Below are positions 1 to 64,000 of a stretch of 64,000 nt of DNA, one piece after another; the first letter of the stretch is position 1; each line of letters starts with the position of its first letter. A program made the translations under genes and the position numbers. The notes under the pieces were generated by a model. It did no database searches and was not told where the DNA came from. It was given only the letters and a program-made list of their open reading frames with translations. The stretch covers positions 62,000,001 through 62,064,000 of the forward strand of contig NC_043001.1 in NCBI RefSeq assembly GCF_006345805.1, written 5' to 3'. The stretch comes from Octopus sinensis. Lineage: Eukaryota.

Positions 1-170
1 ATACCATGCTTGAGAAGACCTGTCAAGCCAAGAGAGATTGTAGTTGTGGCTGATGCTGTTGTTTCGTAACTGGCAGACTGAAACCTAGTGCAGCTTACCA
101 GTTTTCAGTCAAACCATCTAGCCCATGCTAGCATGGAAAACGGATGTTAATTGATGATGATGATGATAAT
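1..170 (+). mobile_element. 3' UTR/tail of RTE-clade LINE (or derivative)
   Basis: Ends CCCATGCTAGCATGGAAAACGGATGTTAA-(GAT)n, the same terminus as the RTE copies ending at 17170 and 63898. Confidence 0.75.
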
Positions 171-299
171 GAAGAACTGTGAATTCTTAGTGCAGATCTC
201 TGTGTTATGGTTTGTGATTCATTATTTTACAGAAAGAGTGGGGACGTATTGTTAACTTAGACTGTTTATTTTTAAGTTTTCCAAAATTAGGATTTTGAC

Positions 300-980
300 T
301 ATTTCAATATAAGGGGTTATTATCTGGATTATTGCCTAAAATAAAAAGATCGTCAAGTTTTTTAATGATAAATCTCTCTATGAATCACATGACCCTAGTA
401 AAACTATTTGGCTTATTATTCCATAAGGCAAAAATGTTAAAAGTAACCTTCCCTACCTATTTCATCAAGCCATTGAAAGGAACTTTCCCAAAAATTCCAG
501 GTACCACTCCATTTTCAACATCCACCATATCCAAATTGGTTTCTTCAACACCAGTAATCTCTTACAGATAATATCCTCGCATAACAACTATATTCTTAAC
601 AGTAAAAGGGTTTCACTTAATAACTCTAATAACAATAATCTCTCCTTAAATAAATAATATCAATAGTAATAGTCCTTGTAATTGTGGTCCGAATAACACT
701 TGCATTCTTAATAGAAATTGCAGAATTAAAAACATTGTTTATCAATGTAAAATTTCTGCAGGATCTAAAGAATTTTTTTTATATTGGGCTGTCATCCACG
801 GAATTAAAAATATGACTTACTAACCACATTTTTACATTTAAATATATTCATAAACGTAATTCTGCAGGTCTTAGTAAACTAATTTGGCAACTTAGAGACT
901 GTAATAAACAATTTTCTTTGGATTGGAAATTTTATCAAGATCATTTCCCTATGATAAAGGGAAATCCTTCTGCCTTTATA
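300..980 (+). pseudogene. Penelope-like element fragment (RT C-terminus + GIY-YIG endonuclease), degenerate
   Basis: Manual translation 677-980: CNCGPNNTCILNRNCRIKNIVYQCKI..(fs)YIGLSSTELK..NHIFTF..LSKLIWQLRD..LDWK..PYD..C, the Cys-linker-IVY/YIG pattern of PLE endonucleases; stops and frameshifts. Confidence 0.75.
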
Positions 981-1381
981 TGGGTCCCATGTAAATGCAA
1001 TGTTAAAGTCGAAGAAACTGGAAAGAGCGATGACAAAAGTTGAAAAAGAAGCTTGGTGTGCATTTCGTGATATACTTCGTGGATTCATAGGAAATCACAA
1101 GAATCCTAATTACAAACAGCTGGTAGCAAAGCTTATTGAAAACTTCAAGAAAATGGGTTGTCGTATGTCCTTAAAGGTTCATTTTTTTGCACTCTCACCT
1201 AGCTTGTAAAGGATTGTGGTTCATTTCTAATTTATTTGTCTTCTTATCAACTACTAAATCTAAGACTAGAGGACTGTGTCTGTTTGGAATGAAGGGATAG
1301 AGTGAGTTGACAGCTCATGGCTAGGTATGGTCATAAATATTGTCAAGATATTAAGAGTAGTAAATTGGGTATAGAGTAACT
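981..1381 (+). repeat. Chimeric inverted duplication: 981-1202 = reverse complement of 2025-2246; 1202-1381 = reverse complement of 4451-4630
   Basis: Direct comparison; ORF 1000-1209 duplicates part of ORF 1829-2425(-). Confidence 0.9.
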
Positions 1382-1511
1382 CTGAATACCTCTAACTGCC
1401 CTCACTACGCCCATACCTACTACCTCCTCTTTTTGGGTTACTTTTATCTCTTCCCTACCTCAAATTTAATAACCAGTCTCTTTTAATGTAGGTTATATAT
1501 ATTTCTTATTA

Positions 1512-3673
1512 CACAATGTAACACATGTTTTGTTTATTTGTATTTCTTAATATTCATATATGTATTTTTTGCCACTAAATTCAAAAATCACATTCATTTT
1601 GACGTAACATCAATAGTTATTTATTTATTCCTAATTTCATATTTGCTCATTACATTTGTAACTTTTCTTTACAGCACTTTGTTGGTTCAATCTATTCTAG
1701 TATTGTAAGGATAATTACACAACACTTAGTACTTTTTCATATATTGAAAGGTATGTAGGAAGTATAATATTAGTTAGAACAAAAAGAAACAATAACTCTG
1801 CCCTGTAAATGCCTTGATAACTCTTTTCTTAAGATGAGAAGTGCTTTGACGATCGAGATTTTCTGGAGTGTATACCTTCATCTCTTCTGACTAGAGACCA
1901 TATATAATCTCCCACCATGGCAGTATCCCATCGTCTTTGGTATCTTTTTTCCATAATTGCGATGTCCTGATGAAATTTCTCACCATGCTCCTCACTGACA
2001 TCACCCAAGTTTTCGGGGAAAAATCTAGGTAAGAGTGCAAAAAAATGAACCTTTAAGGACATACAACAACCCATTTTCTTGAAGTTTTCAATAAGCTTTG
2101 CTACCAGCTGTTTGTAATTAGGATTCTTGTGATTTCCTATGAATCCATGAAGTACATCACGAAATGCACGCCAAGCTTCTTTTTCAACTTTTGTCATCGC
2201 TCTTTCCGGTTTCTTCGACTTTAACATTGCATTTACTTGGGACCCAACAAATATGTCACCCTTGATCTTAGCCTCAGATAGCTTTGGAAACATAAGGCAA
2301 ATTTCTTGAAAAGCTTCTCCTCTAAAATCTAAGGCCTTCACAAACTGTTTTACCAATCCGAGTTTGATATGAAGTGGGGGTAATAAGATTTTATTGGAAT
2401 CTACTAGTGGCTTTTGGGGGGGCAATGTACTCTCTTGTAATGATCATCATCAGCTCTGCTGTCCCATAAGCAAAAGAAACACGAATACTTTGTGTATCCC
2501 CCTTGCAAGCCAAGCAAGAAGACAAGCATCTTGAAATCACCACAAACATCCCACTTGAACTCAGCATAATTTATTTTGTCGAGAAGTTCTTTGACATTGG
2601 AGTGTGCAAGAGGCAAAGAAGGATATTTATTTCCATTGTGGAGCAACACTACTTTGAGACTTCATGTTGAGCTATCTATGAACAGTTGCCATTCTGCAGA
2701 ATCATGCTTGAGTCCAATAGCAGTAAACAAACCAATCACATCTTTACAATAACACAGATCATTAATATTTTCATAGTAAATTTCAAATTCTTCATGGCGT
2801 TTCCAGTACAGAGATATCTTTCAGTCTTCCCCCAATAGATTCCATTCCTTCAACCTTGATGAAAGAAGTTCAGCTCCTGACTTAGTAAGACCCAGATCCC
2901 TGATTAAATCATCTAGCTCACTTTGATTTGGAAAGTGAGGCTCCAAAGTCATTCTTGGTACGAAAGCTTCCTCTATTTCTTGGCTGCTGTTACTTGTTGG
3001 CTCTTCAGATGAAATATTTTCTGGTGGTAGTGATACTCATAAACTGTCATCATGTGGGACAGGTGCTCTAGATGATGGTATGTCTGGATACTGAAGAGCT
3101 TGTCTTCCTTTCACTTTTCTGTACTTTGTCACATCGATCATACAAAAGTAACAGTCATCGTGATGGTTCTTTGGCTTTCTCCATACCCTTGGAATGGCAA
3201 AAGGCATTGACCTTCCTGTACCTCTTAACCATCCTTCTAGAGTAGATCGACAGTTTCCACATAACACATGCGAGGCCCATGGTTTGTCCTAATCACCCAT
3301 GGGCATTCTGAAATAGTCTGTACACTATCCACAATTTGGCACCCTTCACGGTCTTATGTAATACCTGCTTTTTTCCAATATGATAACCACACACATAGCA
3401 AAATGTATCTGGAGAATTTTTACATATTCTAGTAGCCATCCTGAACGTAGCAGAACTTAGTAATTGGTCTGAAAGAGAAAATTAGACAAACATTTAGTAG
3501 CGGAACATTATAACAATACCGAATACATAATAATATCGAAAGTCGGCATATTTTCTTAACTGTTGATGATACACAAAAGATAATTTCATTTTTGGAATCA
3601 GCAGAAAAAATGGATTGATAAACAATAAAAAAACACAATAAACAAATTTTTTTTTGAAAATTGTTACGTTGTG
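1512..3673 (-). mobile_element. Chapaev3 (CMC superfamily) DNA transposon, full-length, defective
   Basis: TIRs CACAATGTAACA (1512) / CACAACGTAACA (rc of the end at 3673), 11/12 match; TTA target duplication at 1509-1511 and 3674-3676 (TWA is typical of Chapaev3); transposase inside. Confidence 0.85.
1829..3439 (-). pseudogene. Chapaev3 transposase pseudogene
   Basis: MATRICKNSPDTFCYVCG.., PFAIPRVWRKPKNHHDDCYFC, GDFKML..GLQGGYTKYSCFFCLWDSR, LLPPLHIKLGLVKQFVKAL, VSEEHGEKFHQDI; broken into several ORFs by stops and frameshifts. Confidence 0.85.
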
Positions 3674-3721
3674 TTATTTGCTATAAATTCTTATTATTTT
3701 GTTTTCTTACTTGCGTATCCT

Positions 3722-4010
3722 TACCTATTAACTTCTTATCCCTTATAAGTTGTTACTGTTCTTAAATTGAGATTTTTCAGCTACTTGGTCTATGTGAGAT
3801 GGTTATATTATATCCATATAAACATATAAATATTTTTATATGTGTATATATGCATATAAGTGCATAACCTATTAACCTCTTATCCCTTATAAATTGTTAT
3901 CTTTCTTGGTTGTAAATAGATACTTTTTAGTGACTTAAGTCTATGCGAAATGGTTATACTCTAGCCATATAAACATATAAATATTTGTGTATGTGTGCAT
4001 GTGTGCACAT
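3722..4010. repeat. Imperfect tandem duplication, ~145-bp unit x2
   Basis: ACCTATTAAC(T/C)TCTTATCCCTTATAA...TGGTTATA...CCATATAAACATATAAATATTT occurs near 3723 and near 3868. Confidence 0.7.
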
Positions 4011-4775
4011 AGATAAATATGTGTGTGTATCTGTACACATTTTTATTTTTTTCTGATTCTTGGCTTATAATTAATATATAGATAGCATGTTTATCTTTTC
4101 AGTATTCCATAAGTAAATACCCTGAGCAGTCTTTATAGAAACCACCTAATAAGTAAATAATTAAGTACATGAATGAATATTAAACTGATTCTCTGTAATC
4201 TTTCCTTTTTAATGTTGAAAATTGATACATACACAAATTTTACCTATTTTGGTTATGATATCATTTATGATAATCTTAAAATTTTATTTTTATACAACAT
4301 AACAATATTGTTTATATACAATCACCCACAGTACCCCATGATAAATTTCCTCTGTATTAACATCATAGTTTTTATTAGCATCTTGCCTCTTTAACTGGTA
4401 ATTAATATCATGATTTAGGGTCTTCCCCTATCCAACTTCCTTTTATAGACAGTTGCTTTATACCCAGTTTACTACTCCTAATATCTTGACAATATTTATG
4501 ACCATACGCAGCCATGAGCTGTCAACTCACACTTGCCCTTTATTCCAATCAGATACAGTTGTCTAGTCTTAGATTTAATAGTTGATAAGAAGACAAATAA
4601 ATTAGAAATGAACCACAATCCTTTACAAGCCCCAGTGGGCTTCATTCATTTCTTGGAAGTGTAGTCTATTCTTAGTTACAATAGCAGCAACATGAATTTC
4701 TTCCATCTTGTTCTGTTAAAATATTTGGGAAAAATTATATTAATGTGTCCAACTGATTAAAATTCTATTTATTTG

Positions 4776-4861
4776 TGCAGCTGAGGATAGCCCTGCATTT
4801 AAATTAATGTAATAATAGCATTGTTCAATTAAATGGAGCTACTTGAAATGGTTGTACTGCA
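4776..4861 (+). ncRNA. Degenerate type-I hammerhead-like motif (probable PLE pLTR)
   Basis: TGCAG-CTGAGGA-long stem II (TAGC..CATTTAA/TTAAATG..GCTA)-GAAA-TGGTT-GTA-CTGCA; stem I pairs, stem III is defective. Confidence 0.45.
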
Positions 4862-4963
4862 TCACCTCTTGATATCCTGTGGCTTATTTTGATATATATA
4901 TATATATATATTGATTACTATTTTCCAATAAATATTGGTGCCTTGTTGTACCACTCATCTGTT

Positions 4964-5017
<54 letters not shown>

Positions 5018-5019
5018 CA

Positions 5020-5310
5020 TAGGTCTGACCAAAGCCTTGTGAGTAGATTTCGTAGGCAGAAACTGAAAGATTATATGTCTGTGTGTGTGAATGTATTGTG
5101 AACTCACAGGAATCAACCACTTGTAAATCGTGATATGGCTATTATTCACATAACATGTGCAACATCTGGAAAGTAAGTGATTTGTTGTATATATATTTCT
5201 TGTATATATGTATACATACGTATGTGTGTGTTTGTTTGTTTTCTGTCTCCTTGCCCTGACATCAGGCAATGGTAGTAAGCAAGTGTCACTGTCATGCAAG
5301 AAGTGTTCTT
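5020..5310 (+). mobile_element. SINE fragment (family of 42372-42783)
   Basis: GACCAAAGCCTTGTGAGTAGATTT..GAAACTGAAAGA matches the body of the abundant SINE. Confidence 0.6.
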
Positions 5311-5539
5311 CATTTCTGATCTAATATATAAACATGTAGTGGAGGGGGGGGGTTAATGGGTGGATGTCTGCTGGAGTATGTGTGTTTGTTTGTGGGTGTA
5401 TTAGTGTATGTTGTGGTCAAACTCTTTGCCAGACTCTCAGGTATTGGTGGAGGACCAAAGTTTGGGGACTGATGGTTATAGTCACGATGGGGCACACAAG
5501 TATGATAGGATGTACTTCCTTTCATGTGGGAGGATTGAA

Positions 5540-5930
5540 AATTTCAACTTCTGCTGTTCAGGCAGCTGCTTGGGTGCTGGTGCTCTTTAAAATCGCTCTT
5601 TTCACAGCCAGACATAATCTTTACACTTTACATTTCTCTATAATCCTCCACGTTAGGCTGTACTCAGTGGCACTTTCAATAACCATACATGCTTGGCCCA
5701 GGTTATGGTGTTACATCTCTCTAGGATGTTGCAGGAGGACTTGTTATAGCAGGTTCTGAAGGGGCCTTCAGTTACTCCCACATACTTTTGCTTGTTTAGT
5801 TGCCCATATGGCCCTATTGCTGTTACCTCTGCCTCATATATGACATACACAACAGTCTCCATGTTACAGTGGCCATGTTGCCTTTTGGGATTGATGAATG
5901 CCTACAATTACATATCTATAAAGTTCTTGT
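5540..5930 (-). pseudogene. Penelope-like GIY-YIG fragment
   Basis: ORF 5653-5862: ETVVYVIYEAEVT..KQKYVGVTEGPFRTCYNK (VIY..YVG motif). Confidence 0.65.
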
Positions 5931-6489
5931 CAGAAAATGAAGAAAAGAAAAAAGTAAACAGAAAAATAGAAAAGGGAAAAAGAAAAGGAAGAAACAGGGT
6001 TAAGAGGGGAATAAGGTAAGGAGGGTAGGTATTGATTCAATAAAAGAGTTCAATAGAAATAAATAAAATAGCAAATAAGATAGAATAACAAAATAAGAAA
6101 ATAAAGTTAAATGGGAAACAACGGGATGGTATTGTATGGAATAAGTGACACTTGTGAAGAAAGAATTTGCTGAATATATATGTATATAAACAGATAAATA
6201 AATGACTGGATAAATACATAAAAGATTTTAAAATTTTGAATAAAGAAACAGATATATATCAAGATTAGATGGGTTGGGATGAATAAACGAATGGAAAACT
6301 TTAAAATTGAAGGATGTCAACTCACAAAGCCTATCCAATTTTGGGTTTTGTATTGTTGTTGATTAGCAGCATGAGTTCAGAAGATTGACTGGTATTTTAA
6401 AGATGAGATTGCGATGGCAATGGGTAGTAGTAATGGTGATAGTTATAACAATAATGATGATGAAAGGGACAGTGGTTGGCACTGATAAT

Positions 6490-7815
6490 AATTCTTTCTA
6501 CTATAAGCACAAAGTGTAAAATTTGGGGAAAGGGCCTGGTTGATTACATCAACATCAGTGCTTGACTGTTACTTATTTTATTAACCCCAAAGAGATGAAG
6601 GACAAAGTGGACCTTGGCAAAATCTGAACTCAGAACAATGGACAAAATTCCACCGAGTATTTTGTCCAGTCTCCTAATAATTCCGCCAACTCACTGTCTT
6701 AATGATTTGAAATTTTAGCACAAGGCCAGCAAATTCGGATGAGGGACTATTTGATTACATCAACCCTAGTGTTTCACTGGTACTTAATTTATCGCCCTCA
6801 AAAGGATGACAAGCAAAGTCGACTTCGACAGCATTTGTACCCAGAACGTAAAGATGGATGAAATTATGCTTAACATTGTGCCTGGCATGCTAATGATTCT
6901 GCCAGCTCACTGCCTTAATAATAATAATATCTTAACTGATTGGAAGTGTTATTATGTACATGTTTTGGTATTGGTATAAAAGATGGGCTACAGCAAATAT
7001 TCTACTCAATACCACGGATTTGTTTGTCAGTTGTTTGACCTTAACCAGTTCAGCATGTCTCCTAGTGGCTGACAATATGTGCATTTCTGATCATGAGCAG
7101 AAGTAGTGAGAGAGCATCATAGAGGAATTCTTTGGGATTTGAATACTTCATCTCTGGAAACATGGGTGTTGTTTCATTCAACATCTTTAAAGAACCCTTA
7201 TTCAGGGACCTTTTGATGGACAACTCAACCTGAAGAAAATTCTAACTGGGTCCCACCTGCAAGGTAATGCACTGTTTATCTTGATATGCAATCACTATGT
7301 CATGCACATTTGGTTGTGATGCATGTGCCTGGTATACTCTTATCAGGTGAGTAGTCATGATGGGATATATTGGGCTTCGTATATTTGTATGCCAGTGTCA
7401 CTTTGATGGAATGCGCTGCTCTCTCACTAAATAATAATAATAATAATCCTGTCTACTATAGGCATAAGGCTTAAAATTTGGCGGGAGGAGATAAGTCAAT
7501 TACATCAACCCCAGTGCATAACTGGTACTTATTTAATCGACCCTGGAAGATGAAAGGCTAAGTCAAACTTTACAGCATTTGAAATCAATAATAATAATGA
7601 TGATTTTAAATCTTAGCAAAAGGCCAACAGTTTTTGTGGAGAGGCAGAAGTCAATTACATTGACCCCAGTGCTAAACTAATACTTATTTTATTGACCCCA
7701 AAAGAATGAAAGGCAGGCTCAACCTCAGCAGAATTTGCTCTTAGAACATAAAGACAGATGAAATAACATTATGCATTTTGTCCTGTTTTATAATGGTTCT
7801 ACCAGCTCACTGCTT
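6490..7815 (-). mobile_element. Cluster of SINE-like copies separated by (AAT)n (similar copies at ~8240-8320, 42085-42345, 42810-43040, 48370-48610)
   Basis: Repeated CTACTATAGGCACAAGGCC..GATTACATC(A/G)ACCCCAGTG..ACTGGTACTT..GAAAGGCAAAGTC..TTTGAACTC..TCTGCCAGCTCAC; B-box-like GAGTTCAAAT on the minus strand. Confidence 0.7.
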
Positions 7816-7849
7816 TACTACTACTACTACTACTATTATTACTACTACT

Positions 7850-8188
7850 GAGACCCCCTTTGGTCACGACACAGACCATGGGATTGCACCCAGAAAGTTA
7901 CCCTCCCAGGCACAAGTCTGGGCAAGGTTGTTTATGGAAGACCAGCAGTCACCCATGCATACCGGCCTCTCCTCTCCACACCACCGGTGTTATCCAAGGG
8001 AAAGGCAAAAGGCCAATACAGCTTGGCACCTGTGATGTCGCAATTCATTTCTACAGCTGAGTGAACTGGAGCAACGTGAAATAAAGTGTCTTGCTCAAGA
8101 ATACAACACGCAGCCCAGTCCGGAATTCGAGCTCACAACCTCATGATCGTAAGCTCAATGTTCTAAACACTGAGCCATGCACCTTCAC
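7850..8188 (-). mobile_element. tRNA-derived SINE (tRNA-Arg(ACG)-like head)
   Basis: Minus-strand head TGGCTCAGTG..CTTACGAT..GCTCGAATTCC (A/B boxes); close copy at 18505-18843; flanked by (ACT)n on both sides. Confidence 0.8.
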
Positions 8189-8709
8189 AACTACTACTAC
8201 TACATGTAATAATAATAATAATAATAATCATAATAATGGTTTTTAATTTTGGCACAAGGCCAGTAGTTTTGGAGGAGGGGCTAAGCCGATTACATCGACC
8301 TCAGTGTTCAACTGGGGCATCAAATGGATGATATAGTTTGCATATTATCACATCAAGTTGCTTTATATGCACTATGTGTGTGTCACAAACTGAGTTTGAA
8401 TGCAACAACAGGGTTAAGAGTATAGCATCTTTCTTCTAGAACTTCTTTCTTCTATAACTTCTTCCCTATAATTTCTTCCTTCTCTGTCAGTATGAAACAC
8501 AACATACTTAGATATATGTATCACTGCATCATTTACCTCTGTAACTTGATGTAATTCAGTAAGTAGTATATATTTTAAGTGGTAAGTGGTATATATTAAC
8601 TGCATGCACAGAGATCTCTCAAATACAAAATTTCACTTTGGCTGAATTTTCTTCATCCTATTTAGTGACTATACTTTCAGAATGTCCTCCTCCACTGCTG
8701 ATTTGGTGA

Positions 8710-9405
8710 CATCATCATCATCATCGTTTAACGTCCGCTTTCCATGTTAGCATGGGTTGGACGGTTCAACTGGGGTCTGGCAAGCCCGAAGGCTGCACCA
8801 GGCCAGTCAGATCTGGCAGTGTTTCTACAGCTGGATGCCCTTCCTAACGCCAACCACTCCGAGAGTGTAGTGGGTGATTTTATGTGCCACCGACACAGGT
8901 GCCAGACGAGGCTGGCAGACGGCCACGCTCGGATGGTGTTTTTTATGTGCCACCGACACAGGTGCCAGACGAGGCTGGCTGACGGCCACGCTCGGATGGT
9001 GTTTTCTTATGTGTCACCGACACAGGTGCCAGACGAGGCTGGCGGACGGCCACGCTCGGATGGTGTTTGTTACGTGCCCTCAGCAGGGAGGCCAGTCGTT
9101 GTGGTACTGGCTACGGTCACGTTCGGATGGTTTTCTTATGTGCCACCGGCACTGGTACCACAAGGATACAAATTCCATTGATGTTCATCTATTTTGATTT
9201 GGTTCGATTTGATTTGATTTGATTCGATTCTCACTTGCCTCAACAGGTCTTCACAAGTGTCACAAGAAGGAAGGTATGCACAGGTGGACTGACTACGTCC
9301 CAGGTAGGGGCCACGAATTATGGCTTCACTACTATTGCCGGGTCTTCTCACGCACAGCATACTTCCATAGGTCTCGGTCTCTAGTCATTTCCATAGTGAG
9401 ACCTA
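8710..9405 (-). mobile_element. RTE 3'-UTR-derived element with internal ~62-bp tandem repeats
   Basis: Near-identical inverted copy of 16430-17170; (GAT)n tail at 8710-8724. Confidence 0.8.
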
Positions 9406-9639
9406 CTAGATAACAAAAAACTATCTACAACCTCTAGGGAGTCTTTTGAACATTTGAGGAAATTATTTCTCATATATCCTTGGAGTTTATTGTTCCAGCA
9501 CATCAGCCACATACAAAGACTACTTTTTCTGTTAACCTTCCTGAGATACCACTGCATCTTTTATGTGTCCATAACTTGCACAGAGTACATCGAAAGGAAT
9601 TCTTTCCACCACCTTCCCTACATATCAAGCTGGAACATT

Positions 9640-10915
9640 TACCTGACAGAAACAGAGTGTTATGTTTTCTGCTAACTACAACTTAGGTCTTTGTTAGGTT
9701 AACTTTAAAGCTCTTTTATTCCAGGTTTTGCTTCCATACCTGAAATTTTTCCCTGTTCTGCTACAGATTATGTTGTAAGAATGAAGATATAGCATACAGT
9801 AGTTCCCAAGGACAACCAGTTTTAAATTCTTCTGTTATGCCTGAAGAACTATGATGAAGGGAAGGGGCTGAGTACTGAGTCCTGGTTAACTCCTGCTTGT
9901 ACACTAAATTCATTGCTGTACTCATGGCTGACTCTCCCTCTTCTGACAGCACTTCTGTACATGTCATGTATGGTTTTAACAAGCCATTTGTCTATTCCTA
10001 GCTTTCTTAGAGATCACAGATCATAGAGTGAGGACTTTGTGGTTTTCTTCAGGTCAATGAATGCCAAGTACAATGGTTTACTTTTAGCTGGATATTTCTC
10101 TTGCTGTTGCTTTACTAGGAGGATGACATCCACAGTACTCCTTCCTGACACAAAACCAAATTGCATCTCAGGTAATCTAATTCTATTCCTAATTAATTGG
10201 GCTATAACTCTCACTGTAACTTTCATGATCTGGTCCTCTCTAATTGCTTCTATAATGTTGCTACACCAGTCATTGGATATTTTAAGCATCTCAGTGGTGG
10301 TTCCTGATAGACCAGAAGCTTTTCTTTCGTTGTGTCCTCAATTGCTTTATCTATTATACTGCTGTCAACTCAGATGGCTGGTCCCTCTGTTGGGTCTACA
10401 TTCAGAAGACCTTCTTTCATATAAACATTTTCCGCATTTAATAGTAGCCTTTCCTTGTAGCACTTTCATACTTCTTTCTTTTTAGAATCACAAAGTGCAA
10501 CAAGCTTCACTTCTAGCTGCCTTATATAATTCTCTACTACCACCTTTTTTTTCCATTCTTTCCAGGCTTGTCCTTTTGTTTTTATATTCTCTGTACTTCA
10601 GTGTTCCACCATGATATCATCTTCAACTTGGTCAGGATGTTGTACCAGCCACAGATTTGGTCTGTGGCCCTCAATAGATTCTCCTGCAGAAGCTTCCAGT
10701 TGTCCTCTGTACCTCTAACTCCTCCTCCTTGTTATATACTTCAATTAGAATTTACATATTTCAATTAGAATTTCTCTAAATTTCTTCCAGTGTGCTGGGC
10801 CTTTAAGCTTTCATATCCTCCTTTTCCAGACTGTTTTGTTTCTCCAATTCCTTCTAGCTCTAAGTCTGAAGTCATTATCTACTAACCTATGTTAGGTTGT
10901 ACATTCTTCACCTGA
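9640..10915 (-). pseudogene. Degenerate RTE LINE ORF fragment
   Basis: EMQFGFVSGRSTVD..PLYLAFIDLKK and ITEEFKTGCPWELLYA motifs, homologous to 61982-63322. Confidence 0.8.
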
Positions 10916-12269
10916 GATTTCATGAAATCCCAATGTGAATTCATATTGAGTGGATAGTGTTGCACAGCATTGAACACACTTGCACAGGTTGGATGGTTTG
11001 ACAGAAGCTGGCAAACTAGATGACAGTATCAAGTTCTACTGTTTGCTTTGACATGGTTTCTTTAGCTAGATGCCCTTCCAAATGCCAGTTACTTTACAGA
11101 GTGTACTGGGTGCTTTCCGTGTGGCACCAACACCAGCAAAGTAACTTGCAAGACTAAGACTCCTCAGCTGAGAAGGAGATTAGCATTGAGAGAGGAGGTT
11201 TTGTACTGGGTGATGAGAGTTTAGAGAAAGAATAGAGGTACAGAAACAGGTGTCTTGCTGTGATTCAGGTGAGAAGGAGTCTGCTAGACTAAGTCATAGG
11301 TAAACTGGAGTGGGGTGTAGGAGATAATTCATTATAGTAGGCTTAGAGTAGTGAGAAGTAAGGAGAGGTCATAAAACAATTAAGGATAAGGGAAGAAAGA
11401 AAGAAATCAAAATTAAGGATGAAGGAAAAATAAAAATAAAAATGAAAGTATACAAGCCAATCAGGTATAGGAATCTCTAGTTAATGGTAAATGATCAGGG
11501 GATGGGAACAGAGAAACAGAGAAATTTAGGTGTATTCAGTGAATATTGGTTAAAAATAGGGGGCAGGAAAGGTACGAAGACCCAGTGCTACCTATCAATA
11601 AGGAATTTAAAGAAGGATGAGCTTATATAATGAACTACACCAAGTACGGAGTTAGAGGAAATAGCTGATGGGATATCAAGGAAAGCCAGAAGTAGGGAAT
11701 AGTCTTATGATTAACAATATGGAATGGTGGCGGTGATATCAAAATTGAATGGCATTATCATCTTTGTGTGAATCAGGTGAAGCAACTCAAAACAATAGTC
11801 ACTGGTAAGAGGTTTGGATAGTGTGTTCTATCTACTATATAACAAACGCTGCTTAAAAAACTGTATGTTGATGTAATGGGTATATACCAAATAGGAATAG
11901 AAACAAACTGTCTAGGGTTTGCGGGTTGCTACTAGAGGTTAAATATCACTCTCATCACTATAGTATAATAGCAGGTACACCACAAATAGAATGGTTAATT
12001 CCTTCAATATAGAATACCATGCAAATACAGTAAGAGGGAACAAAAGGTTTGGTAAAGGTAAAACAAGACTAGGGGGACTCAGAAAGGAATGGGTAGATCG
12101 ATAGGCTAGGGGGTCAGCGAAAGAGGGAGTAAATTGGATTGGACCTAGGTTGGGGGCTATTATAGAGGTTGTTTAATATCCTTAAAGTATTTAAACGTAT
12201 GGATAGTCTTATGTATACAGGAAAGATAAAGGTCTAGTTTATTATTTAGTAGATTTTCACTATTAGATA

Positions 12270-12410
12270 TCCTTTAAATTTCAAATAGCTCCATGCAGCA
12301 AAGTCTGCATCCATATCTACTGTTTAAGTACGGCTTAGTGACCCTAATGATGTCCCAACTCAAATCAAGTTTAACATTGTCATCCTTGAGCTCCCAAATA
12401 TAAGTATAAA
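12270..12410 (-). pseudogene. Penelope-like endonuclease C-terminal fragment
   Basis: YIWELKDDNVKLDLSWDIIRVTKPYLNSRYGCRLCCMELFEI (W-x-L-K..W..PY..C-x-L-C..E pattern of PLE C-termini). Confidence 0.65.
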
Positions 12411-12646
12411 TATATCTGTGTGTCTTTGTGTCTGTTTTTTCCTCCTCCACTGCTTGACAACCAGTGTTTGTGTGCTTAAGTTCCCATGACTTAATGGTTC
12501 GGCAAAAGAGACCAATATAATAAGTACCAAGCTTTAAAAAAATAATTACTGGGGTTGATTTGTTCAACTAAAAAAAATTCAAGCTAGTGCCCCAGCATGG
12601 CTATAGTTAACTGATTGAAACAAGCCAGAGATAAAAGAGATATATA

Positions 12647-14262
12647 TCATCATCATTGTCATCGTTGTCGTTCAATGTCCGTTTTCTATGCTGGTATGGG
12701 TTGGACGTTTTGATATGGAGCTGTCTAACAGGGAGATGTCCAAACTCCAATTGTTTGTTGAGGCATGGTTCTATGGCTGGACACCCATCCTAATACCAAC
12801 CATTTAACATAGTGTTCTGGGCACTTTTTATATGTCACTGGCACAAATGCATTTATGCAGCACCAGCACAGATGCCTTTATGCAGAACCAGCACAGGTGC
12901 TTTTTATGTGGCACCAGCACCTGAAGGGACAAGCCTGTATGTGTGGAAGACAGTGATTTTGCTTAGCTTGAAGCATTTTATCAAGTACAGCAAATCACCA
13001 CATCTCCCGATCCCTTGTCATTTCCTCAGTGAAGCCCAGCATCCAAAGATCCTTTCTCACCACTTTGTCCCACATCTTGCTGGGTCTACCCTTTCAACAA
13101 ATACCCTCCACAATTATAGCTTGGCACTTCTTTACGCAGCTGTCCTCAACTATACACATGACATAACCAAACCAGTGCAGTCGTCTCTCTTCCACACAAA
13201 ATCTGATGCTTCTTATACCCAGTTTTCCTCTTAAATCATTTAAACTTTGTCATGCATGCACACTGACATTACCCATTCAGTGGAGCATACTAGCATCATT
13301 TCTTTCAAGCCTTCTGTTATCAAGGCCCATGTTTCACTGCCATGTAACGTAGCTGTATGTACACAGGCATCATATACTCTGCCTTTCATTCTGAGAGAGA
13401 AGCCCTCAGAACTTTGCCCAGTCCATTCTTTTCCTAGCAACTACACTTTCCGAACTTCCTCTTCCAATGCTAACTTGGTCTCTTAGGTAACAGAAGCTAT
13501 CTACTGCTTCTAATGATCACTCAAACATTTGGGGTAGCCTGCTGTCTGTGGATATACCTGCACATTTGCCACACACAAAGACTATATGCTCCATTAATCT
13601 TCCTGTGATACTGCTACACTTCTTATGTGTCCAAATCGGAGTTTCTACCAACACCCTTCTTACATAGTGAGCAGAGTCATCTCCCAGAAGGGACTTGTAA
13701 TTTGTCTGTTTTCCTACTTACTAAGATTTTGGCTTTTGCTAAATTAACTATGAAGCCCTTTAATTCCAGGCCTTGTTTCCACACCTGAAATTTCTTCTCC
13801 ACGTCAAGTAGTGATTCAGCTACAAGAACAAGGTCATCAGCATAGAGGAGCTACCTGGGACTTGGATTCTTTTGTTAATATCTGGAGAACTAAGGTAAAT
13901 GGGGGTGAGGTGCTGAGAATTGGGTTTTGGTGGACCCTTACCTGTACACTGAATTCATTGCTATACTCATTGTCAATCTTCACCTTACTGGCAGCATCCC
14001 TGTACATGTCATGTCCCACTCTCACTAATCACTCATCTATCTCTAGCTTCCGCATTGACCACCAAATAAGGGAGTGGGGGACCCTGTCAAAGGGTTTCTT
14101 CATGTCAACAAAAGTCAAGTACAGTGGTTCATTTTTGACTAAATACTTCTCTTTTAGTTGCCTAACCAGGAATATAGCATCAGTCATGCTCCTGCCTGTC
14201 ACAAATCCAAACTGCATCTCATCTACACTAGCTCTCTTCCTAATTAATTGAGCTATGACCCA
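12647..14262 (-). mobile_element. 5'-truncated degenerate RTE LINE with 3' UTR
   Basis: MQFGFVTGRSMTDAIFLVRQL, KPFDRVP, SLRMKGRVYDACV; remnant Cys finger near 13560-13690; (GAT)n tail near 12650. Confidence 0.85.
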
Positions 14263-14289
14263 GATAGTTTATATATATAATATATATAA

Positions 14290-16112
14290 TGCTATACAGC
14301 ACCCACACCCAGTGGAGGCAGCAAGTATAATATGAAATGTGGGAGATTAAATGCAAGGACAACTGTTATGACATGTCTGTTGGCAAAAGCCCTTTAGAAC
14401 CTTCTTCAAGTGCTGAAAACTGCAGTTCCCTTGCCTCATGTTACCTCCTGCCTCCCCATATATTCTCTCAGACTTTGAACTGTCAATGTAGGCACATTGA
14501 AAGGTATGTCCATTGAGATTGTTGAGATGCTTGAACAGAGATGTGTTGATGTGGCAGGGATGGCAAAGGTATAAACTCATCTGAGAGGGTAACAGTGATG
14601 GGAGTAGGTGTGTACATACTTCTAGCAGAGAAATGGTTCAATAAGGTGACTGAGATAGACAGAGTATGTGATAGAGTACTCAAACCTCGGCTAGTTTTAC
14701 AGTTGCACAGCAACAATCATCTTTGCCACATGAACAAAAGGACCCCTTTTATGACATTCTTCTGCAGGCTATCTCAAATTACAGTGACCTCATCTTCATG
14801 GCTGGTGATTTCAACAGATACATCAGGCAACACCCAGGAATTGGTTCCCAAAATGAGTTGGAGTTCTGTGATGTGAATGACCTAATGATCTGCAACAGCA
14901 ACTTCAGGAAACTAGCCTGTCACCTGATAACCTATAAATCCAGTAACCATGCTAGCCAGAGTGACTACATTCTCATCAGAAAGCATGATTCACAGTTGCT
15001 CATAAATTTAAAGACCTTCCCTGGTGAAGAATGTGCCCCTTAGTGTAGATTAGTCATTAGTGACTACAGGCATGGGAGAAGGAGAATCTGCCCAGGATGG
15101 ATCCAACAGAGGGACCAGCTATCCAAATAGGCAGTAGCTTGGTAGAAATAGCCATGAACGATATCAAGATTGGGAAAGTACCTGGCCCATCAGGAATCAT
15201 TGTTGTAATGCTTTAAAAATTTGGTGGTGTGGGTTTTGGTCTCATCACCCATATAGTCAATCGGGTTGTACACGATGGAGTCATACCCAATGACTGGTGT
15301 AGCAGCACCATAGTCAACTGCTACAAAGGCAAAGGTGATGCCTTAGATACAAGCAATTACAGAGGTATCAAACATTTGGATCAGGTGATGAAAGTTATGG
15401 AGAGAGCCATAGCCCAACTAATCAGGAAGAGAGTTAAGCTAGATGGGATGTAGTTTGGTTTTGTGCCAGGGAGAAGCACCACTGATGCTATATTCTTTGG
15501 AAGGCAGCTGCAAAAGTACCGAGCCAAAAATAAATCTCTGTACTTGGCTTTTGTTGATATGGAGACAGGGTTCCCCATTCCCTTATCTAGTCATCATTGC
15601 ATAAACTAGAGATAGAGTAGTGGTTGGTGAGAGCTGTTCAAGCCATGTACAGGAATGCTGTCAGGAAGGCAAAGGTTGGCAACAAGTATAACGATAAATT
15701 CAACATACAAGTAGAAGTCCACCAAGGATCAGTCCTCAGCCTCCTCTTGTTCATCATAGTCCTCCAAGCAATAACAGAGGAATTTAAGTTAGGCTGCCCC
15801 GGATAGCTCCTTCATGCTGATGACCTTGTTCTTATAGCTGAATTACTACCAGAACTTGAAAAGACTCATCAAGCCAAGTGAAATCTTAGTTATGACCAGT
15901 GCCAGAGACATGTAAAAGGACCAGTGCCAGTGATGCATAGAAAGTATTTGCAATGCTGTTGAAGTGGTTGGTGTTAGGAAAGGCATCCAGCCTTAGATAC
16001 CAAGCCAAATTCAGACTGAATCTTGGTGCAGCTCTCCAGCTTACCAGTTCCAGTCAATCCATCTAACCCATGCCAGCATGGAAAGCAGACATTAAATGTG
16101 GATGATGATGAT
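14290..16112 (+). mobile_element. Internally deleted RTE LINE (APE + RT remnants + 3' tail)
   Basis: GVGVYILLAEKW, FMAGDFN, SDYILIRK (APE); NCYKGKGDALDTSNYRGIK, VHQGSVLSLLLF (RT); (GAT)n end near 16110. Confidence 0.8.
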
Positions 16113-16175
16113 GTCAAGTGGTGGTGAATGACAAACACAAAGACACATACACATAGATATATATATATATATATA

Positions 16176-17170
16176 TTTCTTGTGACACTTGTGAAGACCG
16201 GTTGAGGCAAGTGAAAATCAAAATCAAATCAAATCAAATCAAAATAGACAAAATAGATGAACATCAATGGAATTTGTATCTTGTGGTACCAGTGCCTGTG
16301 GCACACAAGAAATCCATCAGTGCCGTAGTCAGTGCGGTGGGCACATGACAAACACCATCCGATCGTGGCCGTTCGCCAGCCTCATCTAGCACCTGTGTCG
16401 GTGGCACATAAAAACACCATCCGAAGACCCGGCAAGACTAGTCAGGCCATAACCCATGGCCCCTACCTGGGACGTAGTCAGTCCACCTGTGCATACCTTC
16501 CTTCTTGTGACACTTGTGAAGACCTGTTGAGGCAAGTGAAAATCAAATCAAAACAAATCAAAATAGATGAACATCAATGGAATTTGTATCTTTGTGGTAC
16601 CAGTGCCGGTGGCACGTGGCACATAAGAAAACCATCCGAACGTGGCCGTAGCCAGTACCGCATCAACTGGCCTCCGTGCTGTGGGCACGTAACAAGCACC
16701 ATCCGATCGTGGCCGTTTGCCAGCCTCATCTGGCACCTGTGTCGGTGGCACATAAAAACACCATCCGAGCGTGGCCGTCTGCCAGCCTCGTCTGGCACCT
16801 GTGTCGGTGGCACATAAAAACACCATCCGAGCGTGGCCGTCTGCCAGCCTCGTCTGGCACCTGTGTCGGTGGCACATAAAAAACACCATCCGAGCGTGGC
16901 CGTCTGCCAGCCTCGTCTGGCACCTGTGTCGGTGGCACATAAAAAACACCATCCGAGCGTGGCCGTTTGTCAGCCTCGTCTGGCACCTGTGTCGGTGGCA
17001 CATAAAATCACCCACTACACTCTCGGAGTGGTTGGCGTTAGGAAGGGCATCCAGCTGTAGAAACACTGCCAGATCTGACTGGACTGGTGCAGCTTTCGGG
17101 CTCCCCAGACCCCAGTTGAACCGTCCAACCCATGCTAGCATGGAAAGCGGACGTTAAATGATGATGATGA
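16176..17170 (+). mobile_element. Young RTE 3'-UTR-derived element with ~62-bp minisatellite (~5 units) and a partial 5' duplication
   Basis: Unit CCTGTGTCGGTGGCACATAAAAACACCATCCGAGCGTGGCCGTCTGCCAGCCTCGTCTGGCA; CpG-rich; 16176-16420 duplicates part of 16503-16770; ends GGACGTTAAATGATGATGATGA. Confidence 0.85.
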
Positions 17171-17234
17171 TATATATATATATATATATATACAAGTTTC
17201 TTTCAGTTTCCATCTACCAAATACACTCACAAGG

Positions 17235-17480
17235 AGTGGAGGCATGTGACTTAGTGGTTATGGTGTTGGACTTATGATCATAAGAAGGTGGCACATTGTC
17301 GTTCTTTAGCAAAACATTTCATTTCATGTAGCTCCAGTCCACTCAGCTGGCAAAAGTGAGTAATTCTGAGATGCACCAGCATCCCGTCCAGGTGGGAAAT
17401 TTATATGCCATGGAAACTGGGAAACTGGCCCTTATGAGTGGCCATGACTCAAGAAGGTAACTTTACCTTTTTTCTTTTTT
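17235..17480 (+). mobile_element. tRNA-type SINE nested inside another SINE
   Basis: A-box-like GTGACTTAGTGG; target duplication ACTCACAA at 17225-17232 and 17481-17488; host SINE resumes after 17488. Confidence 0.7.
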
Positions 17481-18504
17481 ACTCACAAAGTTTTGTCAGC
17501 CTGAAACTTTAGTAGATGACACTTGCTCAAAATTCCATGCAATAAGACTAAACCTGGAACCATATGGATTGGGAAGCAAACTTCTTATCATACTACAAAG
17601 CTTTCAAAATTTCCAGTCAGTGGTAATCATATATAACACTATTTTGTTCTTTTTACTAATTGCCAACATTTTATGAAGCAAAACATTTCTTATGGTTGGA
17701 AAATAATTAGTCTGGAAGAAATTCATGGAATGTTGGTTGCGCCACGAGAGAAGAGAGACAAAGTTCTTAGTGTATGCAATACAGAGTTACTATTTCCCAG
17801 GGATTATGCCTTGTGAAGATGCTTTATAGAAGCCAATATTTTAGTTTTAATTACAAAATTCATTGCCTAAGCACTATAAAAATTTATCAGCTGAATTTAG
17901 TGATCATTTGTTAAACTGGAATATATTATTATTTCAATTTAATATCTATAATAGGAATGAGTTCCTTAAGAGTTAAACTGGCTAAAATGAATGGTCAGAG
18001 CAACATATTTTAAAAAATCAAAACACAAAGATCATTCTAATATTTCAAAATTTAATTCTTTAGTTCTACAGCTGTTTCTACAGTTAAAATACAAATATCA
18101 CCATCCATATAACCTTTACATAATATAATATAGTGAAATGCATAATTAATTTGAATGAGATGAGTAAAGCAATTCATCAGGAAATAAAATTGAAGAATGA
18201 AAATCAAAATACCTTTGCTATTTCAAATATGATTCAGAGAAACATACACACGCATGCATGTGCATGCACACACACACACACACACACACAGAAGCTTCTA
18301 AGCAGTTTCAGTTTACCAATTTCACTCATATGGCATTCATTACCTGTAAGATCTGTTTCAGTGACTTATGGTCAGAGCAGCAACTGGTGAACCAAGCCAT
18401 TATTGAAGTCATCCAAGAGTACAAAACAAAATTTAGTAAGGACTGAGTTGATTACTGAGAGGTATTTGATAATTTACCACAGTCTTAGCAGTAAGGTAAA
18501 GGGG

Positions 18505-18843
18505 GTAAAGACCCCCTTCGGTCATGAATGACCATGGGATTGCACCTAGAAAGTTACCCTCCTAGACACAAGTCTGGGCAAGGTTGTTTATGGAAGGCCA
18601 GCAGTCGCCCATGCATACCGGCCTCCCCTCTCCACGCCACCAGTGTTATCCAAGGGAAAGACAAAGGTCGATACAGCTTGGCACATGTGACGTCGCAACT
18701 CATTTCTACAGCTGAGTGAACTGGAGCAACGCGAAATAAAGTGCCTTGCTCGAGAACATAACACGCAGCCCGGTCCGGGATTCGAGCTCACAACCTCATG
18801 ATCGTAAGCTCGACGCTCTAACCACTGAGCCATGCGCCTTCAC
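18505..18843 (-). mobile_element. tRNA-derived SINE, young copy
   Basis: Minus: GGCGCATGGCTCAGTGGTTAGAGCGTCGAGCTTACGATCATGAGGTTGTGAGCTCGAATCCCGG; A and B boxes; CpGs retained. Confidence 0.85.
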
Positions 18844-20592
18844 AGTATACTGCCAAATAAAGTGTTCACACTGATAAAGCAGCTGCAGTACTAAACCTCT
18901 CATCCTTGCCATCAAAGAGAGAAGATGGAGAAACTGTCAAAGGACAAAGATCTTGAAATTAAAATAAGGAGGATGTGGGACATGAAAATAATAACTTGAA
19001 ATATAAACATGATAAAAAAAGGGGGGTAAAAAAGACATACAAATTCTATCAAGGCTCACATCACAAGCCAAACAAATTTTGCTAGGTGCAGCCCTAATCC
19101 TATACAAGACACTTTCAATACATACCATAGTACAATTCAAACAATACATTCACCATATACAACACAATCAACTTCCAACAAAATAGTACATTCCACATAC
19201 CTGATACTGTTATAGCCACAACTTAAGTTCTACATAGTTGCCACCCATTTGTACAGCTCAAACCATACATCCTACACAATCTCTATCCAACACTAAAACA
19301 CCTAAAACTGCTGACAACAACGATAGCAAAAAGGAGGAGGAGAAGTTTTTTTAATTACTGATTTGAGGAAAATGGCTTGTAAGTTCACCAACCATAAATA
19401 CAGATGTTATTTATTTATATATTTTATTTTTCCAAGAAACATTTGTGAAATAAAACATTAAATAGAAAAAAATTACTGACTAAAGAAAATTCTTGTATAA
19501 TTGTTGTCAAAACTATTGTTGCAGATTAAGGTAAATCGGCAGATGGCACTTTACCAAAGAATTTCTGATTTCTGTCAGAGAAAATCAGATTGATTGGTCA
19601 ATAAGGTTCTTTGCCATGTACCAGAAAATACTTAGAATGTCGAAGCTGAGGCAATTATAAACCAAGACACTTACAGAGAGAGAGAGAGTAGGGGTGCAGA
19701 AAAAGAGAATGTGAGATTTGTATAAAAGAGCCTTTCAAGGTATAGCTGTTCCAATCTGTTATATTCTGTCTTCCACAAAGTTCATTGAAAGTAGCAAGCC
19801 AAGAGATGGAGTACTGCCAAAATCATATTAATTATGAATAGAATGAGCAATTTGTAACTGACTTGATAATATCTAACTTTTCTTTCTAAGCTTGCTTTTA
19901 CTGGCAAAGCCATACTGCCAGAAGGTATTGTCCTGCAGGAAGTGCCATTCTTTGTCATATAGTTGCTTCTTTTCTTAGTTCATTCTGTTTGGCACTGAAA
20001 TTCCCTTTATCCTTTCCATTATTTCCTGACTCTTTATAACTGCTAATCTACATTTATTCCACTTGCATTATTTTTACTAACCTTTGTTGCTCAATCTCAG
20101 CGGATTCATCAAGGCTGCATTGCCCTTGTCTTTAACTTCATTCTTTAGCACACACTCTCTCACTTAGTTTGTCCATGTATTACGTACACATACATAATGG
20201 TCTTACTGCCTGATTCACCTTTTTTACAAAGAAATATAGGACCCATATTTTCAACCATTTCCCCTTCTTATTAACCTATTTCTCTCACATTCAATAACTC
20301 TTTCTCTTTCCCATTTTCTTCATTTCTTTCTCACACAAATACTCTCTCACTCTCTTTGTGGCTCCCTTTCTTTCTCTCTCACTCTCTTTTTCTTTGTGTC
20401 TCCCTTTCTCTCTCTGGAACAATTTCATATACTAGAGATACAAAGAGACCTCCCTTCTTAACCCCTTCTTTTATCTCCCCCCATTACTCTTTCTCTCCCT
20501 TTATCTATATTCCTCTCCCTCTTTGTACAAAGATCATCTTGTTAATATCTCATGACCAAGCTAATTTGATTACAGTACACAATAACAATAAA

Positions 20593-22900
20593 GATTTCTT
20601 TATTAGCCACAAGGGCTCAAAGAAAAACAAAGGCAATAACAAAATGACAAACAGAATGAGGGGTTTGCATAGGTTGTGTAAAAATAAACCACTAGCAAAA
20701 TTAATAAATAATGAGCAAGTGCCTCTCTAATCCATTTTCTTAGACTTTACTAGCAAATTCAAAGTAGGCCCATTCTCTTACCCAATGTTCACTATTCTTA
20801 GCCACCTTTCAACAAATTTACTTGGAAGAAGCACCTCTCTTTCTACTTTTACTTTCCTTGAAAAAGTTAATGAGGGTCTAGCTGCAAAAAGAAGTTTGCA
20901 GTCTTTTTAGTTTCACTCACCACACAGTCTTTTTCACCATGGCCCAACAGGGAAATTCTCTGCTCTTCCTGGCCAAAGGAGAGCATTGGGATAATTGCTG
21001 CAATGAACTCAGATGATAGCCAGATCCACCCTCTTCAACAAAACTCCACATACCAGCAATGCTTAGGCACTCAACAAGTTCATACAGAATGAGTTCATTA
21101 TTCTGCATGCATCTTGGACAGGCCCAGCTGATGACACTTCCATGCTTGTACAGTTTGTCCCAAACTGGCAATACACCCTGATAGCATTACCAGGTTAGGG
21201 ATTTTTGGAAATTGACCGTAGTTCCTTGGCCAGAAGTTCTCTGAAACAGATCAGCTAATTGATTCTCATTGATGCCTTGAGTTTTCTCAAGAACATTGTC
21301 ACTCTTCCCTACCACTAGTCCTTTATAGAATACATTACCCAACAAGTGGAGAGCTATGAGCACTTGACATCATTCCAGATGCAAGATATGTAGTTTTATC
21401 TCTGCTTGACATGGGAGTGCAGCTCTATCAAAAGTACATACTGAGGAAAAATGTACCTTACAAAATGTGACCACACCTGTGCACCATTTAGGAATATATT
21501 AGAGCCTTAATGCGTAACTGTGCTTTAGCAGCTACAGCATGCTGAGCCCTCCGTGAAGAGGATGGTGACAGTAGATGGACATTTTGACCAGTGAAACATT
21601 CTACTTTTACAAGAAGCACAAGTGCAGACACTATGATCTAATGAAAACTAGGACAAGATATAACAATCAGGCAGTTATATATAATGAAGGCAACAGTAGT
21701 GTTTGCCTCTTATGCCCCACTTTACATTTCTGGATGAGATTAGTTATCTTGCTCATTACCTAGTCCTAGTTCCTATCCACCTGGAGTTTTGTACTGAACC
21801 AGACCTCAAGCATTTTAACAGGACCGTAAGTTCAATGCTCCACGGTGCTGTGTGATGGTATGGACTAACCTCTCCAGGTGCTAAAGTGCAAGCCCAGTGA
21901 TTTATCCCATTTAACTTTTACTCTACACAGTCCTGTATTCTTTTAGAGTAGTGCTGGCTACCTGATTTTCATGGCATTCACCACTATGATAATGACATCA
22001 TCCACATCTCAGTTCAAGTGAGATGCCCTTCGACAACTCCAGTTTCCTCAGTAGTGATTCAAGAGTTAATACAGAAGAGATAAAAGAGGATACCATTGAC
22101 AGACTGACTAAAACAGTTCCAAAAGGGGGATATGTATTGTGACCACTGATCCAACACTACTGTGAATTAACATGATCCAACTTCTGGTAATGGGTCTGAA
22201 GCCAGTTGCTTTGAGGATAGCCACCAAGTAATGGTGGTCAACCCTATCAAAGCTTCAAAGCTTTTAATTGACTCCAGTTGTTCAGAGTCCCACTGAAGTC
22301 AGGTTTACCACTTATACTCTCTTTGATGTATTGCATCAGGTGAAAGTTGTTATGGAAAAATCTGGTTGGGATAGCACATGCCTGCAATTTCTCAGCAAGC
22401 ATGAACCTCTTTGGCCAAAATCTTAACCTCAGCAAGCGTGAATCTCTTTGGCCAAAATTTTAAACTATGCTTTTAGCAAAATTATGGACCAAAAATTATG
22501 TATTACATGTCTTCTCCAACAGCACCCTTGCTCCTCAGCTTACAAAACTGAAAATTTTCCTGTTCTATTGCATGTCACAGTAAACATCTAAAACATCTAC
22601 CTAGACAGTGGTGAATAAGCCTGACATGCATGTATAAACCTCATAGGGGCAGACTACCAAACCAGCAAACCAGGCAATTTATACCTTGTACAACCACTTA
22701 TCTCATTCTGTGTCTCAACTACTGTTATCAGCTTTTCATGGCCCTCTGTATCCTCCATTAAAAGTCTTGGCAGGCTGTCAAAGTGAGTACTAAAGTCCAT
22801 CCCTGTCTCTGTCTCACTATTCACTCCAAGTTTTTGAGCAAAGTGCCACTAGAAAAACTTTACACATCTACTTGTGATCAAGTTGCATGACCCAGTTGTG
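20593..22900 (-). mobile_element. Old 5'-truncated L1/Tx1-like LINE
   Basis: zf-RVT-like PVWDKLYKHG..ACPRC..E.I; 3' end AATAAAGAAATC followed by (TTA/TTG)n, like the element ending at 43045; heavily degenerate; 5' limit uncertain. Confidence 0.6.
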
Positions 22901-25520
22901 CTTAGATGCCATGCTCCGTATTTTCCACCTGGGCCTATAAAATGACTTTTGCTTCTTCATGTCTTAGAGTGTGTGCCTTAACTCTGACAATGCAACTTTA
23001 TTCTTTTGCATTGAAGAAATGGTCAAGAGCTATTCTCTCCACTAACACAACAGTCACAATGTCTTTCCTAATTGCCTCATCTAATTTATTAATTCTTATC
23101 TTCAACTTCTGCAACAATATTTTTTCTAAAACCTACTTCTTCTACTCTAATTACCCTCTTCAGAATATCTCACCACTATTTGTTTGTCTGAATGGACAGC
23201 TAGACGGATGAATAGGCAAATGGGCAGATGGATGGGACAGGTGGACAGACAAACTAATTGTCCTTTCTCACCCCCAGCTGCTACACTATATCCATTCCAA
23301 TCATTCTTCTATGAAAACTGAAGTTTTGCAGAATAACTTTATGACTGTATTTGTCGCACAAATATGATGTGCAGAAGTTTAACCCTTTTATTACCCAAAA
23401 CTTAAAACCTCATATTGTAACTTTATGTAACACTTTTTGCTAAGCTATATTCCAAATGATAGCTATGTATAATGAAAAAGTTGTTTTCTTTTTGCTGATT
23501 GATTAATGAATGAGCTAATTTATGTAGTTGCTCAACCTGCTACAAAAAGCAACCAAAGTTGTTTTACATCACAATTTATAAAAGTAAAAGGAAGGACACA
23601 TATGATAAATTCTGAATACTATGTCTGAGCAAAAAAAAAAGATGGTTATATATTCATGATTCTACAAGGGTTGAGCTGGAGCATTTATTTTTGAAGGATT
23701 AGTCACAGGAGGAAGGACAGTATCTATTCACTTTTTTCAATGTCCCTTAAGGAGTAGGAGAGAAACCTTGTTATCCTCAAGTTGAAAAACAAGTTCTAAT
23801 ATTTGCACTAAAATGGACTTGGCTATATGCATTAACGAGTCAGCCACAGGGCAATAGATTATGTCTTTCAATCAAATAACAACTAATTAATAAAACACAC
23901 ATCAAAATGATAAAAAAAAATACAAAAATAGTAGTACATCCCACTTAAGAAATAACATGTACCATCATTATCATTATAACGATCATTGTCATATGTAGGA
24001 TAAGCAAGATGGTCATTTTTTTTTTTTTTTTTTTTTTTGATGGTAGCATCAATGACTTTTCAGACATCAGGAAGAAGTATTGGCTTGTCTTGAAGTTTAA
24101 ACAACAGCAAGTATAAACTTAGTAATTCAGATTTGCAAGTATCATGATCAAATCACTTAGAAGTAGGTAAACAAATCTTAAGCCGATTTTTCACTTTGTT
24201 GCATTTTATTCTTTATTTTGTTAACTCCATTATTGTAACCCTTTTTTTGTATTATTCTTGAAAAGAAATTTGTTTTCCTAGTCATTATTTTTATTGTTTC
24301 TTCCTTAACATTATTCACTTCTTTATACTAATTTGTTTTTCCTTTTTGTCTCTTTTTCTTTGTTTATTTATTTATTTGGATGAGGAACTTTAGTTTCAAA
24401 CTTTCATCAAAGAATGTGGGAAATAGACAATAAAGTAAAGGGTTGATGTGGAGAAAATAAAGCTTATATAAATACATTTTTGTGTGTGCATGCATGCGTG
24501 TATGTACTGCTTGCTGTTGTGGTCATTTCAGGGGAAATTTCTTTTTGCCTATATCTGAAGTATGTTGTGTTTTCTAACACTATGCACCTTTAACCCTTTA
24601 GCACTTAAACCAGCCATATCTATCCAAAATATTCTACCTTTTTATGTTCATATTGGCCAAATCCAGCTTCTCACACCTACCCTACAATGTCAGACCAAAA
24701 TTTTAACTACTGTATCATTAGAATCTGAAAATTATAAGATAATGCATGATTAAAAGAAAAAAATGTGAATAAATAAGAATTACATTTAACAGATTAAATG
24801 GAGTTTTTCTTGGACAATGAACCACAGCTTCTGGCATTTAAACAATAGATGTACATTAACTTGGTAGTATTGATAATATTTACACTATAGAACTGCTTCT
24901 ATTGCATAATCTGAATTTTTATGTACATGTATGTATGAGCAATAATATATGTCTATGTATTTGTTATGCACTTTTTTTCTTTTACTAGATTTTATCTCCA
25001 GTCAGGATTTTGTTCTGTTTAATAGGCAGACTATTTTTTAAAAAATATGCACTCATACAAGTGCCACATAAAAAGCCATCCATGTTGGTGTCACGTAAAT
25101 GGCACCCATACCAGTGCCACATGATAAGCACCCAGTACACTCTGTAAAGTGGTTAGCATTAGGAAGAGCATTCAGCCATAGAAATCATGCCAAAACAGAC
25201 ATTTGGTGCCTGGTGCAGCTCCCCAGCTGGTCAGCTCCTGTCAAATCATTCAACCCATGCCAGCATGGAAAACAGACATTAAGTAATGATGATGATGTAT
25301 TTTTCACATGACCCTCCAATTTTATTTTTTATCAAATATTTCAAAATGTATTTCACTCTATATAAAGAACCGAGCTACCAAAATTGGAGTCAGTTATTGT
25401 AATTTCCACCAATTAAATTAAATAAAAAAAGTATATATACTCATTTATTACACACATGTGAGTGAGAACACTTTGAGATATTTTTGGTATCTAACATATG
25501 TCAGATACTGCGAGCGCTGC

Positions 25521-25532
25521 TTCTGATTGGTC
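25521..25532 (+). promoter_or_regulatory. Inverted CCAAT box (TTCTGATTGG) in the Crypton 5' end
   Basis: ATTGG at 25526-25530, ~300 bp upstream of the ATG, in a CpG-containing segment. Confidence 0.4.
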
Positions 25533-25741
25533 AATCCATGGTGATGACCCGAGGTCACGGTGACGGCACTACTTTTTGTCATTCATAAGTTACAACTAAA
25601 CTTTCACGAGCCGGTAGAATGTAGCCATATATTTAAACAAACATACTATCTTTTTTATACCAGATATCACTTAAAGTCATATACACATAAAATATAAACA
25701 TTTCTGGTCGTAATTCAATTTTTTGTTGCCAAAAAAATCAC

Positions 25742-25817
25742 AACATATATCGTCTGCTCGTTGATACTGTTGCAGTGCAAACATATATCGTCTGCTCGTC
25801 GATACTGTTGCAGTGCA
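25742..25817. repeat. 38-bp direct repeat x2 just upstream of the YR ATG
   Basis: AACATATATCGTCTGCTCGT(T/C)GATACTGTTGCAGTGCA twice, 1 mismatch. Confidence 0.9.
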
Positions 25818-25835
25818 GGTAGATCTATCAACAAG

Positions 25836-27404
25836 ATGGCTAATGTTATCGATATCAAGGTGAATGATTTTGTTAAGATTGATGGTAAAGATGGGGGAAG
25901 AGTATTATCCATTGTTCAACCTCTTGGAACATACAGAATGTTCAATGTGAAGATAAATACTGGCCAAGTTCGACATGTTGCTGGATACAGGTTAACAAAG
26001 GTACCTGAAACAGTGTCATCGACCAGTGGATTGTCATCGAACCCTGCATTTAACATCCCTGATGAGGTGTACAATGATCTTCTTCATGACGATTTCTTTG
26101 ATGATAGCCATAATGATCTTGAATTTCAACCGAGGTATGATCATTCTGGAATAGATAAATTCGTTCAAGGTAATCAAAATAAAAACACTCTTCGAAAAAC
26201 AAACTATGATGTTAAACGATTGTTTGCTTTCATGGCGACAAATGGCGACATGCGTCCAATTGAATCTATCGACAAAAGTGAACTTTGTGACATTCTCTGT
26301 ACTTTCTTTATTTCGTTACGAAAGCCGGACGGTAGCAACTATGAACCTTCATCTTTGATGGGAATGTTATCCAGTATTGAAAGATATCTGAAGTCAAAAC
26401 ACTACTCGACGTCACTATTCTCGGACGGGACATTCGTGAAACTACATGACATACTAAAAACGAAGCAAAAGCTGTTGAAAAGTGAAGGAATGGGAAACCT
26501 ACCTCGATGCACGGAATCTCTCTCCGACGATGATATCAACAAGCTATGGGAATGTGACCAGCTCGGTCCGAACACACCTGAATCCATCCTCAACACACTA
26601 TGGTGGAACAACACCGTTCACTTTGGTATCTGGAGTGTCAAACCTCACAACGACATGCGATGGGGCGATGTTTCTTTGCATGTTGACAATGAAGGCAAGG
26701 AATTCCTTCAGTTTAGGGAGCGACAGTCCAAAACTTGTCAAGATGATAATCTTGACCATGCACGTAACATCTACCCAAAAGCATGGGCGACGAATGATGA
26801 GCGTTGTCCAGTTAACCTGTACAAGCGTTTTGCTGATCTGAGACCATCAGATTATTCATCGCCGGATTCACCATTTTATTTGGCCACCAACTGCAAAGAT
26901 GCCTCCCATTCTCATCCCTGGTTTAAACGTCAACCGGTCGGTGTCAACAAACTAGGTACAATTATGAAAAGGATGGCTAAATCAGGTGGTTTGGACAATC
27001 AAAGATTCACGAACCATTCAGCACACAAATACCTTGTACAGAAGCTCGCTGACCAGAACATTCCTCCAACTGAAATCATGCAGATATCTGGACATCGTAA
27101 TGTGCAAAGCATCAATAGTTACAGCAATATTTCCATGGATCGTCTTCATGCCATCAGTAACATCCTTAGTAGCAACAACGACCAGCCTGGTTCGCTTGTA
27201 CCTCCGTCACACACAGCAGCAGCGAGTGCAAGTGAACTCCCCTCCACCGTCAACGTTACGTCGAGTCAATCTCAGAACGCTGTCACTTGCTTTGGTTCAT
27301 TGCACTCCATTTTCTCGGCTCCAATATATGGGGGAACAATCAATGTGAACTTCTTTGGTTCAGATGCAAAGCAACCTCGTCTCACAGATAATGAGGACTG
27401 TTAA
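25836..27404 (+). CDS. Crypton/DUF3504-type tyrosine recombinase (ZMYM/QRICH1/KCTD1-related), 522 aa, probably catalytically dead
   Basis: Intronless ORF, ATG in aagATGg; motifs NKNTLRKT, FFISLRKPDGSNYEPSSL, LGPNTPESILNTLWW..FGI(W)S, ERQSKT, RCPVNLY, PFYL, WFKRQPVGVNKL, TNHSA(H)K, ISGHRNVQSINSY. Confidence 0.85.
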   Translation: MANVIDIKVNDFVKIDGKDGGRVLSIVQPLGTYRMFNVKINTGQVRHVAGYRLTKVPETVSSTSGLSSNPAFNIPDEVYNDLLHDDFFDDSHNDLEFQPRYDHSGIDKFVQGNQNKNTLRKTNYDVKRLFAFMATNGDMRPIESIDKSELCDILCTFFISLRKPDGSNYEPSSLMGMLSSIERYLKSKHYSTSLFSDGTFVKLHDILKTKQKLLKSEGMGNLPRCTESLSDDDINKLWECDQLGPNTPESILNTLWWNNTVHFGIWSVKPHNDMRWGDVSLHVDNEGKEFLQFRERQSKTCQDDNLDHARNIYPKAWATNDERCPVNLYKRFADLRPSDYSSPDSPFYLATNCKDASHSHPWFKRQPVGVNKLGTIMKRMAKSGGLDNQRFTNHSAHKYLVQKLADQNIPPTEIMQISGHRNVQSINSYSNISMDRLHAISNILSSNNDQPGSLVPPSHTAAASASELPSTVNVTSSQSQNAVTCFGSLHSIFSAPIYGGTINVNFFGSDAKQPRLTDNEDC

Positions 27405-28159
27405 GTTTTCCTGGACTATTGCTGACTGACATTGCTACTCGAAAATATGTTTGAGTATTATTAAAGTTATTGAAGATTCAATCTGTGTTATGTATTTCTT
27501 GAACGTGAACTTGAATGTTAACAAAATGTTAAATAGTCATCAGTTATCAGTCATTTCACCTGAAAACTTAGCGCTATAAAGTCGGACTATCTTCCTGCGG
27601 CATGACATCTTTTACAGTTACACATTGTGACGTCACTGACGTGAAATCAAGCTGTATTCATGCGCGCTTCAACATGATGTGAAGGATTTAATTATTAAAT
27701 TAATAAAATATGGTCGTTTATTCGTGTGTAATAAATAAAATACCAAACTCATTCCCTATGGATACCATATTTATTACAACTCGTGGCTTGTAATAAATAC
27801 GGTATCCATAGGGAACTCGTTTAGTATTCTCTATATACTAACTTCTGTTTCTTTTGCTTGTTCTACCAAACCTATGTACATGTAACAGTTGCATGCATTC
27901 GAGGTATGCAATACATGCACTGCATGACCACTAATTTTGACATAAATCAAAAATAAATTCAAAATTTTCAAGTAACAGATCACCTCATAAATAATGTCCA
28001 AAATATCATATATGTAATTTCTATCACATTTTACAGTATTCTAAAATATCAAATGGTATTGATTGATACTGAAATGGATTTGGAACCCTTTAAACTTAAT
28101 ATAATTTCTTTTCATTATTAATTAATCTGACTGAATAAATTACTACTAATATTAACCCC

Positions 28160-29152
28160 TCAATGTTGGACGTATTGAAGGAGCATTTAAGGCACATAAT
28201 GCTTTATGAGTTCAAAAAGGGAAACAGTGCAGCAGAAACAACCCAAAACATTCATTCTGTTTATGGGGAAGAGTGCTTAAATGAAAGAAGTTGCAGAAGA
28301 TGGTTTACAAAGTTCAAAAGTAGTGATTTCAGCCTAAGAGAGAGGCCATAAATAGGATGCCCTGTTGGATTTGATGATGAGCTTCTTTTGTCAGAGCTTT
28401 AGAAGAATAATGCTGTGTCAGTTGAAGAATTGGCAAGCAAGCTCAAATCAAGCCTTCAACTGTTCACCACCATCTTCACCAGCTTGCCCAAACTCAGAAA
28501 ATGGATTCCACATTATTTGACAGAAACCAACTGAAAATCACAAGTGAACATCTGCACACCTCTTCACTCTCATGAATGCATCTCACCATTTTTGGACAGG
28601 TTAGTGACTGGATTTTTTAATGAAAATATTAAGTGATGTTGGCAATGACTTAGTTGTGGAGAATAGTCTAAATCTCAATCCAAAAAGGATCCCCATGCAA
28701 AAAAGATTCTTCTTTCTGTTTGGTAGGATTGCATTGGAGTCATCCACTTTGAGCTGCTACCAACTAATGCAACAATTATTGCTCACACCTATTGCCAAAA
28801 ATTAGAGTGTTTAGATTGCTCCTTTGAAAGAAAAAAGGCCTGTTTTGGTGAATCGTAAGGGAATGGCGTTTCATCATGATAATGTAAGGCCTCACAGGGC
28901 AAAGATTACATCAGACAAAATCAAAGAATTTGGCTGGGAAAAAATTCCTTACCTGTCTTATTTCTTGAACCTCACTCCTTCCATTTGTTTCGAAGTTTAC
29001 TGCATCATTTCGATGGATTAGTACTCAAAAGTCCCAAAGAGGTCAAAAATGACCTCTCTTCTTTCTCATCAAAACCAAAATAGTTTTTCACCAATGGAAT
29101 TAAAAATCTGATGAGTAGATGGAAGGAAGTCATTGATAATGATGGGAATTAT
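28160..29152 (+). pseudogene. mariner (Mos1/Hsmar-like) transposase pseudogene
   Basis: HTH EHLRHIMLYEFKKGNSAAETTQNI..RRWF, WIPHYL (WVPHEL), FHHDNVRPH, degenerate YSPDLAPS, C-terminal DGNY; many stops. Confidence 0.85.
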
Positions 29153-29164
29153 ATATATATATAT

Positions 29165-30340
29165 CAACATCATCATCATCATCATCATTTAACCTCTGTT
29201 GTCCATGCTGACATGAGTTGGACAGTTTAACCAGGGCTGGTAAGCTAGAAGGCTGCACCAGACTCCAATCTGATTTGGCATGGTTTGCTTTGGCTGGATG
29301 CCCTTCCTAATGCCAACCACTCCAAGAGTTTAATGGGTGCTTTTACATGCCACCAACATGGATGCCATTTGCATGACACCGGTATCTGCTACAACTACGA
29401 TTTTACTTGACTTGATGGGTCTTCTTCTCAAGCACAGCATAATGCCAAAGGTCTCAGTCATTCCTTCCATGAGGCGCAACACTTAGTCACTTTACCTCCA
29501 TGAGGTCCAATGCTCATAAAGAACTCAGCCACTTTGCCTCTGTGAGGCCCAATGCTCAAACAGTGCACTTTACGTGCCACCAGCATGGGTGCCAATTACT
29601 TGATTTACAGAAAAGGACTAGGTATAAATTCCATACTGTACTCAATGTAAACTATGAACATACAAAAGATGTTGTGGACTCACCAGCAGACTATCTGAAA
29701 AAGTAAGCTTCATATGTGGTAGATGCACTAGAGCAGTTCATACAAGCACATGGGAAATTGAGTCTCTTAAATGCTCAGATAGCTCACTACAAGTAGTCAA
29801 TAGGTTATGTTACCTAGGAGATATAATTAACAAGGGAGGTGATTGCTCTGAAAGTATAGTAGCTTGAGCAAGAACTGGTTGGAGAAAATTCAAGGAGCTG
29901 CTACCACTGCTTATAACAATGATCTTTTCCATAAGAGTGAAGGGCAGACGGTGTGATGCTTATTTTTAGAACTACAAAGCTAAATATTAGTGAGACATTG
30001 GCCTTGAATGCAGAGAATCTGAGAAGACTGGAAAGAAATGAAACAAGCATGCTCTTGCAGGATGTGCAACATGAGTGTACATGAAAGAATTAGTTCAAAA
30101 GTTCTGAATAAAAAACTGAATATTAGAGGAATCACTTGTTGTGAGCAAGAAAGAAGACTGCACTGGTATGGATACATAATGCATATGGATGAGGGCAGCT
30201 GTATTAAATAGTGCAAATTGCTAATGGTGTCTGGGACTTGCAGAAGAGGGAGACTCAGGAAGTCATGGGATGAAGTGGTTAAGACTGACCTCGGGACCCT
30301 GAGCTTCACAAAGGACTGGGATCTCTGGTAATGAGGTTCT
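29165..30340. mobile_element. RTE remnants: 3' UTR (-) ~29165-29590 and RT C-terminal fragment (+) ~29790-30340
   Basis: (CAT)n-TTAAC..CCATGCTG..GGATGCCCTTCCTAATGCCAACCAC tail; CTGCACTGGTATGGA (LHWYG) and TGGGATGAAGTGGTTAAG (WDEVVK). Confidence 0.65.
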
Positions 30341-33004
30341 TAAAAAGATGCACCCTCATCAGCAAAACTGAATTCTGGAAGTGCTTTGCATTTTACCTTT
30401 TACCCACATTATAGTGACTCTTCTTCCCTCCAATAATTAGACATGCTTCTTCTCCCTACCCCTGACTCCTGCAGACTGCCAACTCTGTCATCTCTCTCTT
30501 GTGTCTTCCCCCACCAACGACTATATCATCTTTACTACTCCTGCTGCTACCCATTCTGACAGTATGCCTCCCATCCTCGTCCACCATCTCCTCATTTTCC
30601 TTCCCATACAGTCTTGCAAACACATTCTTCAACTCACCTTATGCCTTTGGGGTCATCTAGGCACCTCATCACCACTATCTCTTGCAACTCCTACTGTTCA
30701 TTTTCTCTTACTCTTTCCTTCCCTTACTAGATGTGAGTAACCATACAGATCCTCTACAAGAACATGCAATACACCCCTTCACACACACCCACTGTCTTCT
30801 CGTGGTTCAATCCCATATCCACTAGCATGAATTTGACCTCCACTTCTCACCCCATAAAGCTTCCATGAGCTGCATGGTAACTTCAGTGGTGCAGGTGGCA
30901 TGAAAAAAAAGCACACAGTCCACTTTCTAAAGTGGTTGGCATTAGGAAGGGCATCTAGCCATTAAAACCAAGCCAAAACAAACGTTGGAGCATGATGTCA
31001 AGCCATCTGATGATCATGATGATGATATATATACTGAGAGATGTGATGTATAGGTGTGTGTGTGAATGTGTGTATATAGACACACATACACACAAATATA
31101 CACACATACAGAGACATACGAATACACACACACACACACACACACACCTAGACACAGGCACATATGCATATACATAGAATTTACATCTAGTATATTTCAC
31201 TCAAGAGTGATCGACAGAAAGGTAACATGTTATGAGATTGGACTTGAAACAACATTGCTACAATGCAAACTTTTAAATTACACACCCATGCACATGCATC
31301 AATAAAGGATTGCTTTTTTTAATATGATGCCATTGTGTGTGTGTGTGTGTGTGCACTGCAAAAAATGTTGTTATGATTTACACAGATCAAGGACATTTCA
31401 GCTGACAATCTCTGCCATTAATATACCTATGACGACATTAATGTGATTTGGCTGACATGAAAATTTCTAGCATTTAAGTAATCATGTAGAGGTTCTCTTC
31501 TTGCCTCACTTACACCAGCTGTATCCAAGACACATGCTCAGTATTTTAATGAGTGTCAGTCTTACTGGTGTATTTGTAGAGGGTCAGCAACTCATCAGAA
31601 CCAAAGTATTTTCTGATCCTGAAAATAATATCTAATTTGGGGGATACAGTTTTAACAATAGCAAAACTCCAATTGCTACCTATTACTAAACATGTATTTG
31701 TATTTCTGTAAATTGATATTCTACAAACAATACTTTACATCTTACAAAATGCATTTGGCTGCTATCCTGTGATAGGGTTATTTAATTTTCTTTTTGCCTT
31801 TTAGCAAAAAGAAAATGAAATGCTTTCCACTGTGTTGGAATTTCTGTGCATTCTATTTCATTTCTTGTTCTCTATTTCTAGAGATTTTTCTTTTCTTGTT
31901 CTGTTTTTATTTCCTAGTAAAGTGGTTTCCAGATAACTCCATCTCAAAATTTCTTCTTATATTACTTCATTTGACAATCAATCATTTGCAACAATGACAT
32001 GACCTTTCACTCTTTTGTAATCTATCACATCACAATCTTGCATTCTGTAAGCAATTCCCCAGAATAGCAGCATCAATCAATACTGATCTCAGGTACATTA
32101 AACACTGGAGATCACACTGCAAATGAGATATTGAACTTGGAAACAAGAAGACTAAGCAATGTCTTGGCTTTGTTTAAACTCTTATAATGCTCTTCAATTA
32201 AAATATTAGAATTAATAATGTTGTAACATTTTCCCTGATAATTTCATAAAATGAGAAGTGCAGGATTTTAAAAAAATCATAAACAATTCCAAGATTCACC
32301 ACTTTGAGGAGTTGATGTAAATCCAGACTACAGAACACTTCCTTGTATTTTTTAAGTTTTTGTTACCATTATCTTCCTTTTGTGTTTCTCATCACTTTAG
32401 TCATCATTCTATTTTGTGTGTTTTATTTCTTTGTTTTCTTCTGAGTGTTTCTCTTTCTATGTTCACCTTGTGTTTTTCTCTGAGTTTCTTCCTCCTCTAC
32501 TTCCTTCTTCTTCTCTCCTCTGAGTTTCTTCCCCTTCCTCTTCTGTCATTCTTCTTTTCTCCCCCCCCCCCATCATCACCATCACTACCATCATCATCAT
32601 CATCATCATTTACATTCCCTTGTTTCTTGTTTTATTTCATCATCATATTTTCAGAAGAAAATGAAATACATGTAGGTCTGATGTAAAAAGTTTTACAAAG
32701 TTTGTGTAAATTAAATTTATTCCGAAATTACTGTCTAGTTTAAATGATCGTTAGTTGTAAATAGTTCCTGCCAATCTAAATTTATAGTTAAGAGCTTTCA
32801 CAGGTCACAATTTGTTACTAATAAAAAGGACTTTTAATTAGATTTGAAGGAAGTGAACAATACAACAGCAATTGACAATCTGGTTCAAACATGCCATAAC
32901 ATAAAGTATGAATATGTACATCATAGTTTTGATTCATACTGTTTTACATGCACATGATAATTTATTATTGATTATGTATCAACAAATAATTTGCTTACTG
33001 AATA

Positions 33005-34700
33005 AATGAAGGGACCCTGTTAGTATCATCTGATGTGGTGAATTTGTACACCAATATCCCACACGATTATGGTATAGAAGCTAGAAAAATACCCAGAAGA
33101 GATCCCAGGATGCATCAACCACAGATTCATAATCGCAGCATTCAAATTCATCCTTTCATCAAATTCATCAGTTTACTATCGACATAAATGTGGAATTGCA
33201 ATGGGAACCCGAGCTGCTCCAGTGATTGTGAACTTTGTAATGTGTTACCTAGAGCTTAAAATATATCAATCATCACTACAAAAATATGGCACCTCATTTC
33301 ATTGCTATTTAAAGAAGAACTGGAAGAGGTATTTGGACGATTGCTTTATACTTTGGAAAGACATCATGGACAAACTCCCTGATTTCAAATGCTTAACAAT
33401 ATCAATAGCAACATATAATTCACCATGGAACACAGCAGTAAACAACTCCCTTTTCTTGACATCCTAATTAAAATTGTCAATAACCACATCGAAACAGACA
33501 TCTTCTATACATCCACAGATTCTAAACAATACCTATTATTCAACTCATGCCACCTCAAACACATAAAAATTAATATGCCTTATAATCTAGTGAAAAGAAT
33601 CTGTACCATAGTTTTGGGCACCTATACTTGTGAATGAAGACTCCTTGAACTCAGATCAATACTAATCAAAAGACATTACCCTATATCATTAATAAATGAT
33701 GGCATTAAACAAGCTGAGGAAATAGATATACGAACATTTAGGGAAGTCAAATGAAATACTAAGCCAGACTTAAAAATACTCCCATTCATCTCCACACATA
33801 ACCCTAGAAACAACGAAGCCTTCCACATTATCATCCAAAATCTAGCCATCCTCACAGGAGATAAAACAATGAACAAAATTTTAAGCTCACACAAAATTAT
33901 TAAAAGCAAAATTCAACCTAAATCATAGAAAAACTTATTAACCAGTGCGAGACTATATCCATTAACAACAGAACCAAACGTGAAAAAATGTGATCGACCT
34001 AACTTTGGTACATGCCCCCACCTTTTGGAGGGTTCAGAGTTCCACTTTAAACAAGGTGAAATATTTAAGATTAAATTAAATTTCATTTGTGCCTTGGAAA
34101 ATCTAATCTATGCCATTACATGCTTAGGGTGTGGTAATAATTATATTGGCCAAACAGGAATATCACTCCTTCAAAGAACCACTCTTCACAAACAACAAAT
34201 CTGCCACCCACAATACAGACAGATACAGGTCAGTGAACACATAGAAAGGTGTGCTAGGAATCTTAATCCTAATTTTCCCCTTCTATCAATGTTCACAGAA
34301 CACCCCAGTACAACAAAAAATGAATAAAGAGGCAACTTTCATCAATAAATATCTTCCACTACTCAATATCAACACATAACATAATACAGAACACTACTAA
34401 CCTGTTAATTAATACCACTAACCCCCCTACATCCCATACACCATTCACATTACAGATCTATATCTACCCTAAATGCACTAAATCCAGAACTACTTACCTC
34501 CCTTACACATAATCTTTTTACTCAGGGACTAGTAGACCTAACACTGTTCAGTAATCAGTGTGCATTCAAAGCAATGATTAGTAATTTTACGAAACTGGTA
34601 TGCTTTTGAATCTCTTTAACAATTCACAATAATTACTTTTGTTACTTTTATTCCTACCTTAGCTCATCTAATTGTATATATCTATCATTACTTTTCATAA
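33005..34700 (+). mobile_element. Penelope-like element (RT + GIY-YIG + 3' pLTR), degenerate
   Basis: DVVNLYTNIPH, GIAMGT, RYLDD, LPFLD, C..C linker, NLIYAITCLGCGNNYIGQTG..HKQQI; hammerhead remnant in the 3' repeat. Confidence 0.9.
34565..34610 (+). ncRNA. Degenerate minimal hammerhead ribozyme in PLE pLTR
   Basis: TTCAAAGCA-ATGATTA(from CTGATGA)-GTAA.tt.TTAC-GAAACTG-GTA-TGCTTTTGAA; stems I and II pair, two core substitutions. Confidence 0.65.
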
Positions 34701-34838
34701 AAAGCCTTTACTTTCTTGATTTCCAATGTGCATTTTCGCTTATTTTTCTTCTTACTTTCCCCTTACATTTCCACGTGTAGTTTCTATTTTCTTTTTGTAA
34801 CATATCTCTATTATACGTATATATATATATATATATAT

Positions 34839-34938
<100 letters not shown>

Positions 34939-34939
34939 T

Positions 34940-35587
34940 CCTAACTGACCGATTGCCGGCATTTTCGTGATTAGCACTCATCGTGGCAAGACACATTTTT
35001 TTTCTCTCTCTGCCCCAAGGCATTTTTCTTTCACGCCAGCTCAAAGTTTACTCATCCTGTCAAAAAGACGCCTGTCTGTGACGTCCTGTTTTTGTTATTA
35101 TTATTATCATTATTGTTTTTACGTATTTTTGTATTCTTATTCGTGTTATCATTATTGTTTTTACGTATTTTTGTATTCTTATTCGTGTAACATCGTCCAT
35201 TTTTCTGTCCTTGTTTTGTATACATTCGAGGCTTTCTTCCAAGGAATCTAATGCGCTTGGCTTAGATTTTCCTTTGGGGCTGGCCAGGTCGGAGCAATCT
35301 CAAGATTAATCAGCCAAAATTGCGAGGATGATCCGGTTCTTGACTTAAGATTGAAGGCTTCGAATGTCCCGTCCGTGGTTTTTGTATCATCTTCTAAACG
35401 TTTTGCGTTCTTGTCCCAGTTTGTATTTTTTTACATATACATATATATATAGCGGCACCCGTACCCTTTTGGTCTTATATGTAAGTACATATTTCTTTAA
35501 ACTTGGTACGACTCTATAACACTGTCTCTTTCCCCCCTCTCCTACATTTCTCTGCCTTTCACACTTTGCACTCCACTTTGATCTGTC

Positions 35588-35628
<41 letters not shown>

Positions 35629-36157
35629 TCTCCTCCTCCTTTGTTCCTTTTTCCCCTTTTTTCGCTCTTCATCTGTCCCTCATTTCCTCTCTCTTCTCAC
35701 ACGTGACTAACTGATCGATTGCCAGCCTTTTTGTGGTTAGCAGTCGTCGCAGCAAGACACATTTTTTTCTCTCTCTGCCCCAAGGCATTTTTCTAACACG
35801 CCAACTCAAAGTTTACTTGTCCTGTCGAAAAGACGCCTGTCTGTGACGTCCTGTTTTTGTTATTATTATTATCATTATTGTTTTTACGTATTTTTGTATT
35901 CTTATTCGTGTAACATCGTCCGTTTTTCCGTCCTTGTTTTGTATACATTCGAGGCTTTCTTCCAAGGAATCTAATGCGCTTGGCTTAGATTTTCCTTTGG
36001 GGCTGGCCAGGTCGGAGCAATCTCAAGATTAATCAGCTGAAATTGCGAGGATGATCCAGTTCTTGACTGAAGATTGAAGGCTTCAAATGTCCCGTCCATG
36101 GTTTTTGTATCGTCTTCTAAATGTTTTGCATTCTTGTCCCAGTTTGTATTTTTTTAC
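34940..36157 (+). repeat. Direct repeat of ~450-490 bp (34940-35435; 35705-36157), non-coding, between microsatellites
   Basis: High-identity copies; the first has an internal ~43-bp duplication; hairpin CCAAGGAATCTAA..TTAGATTTTCCTTTGG. Confidence 0.85.
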
Positions 36158-36161
36158 ATAT

Positions 36162-36210
<49 letters not shown>

Positions 36211-36299
36211 ATGCATACATATATATATATATGCATACATGTATGTATATATATGAAAGAAGGTTTGAAAATGCAAAGGTCTTTTAGAGATGTTTATTG

Positions 36300-36340
36300 A
36301 CTTGACCAGTTTCACATTTTAGAAAAAGATTATCAAAAGT
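36300..36340 (-). ncRNA. Degenerate hammerhead motif
   Basis: Minus: ACTT-TTGATAA(CTGATGA-like)-..-GAAACTG-GTC-AAGT. Confidence 0.45.
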
Positions 36341-36384
36341 AAAATGTAAAGCTTTGTGCAAGCTTTGTTGTGTTAAAAACTAGA

Positions 36385-37280
36385 ACTGGGTACATCTTAT
36401 AGAGTTTCTACCTATGTCTTTTCTGCAGATCGAGCCGGGCCAACTACCTGAAGGGATTTGTGATTTGCCTGCCTTCCTACTTATTAGGACTTTAGTTTTA
36501 GCTTGATTGACTCTAAGTCCCTTCGATTCTAATCCTTGTTTCCACACTTGAAACTTCTCCTCTAGTTCTGATAGTGACTCAGCAATAAGAGCAAGGTCAT
36601 CAGCATTTAGGAGCTCCCAGGGGCACCCTGTCTTGAATTCCTCTGTTATTGCATGGAGGACTATGATAAATAGGAGGAGGCTGATGACTGTATTTTGGTG
36701 GACCTCTACCTGGAATTCTTTTTTCTATTTGTTGCCAACCCTCACCTTACTGACATCATCCCTGTACATGGCTTGCACAGCTCTCATTAACCATTCATCT
36801 ATCCCTAGTTTCCTCATTGGCCACCAGATAAGGGATCGGGGGACCCTGTCAAAAGTTTTCTCCATGTCAACAAAAGCCAGGTACAGGGGTTTATCTTTGG
36901 CTAGGTATTTCTCCTGCAGCTGTCTTACCAGAAATATAGCATCAGTGGTACTTTTCCCTGGCACAAACCCAAACTGCATCATGTCTTGACTGACCCTCTC
37001 CGTAATTAGTTGGGCTACAACCCTCTCTATGACTTTCATTACTTGATCCAACAGCTTGATACCTCTGTAATTATTTGTATCTAATACATCACCTTTACCT
37101 TTATTGCAGTTGACTATGGTGCTGCTACACCAGTCATTGGGTGTGACTCCTTCATGTATCACCTGGTTTACTATACAGGTGACTAGGCTATAACCAACAC
37201 TGCCAGATACTTTGAGTATCTCTGCAGTGTTTCCTGATGGGCTGGGGGCTTTCCCTGTCTTCGTACCCTTAATTGCTTTG
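36385..37280 (-). pseudogene. RTE LINE RT fragment
   Basis: ORF 36725-37162: NDWCSSTIVNC..QFGFVPGKSTTDAIFLVRQLQEKY..FVDMEKTFDRVPR; start of the Cys finger near 36400-36440. Confidence 0.9.
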
Positions 37281-37424
37281 CATGTGTGTGTTCGTGTGAT
37301 GTGTCTACATATTATATATGGTCTTCTTTTATTTTCAGATTTTGATTACTCAAATAAAACATACTTCTGAATAGCAGAGATTTCCTTAAGCAAACCTTCA
37401 TCTCTACTTTTGCTTACCACCATC

Positions 37425-37569
37425 ATGACATCAGTCAAAGTTGCCAGACATGATAACATTGGTTTCTTTGAAAGCTTGGATGATAAATCTCACTTAAGTA
37501 AGAACAATCTCCCAGAATATAGTATTGGAACTACATTCCAGAATAGAGATAACCACTCTAATCCATCAG
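37425..37569 (+). CDS. Putative first coding exon of BEN-domain gene
   Basis: Acceptor ttcttttattttcAG at 37337-38, ATG 37425 (accaccatcATG), MTSVKVARHDNIGFF..NPS, donor G|GTAGGT in phase 1 matching the phase-1 acceptor at 51422. Confidence 0.55.
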
Positions 37570-38477
37570 GTAGGTCCAAGAGAAAATCATTAAAAAAATC
37601 CTGTTATTCATAATAAAAAAATGTTTTTTAATATTTTCATTTATTTTTTACCTCCCACTGTCCACCTACATTTCCCACACACCGCACACACATATACACC
37701 AACACTACCACCAATAGCTTTTGTTTGGCTGATTACTTAAGCCAGAGATTTCCCTATCATTTTATAAAAAATTTCTAAACAAATAAAAAACATTATTTGC
37801 TGTACTGCCAGCTGTGTGTCCCTACATAATCATAAAAGTTACGGTCTCTCGGATACTATGAAGTAATATGATCTCAGTTATTCTACAAAAAATATATTAA
37901 CTTCCTAGTATATATATATATATATGTATATATTTCAGAGAATTTGTTTTGGGGATTTGATAATGCACCTGAATTTGAAAAATGTGTAGTTGTTTTTAAA
38001 TAGATTTATTTACATAGATACCAAACTAATTTCAACAGTTTTTAGAGTTTAAAATTACAAAGTAGAAATCAAACAAATATGTTTAAACGAACAAATGTTC
38101 ACATAAAATTCAATGGGTTTCACAGGGATAGATAATATCAAAATAAATGTTCGACAAAGTATATAACAAATGTTCAGTCATATTGAGTTTTTATAGAATA
38201 TGTGGACAAGAGAGAAAAAAGAAAAGAGGAAGAGAGTAAAAAAAAAAGTTTTTTTACAGTTTTTGTCATCGTGCATATAGTTCTTTTCTCCATCACGTAC
38301 TACATTCTTTGCTTTTAATATAGTTTTTTGTTAATCAGAGAATATCTTGTGTATATATATGTATATGTTTTTATACAAAAGGACCTAATTTTTGATTCAT
38401 TATAATTTTGATGTCTTATTCTTTATGGTGGATGTTTTCAGTCAAAAAATTGATTTTGTTTTGGCATTAGTGTTTTG

Positions 38478-38575
38478 GTTGGTTGGTTGGTTGGTTGGTT
38501 GGTTGGCTGGTTGGTTGGTTTCTTAGTTGGTTGGCTGGTTGGTTGGTTGGTTGGTTAGTTGTTTGACTAGCTGGT
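38478..38575. repeat. (GGTT)n microsatellite
   Basis: Direct; many other (TA)n, (CA)n, (CATA)n, (GATA)n and (AAT)n tracts occur through the window. Confidence 0.95.
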
Positions 38576-38629
38576 TAGTACATAGGAACAAGTTTTGATT
38601 GGTAGTTGGTTTCATGACATCACTTTATT

Positions 38630-40560
38630 TACATAAAACACCTGTCTTTATTCTGGTCAAGATTGACGTTCTGCTTGGTTGACTTCCTTGTAGGGATTTG
38701 GTCATTAATTTTTGCTTAATGGTCATCAACCATGGTCATCAACTCAGTTGATTCTCTTAAGGAGTCAGTTTATTTTTTTCTGAAGGAAGGATCACAGGAT
38801 AGTTTAATTGACTTCTTGCATTTCTGAGACTGTTATACTAAAAATTATGGTTTTAAGTCCAATATAAAATTTATGTCTAGTTTTTTAAAAACTAGCATTG
38901 AATTTTTGGACAGAAAGGTTAATTTTTTTGAAGATTGAATTGTGACAGAGTTATTTTGCAAGCCCATGTCATCCCACATTTAATTCCACCTCCACTCCAA
39001 TCATCTACATCATATAATTCAGTTAAATCTGAAATCCCAATATTTCAGGATAAAATAGATTTATACTGATATAGATGATTACTGGAAACATGCAAATCCT
39101 TTTGTATATCATTTTGTCAGACTCAGTTACAGTGAATTACAATTAAAGGAAATTGCAAATGACATAGCCAAGATTAGCAAGGAAAGTCAAACTATCACAC
39201 ATAATTTTAGAAAACAAAGTAAAATATGTGATAGAATTCCTTTAGTGATTAACTGGCACCGAAATTTCACTGACATTTCAAAGGTGTTACATGAAAGTTA
39301 TCAGCATGTTGCAGAAAAATATCATTGTTTCAAACAAATATTCCCTCAGCCACCTATTGTAGACTTTAGATGAAATAAAAAATATAAGAGAACTACTAAC
39401 CTCTACTTCTTACTCCAAGAAAACTAACATTGGAGTTTCTCGCATACTGTATCTTGAAAATCAGCTGTAAGAGAGGTAAGCCCTTTTCATTATGCAACAA
39501 CATGTGTCACGTGAATTCCATCAGGAATCATAACAAAAATGTTATGATTTATATGGAAGGTGGGACATGTAGAGATTCTCATTTGGTGTATGCGGCAGAA
39601 TGCACCAAACACAACTTGATTCATGTTGGTTGTATGACAGAAGAATTAAACAAAAGATTCAACGGGCACAGGTATGACGTCAGGCACAATAACAGTAGTT
39701 CAACAGAACTTGCTGAACATTTTACATCAAATGGCTTTAGTTTTGAAAAAGACTTGAAAGTGCATATTCTCAGAAAATATTCTGAATCTACTACACTTTC
39801 AGTTCTCAAAATGCTGGAGAAGAAATATGTTTGAGTTCTTAACATCACGCCCTGGAGGATGTCTTGCAAACAACTTGCACATGCAAGTGCTACCAGTCAA
39901 AAGCTCCATATACCGGAAGCCAGCAAGTGTATGGGGTCATCAGGAGAGAATGCGCGCCGTTTCGGGGCCTACCTCTTGATGGCATCATTGCGCACCAGCC
40001 CCCCTCACTGATATGAGGCCTCGCTTGCTAGATCAGCTGGTTATGAAGTTAAGCTCAATATCCTTCTAGCCATCACTCATCGTCTCTTTTTAACCAAATC
40101 CAGTGGCTAGCCTTCTCCACTGTAGATTGGATATCAGTCATGGTGGTATTGACCTCACGATGAGTTAGGCCTAGCGATAACAACAGTCGTCTCACACTGT
40201 GTCCAACGAACCCTCTACATCCGACTTCGATTGGAAAATGTTCTGCTTTCCAGCCTGTGTCTTCACATTCCTCGAGGAGGTTTACATAAGGGTTCAATTT
40301 TCGAGCCCGAGCGGCATCCATATTATCTTCATGAACAAAATGATGGCAATTTCATCACATACACAAAACTGTTTGATTAAATATTTTTCTTTTTCTTTTC
40401 CTTTTTTTATGTTTTTTTCTTTTTCTTTTTGCCAGTTGTAAAATTGATAATTGAAGACTGATGATGTCATTCCATCAAAGTAGAAACACAGGATCTCCTC
40501 GTTCAAATTTCTGAATTTCTATAATTTTGAATTTTTATGTATCACTTTTCATTTTCAACT
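38630..40560 (+). mobile_element. Degenerate Penelope-like element, interrupted by a HERO-like fragment
   Basis: IEFLD, HSNHL, RIPLV..WH, C..C linker, HLVYAAECTKHNLIHVGCMTEELNKRFNGHRYD (GIY-YIG); CTGATGA..GAAA remnant at 40453-40500. Confidence 0.75.
39841..40321 (-). mobile_element. 3' fragment of HERO-like (RLE-type) non-LTR retrotransposon
   Basis: ORF 40073-40321: ARARKLNPYVNLLEECEDTGWKAEHFPIEVGCRGFVG..VEKASHWIWLKR, matching the HERO C-terminus; GC/CpG-rich 3' UTR 39841-40072. Confidence 0.8.
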
Positions 40561-41107
40561 CGACAAAGACAGATAAGCTGTCAAAATATCCTTCAAGCCA
40601 ATAAAATACCTATTGCAATCGCATCACACTCTTCATATTGTGTATATACCTTTGTGTTGAGTTATGCCAATCTTTTTAAAATATTATTATTGTTGTTGTT
40701 ATTATTATTATTATTAATAATAACTATTTTACTGCGGTCTTTTTTGTTCTAGAATTCAATAATTTTCCTGAACCTTAGATGTAATTGCATAGATTGGTAA
40801 CTAGATGGATGTAACTGGGTGCAAATGCAGTTTCTGGGATATCTATACTGCAGCAGCACGTGCATCAGAAGCATTTAAATCAAATATGCTGTATAACTGT
40901 CTAAAGAAATAAATAAAATATGCAGATGTATTTATCTCCATATTGTGAAGTACTTACGACCCACTAAAGCAGATCCCAGATTTACCAGTTAAATGAAATA
41001 CATTGGGATTGCCTACTTCAAGTAATCCTAGGTGCTCAATATGGTTACCCACAATGTGGATTATAACTGAGTGCTTGAACAGGACTCACCAGGATACTTT
41101 ATACCTT

Positions 41108-41139
<32 letters not shown>

Positions 41140-41145
<6 letters not shown>

Positions 41146-42010
41146 CATTATATTGACGACTGTATCGGTGCGACCTCACTCTCCCGCAAACATCTAGACT
41201 CTTTCCTCTCTTCTGTCAAATCTTTCCATCCTGCCCTCCACTTCTCCTGCTCTGTCTCTGATACCTCTATCTTCTTTCTTGATATTTCGGTCAGCATTCA
41301 TCATTCCACTCTCACCACCTCTATCCACTACAAACACACAGACTCACACACATACCTCAACTTCTCCTCCTCCCACCCTAAACACACCAAGTTTTCTATC
41401 CCCTATTCCCAATTCCTCCGTCTACACAGGCTCTGCAGTGATGACCATGGCTTTGAGACTCAGTCTCAACACTTCATCCTACATAGATATCCCCTCACCA
41501 CTATCCACACTGCCATTGCCAGAGCACGTTCCGTGGACCATGCATCTGCTCTCTCCACCCGTCCCGCTTTCTACCGTTTCCCCTCACCTACCACCCTACT
41601 ACCCTACCTCTCCAACACACTATTCTCCAATCCTTCTGGCAACTCCAGTCCAACCCCTCCACTTTGCACATCTTCCCTAACTGACCCCTCCCCTCCTTCA
41701 AATGAGCCCGCAACCTACGAGACCTCTTGGTCCACAGCTTCTTCTCTAACCCAACCTCCCAACCCAGCTTGTTCCTCTGCTCCTGCCCATGCTGCTGCAC
41801 TTGCTCTTACCTCTCCAACACCACCCTCCTCACAGGCACCCATCATCGACCCTAAAATTGGTAGAAATGCAGGTGACTCTTTCACCTGCACTTCTACCAA
41901 TGCTATCTACTGCATCTCCTGCTCTCTCTGCCCTTCTCATCTCACCCCACCCCATCCCTTACACCCACTCCCACATACTCCATCACTACTCCCACCCTCA
42001 GCTTAACCCA
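41140..42010 (+). mobile_element. 5'-truncated Penelope-like element (C-rich)
   Basis: YIDDCIG, FHPALHFS, FFLDISV, YKHTDSHTYLNFSSSHP..SIPYSQFLRLHRLCS, FTCTSTNAIYCISC; starts at (TA)n. Confidence 0.85.
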
Positions 42011-42371
42011 CACCCCACCCTTGCTTTCCCCACTCTCGCCTCCCCCACATCCCAACAACACCACCACACCATACACCATACTCAGAATGTAGCAAGAGGT
42101 GAAACACTGCTAAGCATTTTGCCCATCATGCTAATGATTCTGTCAGCTTGCCAAAAATAATAATAATAGTTTCAAATTTTAGCATAAGGCCAGTAGCTTT
42201 GGAGGGGAGGGGGAAATTGATTACATCGAACCCAGTACTCAACTGGTATTTATTTTATCAACCCTGAAAGGAGAAAAGGCAAAGTCAACCTCAGCAGAAT
42301 TTAACTCAGTACATAAGGAAGGATGACTAAGCACTTTGTCTAGTGTGGTAAAGGTAATAATGATGATTACT

Positions 42372-42783
42372 GTCTCTTTTACTCTTTTACTTGTTTCAGT
42401 CATTTGACTGCGGCCATGCTGGAGCACCGCCTTTAGTCGAGCAAATTGACCCCGGGAATTATTCTTTGTAAGCCCAGTACTTATTCTATCGGTCTCTTTT
42501 GCCGAACCGCTAAGTGACGGGGACGTAAACACACCAGCATCGGTCGTCAAGCAATGCTAGAGGGACAAACACAGACACACAAACATACACATACATGCAT
42601 ATATATATATACATATATACGACAGGCTTCTTTCAGTTTCCGTCTACCAAATCCACTCACAAGGCTTTGGTCGGCCCGAGGCTATAGCAGAAGACACTTG
42701 CCCAAGATGCCACGCAGTGGGACTGAACCCGGAACCATGTGGTTGGTTAGCAAGCTACTTACCACACAGCCACTCCTGCACCT
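42372..42783 (-). mobile_element. Abundant tRNA-type SINE, young copy (older copies ~51000-51372, 53925-54470, 59895-60320)
   Basis: Minus: GGAGTGGCTGTGTGGTAAG..GGTTCAGTCCC (A/B boxes), body CCGACCAAAGCCTTGTGAGTGGATTTGGTAGACGG, internal (TA/CA)n. Confidence 0.85.
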
Positions 42784-43044
42784 ATAATGATAATAATAAT
42801 AATAATAATCCTTTCTACTAAAAGCACAAGGCCTGAAATTATGGGGGAGGGAACTAATCGATTACATCAGCCACAGTAATCAACTGGTACTTAATTTATT
42901 GACCCCAAAAGGATGAAAGGCAAAGCTGACATTGGTGGGATTTGAACTCTGAATGTAAAGATGGACAAAACACCATTAAGCATTTTGCCCAGCATGCTAG
43001 CAATTCTGCCAGCACACCACCCTAATAATAATAATAACAATGAT

Positions 43045-46000
43045 GATTTCTTTTATTTGTCACCAGGGTGAAGGATGAGGAGGACAATACAAAGACAGAC
43101 AGACAGTGTGCGAGTTTACATATAATGGAATGATAGAAAAATATATATATATACAGTATACATTAAATGAAGGGAAGTGTACATAGTGTATGGCACAAAG
43201 AAAAAATGGGGATAGTGATAGTACCCTGATACAGGAGAACTTCTAGGGATAATTGAGGAACCCCATCATCCAAGATCACCTTGAATACCAAAGACAAGTG
43301 CCCTCCTCAACTCCTTTCTTCCGATTCACAGGTTTATATTTAGAGCAGTACCATCCACTCTTGCCATTTTCACAACTTTCACCCACCTCCCTTTTTAAGT
43401 GAAACTTGGAAAAGTCAATGAGGGTTTTACCAAAGTGGTATGTTTCTGTCCTCATCCCTTTCAGCCTCATCTACCAGACAATGTATTTTGCCACAGCCAC
43501 CAGGCATACAAAAACTGCTTTGCCTGCCCAATTAAAAGAAGGTGGTGGGGCAATCATCACTATGGACTCGGATGACAGACAGACCCATCTTACACATGAC
43601 AGCAGGTGTTCGACATAACTTCACAAGACAACAATGCCCAGACACTGAACGAGTGTGTGAAGAATGGTTTCATCAGTCTGCAGACACTTCAGACAAGCCT
43701 GTCTGACAGTATATCCATGCCTGTAGAGTTTATCTCGAATTGGTGGCACTGCCAAGCCAAAGGCATCTGGAAATTATCCATAATAGTCCCCAACTGAAAA
43801 GTCCTCCAGAACAGACTAGCCAGTTTATCTTTGTCAATGCCCAGAATCTCCCCTAAGATGTCATTGCACTTCCTCACCACTAATCCTCTATATATAGCTA
43901 AAGTGGAACATCCACTAATCCTATCACCCAACTGATAGAGGACAGTGAGCGCCTGACATTCTAGGTACCAGGCGCCTAGTCTTGGTCTATCTTTCACCCA
44001 GGACTGCAGCTCTGTCAAGGAGATGAGTTACAGAAAAACATACTGCACAAACAGAGCCCACACATGTTCAGCTTCTAAAGAGTGTGTATCTGCACATCAA
44101 AAGCCTTGGCATACCTAATCTTCCACTTAGAGGGAGCTGGCAGCAGACTGACTGCCTGACCACTGGAACATGTCCCTTCCACTAGAAAATGAACAAGAGA
44201 CGCTCCACCTTGATCAAGCATTAACTGGGGCAAGGCACAACTATCAGATAATAAATGATGATGGAGGCAATGTAGGTATTCACCACCACTGCCCAACTTT
44301 TCAAGGACAGCTTCCTTTCAGTCCATTTCTGGGTATGACTGGCCATTCTTTCGTCACTTCATCCCAGTTCTTATCCCTGGAAGTTAGGACTGAACCAGAC
44401 CCCAAGCATGGAGTTTGGGACCAAACCAAACAACGCCATCTGACAGCATTGACCTGCCTCTCCAGGTAAGCCCACCAACTTCTTGGCATTGATTTTGGCC
44501 CCTGCAACTGACTCATATTCCTCTAGAATGGAGTTGACTGTCTGCACTTTGGAGTTGTCCAACACCATGATAGTGACATCATCCATGTATGCCGACATGT
44601 TCTCCCATGTTCCAATTCAAAAGGGATGCCTTTCAATTGTTCCAACTACCATAGCAGTGGGTTGAGAGCCAACACATACAGAAGAGGTGACAATTGGCAA
44701 CCCTGACGGACCAAGCCTGCAATGCTAAACAGTTCCAATAGATGGCCGTTTACTTTGACCATCAAGCAGGTGCTGCTGTACATTGCAGTAATCCAGCCTC
44801 TGCAAACAGGTCTGAAATTGGCCGCTTTAAGAATGACTTCCAAGTAGCAATGGTCAACTCTACCAAATAATTTTGATTGATCTAAATTTATCAGAGCTCC
44901 ACCGAAGCTAGCTTTAGTCCCAGCCCTCTCTGTGATGTAGCGCATAAGGTGGAGGTTGTTGTGGATAGACCTGTTGGGGATTGCACACATTTGTGCTTCC
45001 CCTACTAAACTACCAATGACAAGCACCATCTTTTTCGCTAAAACCTTGGCCAAAATCTAAAATACTGTGTTTAGCAGAGTTATTGGTCAAAAATTCCCTT
45101 GTGCATCTCCACTGTCAGCATCCTTCTTCAACCATGTTACCACATACCAACTAACAGCTCTAAGAATTCTCCCATTCTGCTGCCAGTTGCAGTAGATGTC
45201 TGCCAAGAGGTCACCAAACAAATTCATGGGGCAAACCATCTAAACTTGGCAATTTGCAACGTATACAAACACTCATCACCTATTGTATTTCAGTGGCTAT
45301 TATTGGTTTTTTGCAGAACCTTGCAGCAGGCCAAGAGCAGCGGCAGGCCATCCAAGTATGAACTAAAGACTGCTGCCATTGTTGACCCATCACCCTTCCC
45401 AAACAGTTGCACAAAGTGCCTCTGAAAAGCCACACATATCTGCTCAGAACTATGTACCAATCTATCAAAGACCCAATCGTAGTTTTGTTTCCATGTTGCA
45501 TCTCCACCATTCAGGCCCATCAGATGGTTTTAGTTCCCTCATGATTTAACACATGGGCCTTAACTCTGACAATGCATCCTTCATGTTTCACCTCAAAGTA
45601 ATGGTCAAGAGCCATTCTTGCCACTAATACATCAGTCGCAATGCCTTTACTACTTGGCTTTTCTAGTTTGCTAACTAGTTCTCCCTCTAATCTATTTCTT
45701 TTTATTTCTAACTCTTAGCTAAATACTGTTGATTCTGCTCTAATCGCCCTCTTTGGGGCTATCCATCACCAATTGTTGATGATTGCCCCTTCAACTGCCA
45801 CTTAACCACCCCACTAATCCAGTCTCTGTAGTCTTTGCATGCCAGAAAGAATGCATTCAATTTCCAGTAACCAGATTCCTGTCTATGAGTCCTATCTAAA
45901 TCGACTGTGCAGATCACAAATTTGTAGTCTATATAGTTGGCCAATTTGAATTGAGGACACCCTATGCTGTCCCTATCCACTGACCTAGCAAATACTTTTC

Positions 46001-48342
46001 TAGATTCTATCTGGATGACCCATTGTAGTTGCTCCATGTCCTCGCTGGCACATCAGGGAATCCAGTCAATACCTATCAGACAGCTGGAAGTTTCTGGGCA
46101 GGTTTTCAAGGCTTTTACACCCACTTCTTCTATGTACAAGACCCACACAGTCCTTCTGCACATCTAAAATACTATTCCAGTCCACCACTAGTACTAAAGT
46201 GTGTGACTTTCCCAGGAATGTTTCTAGACACTTGAAGAAATCTGGCTTGTCAGGGCATACATGACTTCCAATATAAAGGTACCACCTTCACTGCCTTTCA
46301 CATCTAGGACCATCGACCTACTATCCAGATCGAAGAAGACTGCCCTTACTTTGTGACCTAAGGATTTTCGGAATAACACTGCTACACTGCTGCCCACTCC
46401 CAACAGACCACATGATGAGGATACCACACAGTCTTCAAAAATGGATGCAAGAGCAAGTTTCCCAGAAATTCTTGTCTCACTAATTGCTGTCACATCTAAA
46501 TTAAGAGGCCTGAGATTGTTGAGCAGGTGACCCTGCTTCCAAGCCAAACCCAGGCCCTGAACATTTACACAGCCTACTCTAAGTGTAACCATTTAACTTA
46601 GAGAAAAGTAATTGGAGTTATGTACCTTGGTCTTCAGGGATGACTGTTGACACAGTCCTCTTTTTTGTCAAGTGGGGAAGGATTTTTTCTAGAAAGTTTT
46701 TTTTTTAGGTACTCACTAAACCACCCAATATCCTGGAGGAATTTTTGTTTCAAATCCAGACATGTATCCGTATCTGTTTGGATTAACATCCTGTCCGATG
46801 GAGTTTTTGGGAGACGTTCTGCAAAACCTTCTCCACTTGTTACAATGTTTTTATTAATTACTTCCTCAATCAATTCAATGCTGCTCTTCTGAACACCAAT
46901 GGCGTTGATGAAAGAAGTATGTACCCAAAAGTGTGACTCTTGGTCATTTTATTTTCCGGATGTTTTAGTTTACATGTGTTTTGTGGTTGTGAGTGTGTTT
47001 GCAAAAATGGGTTCTCTTGTGATGAAGGTATTGATGTTAGTGTCAACTTGTTTTTAATTTGTGTAGTGACAAATTTTGTTTTCTACCATCATATCTAAGT
47101 GCCTTCAATTTGGGATGGTTTTTGTTTGCTTCAGATTCAGTTTTTCTCTTATCCTCAACAAAAGCCTTTTGGTGTGATGTCAATGATGTCTTTGCTTTTG
47201 TGAGGCCTGAGGTGGTATATGTGAAGTAGTAGTTTTGTCCACACCTTAAGGAGTTGGTAGTAACAGTGGAGAGCTTCATGCTTTCTCCACTGTGGGGCAA
47301 AAGGCTTTGAGGTGGTTTATATTTCCACATACAAAACACTTCATTTTTTTTTCTTTTCTTTTTTCTATTGGGCGTCTGTTTGCAGGAGAAACTAGAATTC
47401 CAGTCCTATTGAGTTATGGGGTGAATTTAATCTCCACAATCTCCCCACATTCCTCCAAAATGGCTAAAACTCTCACTGGATCATGGTTAACTGGCATGTT
47501 CTTGACTCAAATTCAAGTCAACCTTTTACCCATGTACATAACACCTGGTATCGTAATGTCATTTTTGTATCGCAGTGTTTTATTTTTCAAATCTGGAACT
47601 GAATGGACAGTCCATTGGCTCACTGGTCTCAAAAGGGATATAGCTTCATTGTGGTTCTTTATATTATTATTGCTGTTGCTGCTGTTGTTGTTGCTATTGT
47701 TGTTGTCATTGTTTTCCATACTGTTACCATTGATAACTGCATTGTTCTTTTTGTTGTTGTTGTTTTCAGTCTTGTTGTTCATGTCACTGTTGTTGTTTTC
47801 AATCTTGCTCATGTTGTTAATATTGTTATTGATATAGTTGCCATTATTGTTGTTGCTGCTGCTTGTGCTGTTGCCATTCACATTGTCGCTACTGCTGTTG
47901 TTGTTATCATCCTCATTCTCATTGTCATTGCTGCTGTTAGTACTTTGGCACTTGTTACTGCTATCATAGCAACAAAAGGAAATTTTATTTCTCTTTAACA
48001 AGAAATCAATTTTAACTTCAGTTGCATTCTGTGTCACAACTGTGTCAACAGAATGCTGCTCTCTGTTGATTATTATGATTTTGTTGTTATCCAAAACTTT
48101 TAAAATTTGAAAAATAAATGAAATCTTGTCTCCACAAAAATGAAAAACAATTGTTACAGAGTTTATACCCCCAAAAAGGGGATGCATGTACACAAAAATG
48201 TTACCATCGTGATCCAAACAATGCATTCAAGACAATTATTTTAAAATATTTGACTGAATGGGCTGCAACCAGCTGAAACACTTGATTAAACACTTATACA
48301 TCATGGATCTCCAGCTTTGTATATCTTCTCAGTATGGTGGCC
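43045..48342 (-). mobile_element. Full-length L1/Tx1-like LINE (ORF1 + APE-RT ORF2), degenerate
   Basis: ORF1 remnants with zinc knuckle CFVCGNINHLKAFCP (~47293-47340) and an Asn-rich tract; ORF2 from 46592: CVNVQGL..LDVTAISET, SGYWKLN, VRQGCQLSPLLYVLAL, AYMDDV; AATAAA at the 3' end; (AAT)n on both flanks. Confidence 0.85.
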
Positions 48343-49627
48343 ATAATAATAACAGCAACATAATAATAACAGTTTCTGACTTAGATAAAAAAAAATGGCC
48401 AGCAATTTTATGGGGAAGGTGTTAGTCAGTACGGTTGACTTAATTTTTTTATTGTTATTTTATTCTATTGACCCTGAAAGGATGAAAGGTAAAATTGACC
48501 CAAGCAGAATTTGAACTCAGAATGTAAAGAGCTGGAACAAATATCACAAAGCATTTTTCTGATGATGCTCTAATAATTCTGCCAGCTGGCCAATAATAAT
48601 AATAATTTTACAGGAAACATCTATTGCAAAACTAAAAATAACAGATTATTTAATAAATACTATTGAATTATAACAAATGGAACGGAAAAGAAAATAATGT
48701 GTTAATCGACATGGAAATTAAAATATTTTTTAAGCCAGTTTACATCATGTGCATATTTCCTTAGAATATGTTGCAGATTGCTGCAAACTGCAAAAGGTGA
48801 TTGACAATGCAGTCAATGGAGCATGTTATCTGTATGAATAAAAATCAAAATATGTGATAGAGATGATAATTGTTTCACTTTTCAATGATGTATAGGATTG
48901 TGAAAAAGCAGTGTCGATGCTTGCTAGTATAAATAACATTTAACAGAGAACTTCCTGTCTGAAAATGACTTAAAAGTCATGGGCAAATGAACAGAAAGAA
49001 AATGTGAAAAACAAGCTATATAGCAATTGAAACAGCTTAGAACTCTGTGAAAAATTGCATTAGAGATGTGTGAGGTCATTGACCATAAAGATAATGATTT
49101 CTTTTGACCTGGCATATGAAAAGTTTTGAATAAGACCCTTCATTTTATGGTGTCAAAAAACATGTCTGCTTGTGACCACAGCTATGATTCTCTTACAGTA
49201 TCTGTGATGGAGAGGTGGTTTTGGAATAGTTTCTGAATACTGCAAGAAAGAAGCAGGAGTTATGATATGCATGCTTCAAAGATTTTAGTTATATAAGTGG
49301 AATTAAGTTGTTCCAAACATAAATTGAAACTGGTCCACTGAATCCAGAAACTAGTCACTTAGTTGTTTTTAGTGTGAGTGCAGACTGATGGTGTACAGCT
49401 GGCTGTAACTATCCTGTCATTTTATTTCAGATATGTATGTACATACATATATGAATTAACGCATACATGCATGTATGCATACACACATACATACAGGCAG
49501 ACACACATACATACACACATACATACATACATGCATGCATACACACACACATGCATGCACACACACACACACAACACACACACACATACATACATACATA
49601 CATACATACATACATACATACATACAT

Positions 49628-50880
49628 ACATGGTGCATCATAAAAAATTCCCAATTGATTTTTAGTAAAGGGCATAAAAACACACAAGGTCTTTAGGATT
49701 TAATTAAATATGGTCATGTAACATATTAAGATATGTTTCATTCAATATGTTTGTCTTTAGTTTTCACAATCACCTGAAGACTGCTGAGAACAGTCAGACA
49801 AATGCCAGATGACTTCACTTAAACAATCCCATGATGTGACTAAGGCTTTCTTCAAAGTGGTGATATTTTTGTAGGAAACTCTTGGAATGTTGCTTTCTAG
49901 AATGAACTCAGTAGTGAAGTTCATAGGGTTGACATCCGGGCCAGAGGGTGGGGGCACATATTCTTGTCCCAGAACCCACTGAAATGACTCCTGCACCACT
50001 ACTGTGTCACATCAGATGTATGAACAGGAGCACCATCTTGCATGAATCTAATTATCTCCAAATGCTTCAGTCAACCATGGCAAAATTATCCTCTAACATT
50101 TTCATGTAAATTGTTGAACTGACCTTTGTTCCCACTTTAAAGAACACCAGAGGAGATTTTTCACACTACTGCTCAAACCATTACTCTGGTTTCATTTGGT
50201 GAAACACTTTACAGGTACCTTTGGGAGTAGCATCCAATTACATGGCCAAAATCTTGTCAATATGGGTGTTTACTACAGCCTCCACAGTGAATAACTTTTT
50301 GTCCAACCGGATGAAAACATTGTCATCCATGCTCTGAATTTCCTCCACCATTTTCTTGCCCCTATCAAGTTGCTTTGCTTTGGAAGGAGCTGAAATTAGG
50401 TGTCAATGTTGCAATTTTAATGACTTACAATTTAAGTCTTCATGCATGACCAGTTGCATGGTTGTCTGGGAGATATCGGAACTTTTAACCATTTGCCTCA
50501 TGCTCCACCATAGATTTTGTAACACTCTCTTTCAGACAACATCAACCAATTGTTTCATCTTTATGAATCATTTTCAATCAGGAATGGACTTGCTGTCAAG
50601 TGAACCTGTCTCGATGTAGTGTTTCATATCATTATAGACTGTTTCAGGGTCAACACAACACTTGAAGTTATGTCTTGCTTTTTTCAGATCTACAATCTCA
50701 CTTCACCTGTTAGCTGCCATATTGAAACATTTTACTCACAAAATACTAACAAACAATGGAGTGTACATAAACAACTGGATGTCAAGGAGTGCATTTTATT
50801 AATTTTGTGCAATTTCAAACTAAATTTAATACAATAAACTTATCTAAATAAATGGGAATTCATTACAGAATACCCTTTAC
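49628..50880 (-). mobile_element. Tc1/mariner-superfamily relic (DD37D/maT-like), inserted in (CATA)n
   Basis: Minus: FMQDGAPVHT (~50020-50046), PPSGPDVNPMNF (WPPSSPDLNPLD-like); weak TIRs ..AATTCCCA; (CATA)n on both flanks. Confidence 0.7.
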
Positions 50881-50890
50881 ACGCATGCAT

Positions 50891-50924
<34 letters not shown>

Positions 50925-51421
50925 GCACACACACACACACATACATACATACATACATACATACATTGGCCTTGTTGAGGCACTCTCTTAAAGAATTAAG
51001 TTGAACAATTCAATCCCAGTTCTTTTTTTTTTAAAGCCCAATTCTTATTTTATTGGTCTCTTTTTTTTGAAGTCCCTTTTTCTGAGCTATGAAATTATGG
51101 GAGGTGTAAACAAATCAACACTAATTGACAAGCAATGTAGGGTTAAACACACAGATATGCATATTCCCACACTCACACACACACACAAACATACACACAA
51201 CTGGCTTCCACATAGTTTCAGTCTATCAAATTCATTCACATGGCTTTGGTCAGCCTAGGGTTATTGTGGTAGATACTTAAAACACTTACCCAAGGTGCTG
51301 TGCAGTGAAACTGATCCTGAAATCACATGACTGTGAAACATAGCTTCTAAACTACATAGCCATGCCTGCACCTAATGTATAAAGAATTTAGTTAAACTCT
51401 AAATGTACAATTATATTTCAG

Positions 51422-52083
51422 CTGAAGATATTGTCTATAATGAAGCAGTGATGCGTGGTGCATTTGTGCAGTTTCTGCGACGATTAGCTGACCAAGTTGA
51501 AAATGGAATCATCCCACTCTTTGATGCTATGACTTTCAGTCCATACAATACAATATCTAATAATGAAGACATTAGCCATAGCAGCAACACATTCAAAATG
51601 TCTCCACCAACACCACCACTACCACAATCACCATCACAACCATCTCTTGCACCCCTGCTGCCAACAACTCCTGAAGAAATCCAGATGCACTCAGGATGTC
51701 ATTCGATGCTGCAGCATCACCAGAAAAGAGACACATTTCATCAACAACAAATACTGCAACAAAGAAAACTGCTTGAACAACAACAAAGGCAACATCAACA
51801 ACATTGTGAACAACAACAACTACAACTCTCACATCATATGTCTGAAATGAATAATATCAATCTTGACGATGATAATGTGGATGGTGATACCAATAATAAT
51901 GTTAATGATGATGATGATGATGATGATGATGATAGATACAATAGTGATCTCATTGTCGAATCCTCCTTCTCATCTGATACTCTTAACAGTAATGGTCAGT
52001 TTAAGCAAGAAACCAATTTCCAACTTAGTAGTCAAGAACATATCTCTGATGGAGTCTTTCCAGAAGATTCCATCAAACATCAG
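51422..52083 (+). CDS. Internal exon of BEN-domain gene (amphipathic helix + P/Q/N/D-rich low complexity)
   Basis: Acceptor atatttcAG|, open 662 nt, strong donor CAG|GTAAGT in phase 0. Confidence 0.8.
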
Positions 52084-52894
52084 GTAAGTTTGATTCTTAA
52101 ATGGTTTCCTTTTTATCACTATGCTCCCAAATAATATTTCATTATTAGTTTATATAAAACTAATAATGAAAGCCCCCTTGGATTGGAATGGTTGCTACAG
52201 AACAAAATGAGATTGAATATACATATATATTCAGCCCAAAGTTTTTTTTTTTTCATAGTGTCCAAGAAATAATAGGAATAATCTAATTATTATTAAGAAT
52301 AAACTTGGCTGATTTACTGCACAGGCATGGCTCTATAGAGCAAATTGACAGTATCAACAACCAGAGCCTTATGTTGGCCAAAGGGAATTCTGGAGGAATG
52401 ATGTTCTAAGATAACTAGATGTATTCATTAGCACAATGTCTGAAAGAGTTAACAAAGTATGAGTGACAAAAGAAGATACACAAATGAGTGGAGGTGGCAT
52501 GAGGTCAACCAGCTTGAAGAGCAGAGATCACCGTAACAGTAGTAGAAAAAAAAACACATTAAGGAGACAGCATATTTGTATATCAGTGTAGGATGCATTC
52601 GACAAAAATAGCAAGGTAAAAGATGTATCAAATAAAGTACTGAGATCAAATATAATTGTCAAAAATTCTTAATGGCAGTGCCCTAACTGAAGCAAGTAAA
52701 AGTATAAAAGAACAAAAACCAGTAAAAGAATAAAAGTTCATATTGAGGGTCTTCATCAATTGGAATGGTTAATACAATGGTTGCATGATCAATGAAATCA
52801 GAATGGTTAATACAAGCTGAAATTAGTTGTTTTAAAGATTCTTAGGAATATATTTAAGTAATTAAATATATTCATTATATATGCGGTATTATCT

Positions 52895-53695
52895 CATCAT
52901 CATCATCATTTTATGTCTGTTTTCGATACTGGATGGGTTGGATGGTTTGACAGGAGCTGACAAGCTAAAGGGATATCCAGGCTCCCCATCTGGCTTGGCA
53001 TGGTTTCTGCAGCTGGATGCCCTTCCTAATACCAACCACTTTACAGAGTGTATTGGATGCTTTTACACAACACCAGCACAGATGCTTTCTACATGGCACC
53101 AGCATCTTTGAGTCCACAAGATTAGGGATGCTCAGCTGGAGAGAGTTGCTGGGGATGAGCCTGTATGCAAGGACAACCACACTTTTACTTAACTTGACAT
53201 GTCTTTTCAAGCACAGCAAGCCTCCAGAAGTCTTGGTCCCCTGTCATCCCCTCTGTGAGTCCCAATGTCTGTAGATTCTTTCTCACCACTTCCTCCCACA
53301 TCTTCCTGAATTTACCCCTTCTACATGTTCTCTCTACAATTAGAGATCGGTGTCTCTTGATGCAACCCACTTCATCCATACACATTACATGGCCATACCA
53401 GTGCAGTTTCCTCTCTTGCACACTACATCTGTTTCTACGTGTATCCAGTTTTTCTCTCAAATCACTCACACTCTGTCAAATATGTACACTGATATTACCC
53501 GTCCAGCAAAGCATACTGGTTTCATTTCTTTCAAATCTTTTCACATCCTCAGTAGTCATAGCCCATGTCTCTCTGCCATGTAGCATAGCTGTTCATACAC
53601 AGGCATTGTGCAATCTGCCTTTCACTCTGAGAGAGAAGCCTTTTATTACCAACAGAGGTAGTAGCTCTCTGAACTTTGTCCAGCCTATTCTTATT
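52895..53695 (-). mobile_element. RTE LINE 3' fragment (intronic)
   Basis: RIGWTKFRELLPLL..SLRVKGRL, VQERKLHWYGHVM..WEEVV; (GAT)n tail. Confidence 0.85.
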
Positions 53696-54265
53696 ATGTG
53701 TGTGTGTGTTTGTGTGTATGTGTGTGTGTGTATTTCTGTGTGTGTGTGTGCATGTGTGTATGTGTGTGTGATATATATATTAAACACATATACAAAGGCT
53801 GTGTGTATTGCCAGTCTGCCGTTTTGGTGGAGATGGCCATCTCAAAGCACCGGGTGGTGTGTTTGCTATTGTTTACAACACTTGTGCTGCTTCTAATTCA
53901 TATTTGAATATATATGTTCTTTTATACTTTTACTTGTTTCAGTGCCTTTAGTCAAACAAATCGACCTCAGGACTTATTCTTTGTATGCCTAGTACTTATT
54001 TTATTGGTCTCTTTTGCCAAACCGCTAAGTTACGGGGATGTAAACACACCAACATTGGTCATCAAGTGGTGGTGGAAGGACATATTTCCAATTTCTTCAA
54101 TTTCTTCATGATGAAAACCCAAACATAAACCTGGAAGTATATAATAATGCTACCGGATAGTATTAGGTAATTCTGAGAGTGAATGAGCTTTATACTGTGC
54201 CACATTCCTAACGGAATATACCATAACACACACACACATGCACACACATACACACATGCATGCAC

Positions 54266-54322
<57 letters not shown>

Positions 54323-54466
54323 GATGGGCTTCTTTCTGTTTCTGTCTACCAAATCCACTCACAAGGCTTTGGTCAGCCCAAGGCTATAGTAGAAGACATC
54401 CAGTGGGACTGAACCCAGAACCATGTGGTTGGGAAGCAAGCTTCTTACCACACACCCACACTTGCA

Positions 54467-54502
<36 letters not shown>

Positions 54503-55269
54503 GTATTAGGATTTGCCTTATCTATCACTCACATCCACTCGGCTATGTGCAGGTAAGTTGACTTTTTTCATTTCCTCATAAGATTCTAACCCATCTTAAT
54601 TTAATTTTATCTTTCACTATAACTCAATTTAATTGTAATTTATTGCCTGCTCCTTCTTTCTTCCCTTTTTCACTGTGTAAAAACTCAACTAAGTCACCTA
54701 CCTATCTTCATTACTATTATGACTCCAATGTCATTCCAATGAATATCTGCCTATCCCATTTTATCCTATCTACTTTGACTCATTAAAATTTGCTTATAGC
54801 CTGAGTCATTGTGTTCTTTGTTTTGAAAACCACCAGCATGGCTTTCCTTCCCCAATTTTTCCTTATGGACCCACCCATTCCTTCCCCCACCACCTACACC
54901 AGAAGACTCTCTTTTGTTCAGGGAATCTCTAATGGCACCTCCCCTCCTCAGTTGTGGCATCCACATTACTGCAATACAAATGCTGTAGCATGTTACTACT
55001 CTGCACCAAAGAAAACAAAACTAAACATGACTATGCAGTACTTAGTTTTATTGTGTCATTAATTAACCAGTGAATTGTTTTTATATAATTATCTACACTT
55101 ATCCTGTCTATGTAATTTATTTACCTGTATCTCTATTAACATTGTTATGTTTTAATGCTCATATATGCCCCCCACACACACACTCCAATGGAGGTGACAA
55201 TAATTAACCAATTAACCTATATATTTACTTACTTGTATTTGTACTAACACTGTTTTTACTAATATTGGT

Positions 55270-57065
55270 ATAGCATCCATTTCCAGTGGAATTAGCAAGT
55301 GTTACATGAATGATGATGGATTAAATGCAATCACAAATGCTCATTACAACCTTCTTTTCAGATGCCAAAGCTGCAGTTCCCCCTCCCCATATTACCACCT
55401 ACCTCCCCTTACATTTCCTCAGAGTTGGCTCTGTCAATGTAGGTACATTGAATGGTAGGTCTGTTGAGATTCTTGAGGTGCTTGAACAGAGACATGTTGA
55501 TGTGTGTTGCATCCAAGAAGTAAGGTGGAAGGGATTTTCAGCCACATTCCTCACAGGCAAAAGGCATAGGTATAAATTTTTCAAGGAAGGCAAAAATGAT
55601 GGGGTAGGAGGTATGGGTATACTTCTAGTAGAGAAATTGGTAAATAAGATGATTGAGGTTGTCAGAGTATGTGATAGAATACTTAAGCTTAGACTAGTTT
55701 TGCAGAGTAGCATGGCAACAATCATCTTTGCCTATGCCCTCCAGCTGGGTCAGCTTTTATGACACTCTTTTGAAGGCTACTTCAAAGACAAATGACAATG
55801 ACCTTATCTTCATAGATGGTGATTTCAATGGACATGTTGGGTAGCACCTGGGTGTCTTCCAAGGGATGCATGGGAGCTATGGAATTGGTTCAGAAAACCA
55901 GCCAGTCACCTGGTAACCTATAATTCTGGTGACCATACTAGCCAGATTGACTACATTCTCACCAGAAAGCAGGATTCGTGGCTAGTCACAAATGCAAATT
56001 CCTTCCCTGGTGAAGAATATGCCCCTCCAAGAAGCAAGCCGGTTTGGAAAAGAATGATCTGGAAGTTTATGGATCATTTGAATAGTCAGAGATTTAGAGA
56101 CATCCTAACTGAAGCATTAAAGGAGGGGGAGATGGAGGAGTTACAGACTTGTAATATAGAATATAACCGGAAGTTCCTACAAGACAATTTACTGAGAGCT
56201 ACAGACCAAATTTGTGGTTGGTGCAAAGTCTCAACCTGACCTAGGATGACATGGTGGTGGAACAGTGTAGTTGACAGGGCTACTAGAGCAAAGAAACAGA
56301 CTTGGAAGGACTGGAAGGGTGGTGGTAGCAAGGAGCTCTATCAGGCAGCTAGAAGGGAAGCTAAGAGGCAGGTATATCTAGCAAGAGTTGAAGCGCAAAG
56401 GAAGAAGTTTGCCAATGTTCTGCAGTGTGAGGACCAGTGGCTTGAAGTGTTTCAGTTTGCAAGACAGTACACCTGGAAAAATTGTAATGTTGGAAAGAAG
56501 TGTGTTTGCATAGATGATGGCTCACTTGCAGTTAATGATTCTGCAAAGAAAGAGGGAGCTTTGATGTGCCACTATAGAATGTTGCTAAATGTAGAGAACT
56601 CATGGGAGAAGGAAAGTCTACCTAAGGTGGATCTAACAAAGCGACTGGCAATCCAAAGAGACAGTAGCATGGTAGATAAATCCATAAAGGATATGAAGGC
56701 CAGAAAAGCTCCTGGCCCATCAGGAATCACCACTGAAATGCTTAAAATATCTGATGTTGTGGGTTATGGTATAGTCACCCATATAGTTAATCAGGTTGTA
56801 CACAAGGGAGTTATACCCAATGACTAGTGTAACAGCACTATAGTCAACTACTACAAAGATATAGGTGATGCCTTAGACAGAAATAATTACTGAGTTATCA
56901 AATTCTTGAATCAGGTGATGAAAGTTACAGAGAGGGTCATAGCCCAACTAATTAGAAAGAGAGTTGGTCTAGATTAAATGTAGTTTGGTTTTGTGCCAGG
57001 GAGAAGCACCACTGATGCTGGTAAGGCAGCTGCAGAAGTACTTACCAAAAAATAAACCTCTGTAC
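55270..57065 (+). mobile_element. RTE LINE 5' part (APE endonuclease to RT start), degenerate, intronic
   Basis: LRVGSVNVGTLNGRS..DVCCIQEVRWKG, GDFNGHVG, QIDYIL, TWWWN, KAPGPSGIT. Confidence 0.85.
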
Positions 57066-57179
57066 TACAAGGACTACAACAGCAATCACTTACTCAAGTT
57101 GTTAAATCTGGAATCTTTGTAAAGCACCTTATAAATAATATTATTTTCTTTCTTTCCTATTTTGCCCCCTCCTCTACAG

Positions 57180-57462
57180 ATGGTTCCATTACTCAGTGTT
57201 GTTGAAACTAGTGGATCTGATACCTACCCGGACATTGTTGTTGATAATCTACAATTACAAGTTCTCATGGACCGAATAGTCAATGCCAAGAGGCCAATTT
57301 CACCTGTTAGCATGCACTATTTCAGTCTTTCAATTTTGCAAGGAGCAATTAATTTGGTCTTTTCCAAATGGGAACTAAAACATTCTTCTGGTCTTGGTCT
57401 AAGACGCACAAAGGCAGAAAGTGGATGTCCTCTTGATCGAAGAAAAATTGATGCTATTGAAA
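57180..57462 (+). CDS. Exon encoding N-terminal part of BEN domain
   Basis: Polypyrimidine tract + cAG|, phase 0; ILQGAINLVFSKWELKHSSGLG..CPLDRRKIDAIE; donor A|GTAAGT in phase 1. Confidence 0.85.
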
Positions 57463-58671
57463 GTAAGTAATGTTTGGTATTTTTTCAATACTGTCATTGA
57501 TTTTTTAGATTAAACTTGGTACTAATTTAGCTGACCAAAATCTTTTCCTTTCTTCTTAAATATGTTTTAATTCAGACCACCACAATATTTTGTCATGAAT
57601 CTAATACCACAATATCCAGAATAGTCTTAGATGACTTACTTATGGTTGTATAGGGTTATGTAAAGTAAATCTGGCTATTATTTCTAGGTAGACATTGCTG
57701 ATTCATCAGTTGTATAGTAAAAGGTGGTTGGTACTAGGTGCTAGTGATAATGATGTTGAAGTTTCTTGTAGTGATGATGATACTAGTGGTTGGACAGAAT
57801 GATAGTGATGTTGTGATGTTGTTTTTGATTACCCCAGACCAGCCCTATTCTCATCGAATAAACCTATAATAAAAACCATCCTAAGTATCACTATCCAATC
57901 CATTTTTTTTTTTAAGTAGTGTCTATCTCTTTCGCTTTGGCTGTTATCTCTAGCAAATTGTGAAAAAAATGTAGAGGTTTCTTTGTGGTCATAGTGATGG
58001 TTATAATGGTCATGATAGTGATGGTGATAATGGTGATGCTAGTAGTGAAAGTAATGTAGGAACAGTAGAAATAATGGTGATAGTGAGATGGAGGTGTTGT
58101 CAATTTTGCCCAGGTCAGTCTTAATCTAGTAGATCTATAAGCTTTCCAGCTATGACCATCTATTTTTTCTCTTTTGTATATATAGTGTATCCAAACTGGT
58201 AAACTATGATTTGATGCAAATTTCACTGCTTTTTCTGATAATGGTGAGATTTGTTAGAGATAAAGATTGAAGCTGTGGTGATGGAAGTGGTTATAATGGG
58301 AAGTGTTGTTGCTTAGGCCCTAGTCATCCTTGGTCAGAAATCGTTTTTGTATATCTAAAAACTACATTATCCAATATGTCCTTCATTTTTTAAGATGTCA
58401 TGGGAGTGTAATTTGAGGGAGATTTGGATGTTCTTTCTAGCAAGTCAAGCAACTATGTAGAAGTTCATCTTTTGTTTTGTAAAGGGAATAGAGATACTGG
58501 GGAATGGGTTATAATGGCCAAGGTTATGGTGGTTGTGATGGTAATGATAAGAGTTATGGTCATTTGTTCTTAACTTATAGTGATTATATGTTGTTATTTA
58601 ATTTTTAAAACAAGTTTTTTGTAATTAATGGTGTAATGTTCTTTTCTTATTATCCTTTCATTAATTTGCAG

Positions 58672-58787
58672 CATTTTATTTATCCCTGTGTAATGAGTAC
58701 CAACTGACAAAAGTATCCAAGGCCATATTTCATAAAGCTTTCACAATAAAAATCAGCAATGCCAAACGTGATCATCGAAAATCATAA
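58672..58787 (+). CDS. Last coding exon, C-terminal part of BEN domain
   Basis: tttgcAG| phase 1 gives in-frame TFYLSLCNEYQLTKVSKAIFHKAFTIKISNAKRDHRKS* (BEN basic C-terminal helix). Confidence 0.8.
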
Positions 58788-59409
58788 ACACTGGAACTTA
58801 ATGGATATTTTAAATGGGGAGCAAAAATATAATTATCAAGCATGGAATCATTTTAGAAACTTTCCAGTTAGCTGTTATTATATACAAAATGTTTGACCTG
58901 TATAGCTTACAAGCATTTCTAAGCTGAAACGTGTTATTAAAATGTAATTTTCATAATTATTGCCATCATCACTAACACTTGGTTATTATTGTTGTCTTTC
59001 TCATTGGCATTATCTAAATAAATTTTCCAAGAAATTTGGTACATCATTAAGAATTCAATTTTACATTGGTTTTTGTTTCCAGTTCATGAATCTGATGTTT
59101 TTTTTAATTTAAAATGCATCCAGTCTAGGGCAATGAGTTGGTGTGAATTGTGCAGGAATTGCATTCTACATCAATCATTTGGAAGAAGATCTGAGACTAC
59201 AACAAAAGAAAGCTTCATAAGCTCTGCAATCTTGGTTTCATCTTAGTAAGCACTGTTTTGAGTAGCAAGTATTGGAAAAAACTTGAAATAAACAGTCATT
59301 GTTAATAATAAATATTATTTTCACTCAACAATTTGTATCAAGTTGTTCATTCAGTGCATGAGTGCATGTTTAGTGTTACTAATTTCACAAACAAGCAACA
59401 ATAAGATAT

Positions 59410-59473
<64 letters not shown>

Positions 59474-59712
59474 ATCTTAGGGTAGCAAAAATATTTATCG
59501 AAAAAATTCTTAGCTACCAGTGGTCTAGCGAGAAGGAAAAGATTTAGTCAATAGACTATACATTATTCAGAGAAGAATACAGTGTACATTCAAACACATA
59601 AGAGATAACTGATAATAGGATATCTGACTCACTAGAAAGAGCAGTTAAAACTCCAAGCCACTAATAGTTGTAATTCTGAAAGGGAATGAAAAATAAAAAC
59701 ATTTACCCTATT

Positions 59713-59800
59713 ATCCTAGACTATGCATAGTTTCTGCATCTTATATAAATTGAAATAAAATAATTCCAATATATATCTGGCGCTGCTTCTTCAGTAGGAT
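59713..59800 (-). ncRNA. Type-I hammerhead ribozyme, near intact (in a probable solo PLE pLTR ~59470-59880)
   Basis: Minus: ATCCTA-CTGAAGA-a.GCA..long AT stem..TGC.a-GAAA-CTATGCATA-GTC-TAGGAT; 6-bp stem I, palindromic stem III (ACTATGCATAGT), GUC site. Confidence 0.85.
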
Positions 59801-60469
59801 GCCAGGGATCAAACATAGATACGAGGCGATAAGTAACCCGCCACGTGTCTATATGTTATAATTTTTCGAATCTTCTCTGTATATATATATATTGTATCTT
59901 TTCCTTTTACTTGTTTCAGTCATTAGACTGTGGCCATACTGGGGCACAGCCTTGAATTTTTTGTCAAATGAATCAATCCACTTCTTATCTTTTAAGCTTG
60001 GTACTTATTCTATCAATCTCTTTTGCAAGCCGCTATGTTATGCAAACACACCAACCCTAGTTGTCAAGCAGTAGTGGTGGGGGGGTGGACAAACATAGAC
60101 AGAAAGACACACACACATAGATATACATCATCATCATTGTCATCATTATTTCATGTCCGTTGTCCATGCTGTCATGTGTTAGATAGTTTGACCACTCACA
60201 AGGTTTTGGCCGGCCTGAGGCTATAGTAGAAAACACTTGCCGAAGGTGCTATACTGTGGGACTAAACCCAGAACCATGTGGTTGGAAACCAAGCTTCTTA
60301 CCACACAGCCACAACAGCATCTATATGTGTGCTTATATGTATATAACACACATACACACACATATATATATACACAGAACACACGCATGCGCACACACAC
60401 ACGCATATGTATGTGTGTGCATATATATACACAGAGTGTATATATATACATAGAGTGCATATATATACA

Positions 60470-61258
60470 TAGAGTAAAATCAATTTACTAACATAAAGTG
60501 ACAGTCCTGATTAGGACAACGTTACTGCCTTCTTTAGCTCCAGGGGAACATTTTTTCCAGCTGGCTACTGATGCACAGCTGTGTCTTTATACTTCGAACG
60601 AGGGAGCTAATGTCTCCACTCAGTCTTAAACAGTACCTGTGGACCATGGTTTCTGGGTTATTTCTCTTCATGGTTTGTAGGTACTGTTTAAGGCTGAGTG
60701 GTGACATTAGCTCCTTTGTTCGAGATATAAGGACACAGTTGTGCATCAGTAGCCAGCTGGAAAAAATGTTTTCCTGAAGCTAAAAAAAGGAAGTAACATC
60801 GTCCTAATCAGGACTGCCACTTTACATTGGCAAATAGATTTTATTCTGTAGTACTGTTACTACTTACTTCTTGCTCGGAGATTTAAAACTTATTGTTTTC
60901 CTCTTTACAGGATCAGTGTCTGTGTGTTACTTTAAAAGTATATACCTCAAACAAGGCCTAGTGCTGCCATCTCTAGCCAACCGTTTTCCTGTGCTGATGA
61001 AGGGAAACAACTCAGAAACCATGGTCCACAGGTATCCACAGGTACCTTTTAAGGTTGAGTGGAGGCATTAGCTCCCTTGTTTGAGGTATAAGGACGCAGT
61101 TGTGTGTTGGTAGCCAGCTGCAACAGATGTTTACTGGTGCTAAAAAAAGTAGTAACATCGTCCTAACCAGGACTGCCGCTATATATTGGCAAATAGATTT
61201 TACTCTATAGTACTGTTACTACTTCTTGCTCAGATGTTTAAAACTAATTGCTTTCCTC

Positions 61259-61260
<2 letters not shown>
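60470..61260 (+). mobile_element. Non-coding hammerhead-delimited repeat (retrozyme / PLE-pLTR-like): inverted partial copy + 1.6 tandem units
   Basis: 60470-60640 is the reverse complement of 60678-60850; unit 60678-61026 is repeated from 61027 to 61260; (TA)-rich microsatellite on both flanks. Confidence 0.8.
60988..61032 (+). ncRNA. Minimal type-I hammerhead ribozyme, intact core
   Basis: CCTGTG-CTGATGA-aGGGaaacaaCTCa-GAAA-CCATG-GTC^-CACAGG; 6-bp stem I, palindromic stem III ACCATGGT, predicted cleavage after C61026. Confidence 0.9.
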
Positions 61261-61296
<36 letters not shown>

Positions 61297-61599
61297 ATAT
61301 TTATTTGTATGTATATATATTAACACTATTTTAATAATAAGAATTACTACATAATTGCATAGCATTATCTTCAATACTGCCTTACATAGACCAACACATG
61401 TTTCAATTGCACCATTTAGTAACCGTTGCAATTGCAACCCTACTATAAAACTTCAGAGTCTTTACTTGATATCCTTCAATTTGGCCATTTAAATATTTTC
61501 TTTTATCTTCTCTGCATTGTATAATGTCTGTTAAGTTAGACACGAACAATCTCCATTTCAAGTTTTTATTAGATAATTATTTTTAGTCCATTATTTCAA

Positions 61600-63898
61600 A
61601 ACCTGGGGCACTAGCCTTTAATGATGGTGAAAAGAAAGAGGCTTGGAGAAGCCATTATGAAAGACTGTTGAATGTGGAGAATGAATGGGAGGAGGAGAGC
61701 CTGCCAAATGTTGACCCAGTAGAGGGACCAGCTATCTGAATAGACAGCTCCCTTGTAGTTAAGGCAATTAAGGGTATGAAACCAGGTAAAGCCCCCGGCC
61801 CATCAGGAATCACTGCTGAGATGCTTAAAACAGCTGGTTATGTGGGCTATGGCCTAGTCACCCGCATTGTAAACCAGGTAGTTCATAATGGAGTCATACC
61901 CAATGACTGGCGTAGCAGCACCATAGTCAACTGCTACAAGGTGATGCTCTAGACAGAAATAACTACAGGGGTATTAAACTGTTGGATCAGGTGATGAAGG
62001 TCACAGAGAGGGTCATAACCCATCTCATTAGGGAGAGAATTTGCTTAGATGAGATGCAGTTCGGTTTTGTGCCGGGTAGAAGCACCACTGATGCTATATT
62101 CCTGGTCCGACAACTGCAGGAGAAGTACCTAGCTAAAGATAAACCCCTCTACATAGCTTTTGTGAACTTGGAGAAAGCCTTTGACAGGGTCCCCCGATCC
62201 CTTATCTGGTGGTCGATGCGGAAACTGGAGATTGACGAATGGCTAATAAGGGCTGTACAGGCCCTATACAGAGAGGCTGTCAGCAAGGTTAGGATTGGCA
62301 ACAAATATAGTGAAGAATTCCTGGTAGAAGTAGGTGTACACCAAGGCTCAGCCCTCAGTCCCCTTTTATTCATCATAGTCCTCCAGGCAATAACAGAGGA
62401 ATTCAAAACAGGTTGCCCCTGGGAGCTCCTCTATGCTGATGACCTGGCTCTCATAGCAGAATCACTACCGGAACTAGAAAAAAAATTTCGGGTGTGGAAG
62501 CAAGGGTTAGAATCAAAGGGCCTTAGAGTAAATGTAGCAAAGACCAAAGTTATAGTAAGCAGAAAGGCGAACTCAGCACACACCCCATTGGGCAGGTGGC
62601 CCTGCTCGATCTGTAGGAAAGGTGTAGGTAGAAACTCCATAAGATGTACCCAGTGTAAGCTATGGACGCATAAGAGGTGCAGCAACATCAAAGGGAAATT
62701 AACTGATAAGATAGCTTTCATGTGCAGCAGATGCACAGGGACAATAGACACCACAGATACTCATAAAACAGATTCCATCACACTCCAGGGGGAGAAACTA
62801 GAAGTAGTTGATAGTTTCCGCTACCTGGGTGACCAATTTAGTAGTGGGGGTGGATGCTCAGAAAGTGTCACCACTAGAATACGAATAGCCTGGGCAAAGT
62901 TTAGAAAGCTCCTACCCCTACTGGCGACAAAGGGTCTCTCGCTCAGAGTGAAAGGTAGATTGTATGATGCATGTGTGCGAACTGCCATGCTTCACAGTAG
63001 TGAAACATGGGCCATGACTGCAGAGGACATGCGTATACTTGAAAGAAATGAAACTAGCATGATCCGTTGGATGTGTAATGTCAGTGTGCACGCACGACAG
63101 AGGGTAAGCACCCTGAGAGAAATGCTGGACATAACAAGCATCAGATGTGGTGTGCAAGAGCGACACTTGCGATGGTATGGTCATGTACTGCGGATGGATG
63201 AGGAGAGATGTGTGAAGAAGTGCCACTCCCAAACAGTTGAAGGTATCAGGAAGACATGGGATGAGGTAGTCAAGCATGACCTCAGAGCGTTGGGCCTCAC
63301 AGAGGCAATGGCGAAGGACTGAGATCTCTGGAGATATGCTGTGACTGCAAAGGCCCGGGCTGCTTCCTGCACCAGTTTCACATAGCCCCTGCCTATTCAA
63401 AGTACCTTGGATTCTAGAACATCCCGCTGTGCTTGAGGAGACCTATTGAGTCAAGTACATGAACATCGAAATAAATATCAATGGAAATAGTAGTTGTGAT
63501 ACCTGTGCCGGTGACACATAAAAAGCACCATCCGAACGTGGCTGATGCCAGCGCCGCCTCGACTGGCTTCTGTGCCGGTGGCACATAAAAAGCACCATCC
63601 GAACGTGGCCGATGCCAGCGCCACCTAGACTGGCTTCCATGCCGGTGGCACGTTAAAAGCACCAACCGATTGTGGCCAATGCCAGACTCCCCTGGCACCT
63701 GTGCCGGTGGCACATAAAAAGCACCCACTACACTCGCGGAGTGGTTGGCATTAGGAAGGGCATCCAGCTGTAGAAACACTGCCAGATCAGACTGGAGCCT
63801 GGTGCAGCCCCTGGCTTCCCAGACCCCGGTCGAACTGTCCAACCCGTGCTAGCGCGGAAAACGGACGTTAAACAACGATGATGATGATGATGATGATG
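61600..63898 (+). mobile_element. Young 5'-truncated RTE-clade LINE with 3' UTR minisatellite and (GAT)n tail
   Basis: Long RT ORF; 3' UTR tandem units 63500-63730; ends GGACGTTAAACAAC(GAT)n. Confidence 0.92.
61982..63322 (+). CDS. RTE reverse transcriptase (partial ORF, 446 aa) with embedded PHD-like finger
   Basis: QFGFVPGRSTTDAIF, KAFDRVP, GVHQGSALSP, LYADD, FRYLG, LRWYGHVLR; C4HC3 at 62603-62734; upstream frameshift and stop show the copy is defective. Confidence 0.9.
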   Translation: MDQVMKVTERVITHLIRERICLDEMQFGFVPGRSTTDAIFLVRQLQEKYLAKDKPLYIAFVNLEKAFDRVPRSLIWWSMRKLEIDEWLIRAVQALYREAVSKVRIGNKYSEEFLVEVGVHQGSALSPLLFIIVLQAITEEFKTGCPWELLYADDLALIAESLPELEKKFRVWKQGLESKGLRVNVAKTKVIVSRKANSAHTPLGRWPCSICRKGVGRNSIRCTQCKLWTHKRCSNIKGKLTDKIAFMCSRCTGTIDTTDTHKTDSITLQGEKLEVVDSFRYLGDQFSSGGGCSESVTTRIRIAWAKFRKLLPLLATKGLSLRVKGRLYDACVRTAMLHSSETWAMTAEDMRILERNETSMIRWMCNVSVHARQRVSTLREMLDITSIRCGVQERHLRWYGHVLRMDEERCVKKCHSQTVEGIRKTWDEVVKHDLRALGLTEAMAKD

Positions 63899-64000
63899 TT
63901 CAAATGATAATTATCCATTTATACTTGGCAAATGTGAATTTCCTCATGTGCAAGCATCTCAAAGTTTGCACCTTTCTAGAATTTATTACATTAGCTTTGT

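What the first reader, a model, noticed from the sequence alone, without database searches (positions are those of the whole stretch)
25434..27839. Complete Crypton-like tyrosine-recombinase element with a loxP/FRT-like 3' site and asymmetric ends
Seen: 8-bp terminal direct repeats (TATATACT). The motif ATTTATTACA occurs four times: once at the 5' end (25443), inverted at 27727, and as both inner arms of a 28-bp-arm palindrome (27752-27779 / 27788-27815, 27/28 identical) around an asymmetric 8-nt spacer CTCGTGGC. Known: inverted arms around a 6-8-bp asymmetric spacer is the architecture of tyrosine-recombinase sites, and Cryptons have short terminal direct repeats and no TSD. Inference: these are the recombinase-binding sites, so enzyme and candidate target occur together. 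A subterminal IR plus 3' hairpin also resembles Helentron ends, which hints at a hairpin or ssDNA step.
Basis: partly seen in the sequence, partly recalled or inferred. Interest (0 to 1): 0.75.

Follow-up and report, generated by a model that had tools for sequence, protein, structure and literature searches.

The report
Crypton transposon ends fold single-stranded
This is a catalytically damaged copy of a many-copy octopus DNA transposon (CryptonA type) whose lopsided ends, shared with related animal elements, carry motifs that stabilise a folded single DNA strand, so these transposons likely move as single-stranded circles, a mechanism that is inferred here and untested.

Summary
The repeats are real. 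The element is an octopus CryptonA (DUF3504 tyrosine recombinase) copy that has lost two catalytic arginines. Intact sister copies and abundant non-autonomous derivatives exist. The 8-bp direct repeat is not a family end: other copies diverge inside it, and empty sites of relatives show insertion without duplication. The 'loxP-like' hairpin is not the crossover site, because mapped crossovers lie at the element ends and loop length varies between families. What relatives share is an end plan. The 5' arm is repeated inverted right beside a 3' terminal hairpin, so an internal segment is the reverse complement of the joined ends. In relatives' hairpins, 98 of 201 two-by-two mismatches are tandem G·A on one strand, with C-GNA-G apical loops on that same antisense strand. 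These motifs stabilise single-stranded DNA. Best model (inferred, 0.6): an antisense single-stranded circle folds back to build its recombination site and integrates by one strand exchange, like integron attC. The window copy shows only one decayed G·A loop and no GNA apex. I found no paper describing this; Repbase and Dfam were not searchable.

The parts
25434..25442 (+).
   Evidence: Best-supported loose ends of other copies lie at 25443-25445; only a few contigs match back to 25432-25435. In relatives the bases before the 5' TTA vary.
25443..25455 (+). 5' arm A (ATTTATTACACAC); the element's 5' end lies at 25443-25445, predicted 25445
   Evidence: 13/13 inverted match to 27724-27736; loose ends; register
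25487..25560 (+). 5' subterminal region: 22-nt palindrome (25487-25508) and an ATTGG (reverse CCAAT) box near 25527; likely promoter region
   Evidence: Palindrome; box read from the sequence; function inferred
25742..25817 (+). 38-bp tandem duplication; the contigs laid from other copies carry one unit
   Evidence: D1; contigs of all 4 runs skip 38 nt here
25836..27404 (+). Single intronless ORF, 522 aa, DUF3504-type tyrosine recombinase; W266 and H397 stand where the family has catalytic arginines; H394, H420 and Y429 are kept
   Evidence: Pfam DUF3504 E 5e-25, QRICH1, Phage_integrase; alignments; Cre-like fold
27724..27736 (-). Internal inverted copy of arm A, abutting the base of the terminal hairpin (first half of the internal complementary region)
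27737..27779 (+). Left hairpin arm B (second half of the internal complementary region); includes CTCA at 27748-27751 opposite CTCG at 27816-27819, a decayed tandem G·A loop on the antisense strand
   Evidence: Pair-by-pair table
27780..27787 (.). 8-nt apical loop CTCGTGGC; not a C-GNA-G loop, unlike most relatives
27788..27830 (-). Right hairpin arm; 43 bp with 6 mismatches, which on the antisense strand are 4 G·T pairs and one tandem G·A
27831..27839 (+).
   Evidence: Loose ends behind 27832 (3 contigs) and 27837 (7 and 9 contigs); +2 register

Best explanation
It is a full-length, catalytically damaged copy (about 25445-27834) of a multi-copy octopus CryptonA DNA transposon, and elements of this kind likely transpose through a folded single strand. 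Shown: the 5' arm A recurs inverted directly beside a 3' terminal hairpin, so the internal A|B segment is the reverse complement of the joined ends, 2 nt shorter in the four relative families whose ends could be mapped. Shown: relatives insert at one point before (A/G/T)TA without duplication, and their hairpins carry tandem G·A loops and C-GNA-G apices on the antisense strand. Inferred: the antisense strand, when exposed (for example at a replication fork or by cruciform extrusion), folds at the hairpin. Its two ends pair side by side on the internal segment. The recombinase cuts that strand at both ends and joins them into a single-stranded, dumbbell-shaped circle. Inferred: fold-back of the circle supplies a duplex recombination site with a 2-nt bulge, one strand exchange joins it to a TA-rich duplex target, and replication resolves the junction, as for integron attC. 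This copy would need recombinase from an intact sister copy.
For: Identity: DUF3504/YR ORF, Cre-like fold. Ten O. vulgaris proteins at >=90% identity lie on 6 chromosome-size contigs. Sister copies keep R266 and R397. Summed contig depth is 36-169 in the ORF core and 4,100-75,000 at the two ends, against 7-20 on right-flank contigs; internal-deletion joints were seen. End plan: L013 (45% aa) has a 29-bp arm A inverted beside a 67-bp-arm terminal hairpin. Eight recombinase-bearing loci in 4 hairpin clusters carry the hairpin downstream with TC/TC on the coding strand. Single-strand signature: 98 of 201 two-by-two loops are GA/GA or TC/TC, against 0.6% expected; the reverse order AG/AG or CT/CT is 1 of 201; 1 of 29 hairpins with two or more such loops mixes strands. 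Loop and apex lie on the same strand in 38 of 39 hairpins and 22 of 23 clusters. In 15 hairpins oriented by arm A and terminal TATA, 24 of 43 loops are TC/TC and 0 are GA/GA on the sense strand. Pyrimidine-GA-purine tandems form sheared pairs (PMC10085684, passages); GCGNAGC mini-hairpins are extraordinarily stable, and an RNA counterpart is much less stable (PMC13037366, passages). Junctions: 7 empty sites against filled ones show no duplication; families of 13 and 10 copies share sharp ends without a direct repeat. Precedent: attC is recombined as a folded bottom strand and resolved by replication (PMC2727003 abstract; PMC3458562 passages).
Against: No biochemistry, and no circle was seen. 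The strong strand signature comes from relatives in one assembly (G001), not from the window. The window hairpin has one decayed G·A loop and no GNA apex. The +2 rule tested on flank triplets alone is blurred by TA periodicity: 12 of 17 at +2, but 8 at -2, 6 at 0 and 4 at +4, and four of the 17 5' matches look spurious; a first rule-based try gave 9 of 16 at +2 and 7 at both +4 and +6. G·T against A·C mismatches did not separate these hairpins (47:29) from other hairpins (77:57). Two of the 15 oriented hairpins (L072) were oriented by each other's inverted copy, and 4 of the 15 have no such loops. Near recombinase fragments in L057, L064 and L069 the hairpin is on the opposite strand; I read these as separate nested elements but proved nesting only for L061. 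Three octopus contigs diverge behind 27832, 2 nt before the predicted end. The model fold ranks Cre above the integron integrase. The eight distant loci L001-L008 showed no clear copy of the end plan.
Confidence: 0.6

Rival explanations
1. Classical double-stranded Crypton route: the recombinase binds arm A and the 3' end in duplex DNA, excises a double-stranded circle and integrates it by two strand exchanges. The internal A|B copy and the hairpin are accessory binding sites or a cruciform that regulates synapsis or transcription.
For: This is the published working model (PMC3212892 passages; PMC13565253 passages). Clean excisions and target-matched insertions were seen for CryptonF-1_cRei (PMC9977147 passages). 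The fold is closest to Cre. The TTATT-like motif is repeated in the ends.
Against: It does not explain strand-specific sheared G·A loops and GNA apices in arms of unrelated sequence. It also needs a homologous overlap between donor and target, yet empty sites show a single crossover point with no matching 6-8 bp.
Confidence: 0.22
2. The hairpin folds, but for another step: it serves as a priming or replication signal that turns an excised circle double-stranded or amplifies it, while recombination itself uses duplex sites.
For: Mini-hairpins occur at ssDNA phage origins and priming signals (PMC13037366 passages). CryptonF copy number rose despite excision.
Against: It does not explain why the internal segment matches the joined ends in a fixed register.
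Confidence: 0.12
3. One reading: the 28-bp-arm palindrome with its 8-nt spacer is a loxP/FRT-like crossover site, and the 8-bp terminal direct repeats are the excision sites.
For: The architecture resembles a YR site (11-13-bp arms, 6-8-bp spacer; PMC3212892 passage). Fungal and oomycete Cryptons have 4-6-bp terminal repeats. A few octopus contigs share ATATACTC before the 5' arm.
Against: Loop length and sequence are not conserved, and crossovers map to the ends. Most listed octopus contigs diverge inside the repeats. L063 shows a similar 6-bp repeat at one site while L061, of the same family, has none.
Confidence: 0.04
4. A domesticated single-copy DUF3504 gene (KIAA1958/ZMYM-like) with incidental repeats.
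For: Two catalytic arginines are missing in this copy; databases name relatives 'zinc finger MYM-type 2-like'.
Against: Many dispersed copies, several of them fragments, with intact arginines in full-length ones; both changes are CpG-type transitions; sharp shared ends with different flanks.
Confidence: 0.01

Closest known systems
CryptonA DNA transposons (CryptonA-1_OL, -2_SP, -1_LG; Kojima and Jurka 2011, PMC3212892)
   Same: One ORF with a DUF3504-type YR and no C-terminal domain; about 2.4 kb (listed animal elements are 1.2-2.3 kb); non-autonomous derivatives far more abundant; no TSD.
   Different: That paper found no terminal repeats in animal Cryptons. Here an inverted 5' arm, a 3' terminal hairpin, an internal complementary segment and strand-specific DNA-folding motifs are described. 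This copy lacks two tetrad arginines.
CryptonF/CryptonS (fungi, oomycetes, Chlamydomonas CryptonF-1_cRei)
   Same: YR-only mobility, no TSD, short target motif; copy number rises despite excision.
   Different: They have fixed 4-6-bp terminal direct repeats or a donor motif matching the target; the families mapped here have none.
Integron attC sites and IntI
   Same: Tyrosine recombinase plus an imperfect, sequence-variable palindrome with strand-specific features; single crossover point; works-like model.
   Different: No cassette array or attI. Strand asymmetry comes from tandem G·A and GNA loops rather than extrahelical bases. The cut would lie at the base of the hairpin. Sequence similarity to IntI4 is marginal (E 0.2).
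DIRS1-type retrotransposons (ITRs plus internal complementary region)
   Same: An internal segment complementary to the start of the left end and the end of the right end (PMC6681497 passage); tyrosine recombinase.
   Different: No reverse transcriptase/RNase H or long ITRs; one ORF.
IS200/IS605, Helitron/Helentron, Replitron (HUH, single-strand transposons)
   Same: Asymmetric ends, terminal hairpins, no TSD, strand-specific circle (PMC13565253 passage; PMC8969392 passage).
   Different: The enzyme here is a tyrosine recombinase, not an HUH nuclease; no RepHel domain.
loxP/FRT sites
   Same: Inverted arms around an asymmetric 8-nt spacer in the window copy; the protein has a Cre-like fold.
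   Different: Arms are 43 bp here and longer in relatives, the loop is not conserved, and no crossover maps to it.

Membership tests
CryptonA | Single ORF with a DUF3504-type tyrosine recombinase and no GCR1_C or other C-terminal domain | tested here: met
CryptonA | R-H-R-Y tetrad intact in the family | tested here: met
   P0060, P0063 and P0002 keep R266, H394, R397, Y429; majority contigs of 4 of 4 runs carry the arginine codons
CryptonA (autonomous, active copy) | R-H-R-Y tetrad intact in this copy | tested here: not met
   W266 and H397
CryptonA | Dispersed copies with shared ends and abundant non-autonomous derivatives | tested here: met
CryptonA | No target-site duplication | tested here: inconclusive
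   Met in relatives; no empty site of the window locus was seen
CryptonA | Phylogenetic placement among Repbase CryptonA references, apart from CryptonI, V and H | not testable with these tools
   No Repbase sequences held; the assignment rests on DUF3504, which Kojima and Jurka tie to CryptonA
CryptonF/CryptonS | Fixed 4-6-bp direct repeat at both termini of all copies | tested here: not met
loxP/FRT-type site | Conserved 6-8-bp spacer between 11-13-bp arms that is the crossover region | tested here: not met
   Loops vary and crossovers map to element ends in relatives; direct recombination not testable
Integron attC-like single-strand site (works-like) | Imperfect palindrome with strand-specific structural marks and little sequence conservation | tested here: met
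   for relatives; weak in the window copy
Integron attC-like single-strand site (works-like) | Recombinase binds and cleaves only one folded strand; replicative resolution | not testable with these tools
   Needs biochemistry
DIRS1-type retrotransposon | Reverse transcriptase/RNase H ORF | tested here: not met
   The only long ORF has no such domain
Helitron/Helentron | RepHel (HUH nuclease plus helicase) | tested here: not met
Domesticated DUF3504 gene (KIAA1958, ZMYM, QRICH1) | Single conserved locus with the tetrad lost in all alleles | tested here: not met

The most novel reading that the evidence does not exclude
Animal CryptonA elements are eukaryotic transposons moved by a tyrosine recombinase acting on single-stranded DNA. 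The antisense strand folds through sheared G·A and GNA mini-hairpin motifs, an internal complementary region splints both ends into a recombination site, and one strand exchange plus replication copies the element. This would be a eukaryotic counterpart of integron attC recombination and a DNA-only parallel of the DIRS internal complementary region.
Probability: 0.45. Interest if true: 0.88.

Novelty: new variant of a known kind. Interest (0 to 1): 0.7.

Why it matters
A 2026 review states that the Crypton mechanism has not been shown experimentally and that the model assumes a double-stranded circle (PMC13565253), and animal Cryptons were reported to lack terminal repeats (PMC3212892). The end plan found here gives exact substrates, the strand, the cut points and the target, so the question becomes directly testable with a natural intact copy. 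It also gives a structural rule for recognising and classifying the many hairpin-ended non-autonomous repeats in marine invertebrate genomes. If true, it adds a structure-reading, single-strand recombinase to eukaryotes and says what the ancestors of the domesticated DUF3504 proteins (ZMYM2-4, QRICH1, KIAA1958) bound. The octopus locus by itself is an ordinary decayed copy.

Tried and rejected
No whole genome is held for the window, so octopus copies were seen only through protein clusters and run contigs. No RNA holder was listed; this says nothing about expression. No circle junction and no empty-site joint appeared in 4 runs of contigs, and the left flank had no cover; contigs drop rare forms, so this is no evidence. 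Right-flank contigs in 3 runs begin at 27808 and so hold 30 letters up to 27837, under the tool's 31-letter rule for bridging; sharing of this insertion between species is not shown. Depth ratios are sums over contigs and are not copy numbers. The metagenome scan gave 8 loci at 28-32% identity with a sharp shared 5' end but no clear end plan. The viral scan gave 4 marginal hits, not followed. My early register estimate (joined ends 6 nt longer than the internal copy, note) was dropped after empty sites and multi-copy families gave 2 nt. The flank-triplet test and the G·T/A·C test did not discriminate well. No second copy of the termini lies in the window. Literature searches for Crypton with inverted repeats, hairpin, single-stranded, palindrome/Eulor, octopus, or subterminal/stem-loop/internal complementary region listed nothing that describes these ends. 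I saw most hits only as listings. Repbase Reports, Dfam entries and subscription reviews are outside the library and may describe the hairpin.
Full report
1. Observation. The hairpin arms are longer than reported, 49 nt at 84%, and the region folds far better than shuffles (z -9.2; 0 of 200). The 5' motif is a perfect 13-bp inverted copy of 27724-27736, which abuts the base of the hairpin (0 of 5000 random window pairs reach 13). The 8-mer TATATACT occurs 10 times in the window, so it is weak evidence alone.

2. The gene. ORF 25836-27404 encodes 522 aa with DUF3504 (E 5e-25), QRICH1 and Phage_integrase matches. Its model (mean pLDDT 77) matches QRICH1 and then Cre structures. The best relative is an Octopus sinensis protein at 95%. 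Its 90% cluster holds 10 O. vulgaris proteins on 6 chromosome-size contigs, some full length and most fragments. In 36 aligned relatives R266, H394, R397, H420 and Y429 are invariant or nearly so. This copy has W266 and H397, while P0060, P0063 and P0002 keep both arginines. The majority contigs of 4 of 4 runs carry the arginine codons. Both changes are CpG-type, as are 16 of 25 transitions among the 31 differences I took from that table (the table showed 40 rows and withheld 38). The copy is therefore a decayed member of a family with intact members.

3. The octopus family. Contigs of four runs with four organism labels were laid on 25300-28100. Summed depth is 36-169 in the ORF core (26146-27085), 4,100-75,000 in the two 5' terminal bins and the 3' terminal bin, and 7-20 on right-flank contigs. 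These sums are not copy numbers, but the pattern fits a few autonomous copies and many short derivatives; two internal-deletion joints were listed. Loose ends with mixed flanks pile up before 25443-25445 (7-9 contigs per row), with fewer at 25432-25435, and behind 27837 (7 and 9) and 27832 (3); 180 further rows were withheld.

4. Relatives share the end plan. A genome scan gave L013 (45% aa identity) in G001, a 12-Mb assembly labelled bacterial that holds animal-looking DNA with 48 matches to the family profile; its host was not identified. L013 has a 29-bp 5' arm inverted directly beside a terminal hairpin with 67-bp arms and a 28-nt centre, ending at a TA run. I fetched 20 loci chosen by these matches and 60 contigs taken by number, 745 kb in all. 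Eight recombinase-bearing loci (L013, L051, L055, L058, L060, L061, L063, L068; 4 hairpin clusters) have the hairpin downstream of the gene. A 5' arm scored above shuffled probes in 8 of 18 tested ends; the window's own 13-bp arm did not pass that test. Hence the internal segment A|B is the reverse complement of the joined ends, the relation that defines the internal complementary region of DIRS elements (PMC6681497, passage).

5. Where the crossover lies. Seven empty copies of one target repeat were found, six reading GGCTC followed by ATATACC (reversed control 0). Filled copies of two different families keep the host bases on both sides with no duplication and bring their own TA-containing 3' end. 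A non-autonomous family with 13 distinct full copies (of 25 loci returned) starts at TTATTAT after a variable base and ends AAGAGC plus 3 nt, followed by RTA in 8 of 13; its insertion in L061 is absent from L063 and L068. A second family of 10 loci ends GTT plus 2 nt, then ATA in 7, TTA in 1 and ATG in 1 of 9 ends found. In these four families the joined ends equal the reverse complement of the internal segment plus 2 nt. Applied to the window this predicts an element from 25445 to 27834 with host ATA after it, which would explain the pile-ups at 25443-25445 and 27837. The left TATATACT would then be host DNA and the right one part element, part host. The flank-triplet test of this rule is only suggestive (12 of 17 at +2, 8 at -2; a first version was not discriminating), and three octopus contigs diverge 2 nt earlier.

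6. The hairpins are built to fold on one strand. Among 112 hairpins of 70-230 nt in the G001 sample, 98 of 201 two-by-two internal loops are GA/GA or its complement TC/TC. Independence predicts 0.6%. The reverse order AG/AG or CT/CT is 1 of 201, and only 1 of 29 hairpins with two or more such loops mixes strands. Listed contexts are nearly all pyrimidine-GA-purine, the context that forms sheared tandem G·A pairs (PMC10085684, passages). The apex is usually C-GNA-G, on the same strand as the G·A loops in 38 of 39 hairpins and 22 of 23 sequence clusters (27 clusters have such loops, 4 have no classifiable apex). GCGNAGC mini-hairpins are extraordinarily stable in DNA, and an RNA counterpart is much less so (PMC13037366, passages), which points to DNA rather than a transcript. 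The strand is the antisense one: all 8 recombinase-linked hairpins show TC/TC on the coding strand, and in 15 hairpins oriented by arm A and terminal TATA 24 of 43 loops are TC/TC and none GA/GA. Caveats: two of the 15 were oriented by each other, four lack such loops, the 13 hairpins oriented by arm A alone include 2 GA/GA against 7 TC/TC, and hairpins near recombinase fragments in L057, L064 and L069 face the other way (nesting shown only for L061). In the window copy the 43-bp arms have 6 mismatches, which on the antisense strand are four G·T pairs and one tandem G·A (-31.1 against -26.4 kcal/mol). Its apex is not a GNA loop, and a G·T bias is not specific to these hairpins. The window thus shows the signature only weakly.

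7. Mechanism. Shown: end plan, crossover points in relatives, strand-biased motifs. Inferred: the exposed antisense strand folds; both ends pair on the internal segment; the recombinase cuts and joins that strand into a dumbbell circle whose fold-back forms a duplex site with a 2-nt bulge; one strand exchange into an (A/G/T)TA target is resolved by replication. On the antisense strand both cut points follow TA plus one base, as expected for equivalent half-sites (read). Integron attC is the precedent: folded bottom strand, little sequence conservation, replicative resolution (PMC2727003, abstract and outline; PMC3458562, passages). I put this at 0.6. The double-stranded circle model (0.22) and a priming role for the hairpin (0.12) remain open; the loxP-like reading of the loop is at 0.04.

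8. What is known. Kojima and Jurka 2011 (PMC3212892; parts 1-2 of 7, passages and supplement 1 seen) define CryptonA and found no terminal repeats in animal Cryptons. [quoted passage not shown] A 2026 review says the mechanism is not demonstrated and assumes a double-stranded circle (PMC13565253, passages). Active CryptonF excises cleanly yet gains copies (PMC9977147, passages). PMC5753468 (passages) notes terminal similarity between salmon Cryptons and Eulor5/6 without describing structure in those passages. Searches listed no description of these ends; Repbase, Dfam and subscription papers were not searchable, so the hairpin may be noted there. The scan holds no note on this protein or on the G·A/GNA signature; two unchecked notes concern different recombinase-PHD elements with terminal palindromes.

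9. Verdict. The locus is a new, inactive member of CryptonA. The end plan and the strand signature of the group appear undescribed and make the open question of Crypton transposition testable. Novelty: new variant of a known kind. Interest 0.70.

Noticed in passing
window:28139-29083: Decayed mariner-type transposase; HTH_48 (Mos1) match at 28139-28348, E 5e-23, with further transposase-looking fragments downstream that gave no Pfam match.
   Followed up: partly
window:60471-60847: Large imperfect palindrome (arms 119 nt at 87% plus 65 nt at 83%) beside TA-rich repeats, MITE-like.
   Followed up: no
window:25049-25300: Short repeat-like element just left of the Crypton, with a 28-nt internal direct repeat and an (ATG)n tail; that it is a common octopus repeat is recalled, not tested.
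   Followed up: no
window:25434-27839: CpG observed/expected is 0.91 inside the element against 0.26 in the rest of the window, which suggests a young or recently acquired family now decaying.
   Followed up: partly
L061:4070-4095 and 6000-6030; L058, L066, L068; empty in L131-L137: At least two different CryptonA families inserted at the same base of another Crypton-type non-autonomous repeat. The site is a palindrome with 9-bp arms and an 8-bp asymmetric spacer, cut at the spacer's edge: a loxP-shaped target.
   Followed up: partly
G001 (L013-L162): A 12-Mb assembly filed as a bacterial genome consists, in the parts read, of animal-looking repeat-rich DNA with 48 matches to the DUF3504 profile; likely host contamination.
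   Followed up: partly
L013:2341-2567: An insertion holding a near-perfect 118-bp palindrome interrupts the recombinase ORF.
   Followed up: no
L001-L008: A multi-copy family of about 4-5 kb with a distant DUF3504-like recombinase (28-32%) and a sharp 5' end CGCATTG..ACGAAAGTG, three copies on one 86-kb contig; different end type.
   Followed up: partly
P0001 residues 5-58: Confident N-terminal five-stranded beta domain, shared by a subset of relatives, with no Pfam match; Tudor/SH3-like by appearance, not tested.
   Followed up: no
P0054: An O. vulgaris predicted protein joins about 100 aa of this recombinase (86% identity) to DUF4817/PAX/HTH domains; probably a chimeric prediction across nested transposons.
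   Followed up: no

Follow-up and report, generated by a model that had tools for sequence, protein, structure and literature searches.

The hammerhead repeat and its surroundings

Close to the right end of the window, by which we mean the whole 64,000-nt stretch of Octopus sinensis DNA that was analyzed, lies a pair of repeat arms placed head to head between TA-rich microsatellites (Table 1). The plus-strand arm contains one full unit of 351 nt and runs on into a second, partial unit, and the minus-strand arm is an inverted partial copy with an incomplete ribozyme, from which the opening bases of the core and the 5′ strand of stem I are missing. The second partial unit, the inverted copy broken inside its hammerhead, and the microsatellites on both flanks had all been recognized in the earlier note, which had the first direct unit begin at about 60678; the unit of about 350 nt is real, but its arm starts at 60669 and the unit itself at 60676. 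The inversion junction was spanned with zero differences by one contig of run X15, which may be the assembly's own sample. As had also been claimed, the unit carries no protein: The longest ATG-initiated open reading frame (ORF) was 70 amino acids (aa) within 60468-61262 and 45 aa in a doubled family consensus. Any target duplications at this locus are hidden by the microsatellite flanks.

Table 1. Features of the two-armed insertion, in window coordinates.
Feature	Position	Strand	Remarks
Left flank, TA/CA-rich microsatellite	60318..60470	.	Inferred target site
Short-end arm	60471..60671	-	Unit positions 321-350, then 1-171; equals L001 1293-1493
Inversion junction	60669..60671	.	3-nt overlap CAT common to both arms
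Long-end arm	60669..61262	+	Unit positions 344-350, one full unit, then 1-231; equals L001 1491-2084
One full 351-nt unit	60676..61026	+	39.6% GC; 92.5% identity to family A consensus
Type I hammerhead motif	60988..61032	+	Sequence, descriptor, covariation; weak stem II; predicted cut after C61026
10-nt tandem duplication	61025..61044 (61025-61034 / 61035-61044)	+	Crosses predicted cut site
Tail, about 60 nt	61203..61262	+	Unit positions about 172-231; plus arm only; start coordinate approximate
Right flank, (TA)n microsatellite	61259..61320	.	TA-rich sequence

The hammerhead motif reads, in order, CCTGTG (60988-60993), the core CTGATGA, A-GGG-AAACAA-CTC-A, GAAA, CCATG-GTC, and CACAGG (61027-61032), with a stem I of 6 bp, a palindromic stem/loop III, ACCATGGT, and a stem II of 3 bp closed by an A.A mismatch. 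It was the one match to a hammerhead descriptor, and the one complete motif, within the 64-kb window, as compared to a match in 2 of 100 dinucleotide-shuffled windows. The isolated motif was about as stable as its shuffles (z of 0.11 and -0.53), and the forced hammerhead fold (-4.5 kcal/mol) was weaker than the minimum-energy fold (-11.2 kcal/mol). An Rfam search of the window, which had been suggested as a check, returned no hammerhead at the gathering threshold or at E-values up to 10. From the earlier description of an intact type I hammerhead, the motif, its palindrome, and the predicted cut thus survive, whereas "intact" was generous in view of the short and mismatched stem II and the weak fold.

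The plus arm starts 7 nt upstream of the position homologous to the cut site, where the remnant reads GTT, so that only the 3′ end of the unit carries a ribozyme, which does not support the cleavage-to-cleavage monomer that had been supposed. From this layout with a single complete ribozyme, we infer that the locus can neither free a monomer by double cleavage nor form a dimeric fold in cis. Li et al. (2026) reserve the status of active retrozyme for two consecutive units with complete hammerheads; since the window locus holds one complete motif, we filed it as a decayed copy and not as an active source. Its arms, at 79-93% identity to the family consensus, do not support a young or intact element; it is an old and probably inactive copy, and probably a dead end.

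Two local peculiarities of the sequence were pursued and dropped. The duplication across the predicted cut site, which the earlier note does not mention, might have been a ligation scar, but it occurs in only 2 of 45 ribozyme copies (the window copy and L010), and slippage on short repeats accounts for it. An intron running from the ribozyme to about position 232 was suggested by a polypyrimidine-CAG stretch at 60893-60910 of the window copy, but most copies read TTTACGAG there, and no joint of this kind appeared among the contigs listed for runs with unrecorded library type, which makes the intron unlikely. We also noted, at approximate coordinates, an 8-nt duplication across the cut site at L010:1800-1830 and a 16-nt deletion across it at L012:1490-1510.

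Elsewhere in the window, fragments of three families of Penelope-like elements (PLEs) lie at 33078-34327, 39400-39834, and 41071-42160; relatives of the second of these show a CTGATGA motif in their 3′ region and end in (TAA)n. A 568-aa frame (25698-27404, plus strand) with DUF3504 and a weak phage-integrase match is one that we take to be Crypton-like. The reverse transcriptase (RT) frame of a LINE, 468 aa long and presumably RTE-like (61916-63322, plus strand), lies 650 nt downstream of the hammerhead element, and a 67-nt tandem repeat occupies 63503-63725; no link to the element was seen for either. A 243-aa frame rich in glutamine and aspartate, without a Pfam match (51403-52134, plus strand), is possibly a host exon.

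A dispersed family and its two sisters

Hereafter, we refer to the dispersed family of the 351-nt unit as "family A." The copy-number check that the earlier note had proposed bore out a genomic repeat: Searching the animal's own genome (2.72 Gb) with the window unit gave 1,776 first-look candidates, with 40 scored and 130 matches, the main ones at about 80 to 90% identity. The exact 32-nt ribozyme pattern, found at only two genomic places, was useless for copy number. We fetched 30 loci, which are the best matches and not a random sample. Family A is old, since its arms longer than 200 nt have a mean identity of 87.8% to the consensus (n = 40) with heavy CpG decay. Head-to-tail tandem copies are present, with the ribozyme crossed twice in 9 of 50 arms, the longest of which measures 697 nt.

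Among 46 family A copies, core position 4 was C in 31 and T in 11, giving a consensus core of CCGAUGA. The share of T (24%) lies inside the range of the other 11 CpG sites (7 to 33%), so that the textbook CUGAUGA of the window copy may be a decay product of CCGAUGA; its CACAGG may likewise be CpG decay (consensus CGCAGG), and it is possible that U4 source copies of family A once existed. U4C is described in PMC3088659 as a natural hammerhead variant with considerably lower activity in vitro. A canonical core together with a stem I of at least 5 bp and a 3-bp stem II was found in only 3 of the 46 ribozymes. In a subgroup (L003, L009, L013, L020, L026, L029, and L030), an extra T in loop III, giving CCATTGG, breaks the perfect palindrome.

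Two sister families were first met in loci fetched for PLE genes. Family B has a 352-nt unit and 1,974 candidates (L083 to L112, e.g., L087:1368-1719, minus strand), of which we analyzed 27 loci after leaving out 3 of 30 as duplicates or overlaps. It is collinear with family A at 67% identity over 335 aligned bases, and it is young, with arms at 94-99.5% identity to a reference unit, a canonical ribozyme core, and a stem II of 4 to 5 bp. One of its arms reaches 1,136 nt, more than three units, and 1 of 43 arms crosses the ribozyme three times. Family C, with 3,306 candidates and no ORF of its own (L143 to L162, e.g., L158), is older than family B.

Covariation was assessed on a 17-row alignment of the three families, in which 13 of the 22 named pairs showed double-sided changes and 93.5% of cells paired, as compared to 17-41% in slid controls; against shuffles, the cell count was superior but the pair count was not (31 of 500 shuffles). 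The core bases were fixed while stems I and II and loop III covaried, the latter reading ACCATGGT in family A, ACTCGAGT or ACTCGGGT in B, and ACCCGGGT in C, i.e., with different letters but retained self-pairing. When folded separately, the three consensus units gave matching helices from differing sequences. The predicted circular folds of the family A consensus and of family B were more stable than those of shuffles (z of -5.7 and -8.1, respectively), and the window copy had a predicted z of -2.2. These models argue for selection on the whole unit as an RNA, at the scale of three families and few independent events. Because the long stem forms both in a circle and across a tandem junction, the fold does not separate the two. 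A look for RNA records with family B listed none. Contigs from runs of unrecorded library type, presumed to be RNA, cover families A and B; strand, ends, circles, and level are unreadable from contigs.

The same covariation bears on a reading in which the repeat is a fold-back or satellite element at the DNA level, with an incidental likeness to a hammerhead and arms made by repair or gene conversion. Such an element would sit well with the empty Rfam search, the ordinary stability of the isolated motif, and the possible CpG origin of its canonical core. It is hard to square with a core that stays fixed amid covarying stems and loop across three families, or with ends that, unlike terminal inverted repeats, differ by a fixed tail and meet at scattered inner junctions (see below), and we consider it most improbable.

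Insertion footprint and the search for a helper

Of the 30 fetched family A loci, 22 displayed the two-armed, head-to-head layout, and the outer ends of most insertions were, on both sides, 3′ ends of RNA. These ends fell into two classes. A short end (unit positions 155-180) was paired with a long end (200-235) in 13 of the 22 loci, using end windows that were set after the data were seen and including by hand L011, whose minus arm had been filtered out. Short-short or long-long pairs occurred in none of the 22, and nine had one irregular end; in a permutation test, 13 such pairs were attained in 177 of 100,000 permutations. The window locus follows the same pattern, as its minus arm ends at the short fixed site (position 171) and its plus arm at the long one (position 231). 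In family B, 14 of 17 two-armed loci ended at 167-173 and 216-219, where the query stopped at the long site and hence favors long ends; the short site aligns with that of family A. At the long end of L092, the final 24 nt of the tail are duplicated ahead of (TA)n.

The inner junctions, by contrast with these fixed outer ends, were spread along the unit, with an overlap of 2 to 5 nt in 11 of 18 cases. Among the 50 family A arms, 34 crossed the cut site once, 9 twice, and 7 never. That 43 arms traverse the site points to a template that was a circle or an uncut multimer rather than a cut linear monomer. We asked whether 5′ ends within 5 nt of the cut site betray a linear RNA that had been cut and set this aside, as there were 3 of 50 in family A and 1 of 43 in family B, too few and query-biased. 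In 7 of the 43 family B arms, 5′ ends fell at unit positions 38-43, within the 5′ strand of the long stem, which is possibly an RT stop site.

Insertions also shared a target preference, as (TA)4 lay within 60 nt of the fixed ends in 20 of 36 cases for family A and 37 of 40 for family B, as compared to 6.3% of background windows. Furthermore, non-consensus, non-CpG bases were shared more often within a locus than between loci: In family A, segments of one locus had 1.17 to 1.28 such bases in common per 100 sites and segments of different loci 0.63, about a twofold difference, and in family B, the difference was three- to fourfold. This level was reached in 0 of 5,000 resamples. At the sequence level, this sharing fits one template per insertion, although gene conversion between neighboring arms could have raised it and the segment pairs are not independent.

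At the family level, we found all the hallmarks given for PLE insertions by Craig et al. 2021 (PMC8557442), namely a partial tandem with an inverted 5′-truncated copy, a one-ended tail, and a (TA)n bias. Together with a palindromic helix III, for which dimeric hammerhead action in PLEs is described by Cervera and de la Pena 2014 (PMC4209133), they match what these two sources and Frangieh et al. 2024 (PMC11167929) report of endonuclease-bearing PLEs. In the anole PLE of the latter study, the tail is the stretch between two internal RT start sites, and the enzyme, modeled as a dimer, cuts and extends both strands; two start sites downstream of the ribozyme are likewise suggested by the end pattern of families A and B. 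The unit differs from endonuclease-bearing PLEs as portrayed there in having neither an RT nor a GIY-YIG ORF, in closing on itself, and in its tail, which measures 60 nt in family A and 43 to 46 nt in family B instead of 30 to 40 bp. A literature search combining "twin priming" with PLE terms returned nothing relevant.

Potential helpers abound, as the genome holds many PLE families, including 775-aa and 781-aa ORFs with RT and GIY-YIG domains. Copies of both of these families end in (TA)n, and the pLTRs of the 775-aa family contain a distinct hammerhead of their own. A parent was sought with a GIY-YIG family query, 20 widened loci, and three PLE protein queries, which sampled only some of the PLE families. 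A terminal repeat homologous to the 350-nt unit was found in none of the 110 loci fetched by these protein queries, a few of which are not PLEs or repeat one another; a parent could be among the Octopus Naiad families listed in the supplement of PMC8557442. Among the loci of this parent search, L064, L059/L069, L125, and L049 gave profile matches; L064 and L069 turned out to be separate TA-flanked insertions, and L125 looks two-armed. On the minus strand of L082 lies a PLE of the same family as the 775-aa ORF of L064, which ends in (TA)n; a distance of 4.3 kb separates its two pLTRs, both of which contain a hammerhead-like motif of core CCGAAGA. An unrelated hammerhead-like repeat with a 4-bp stem I (CTGT/ACAG) occurs in L062, L037, L084, and the flank of L008, in inverted pairs in L062 and L084.

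These searches weigh on the possibility that there is no independent small element, and that the copies are 5′-truncated stumps (a pLTR plus an inverted pLTR) of an autonomous PLE that escaped the search. Solo or inverted pLTR hammerheads spaced 100 to 700 bp apart are described as truncated PLEs in PMC4209133, and the many PLE families of this genome were sampled in part. Against this, the end of the unit runs directly into its own start, since the two ribozyme crossings of the nine tandem arms are separated by no more than 350 nt, and three families keep the same unit frame without an ORF. Of 80 family A, B, and C loci, 5 had PLE protein matches nearby, two of them the starting loci; in family A, there was 1 in 30 (L026), which abuts the 3′ end of an arm on the other strand. 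None of the 30 family A loci had an ORF in the unit or a PLE ORF fused to it, contrary to the earlier concern that all copies might be attached to PLE ORFs. We hence judge stumps very unlikely. The earlier proposal of a non-autonomous hammerhead retroelement with PLE-type insertion holds up, given the high copy number, the self-closing 350-nt unit without an ORF, and the two-armed ends.

A possible route of copying and its relation to known retrozymes

Non-LTR retrozymes are described by Cervera and de la Pena 2020 (PMC7229834) as hammerhead repeats of 170 to 400 nt that occur as circular RNA in coral, mussel, and axolotl and for which PLEs have been put forward as helpers. Family A resembles them in its non-coding, tandem-forming unit of 351 nt with a type I hammerhead motif, 39.6% GC (below 50%, as in that account), and strong predicted self-pairing, and the mussel units of 350 to 390 nt are of similar size. 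It differs in that circles and cleavage are demonstrated there and predicted here, and in having mostly two short head-to-head arms and a C4 core instead of long arrays, with the window locus holding one complete ribozyme. For vertebrates, Li, Clavereau, and Pollet (bioRxiv 10.64898/2026.07.22.740005) concluded that non-LTR retrozymes represent non-autonomous PLE derivatives. Class and proposed helper are the same as here, and most of their families also consist of few units, but their link to PLEs is pLTR homology, which was not found among the 110 loci fetched here, whereas the link here is the insertion footprint. Of nine Xenopus retrozyme dimers that they tested, one cleaved and eight did not; no mollusc was among their samples. 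The novelty that the earlier note implied does not hold, as both retrozymes and their connection to PLEs have already been published, and our search of the open-access literature found no paper on cephalopod retrozymes. Judged by sequence-level features, which agree with the retrozyme definition, the window element is an addition to the hammerhead retrozymes known from animals, and it works like a PLE-mobilized one.

Our preferred reading, which we hold to be probable, is that the locus is an old copy of a 350-nt hammerhead repeat that encodes no protein, and that a borrowed Penelope-type enzyme inserted this copy into a TA microsatellite. The unit RNA would fold into a conserved branched structure in which the hammerhead closes a long stem, as predicted and supported by covariation. 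By analogy with known retrozymes, tandem transcripts would be cut into units by two ribozymes that pair via the palindromic loop III, and a host ligase would then circularize these units; on that analogy, we put a circular stage at roughly even chances. The end pattern and the start sites of the anole PLE suggest that a PLE endonuclease would then cut both strands of (TA)n, and that both DNA ends would prime RT, at two fixed sites inside the RNA that lie about 170 and about 230 nt past the cut site. Both cDNAs would run back through the ribozyme, halt at scattered points, and be linked in head-to-head orientation where they have a few bases in common, a mechanism that would produce the layout observed. 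The window copy has since decayed, with one complete ribozyme left, and it is probably a dead end.

The PLE-driven, two-site insertion could also have used an uncut, linear RNA transcribed through an earlier tandem copy, with a hammerhead that is weak or merely trims and with no circle at all. Family A spread although its core has C4 and its stem II is weak, which would suit such a template, as would arms that stay within about two units (697 nt at most) and a long stem that forms equally well across a tandem junction. In the anole system, moreover, ribozyme cleavage is reported to be dispensable for insertion in vitro, the main substrate being uncut RNA (PMC11167929). However, linear copying cannot lengthen an array, yet one family B arm exceeds three units; families B and C retain canonical cores and self-complementary loops III; and mussel units of 350 to 390 nt are described as abundant circles (PMC7229834). 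We consequently find a linear template rather unlikely, though a serious contender. More specifically, and tentatively, with the odds somewhat against it, a single 350-nt circular RNA may be the template on which a dimeric PLE enzyme primes from both broken DNA ends, the two start sites being defined by structure and staying in register across families a third diverged.

Published work has proposed, on the grounds of co-occurrence and pLTR homology, that PLE enzymes copy animal retrozymes, but has not shown it. The fixed short and long ends provide a footprint that links retrozymes to PLEs and names exact candidate RT start sites. By itself, the window copy adds little; for experiments, the young family B is preferable. 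If dimeric priming on one circle is true, every insertion would record both priming events, family B would be a ready substrate for showing that PLE enzymes mobilize retrozyme circles, and family A would be an example of wide spread by such a parasite despite a weakened C4 ribozyme.
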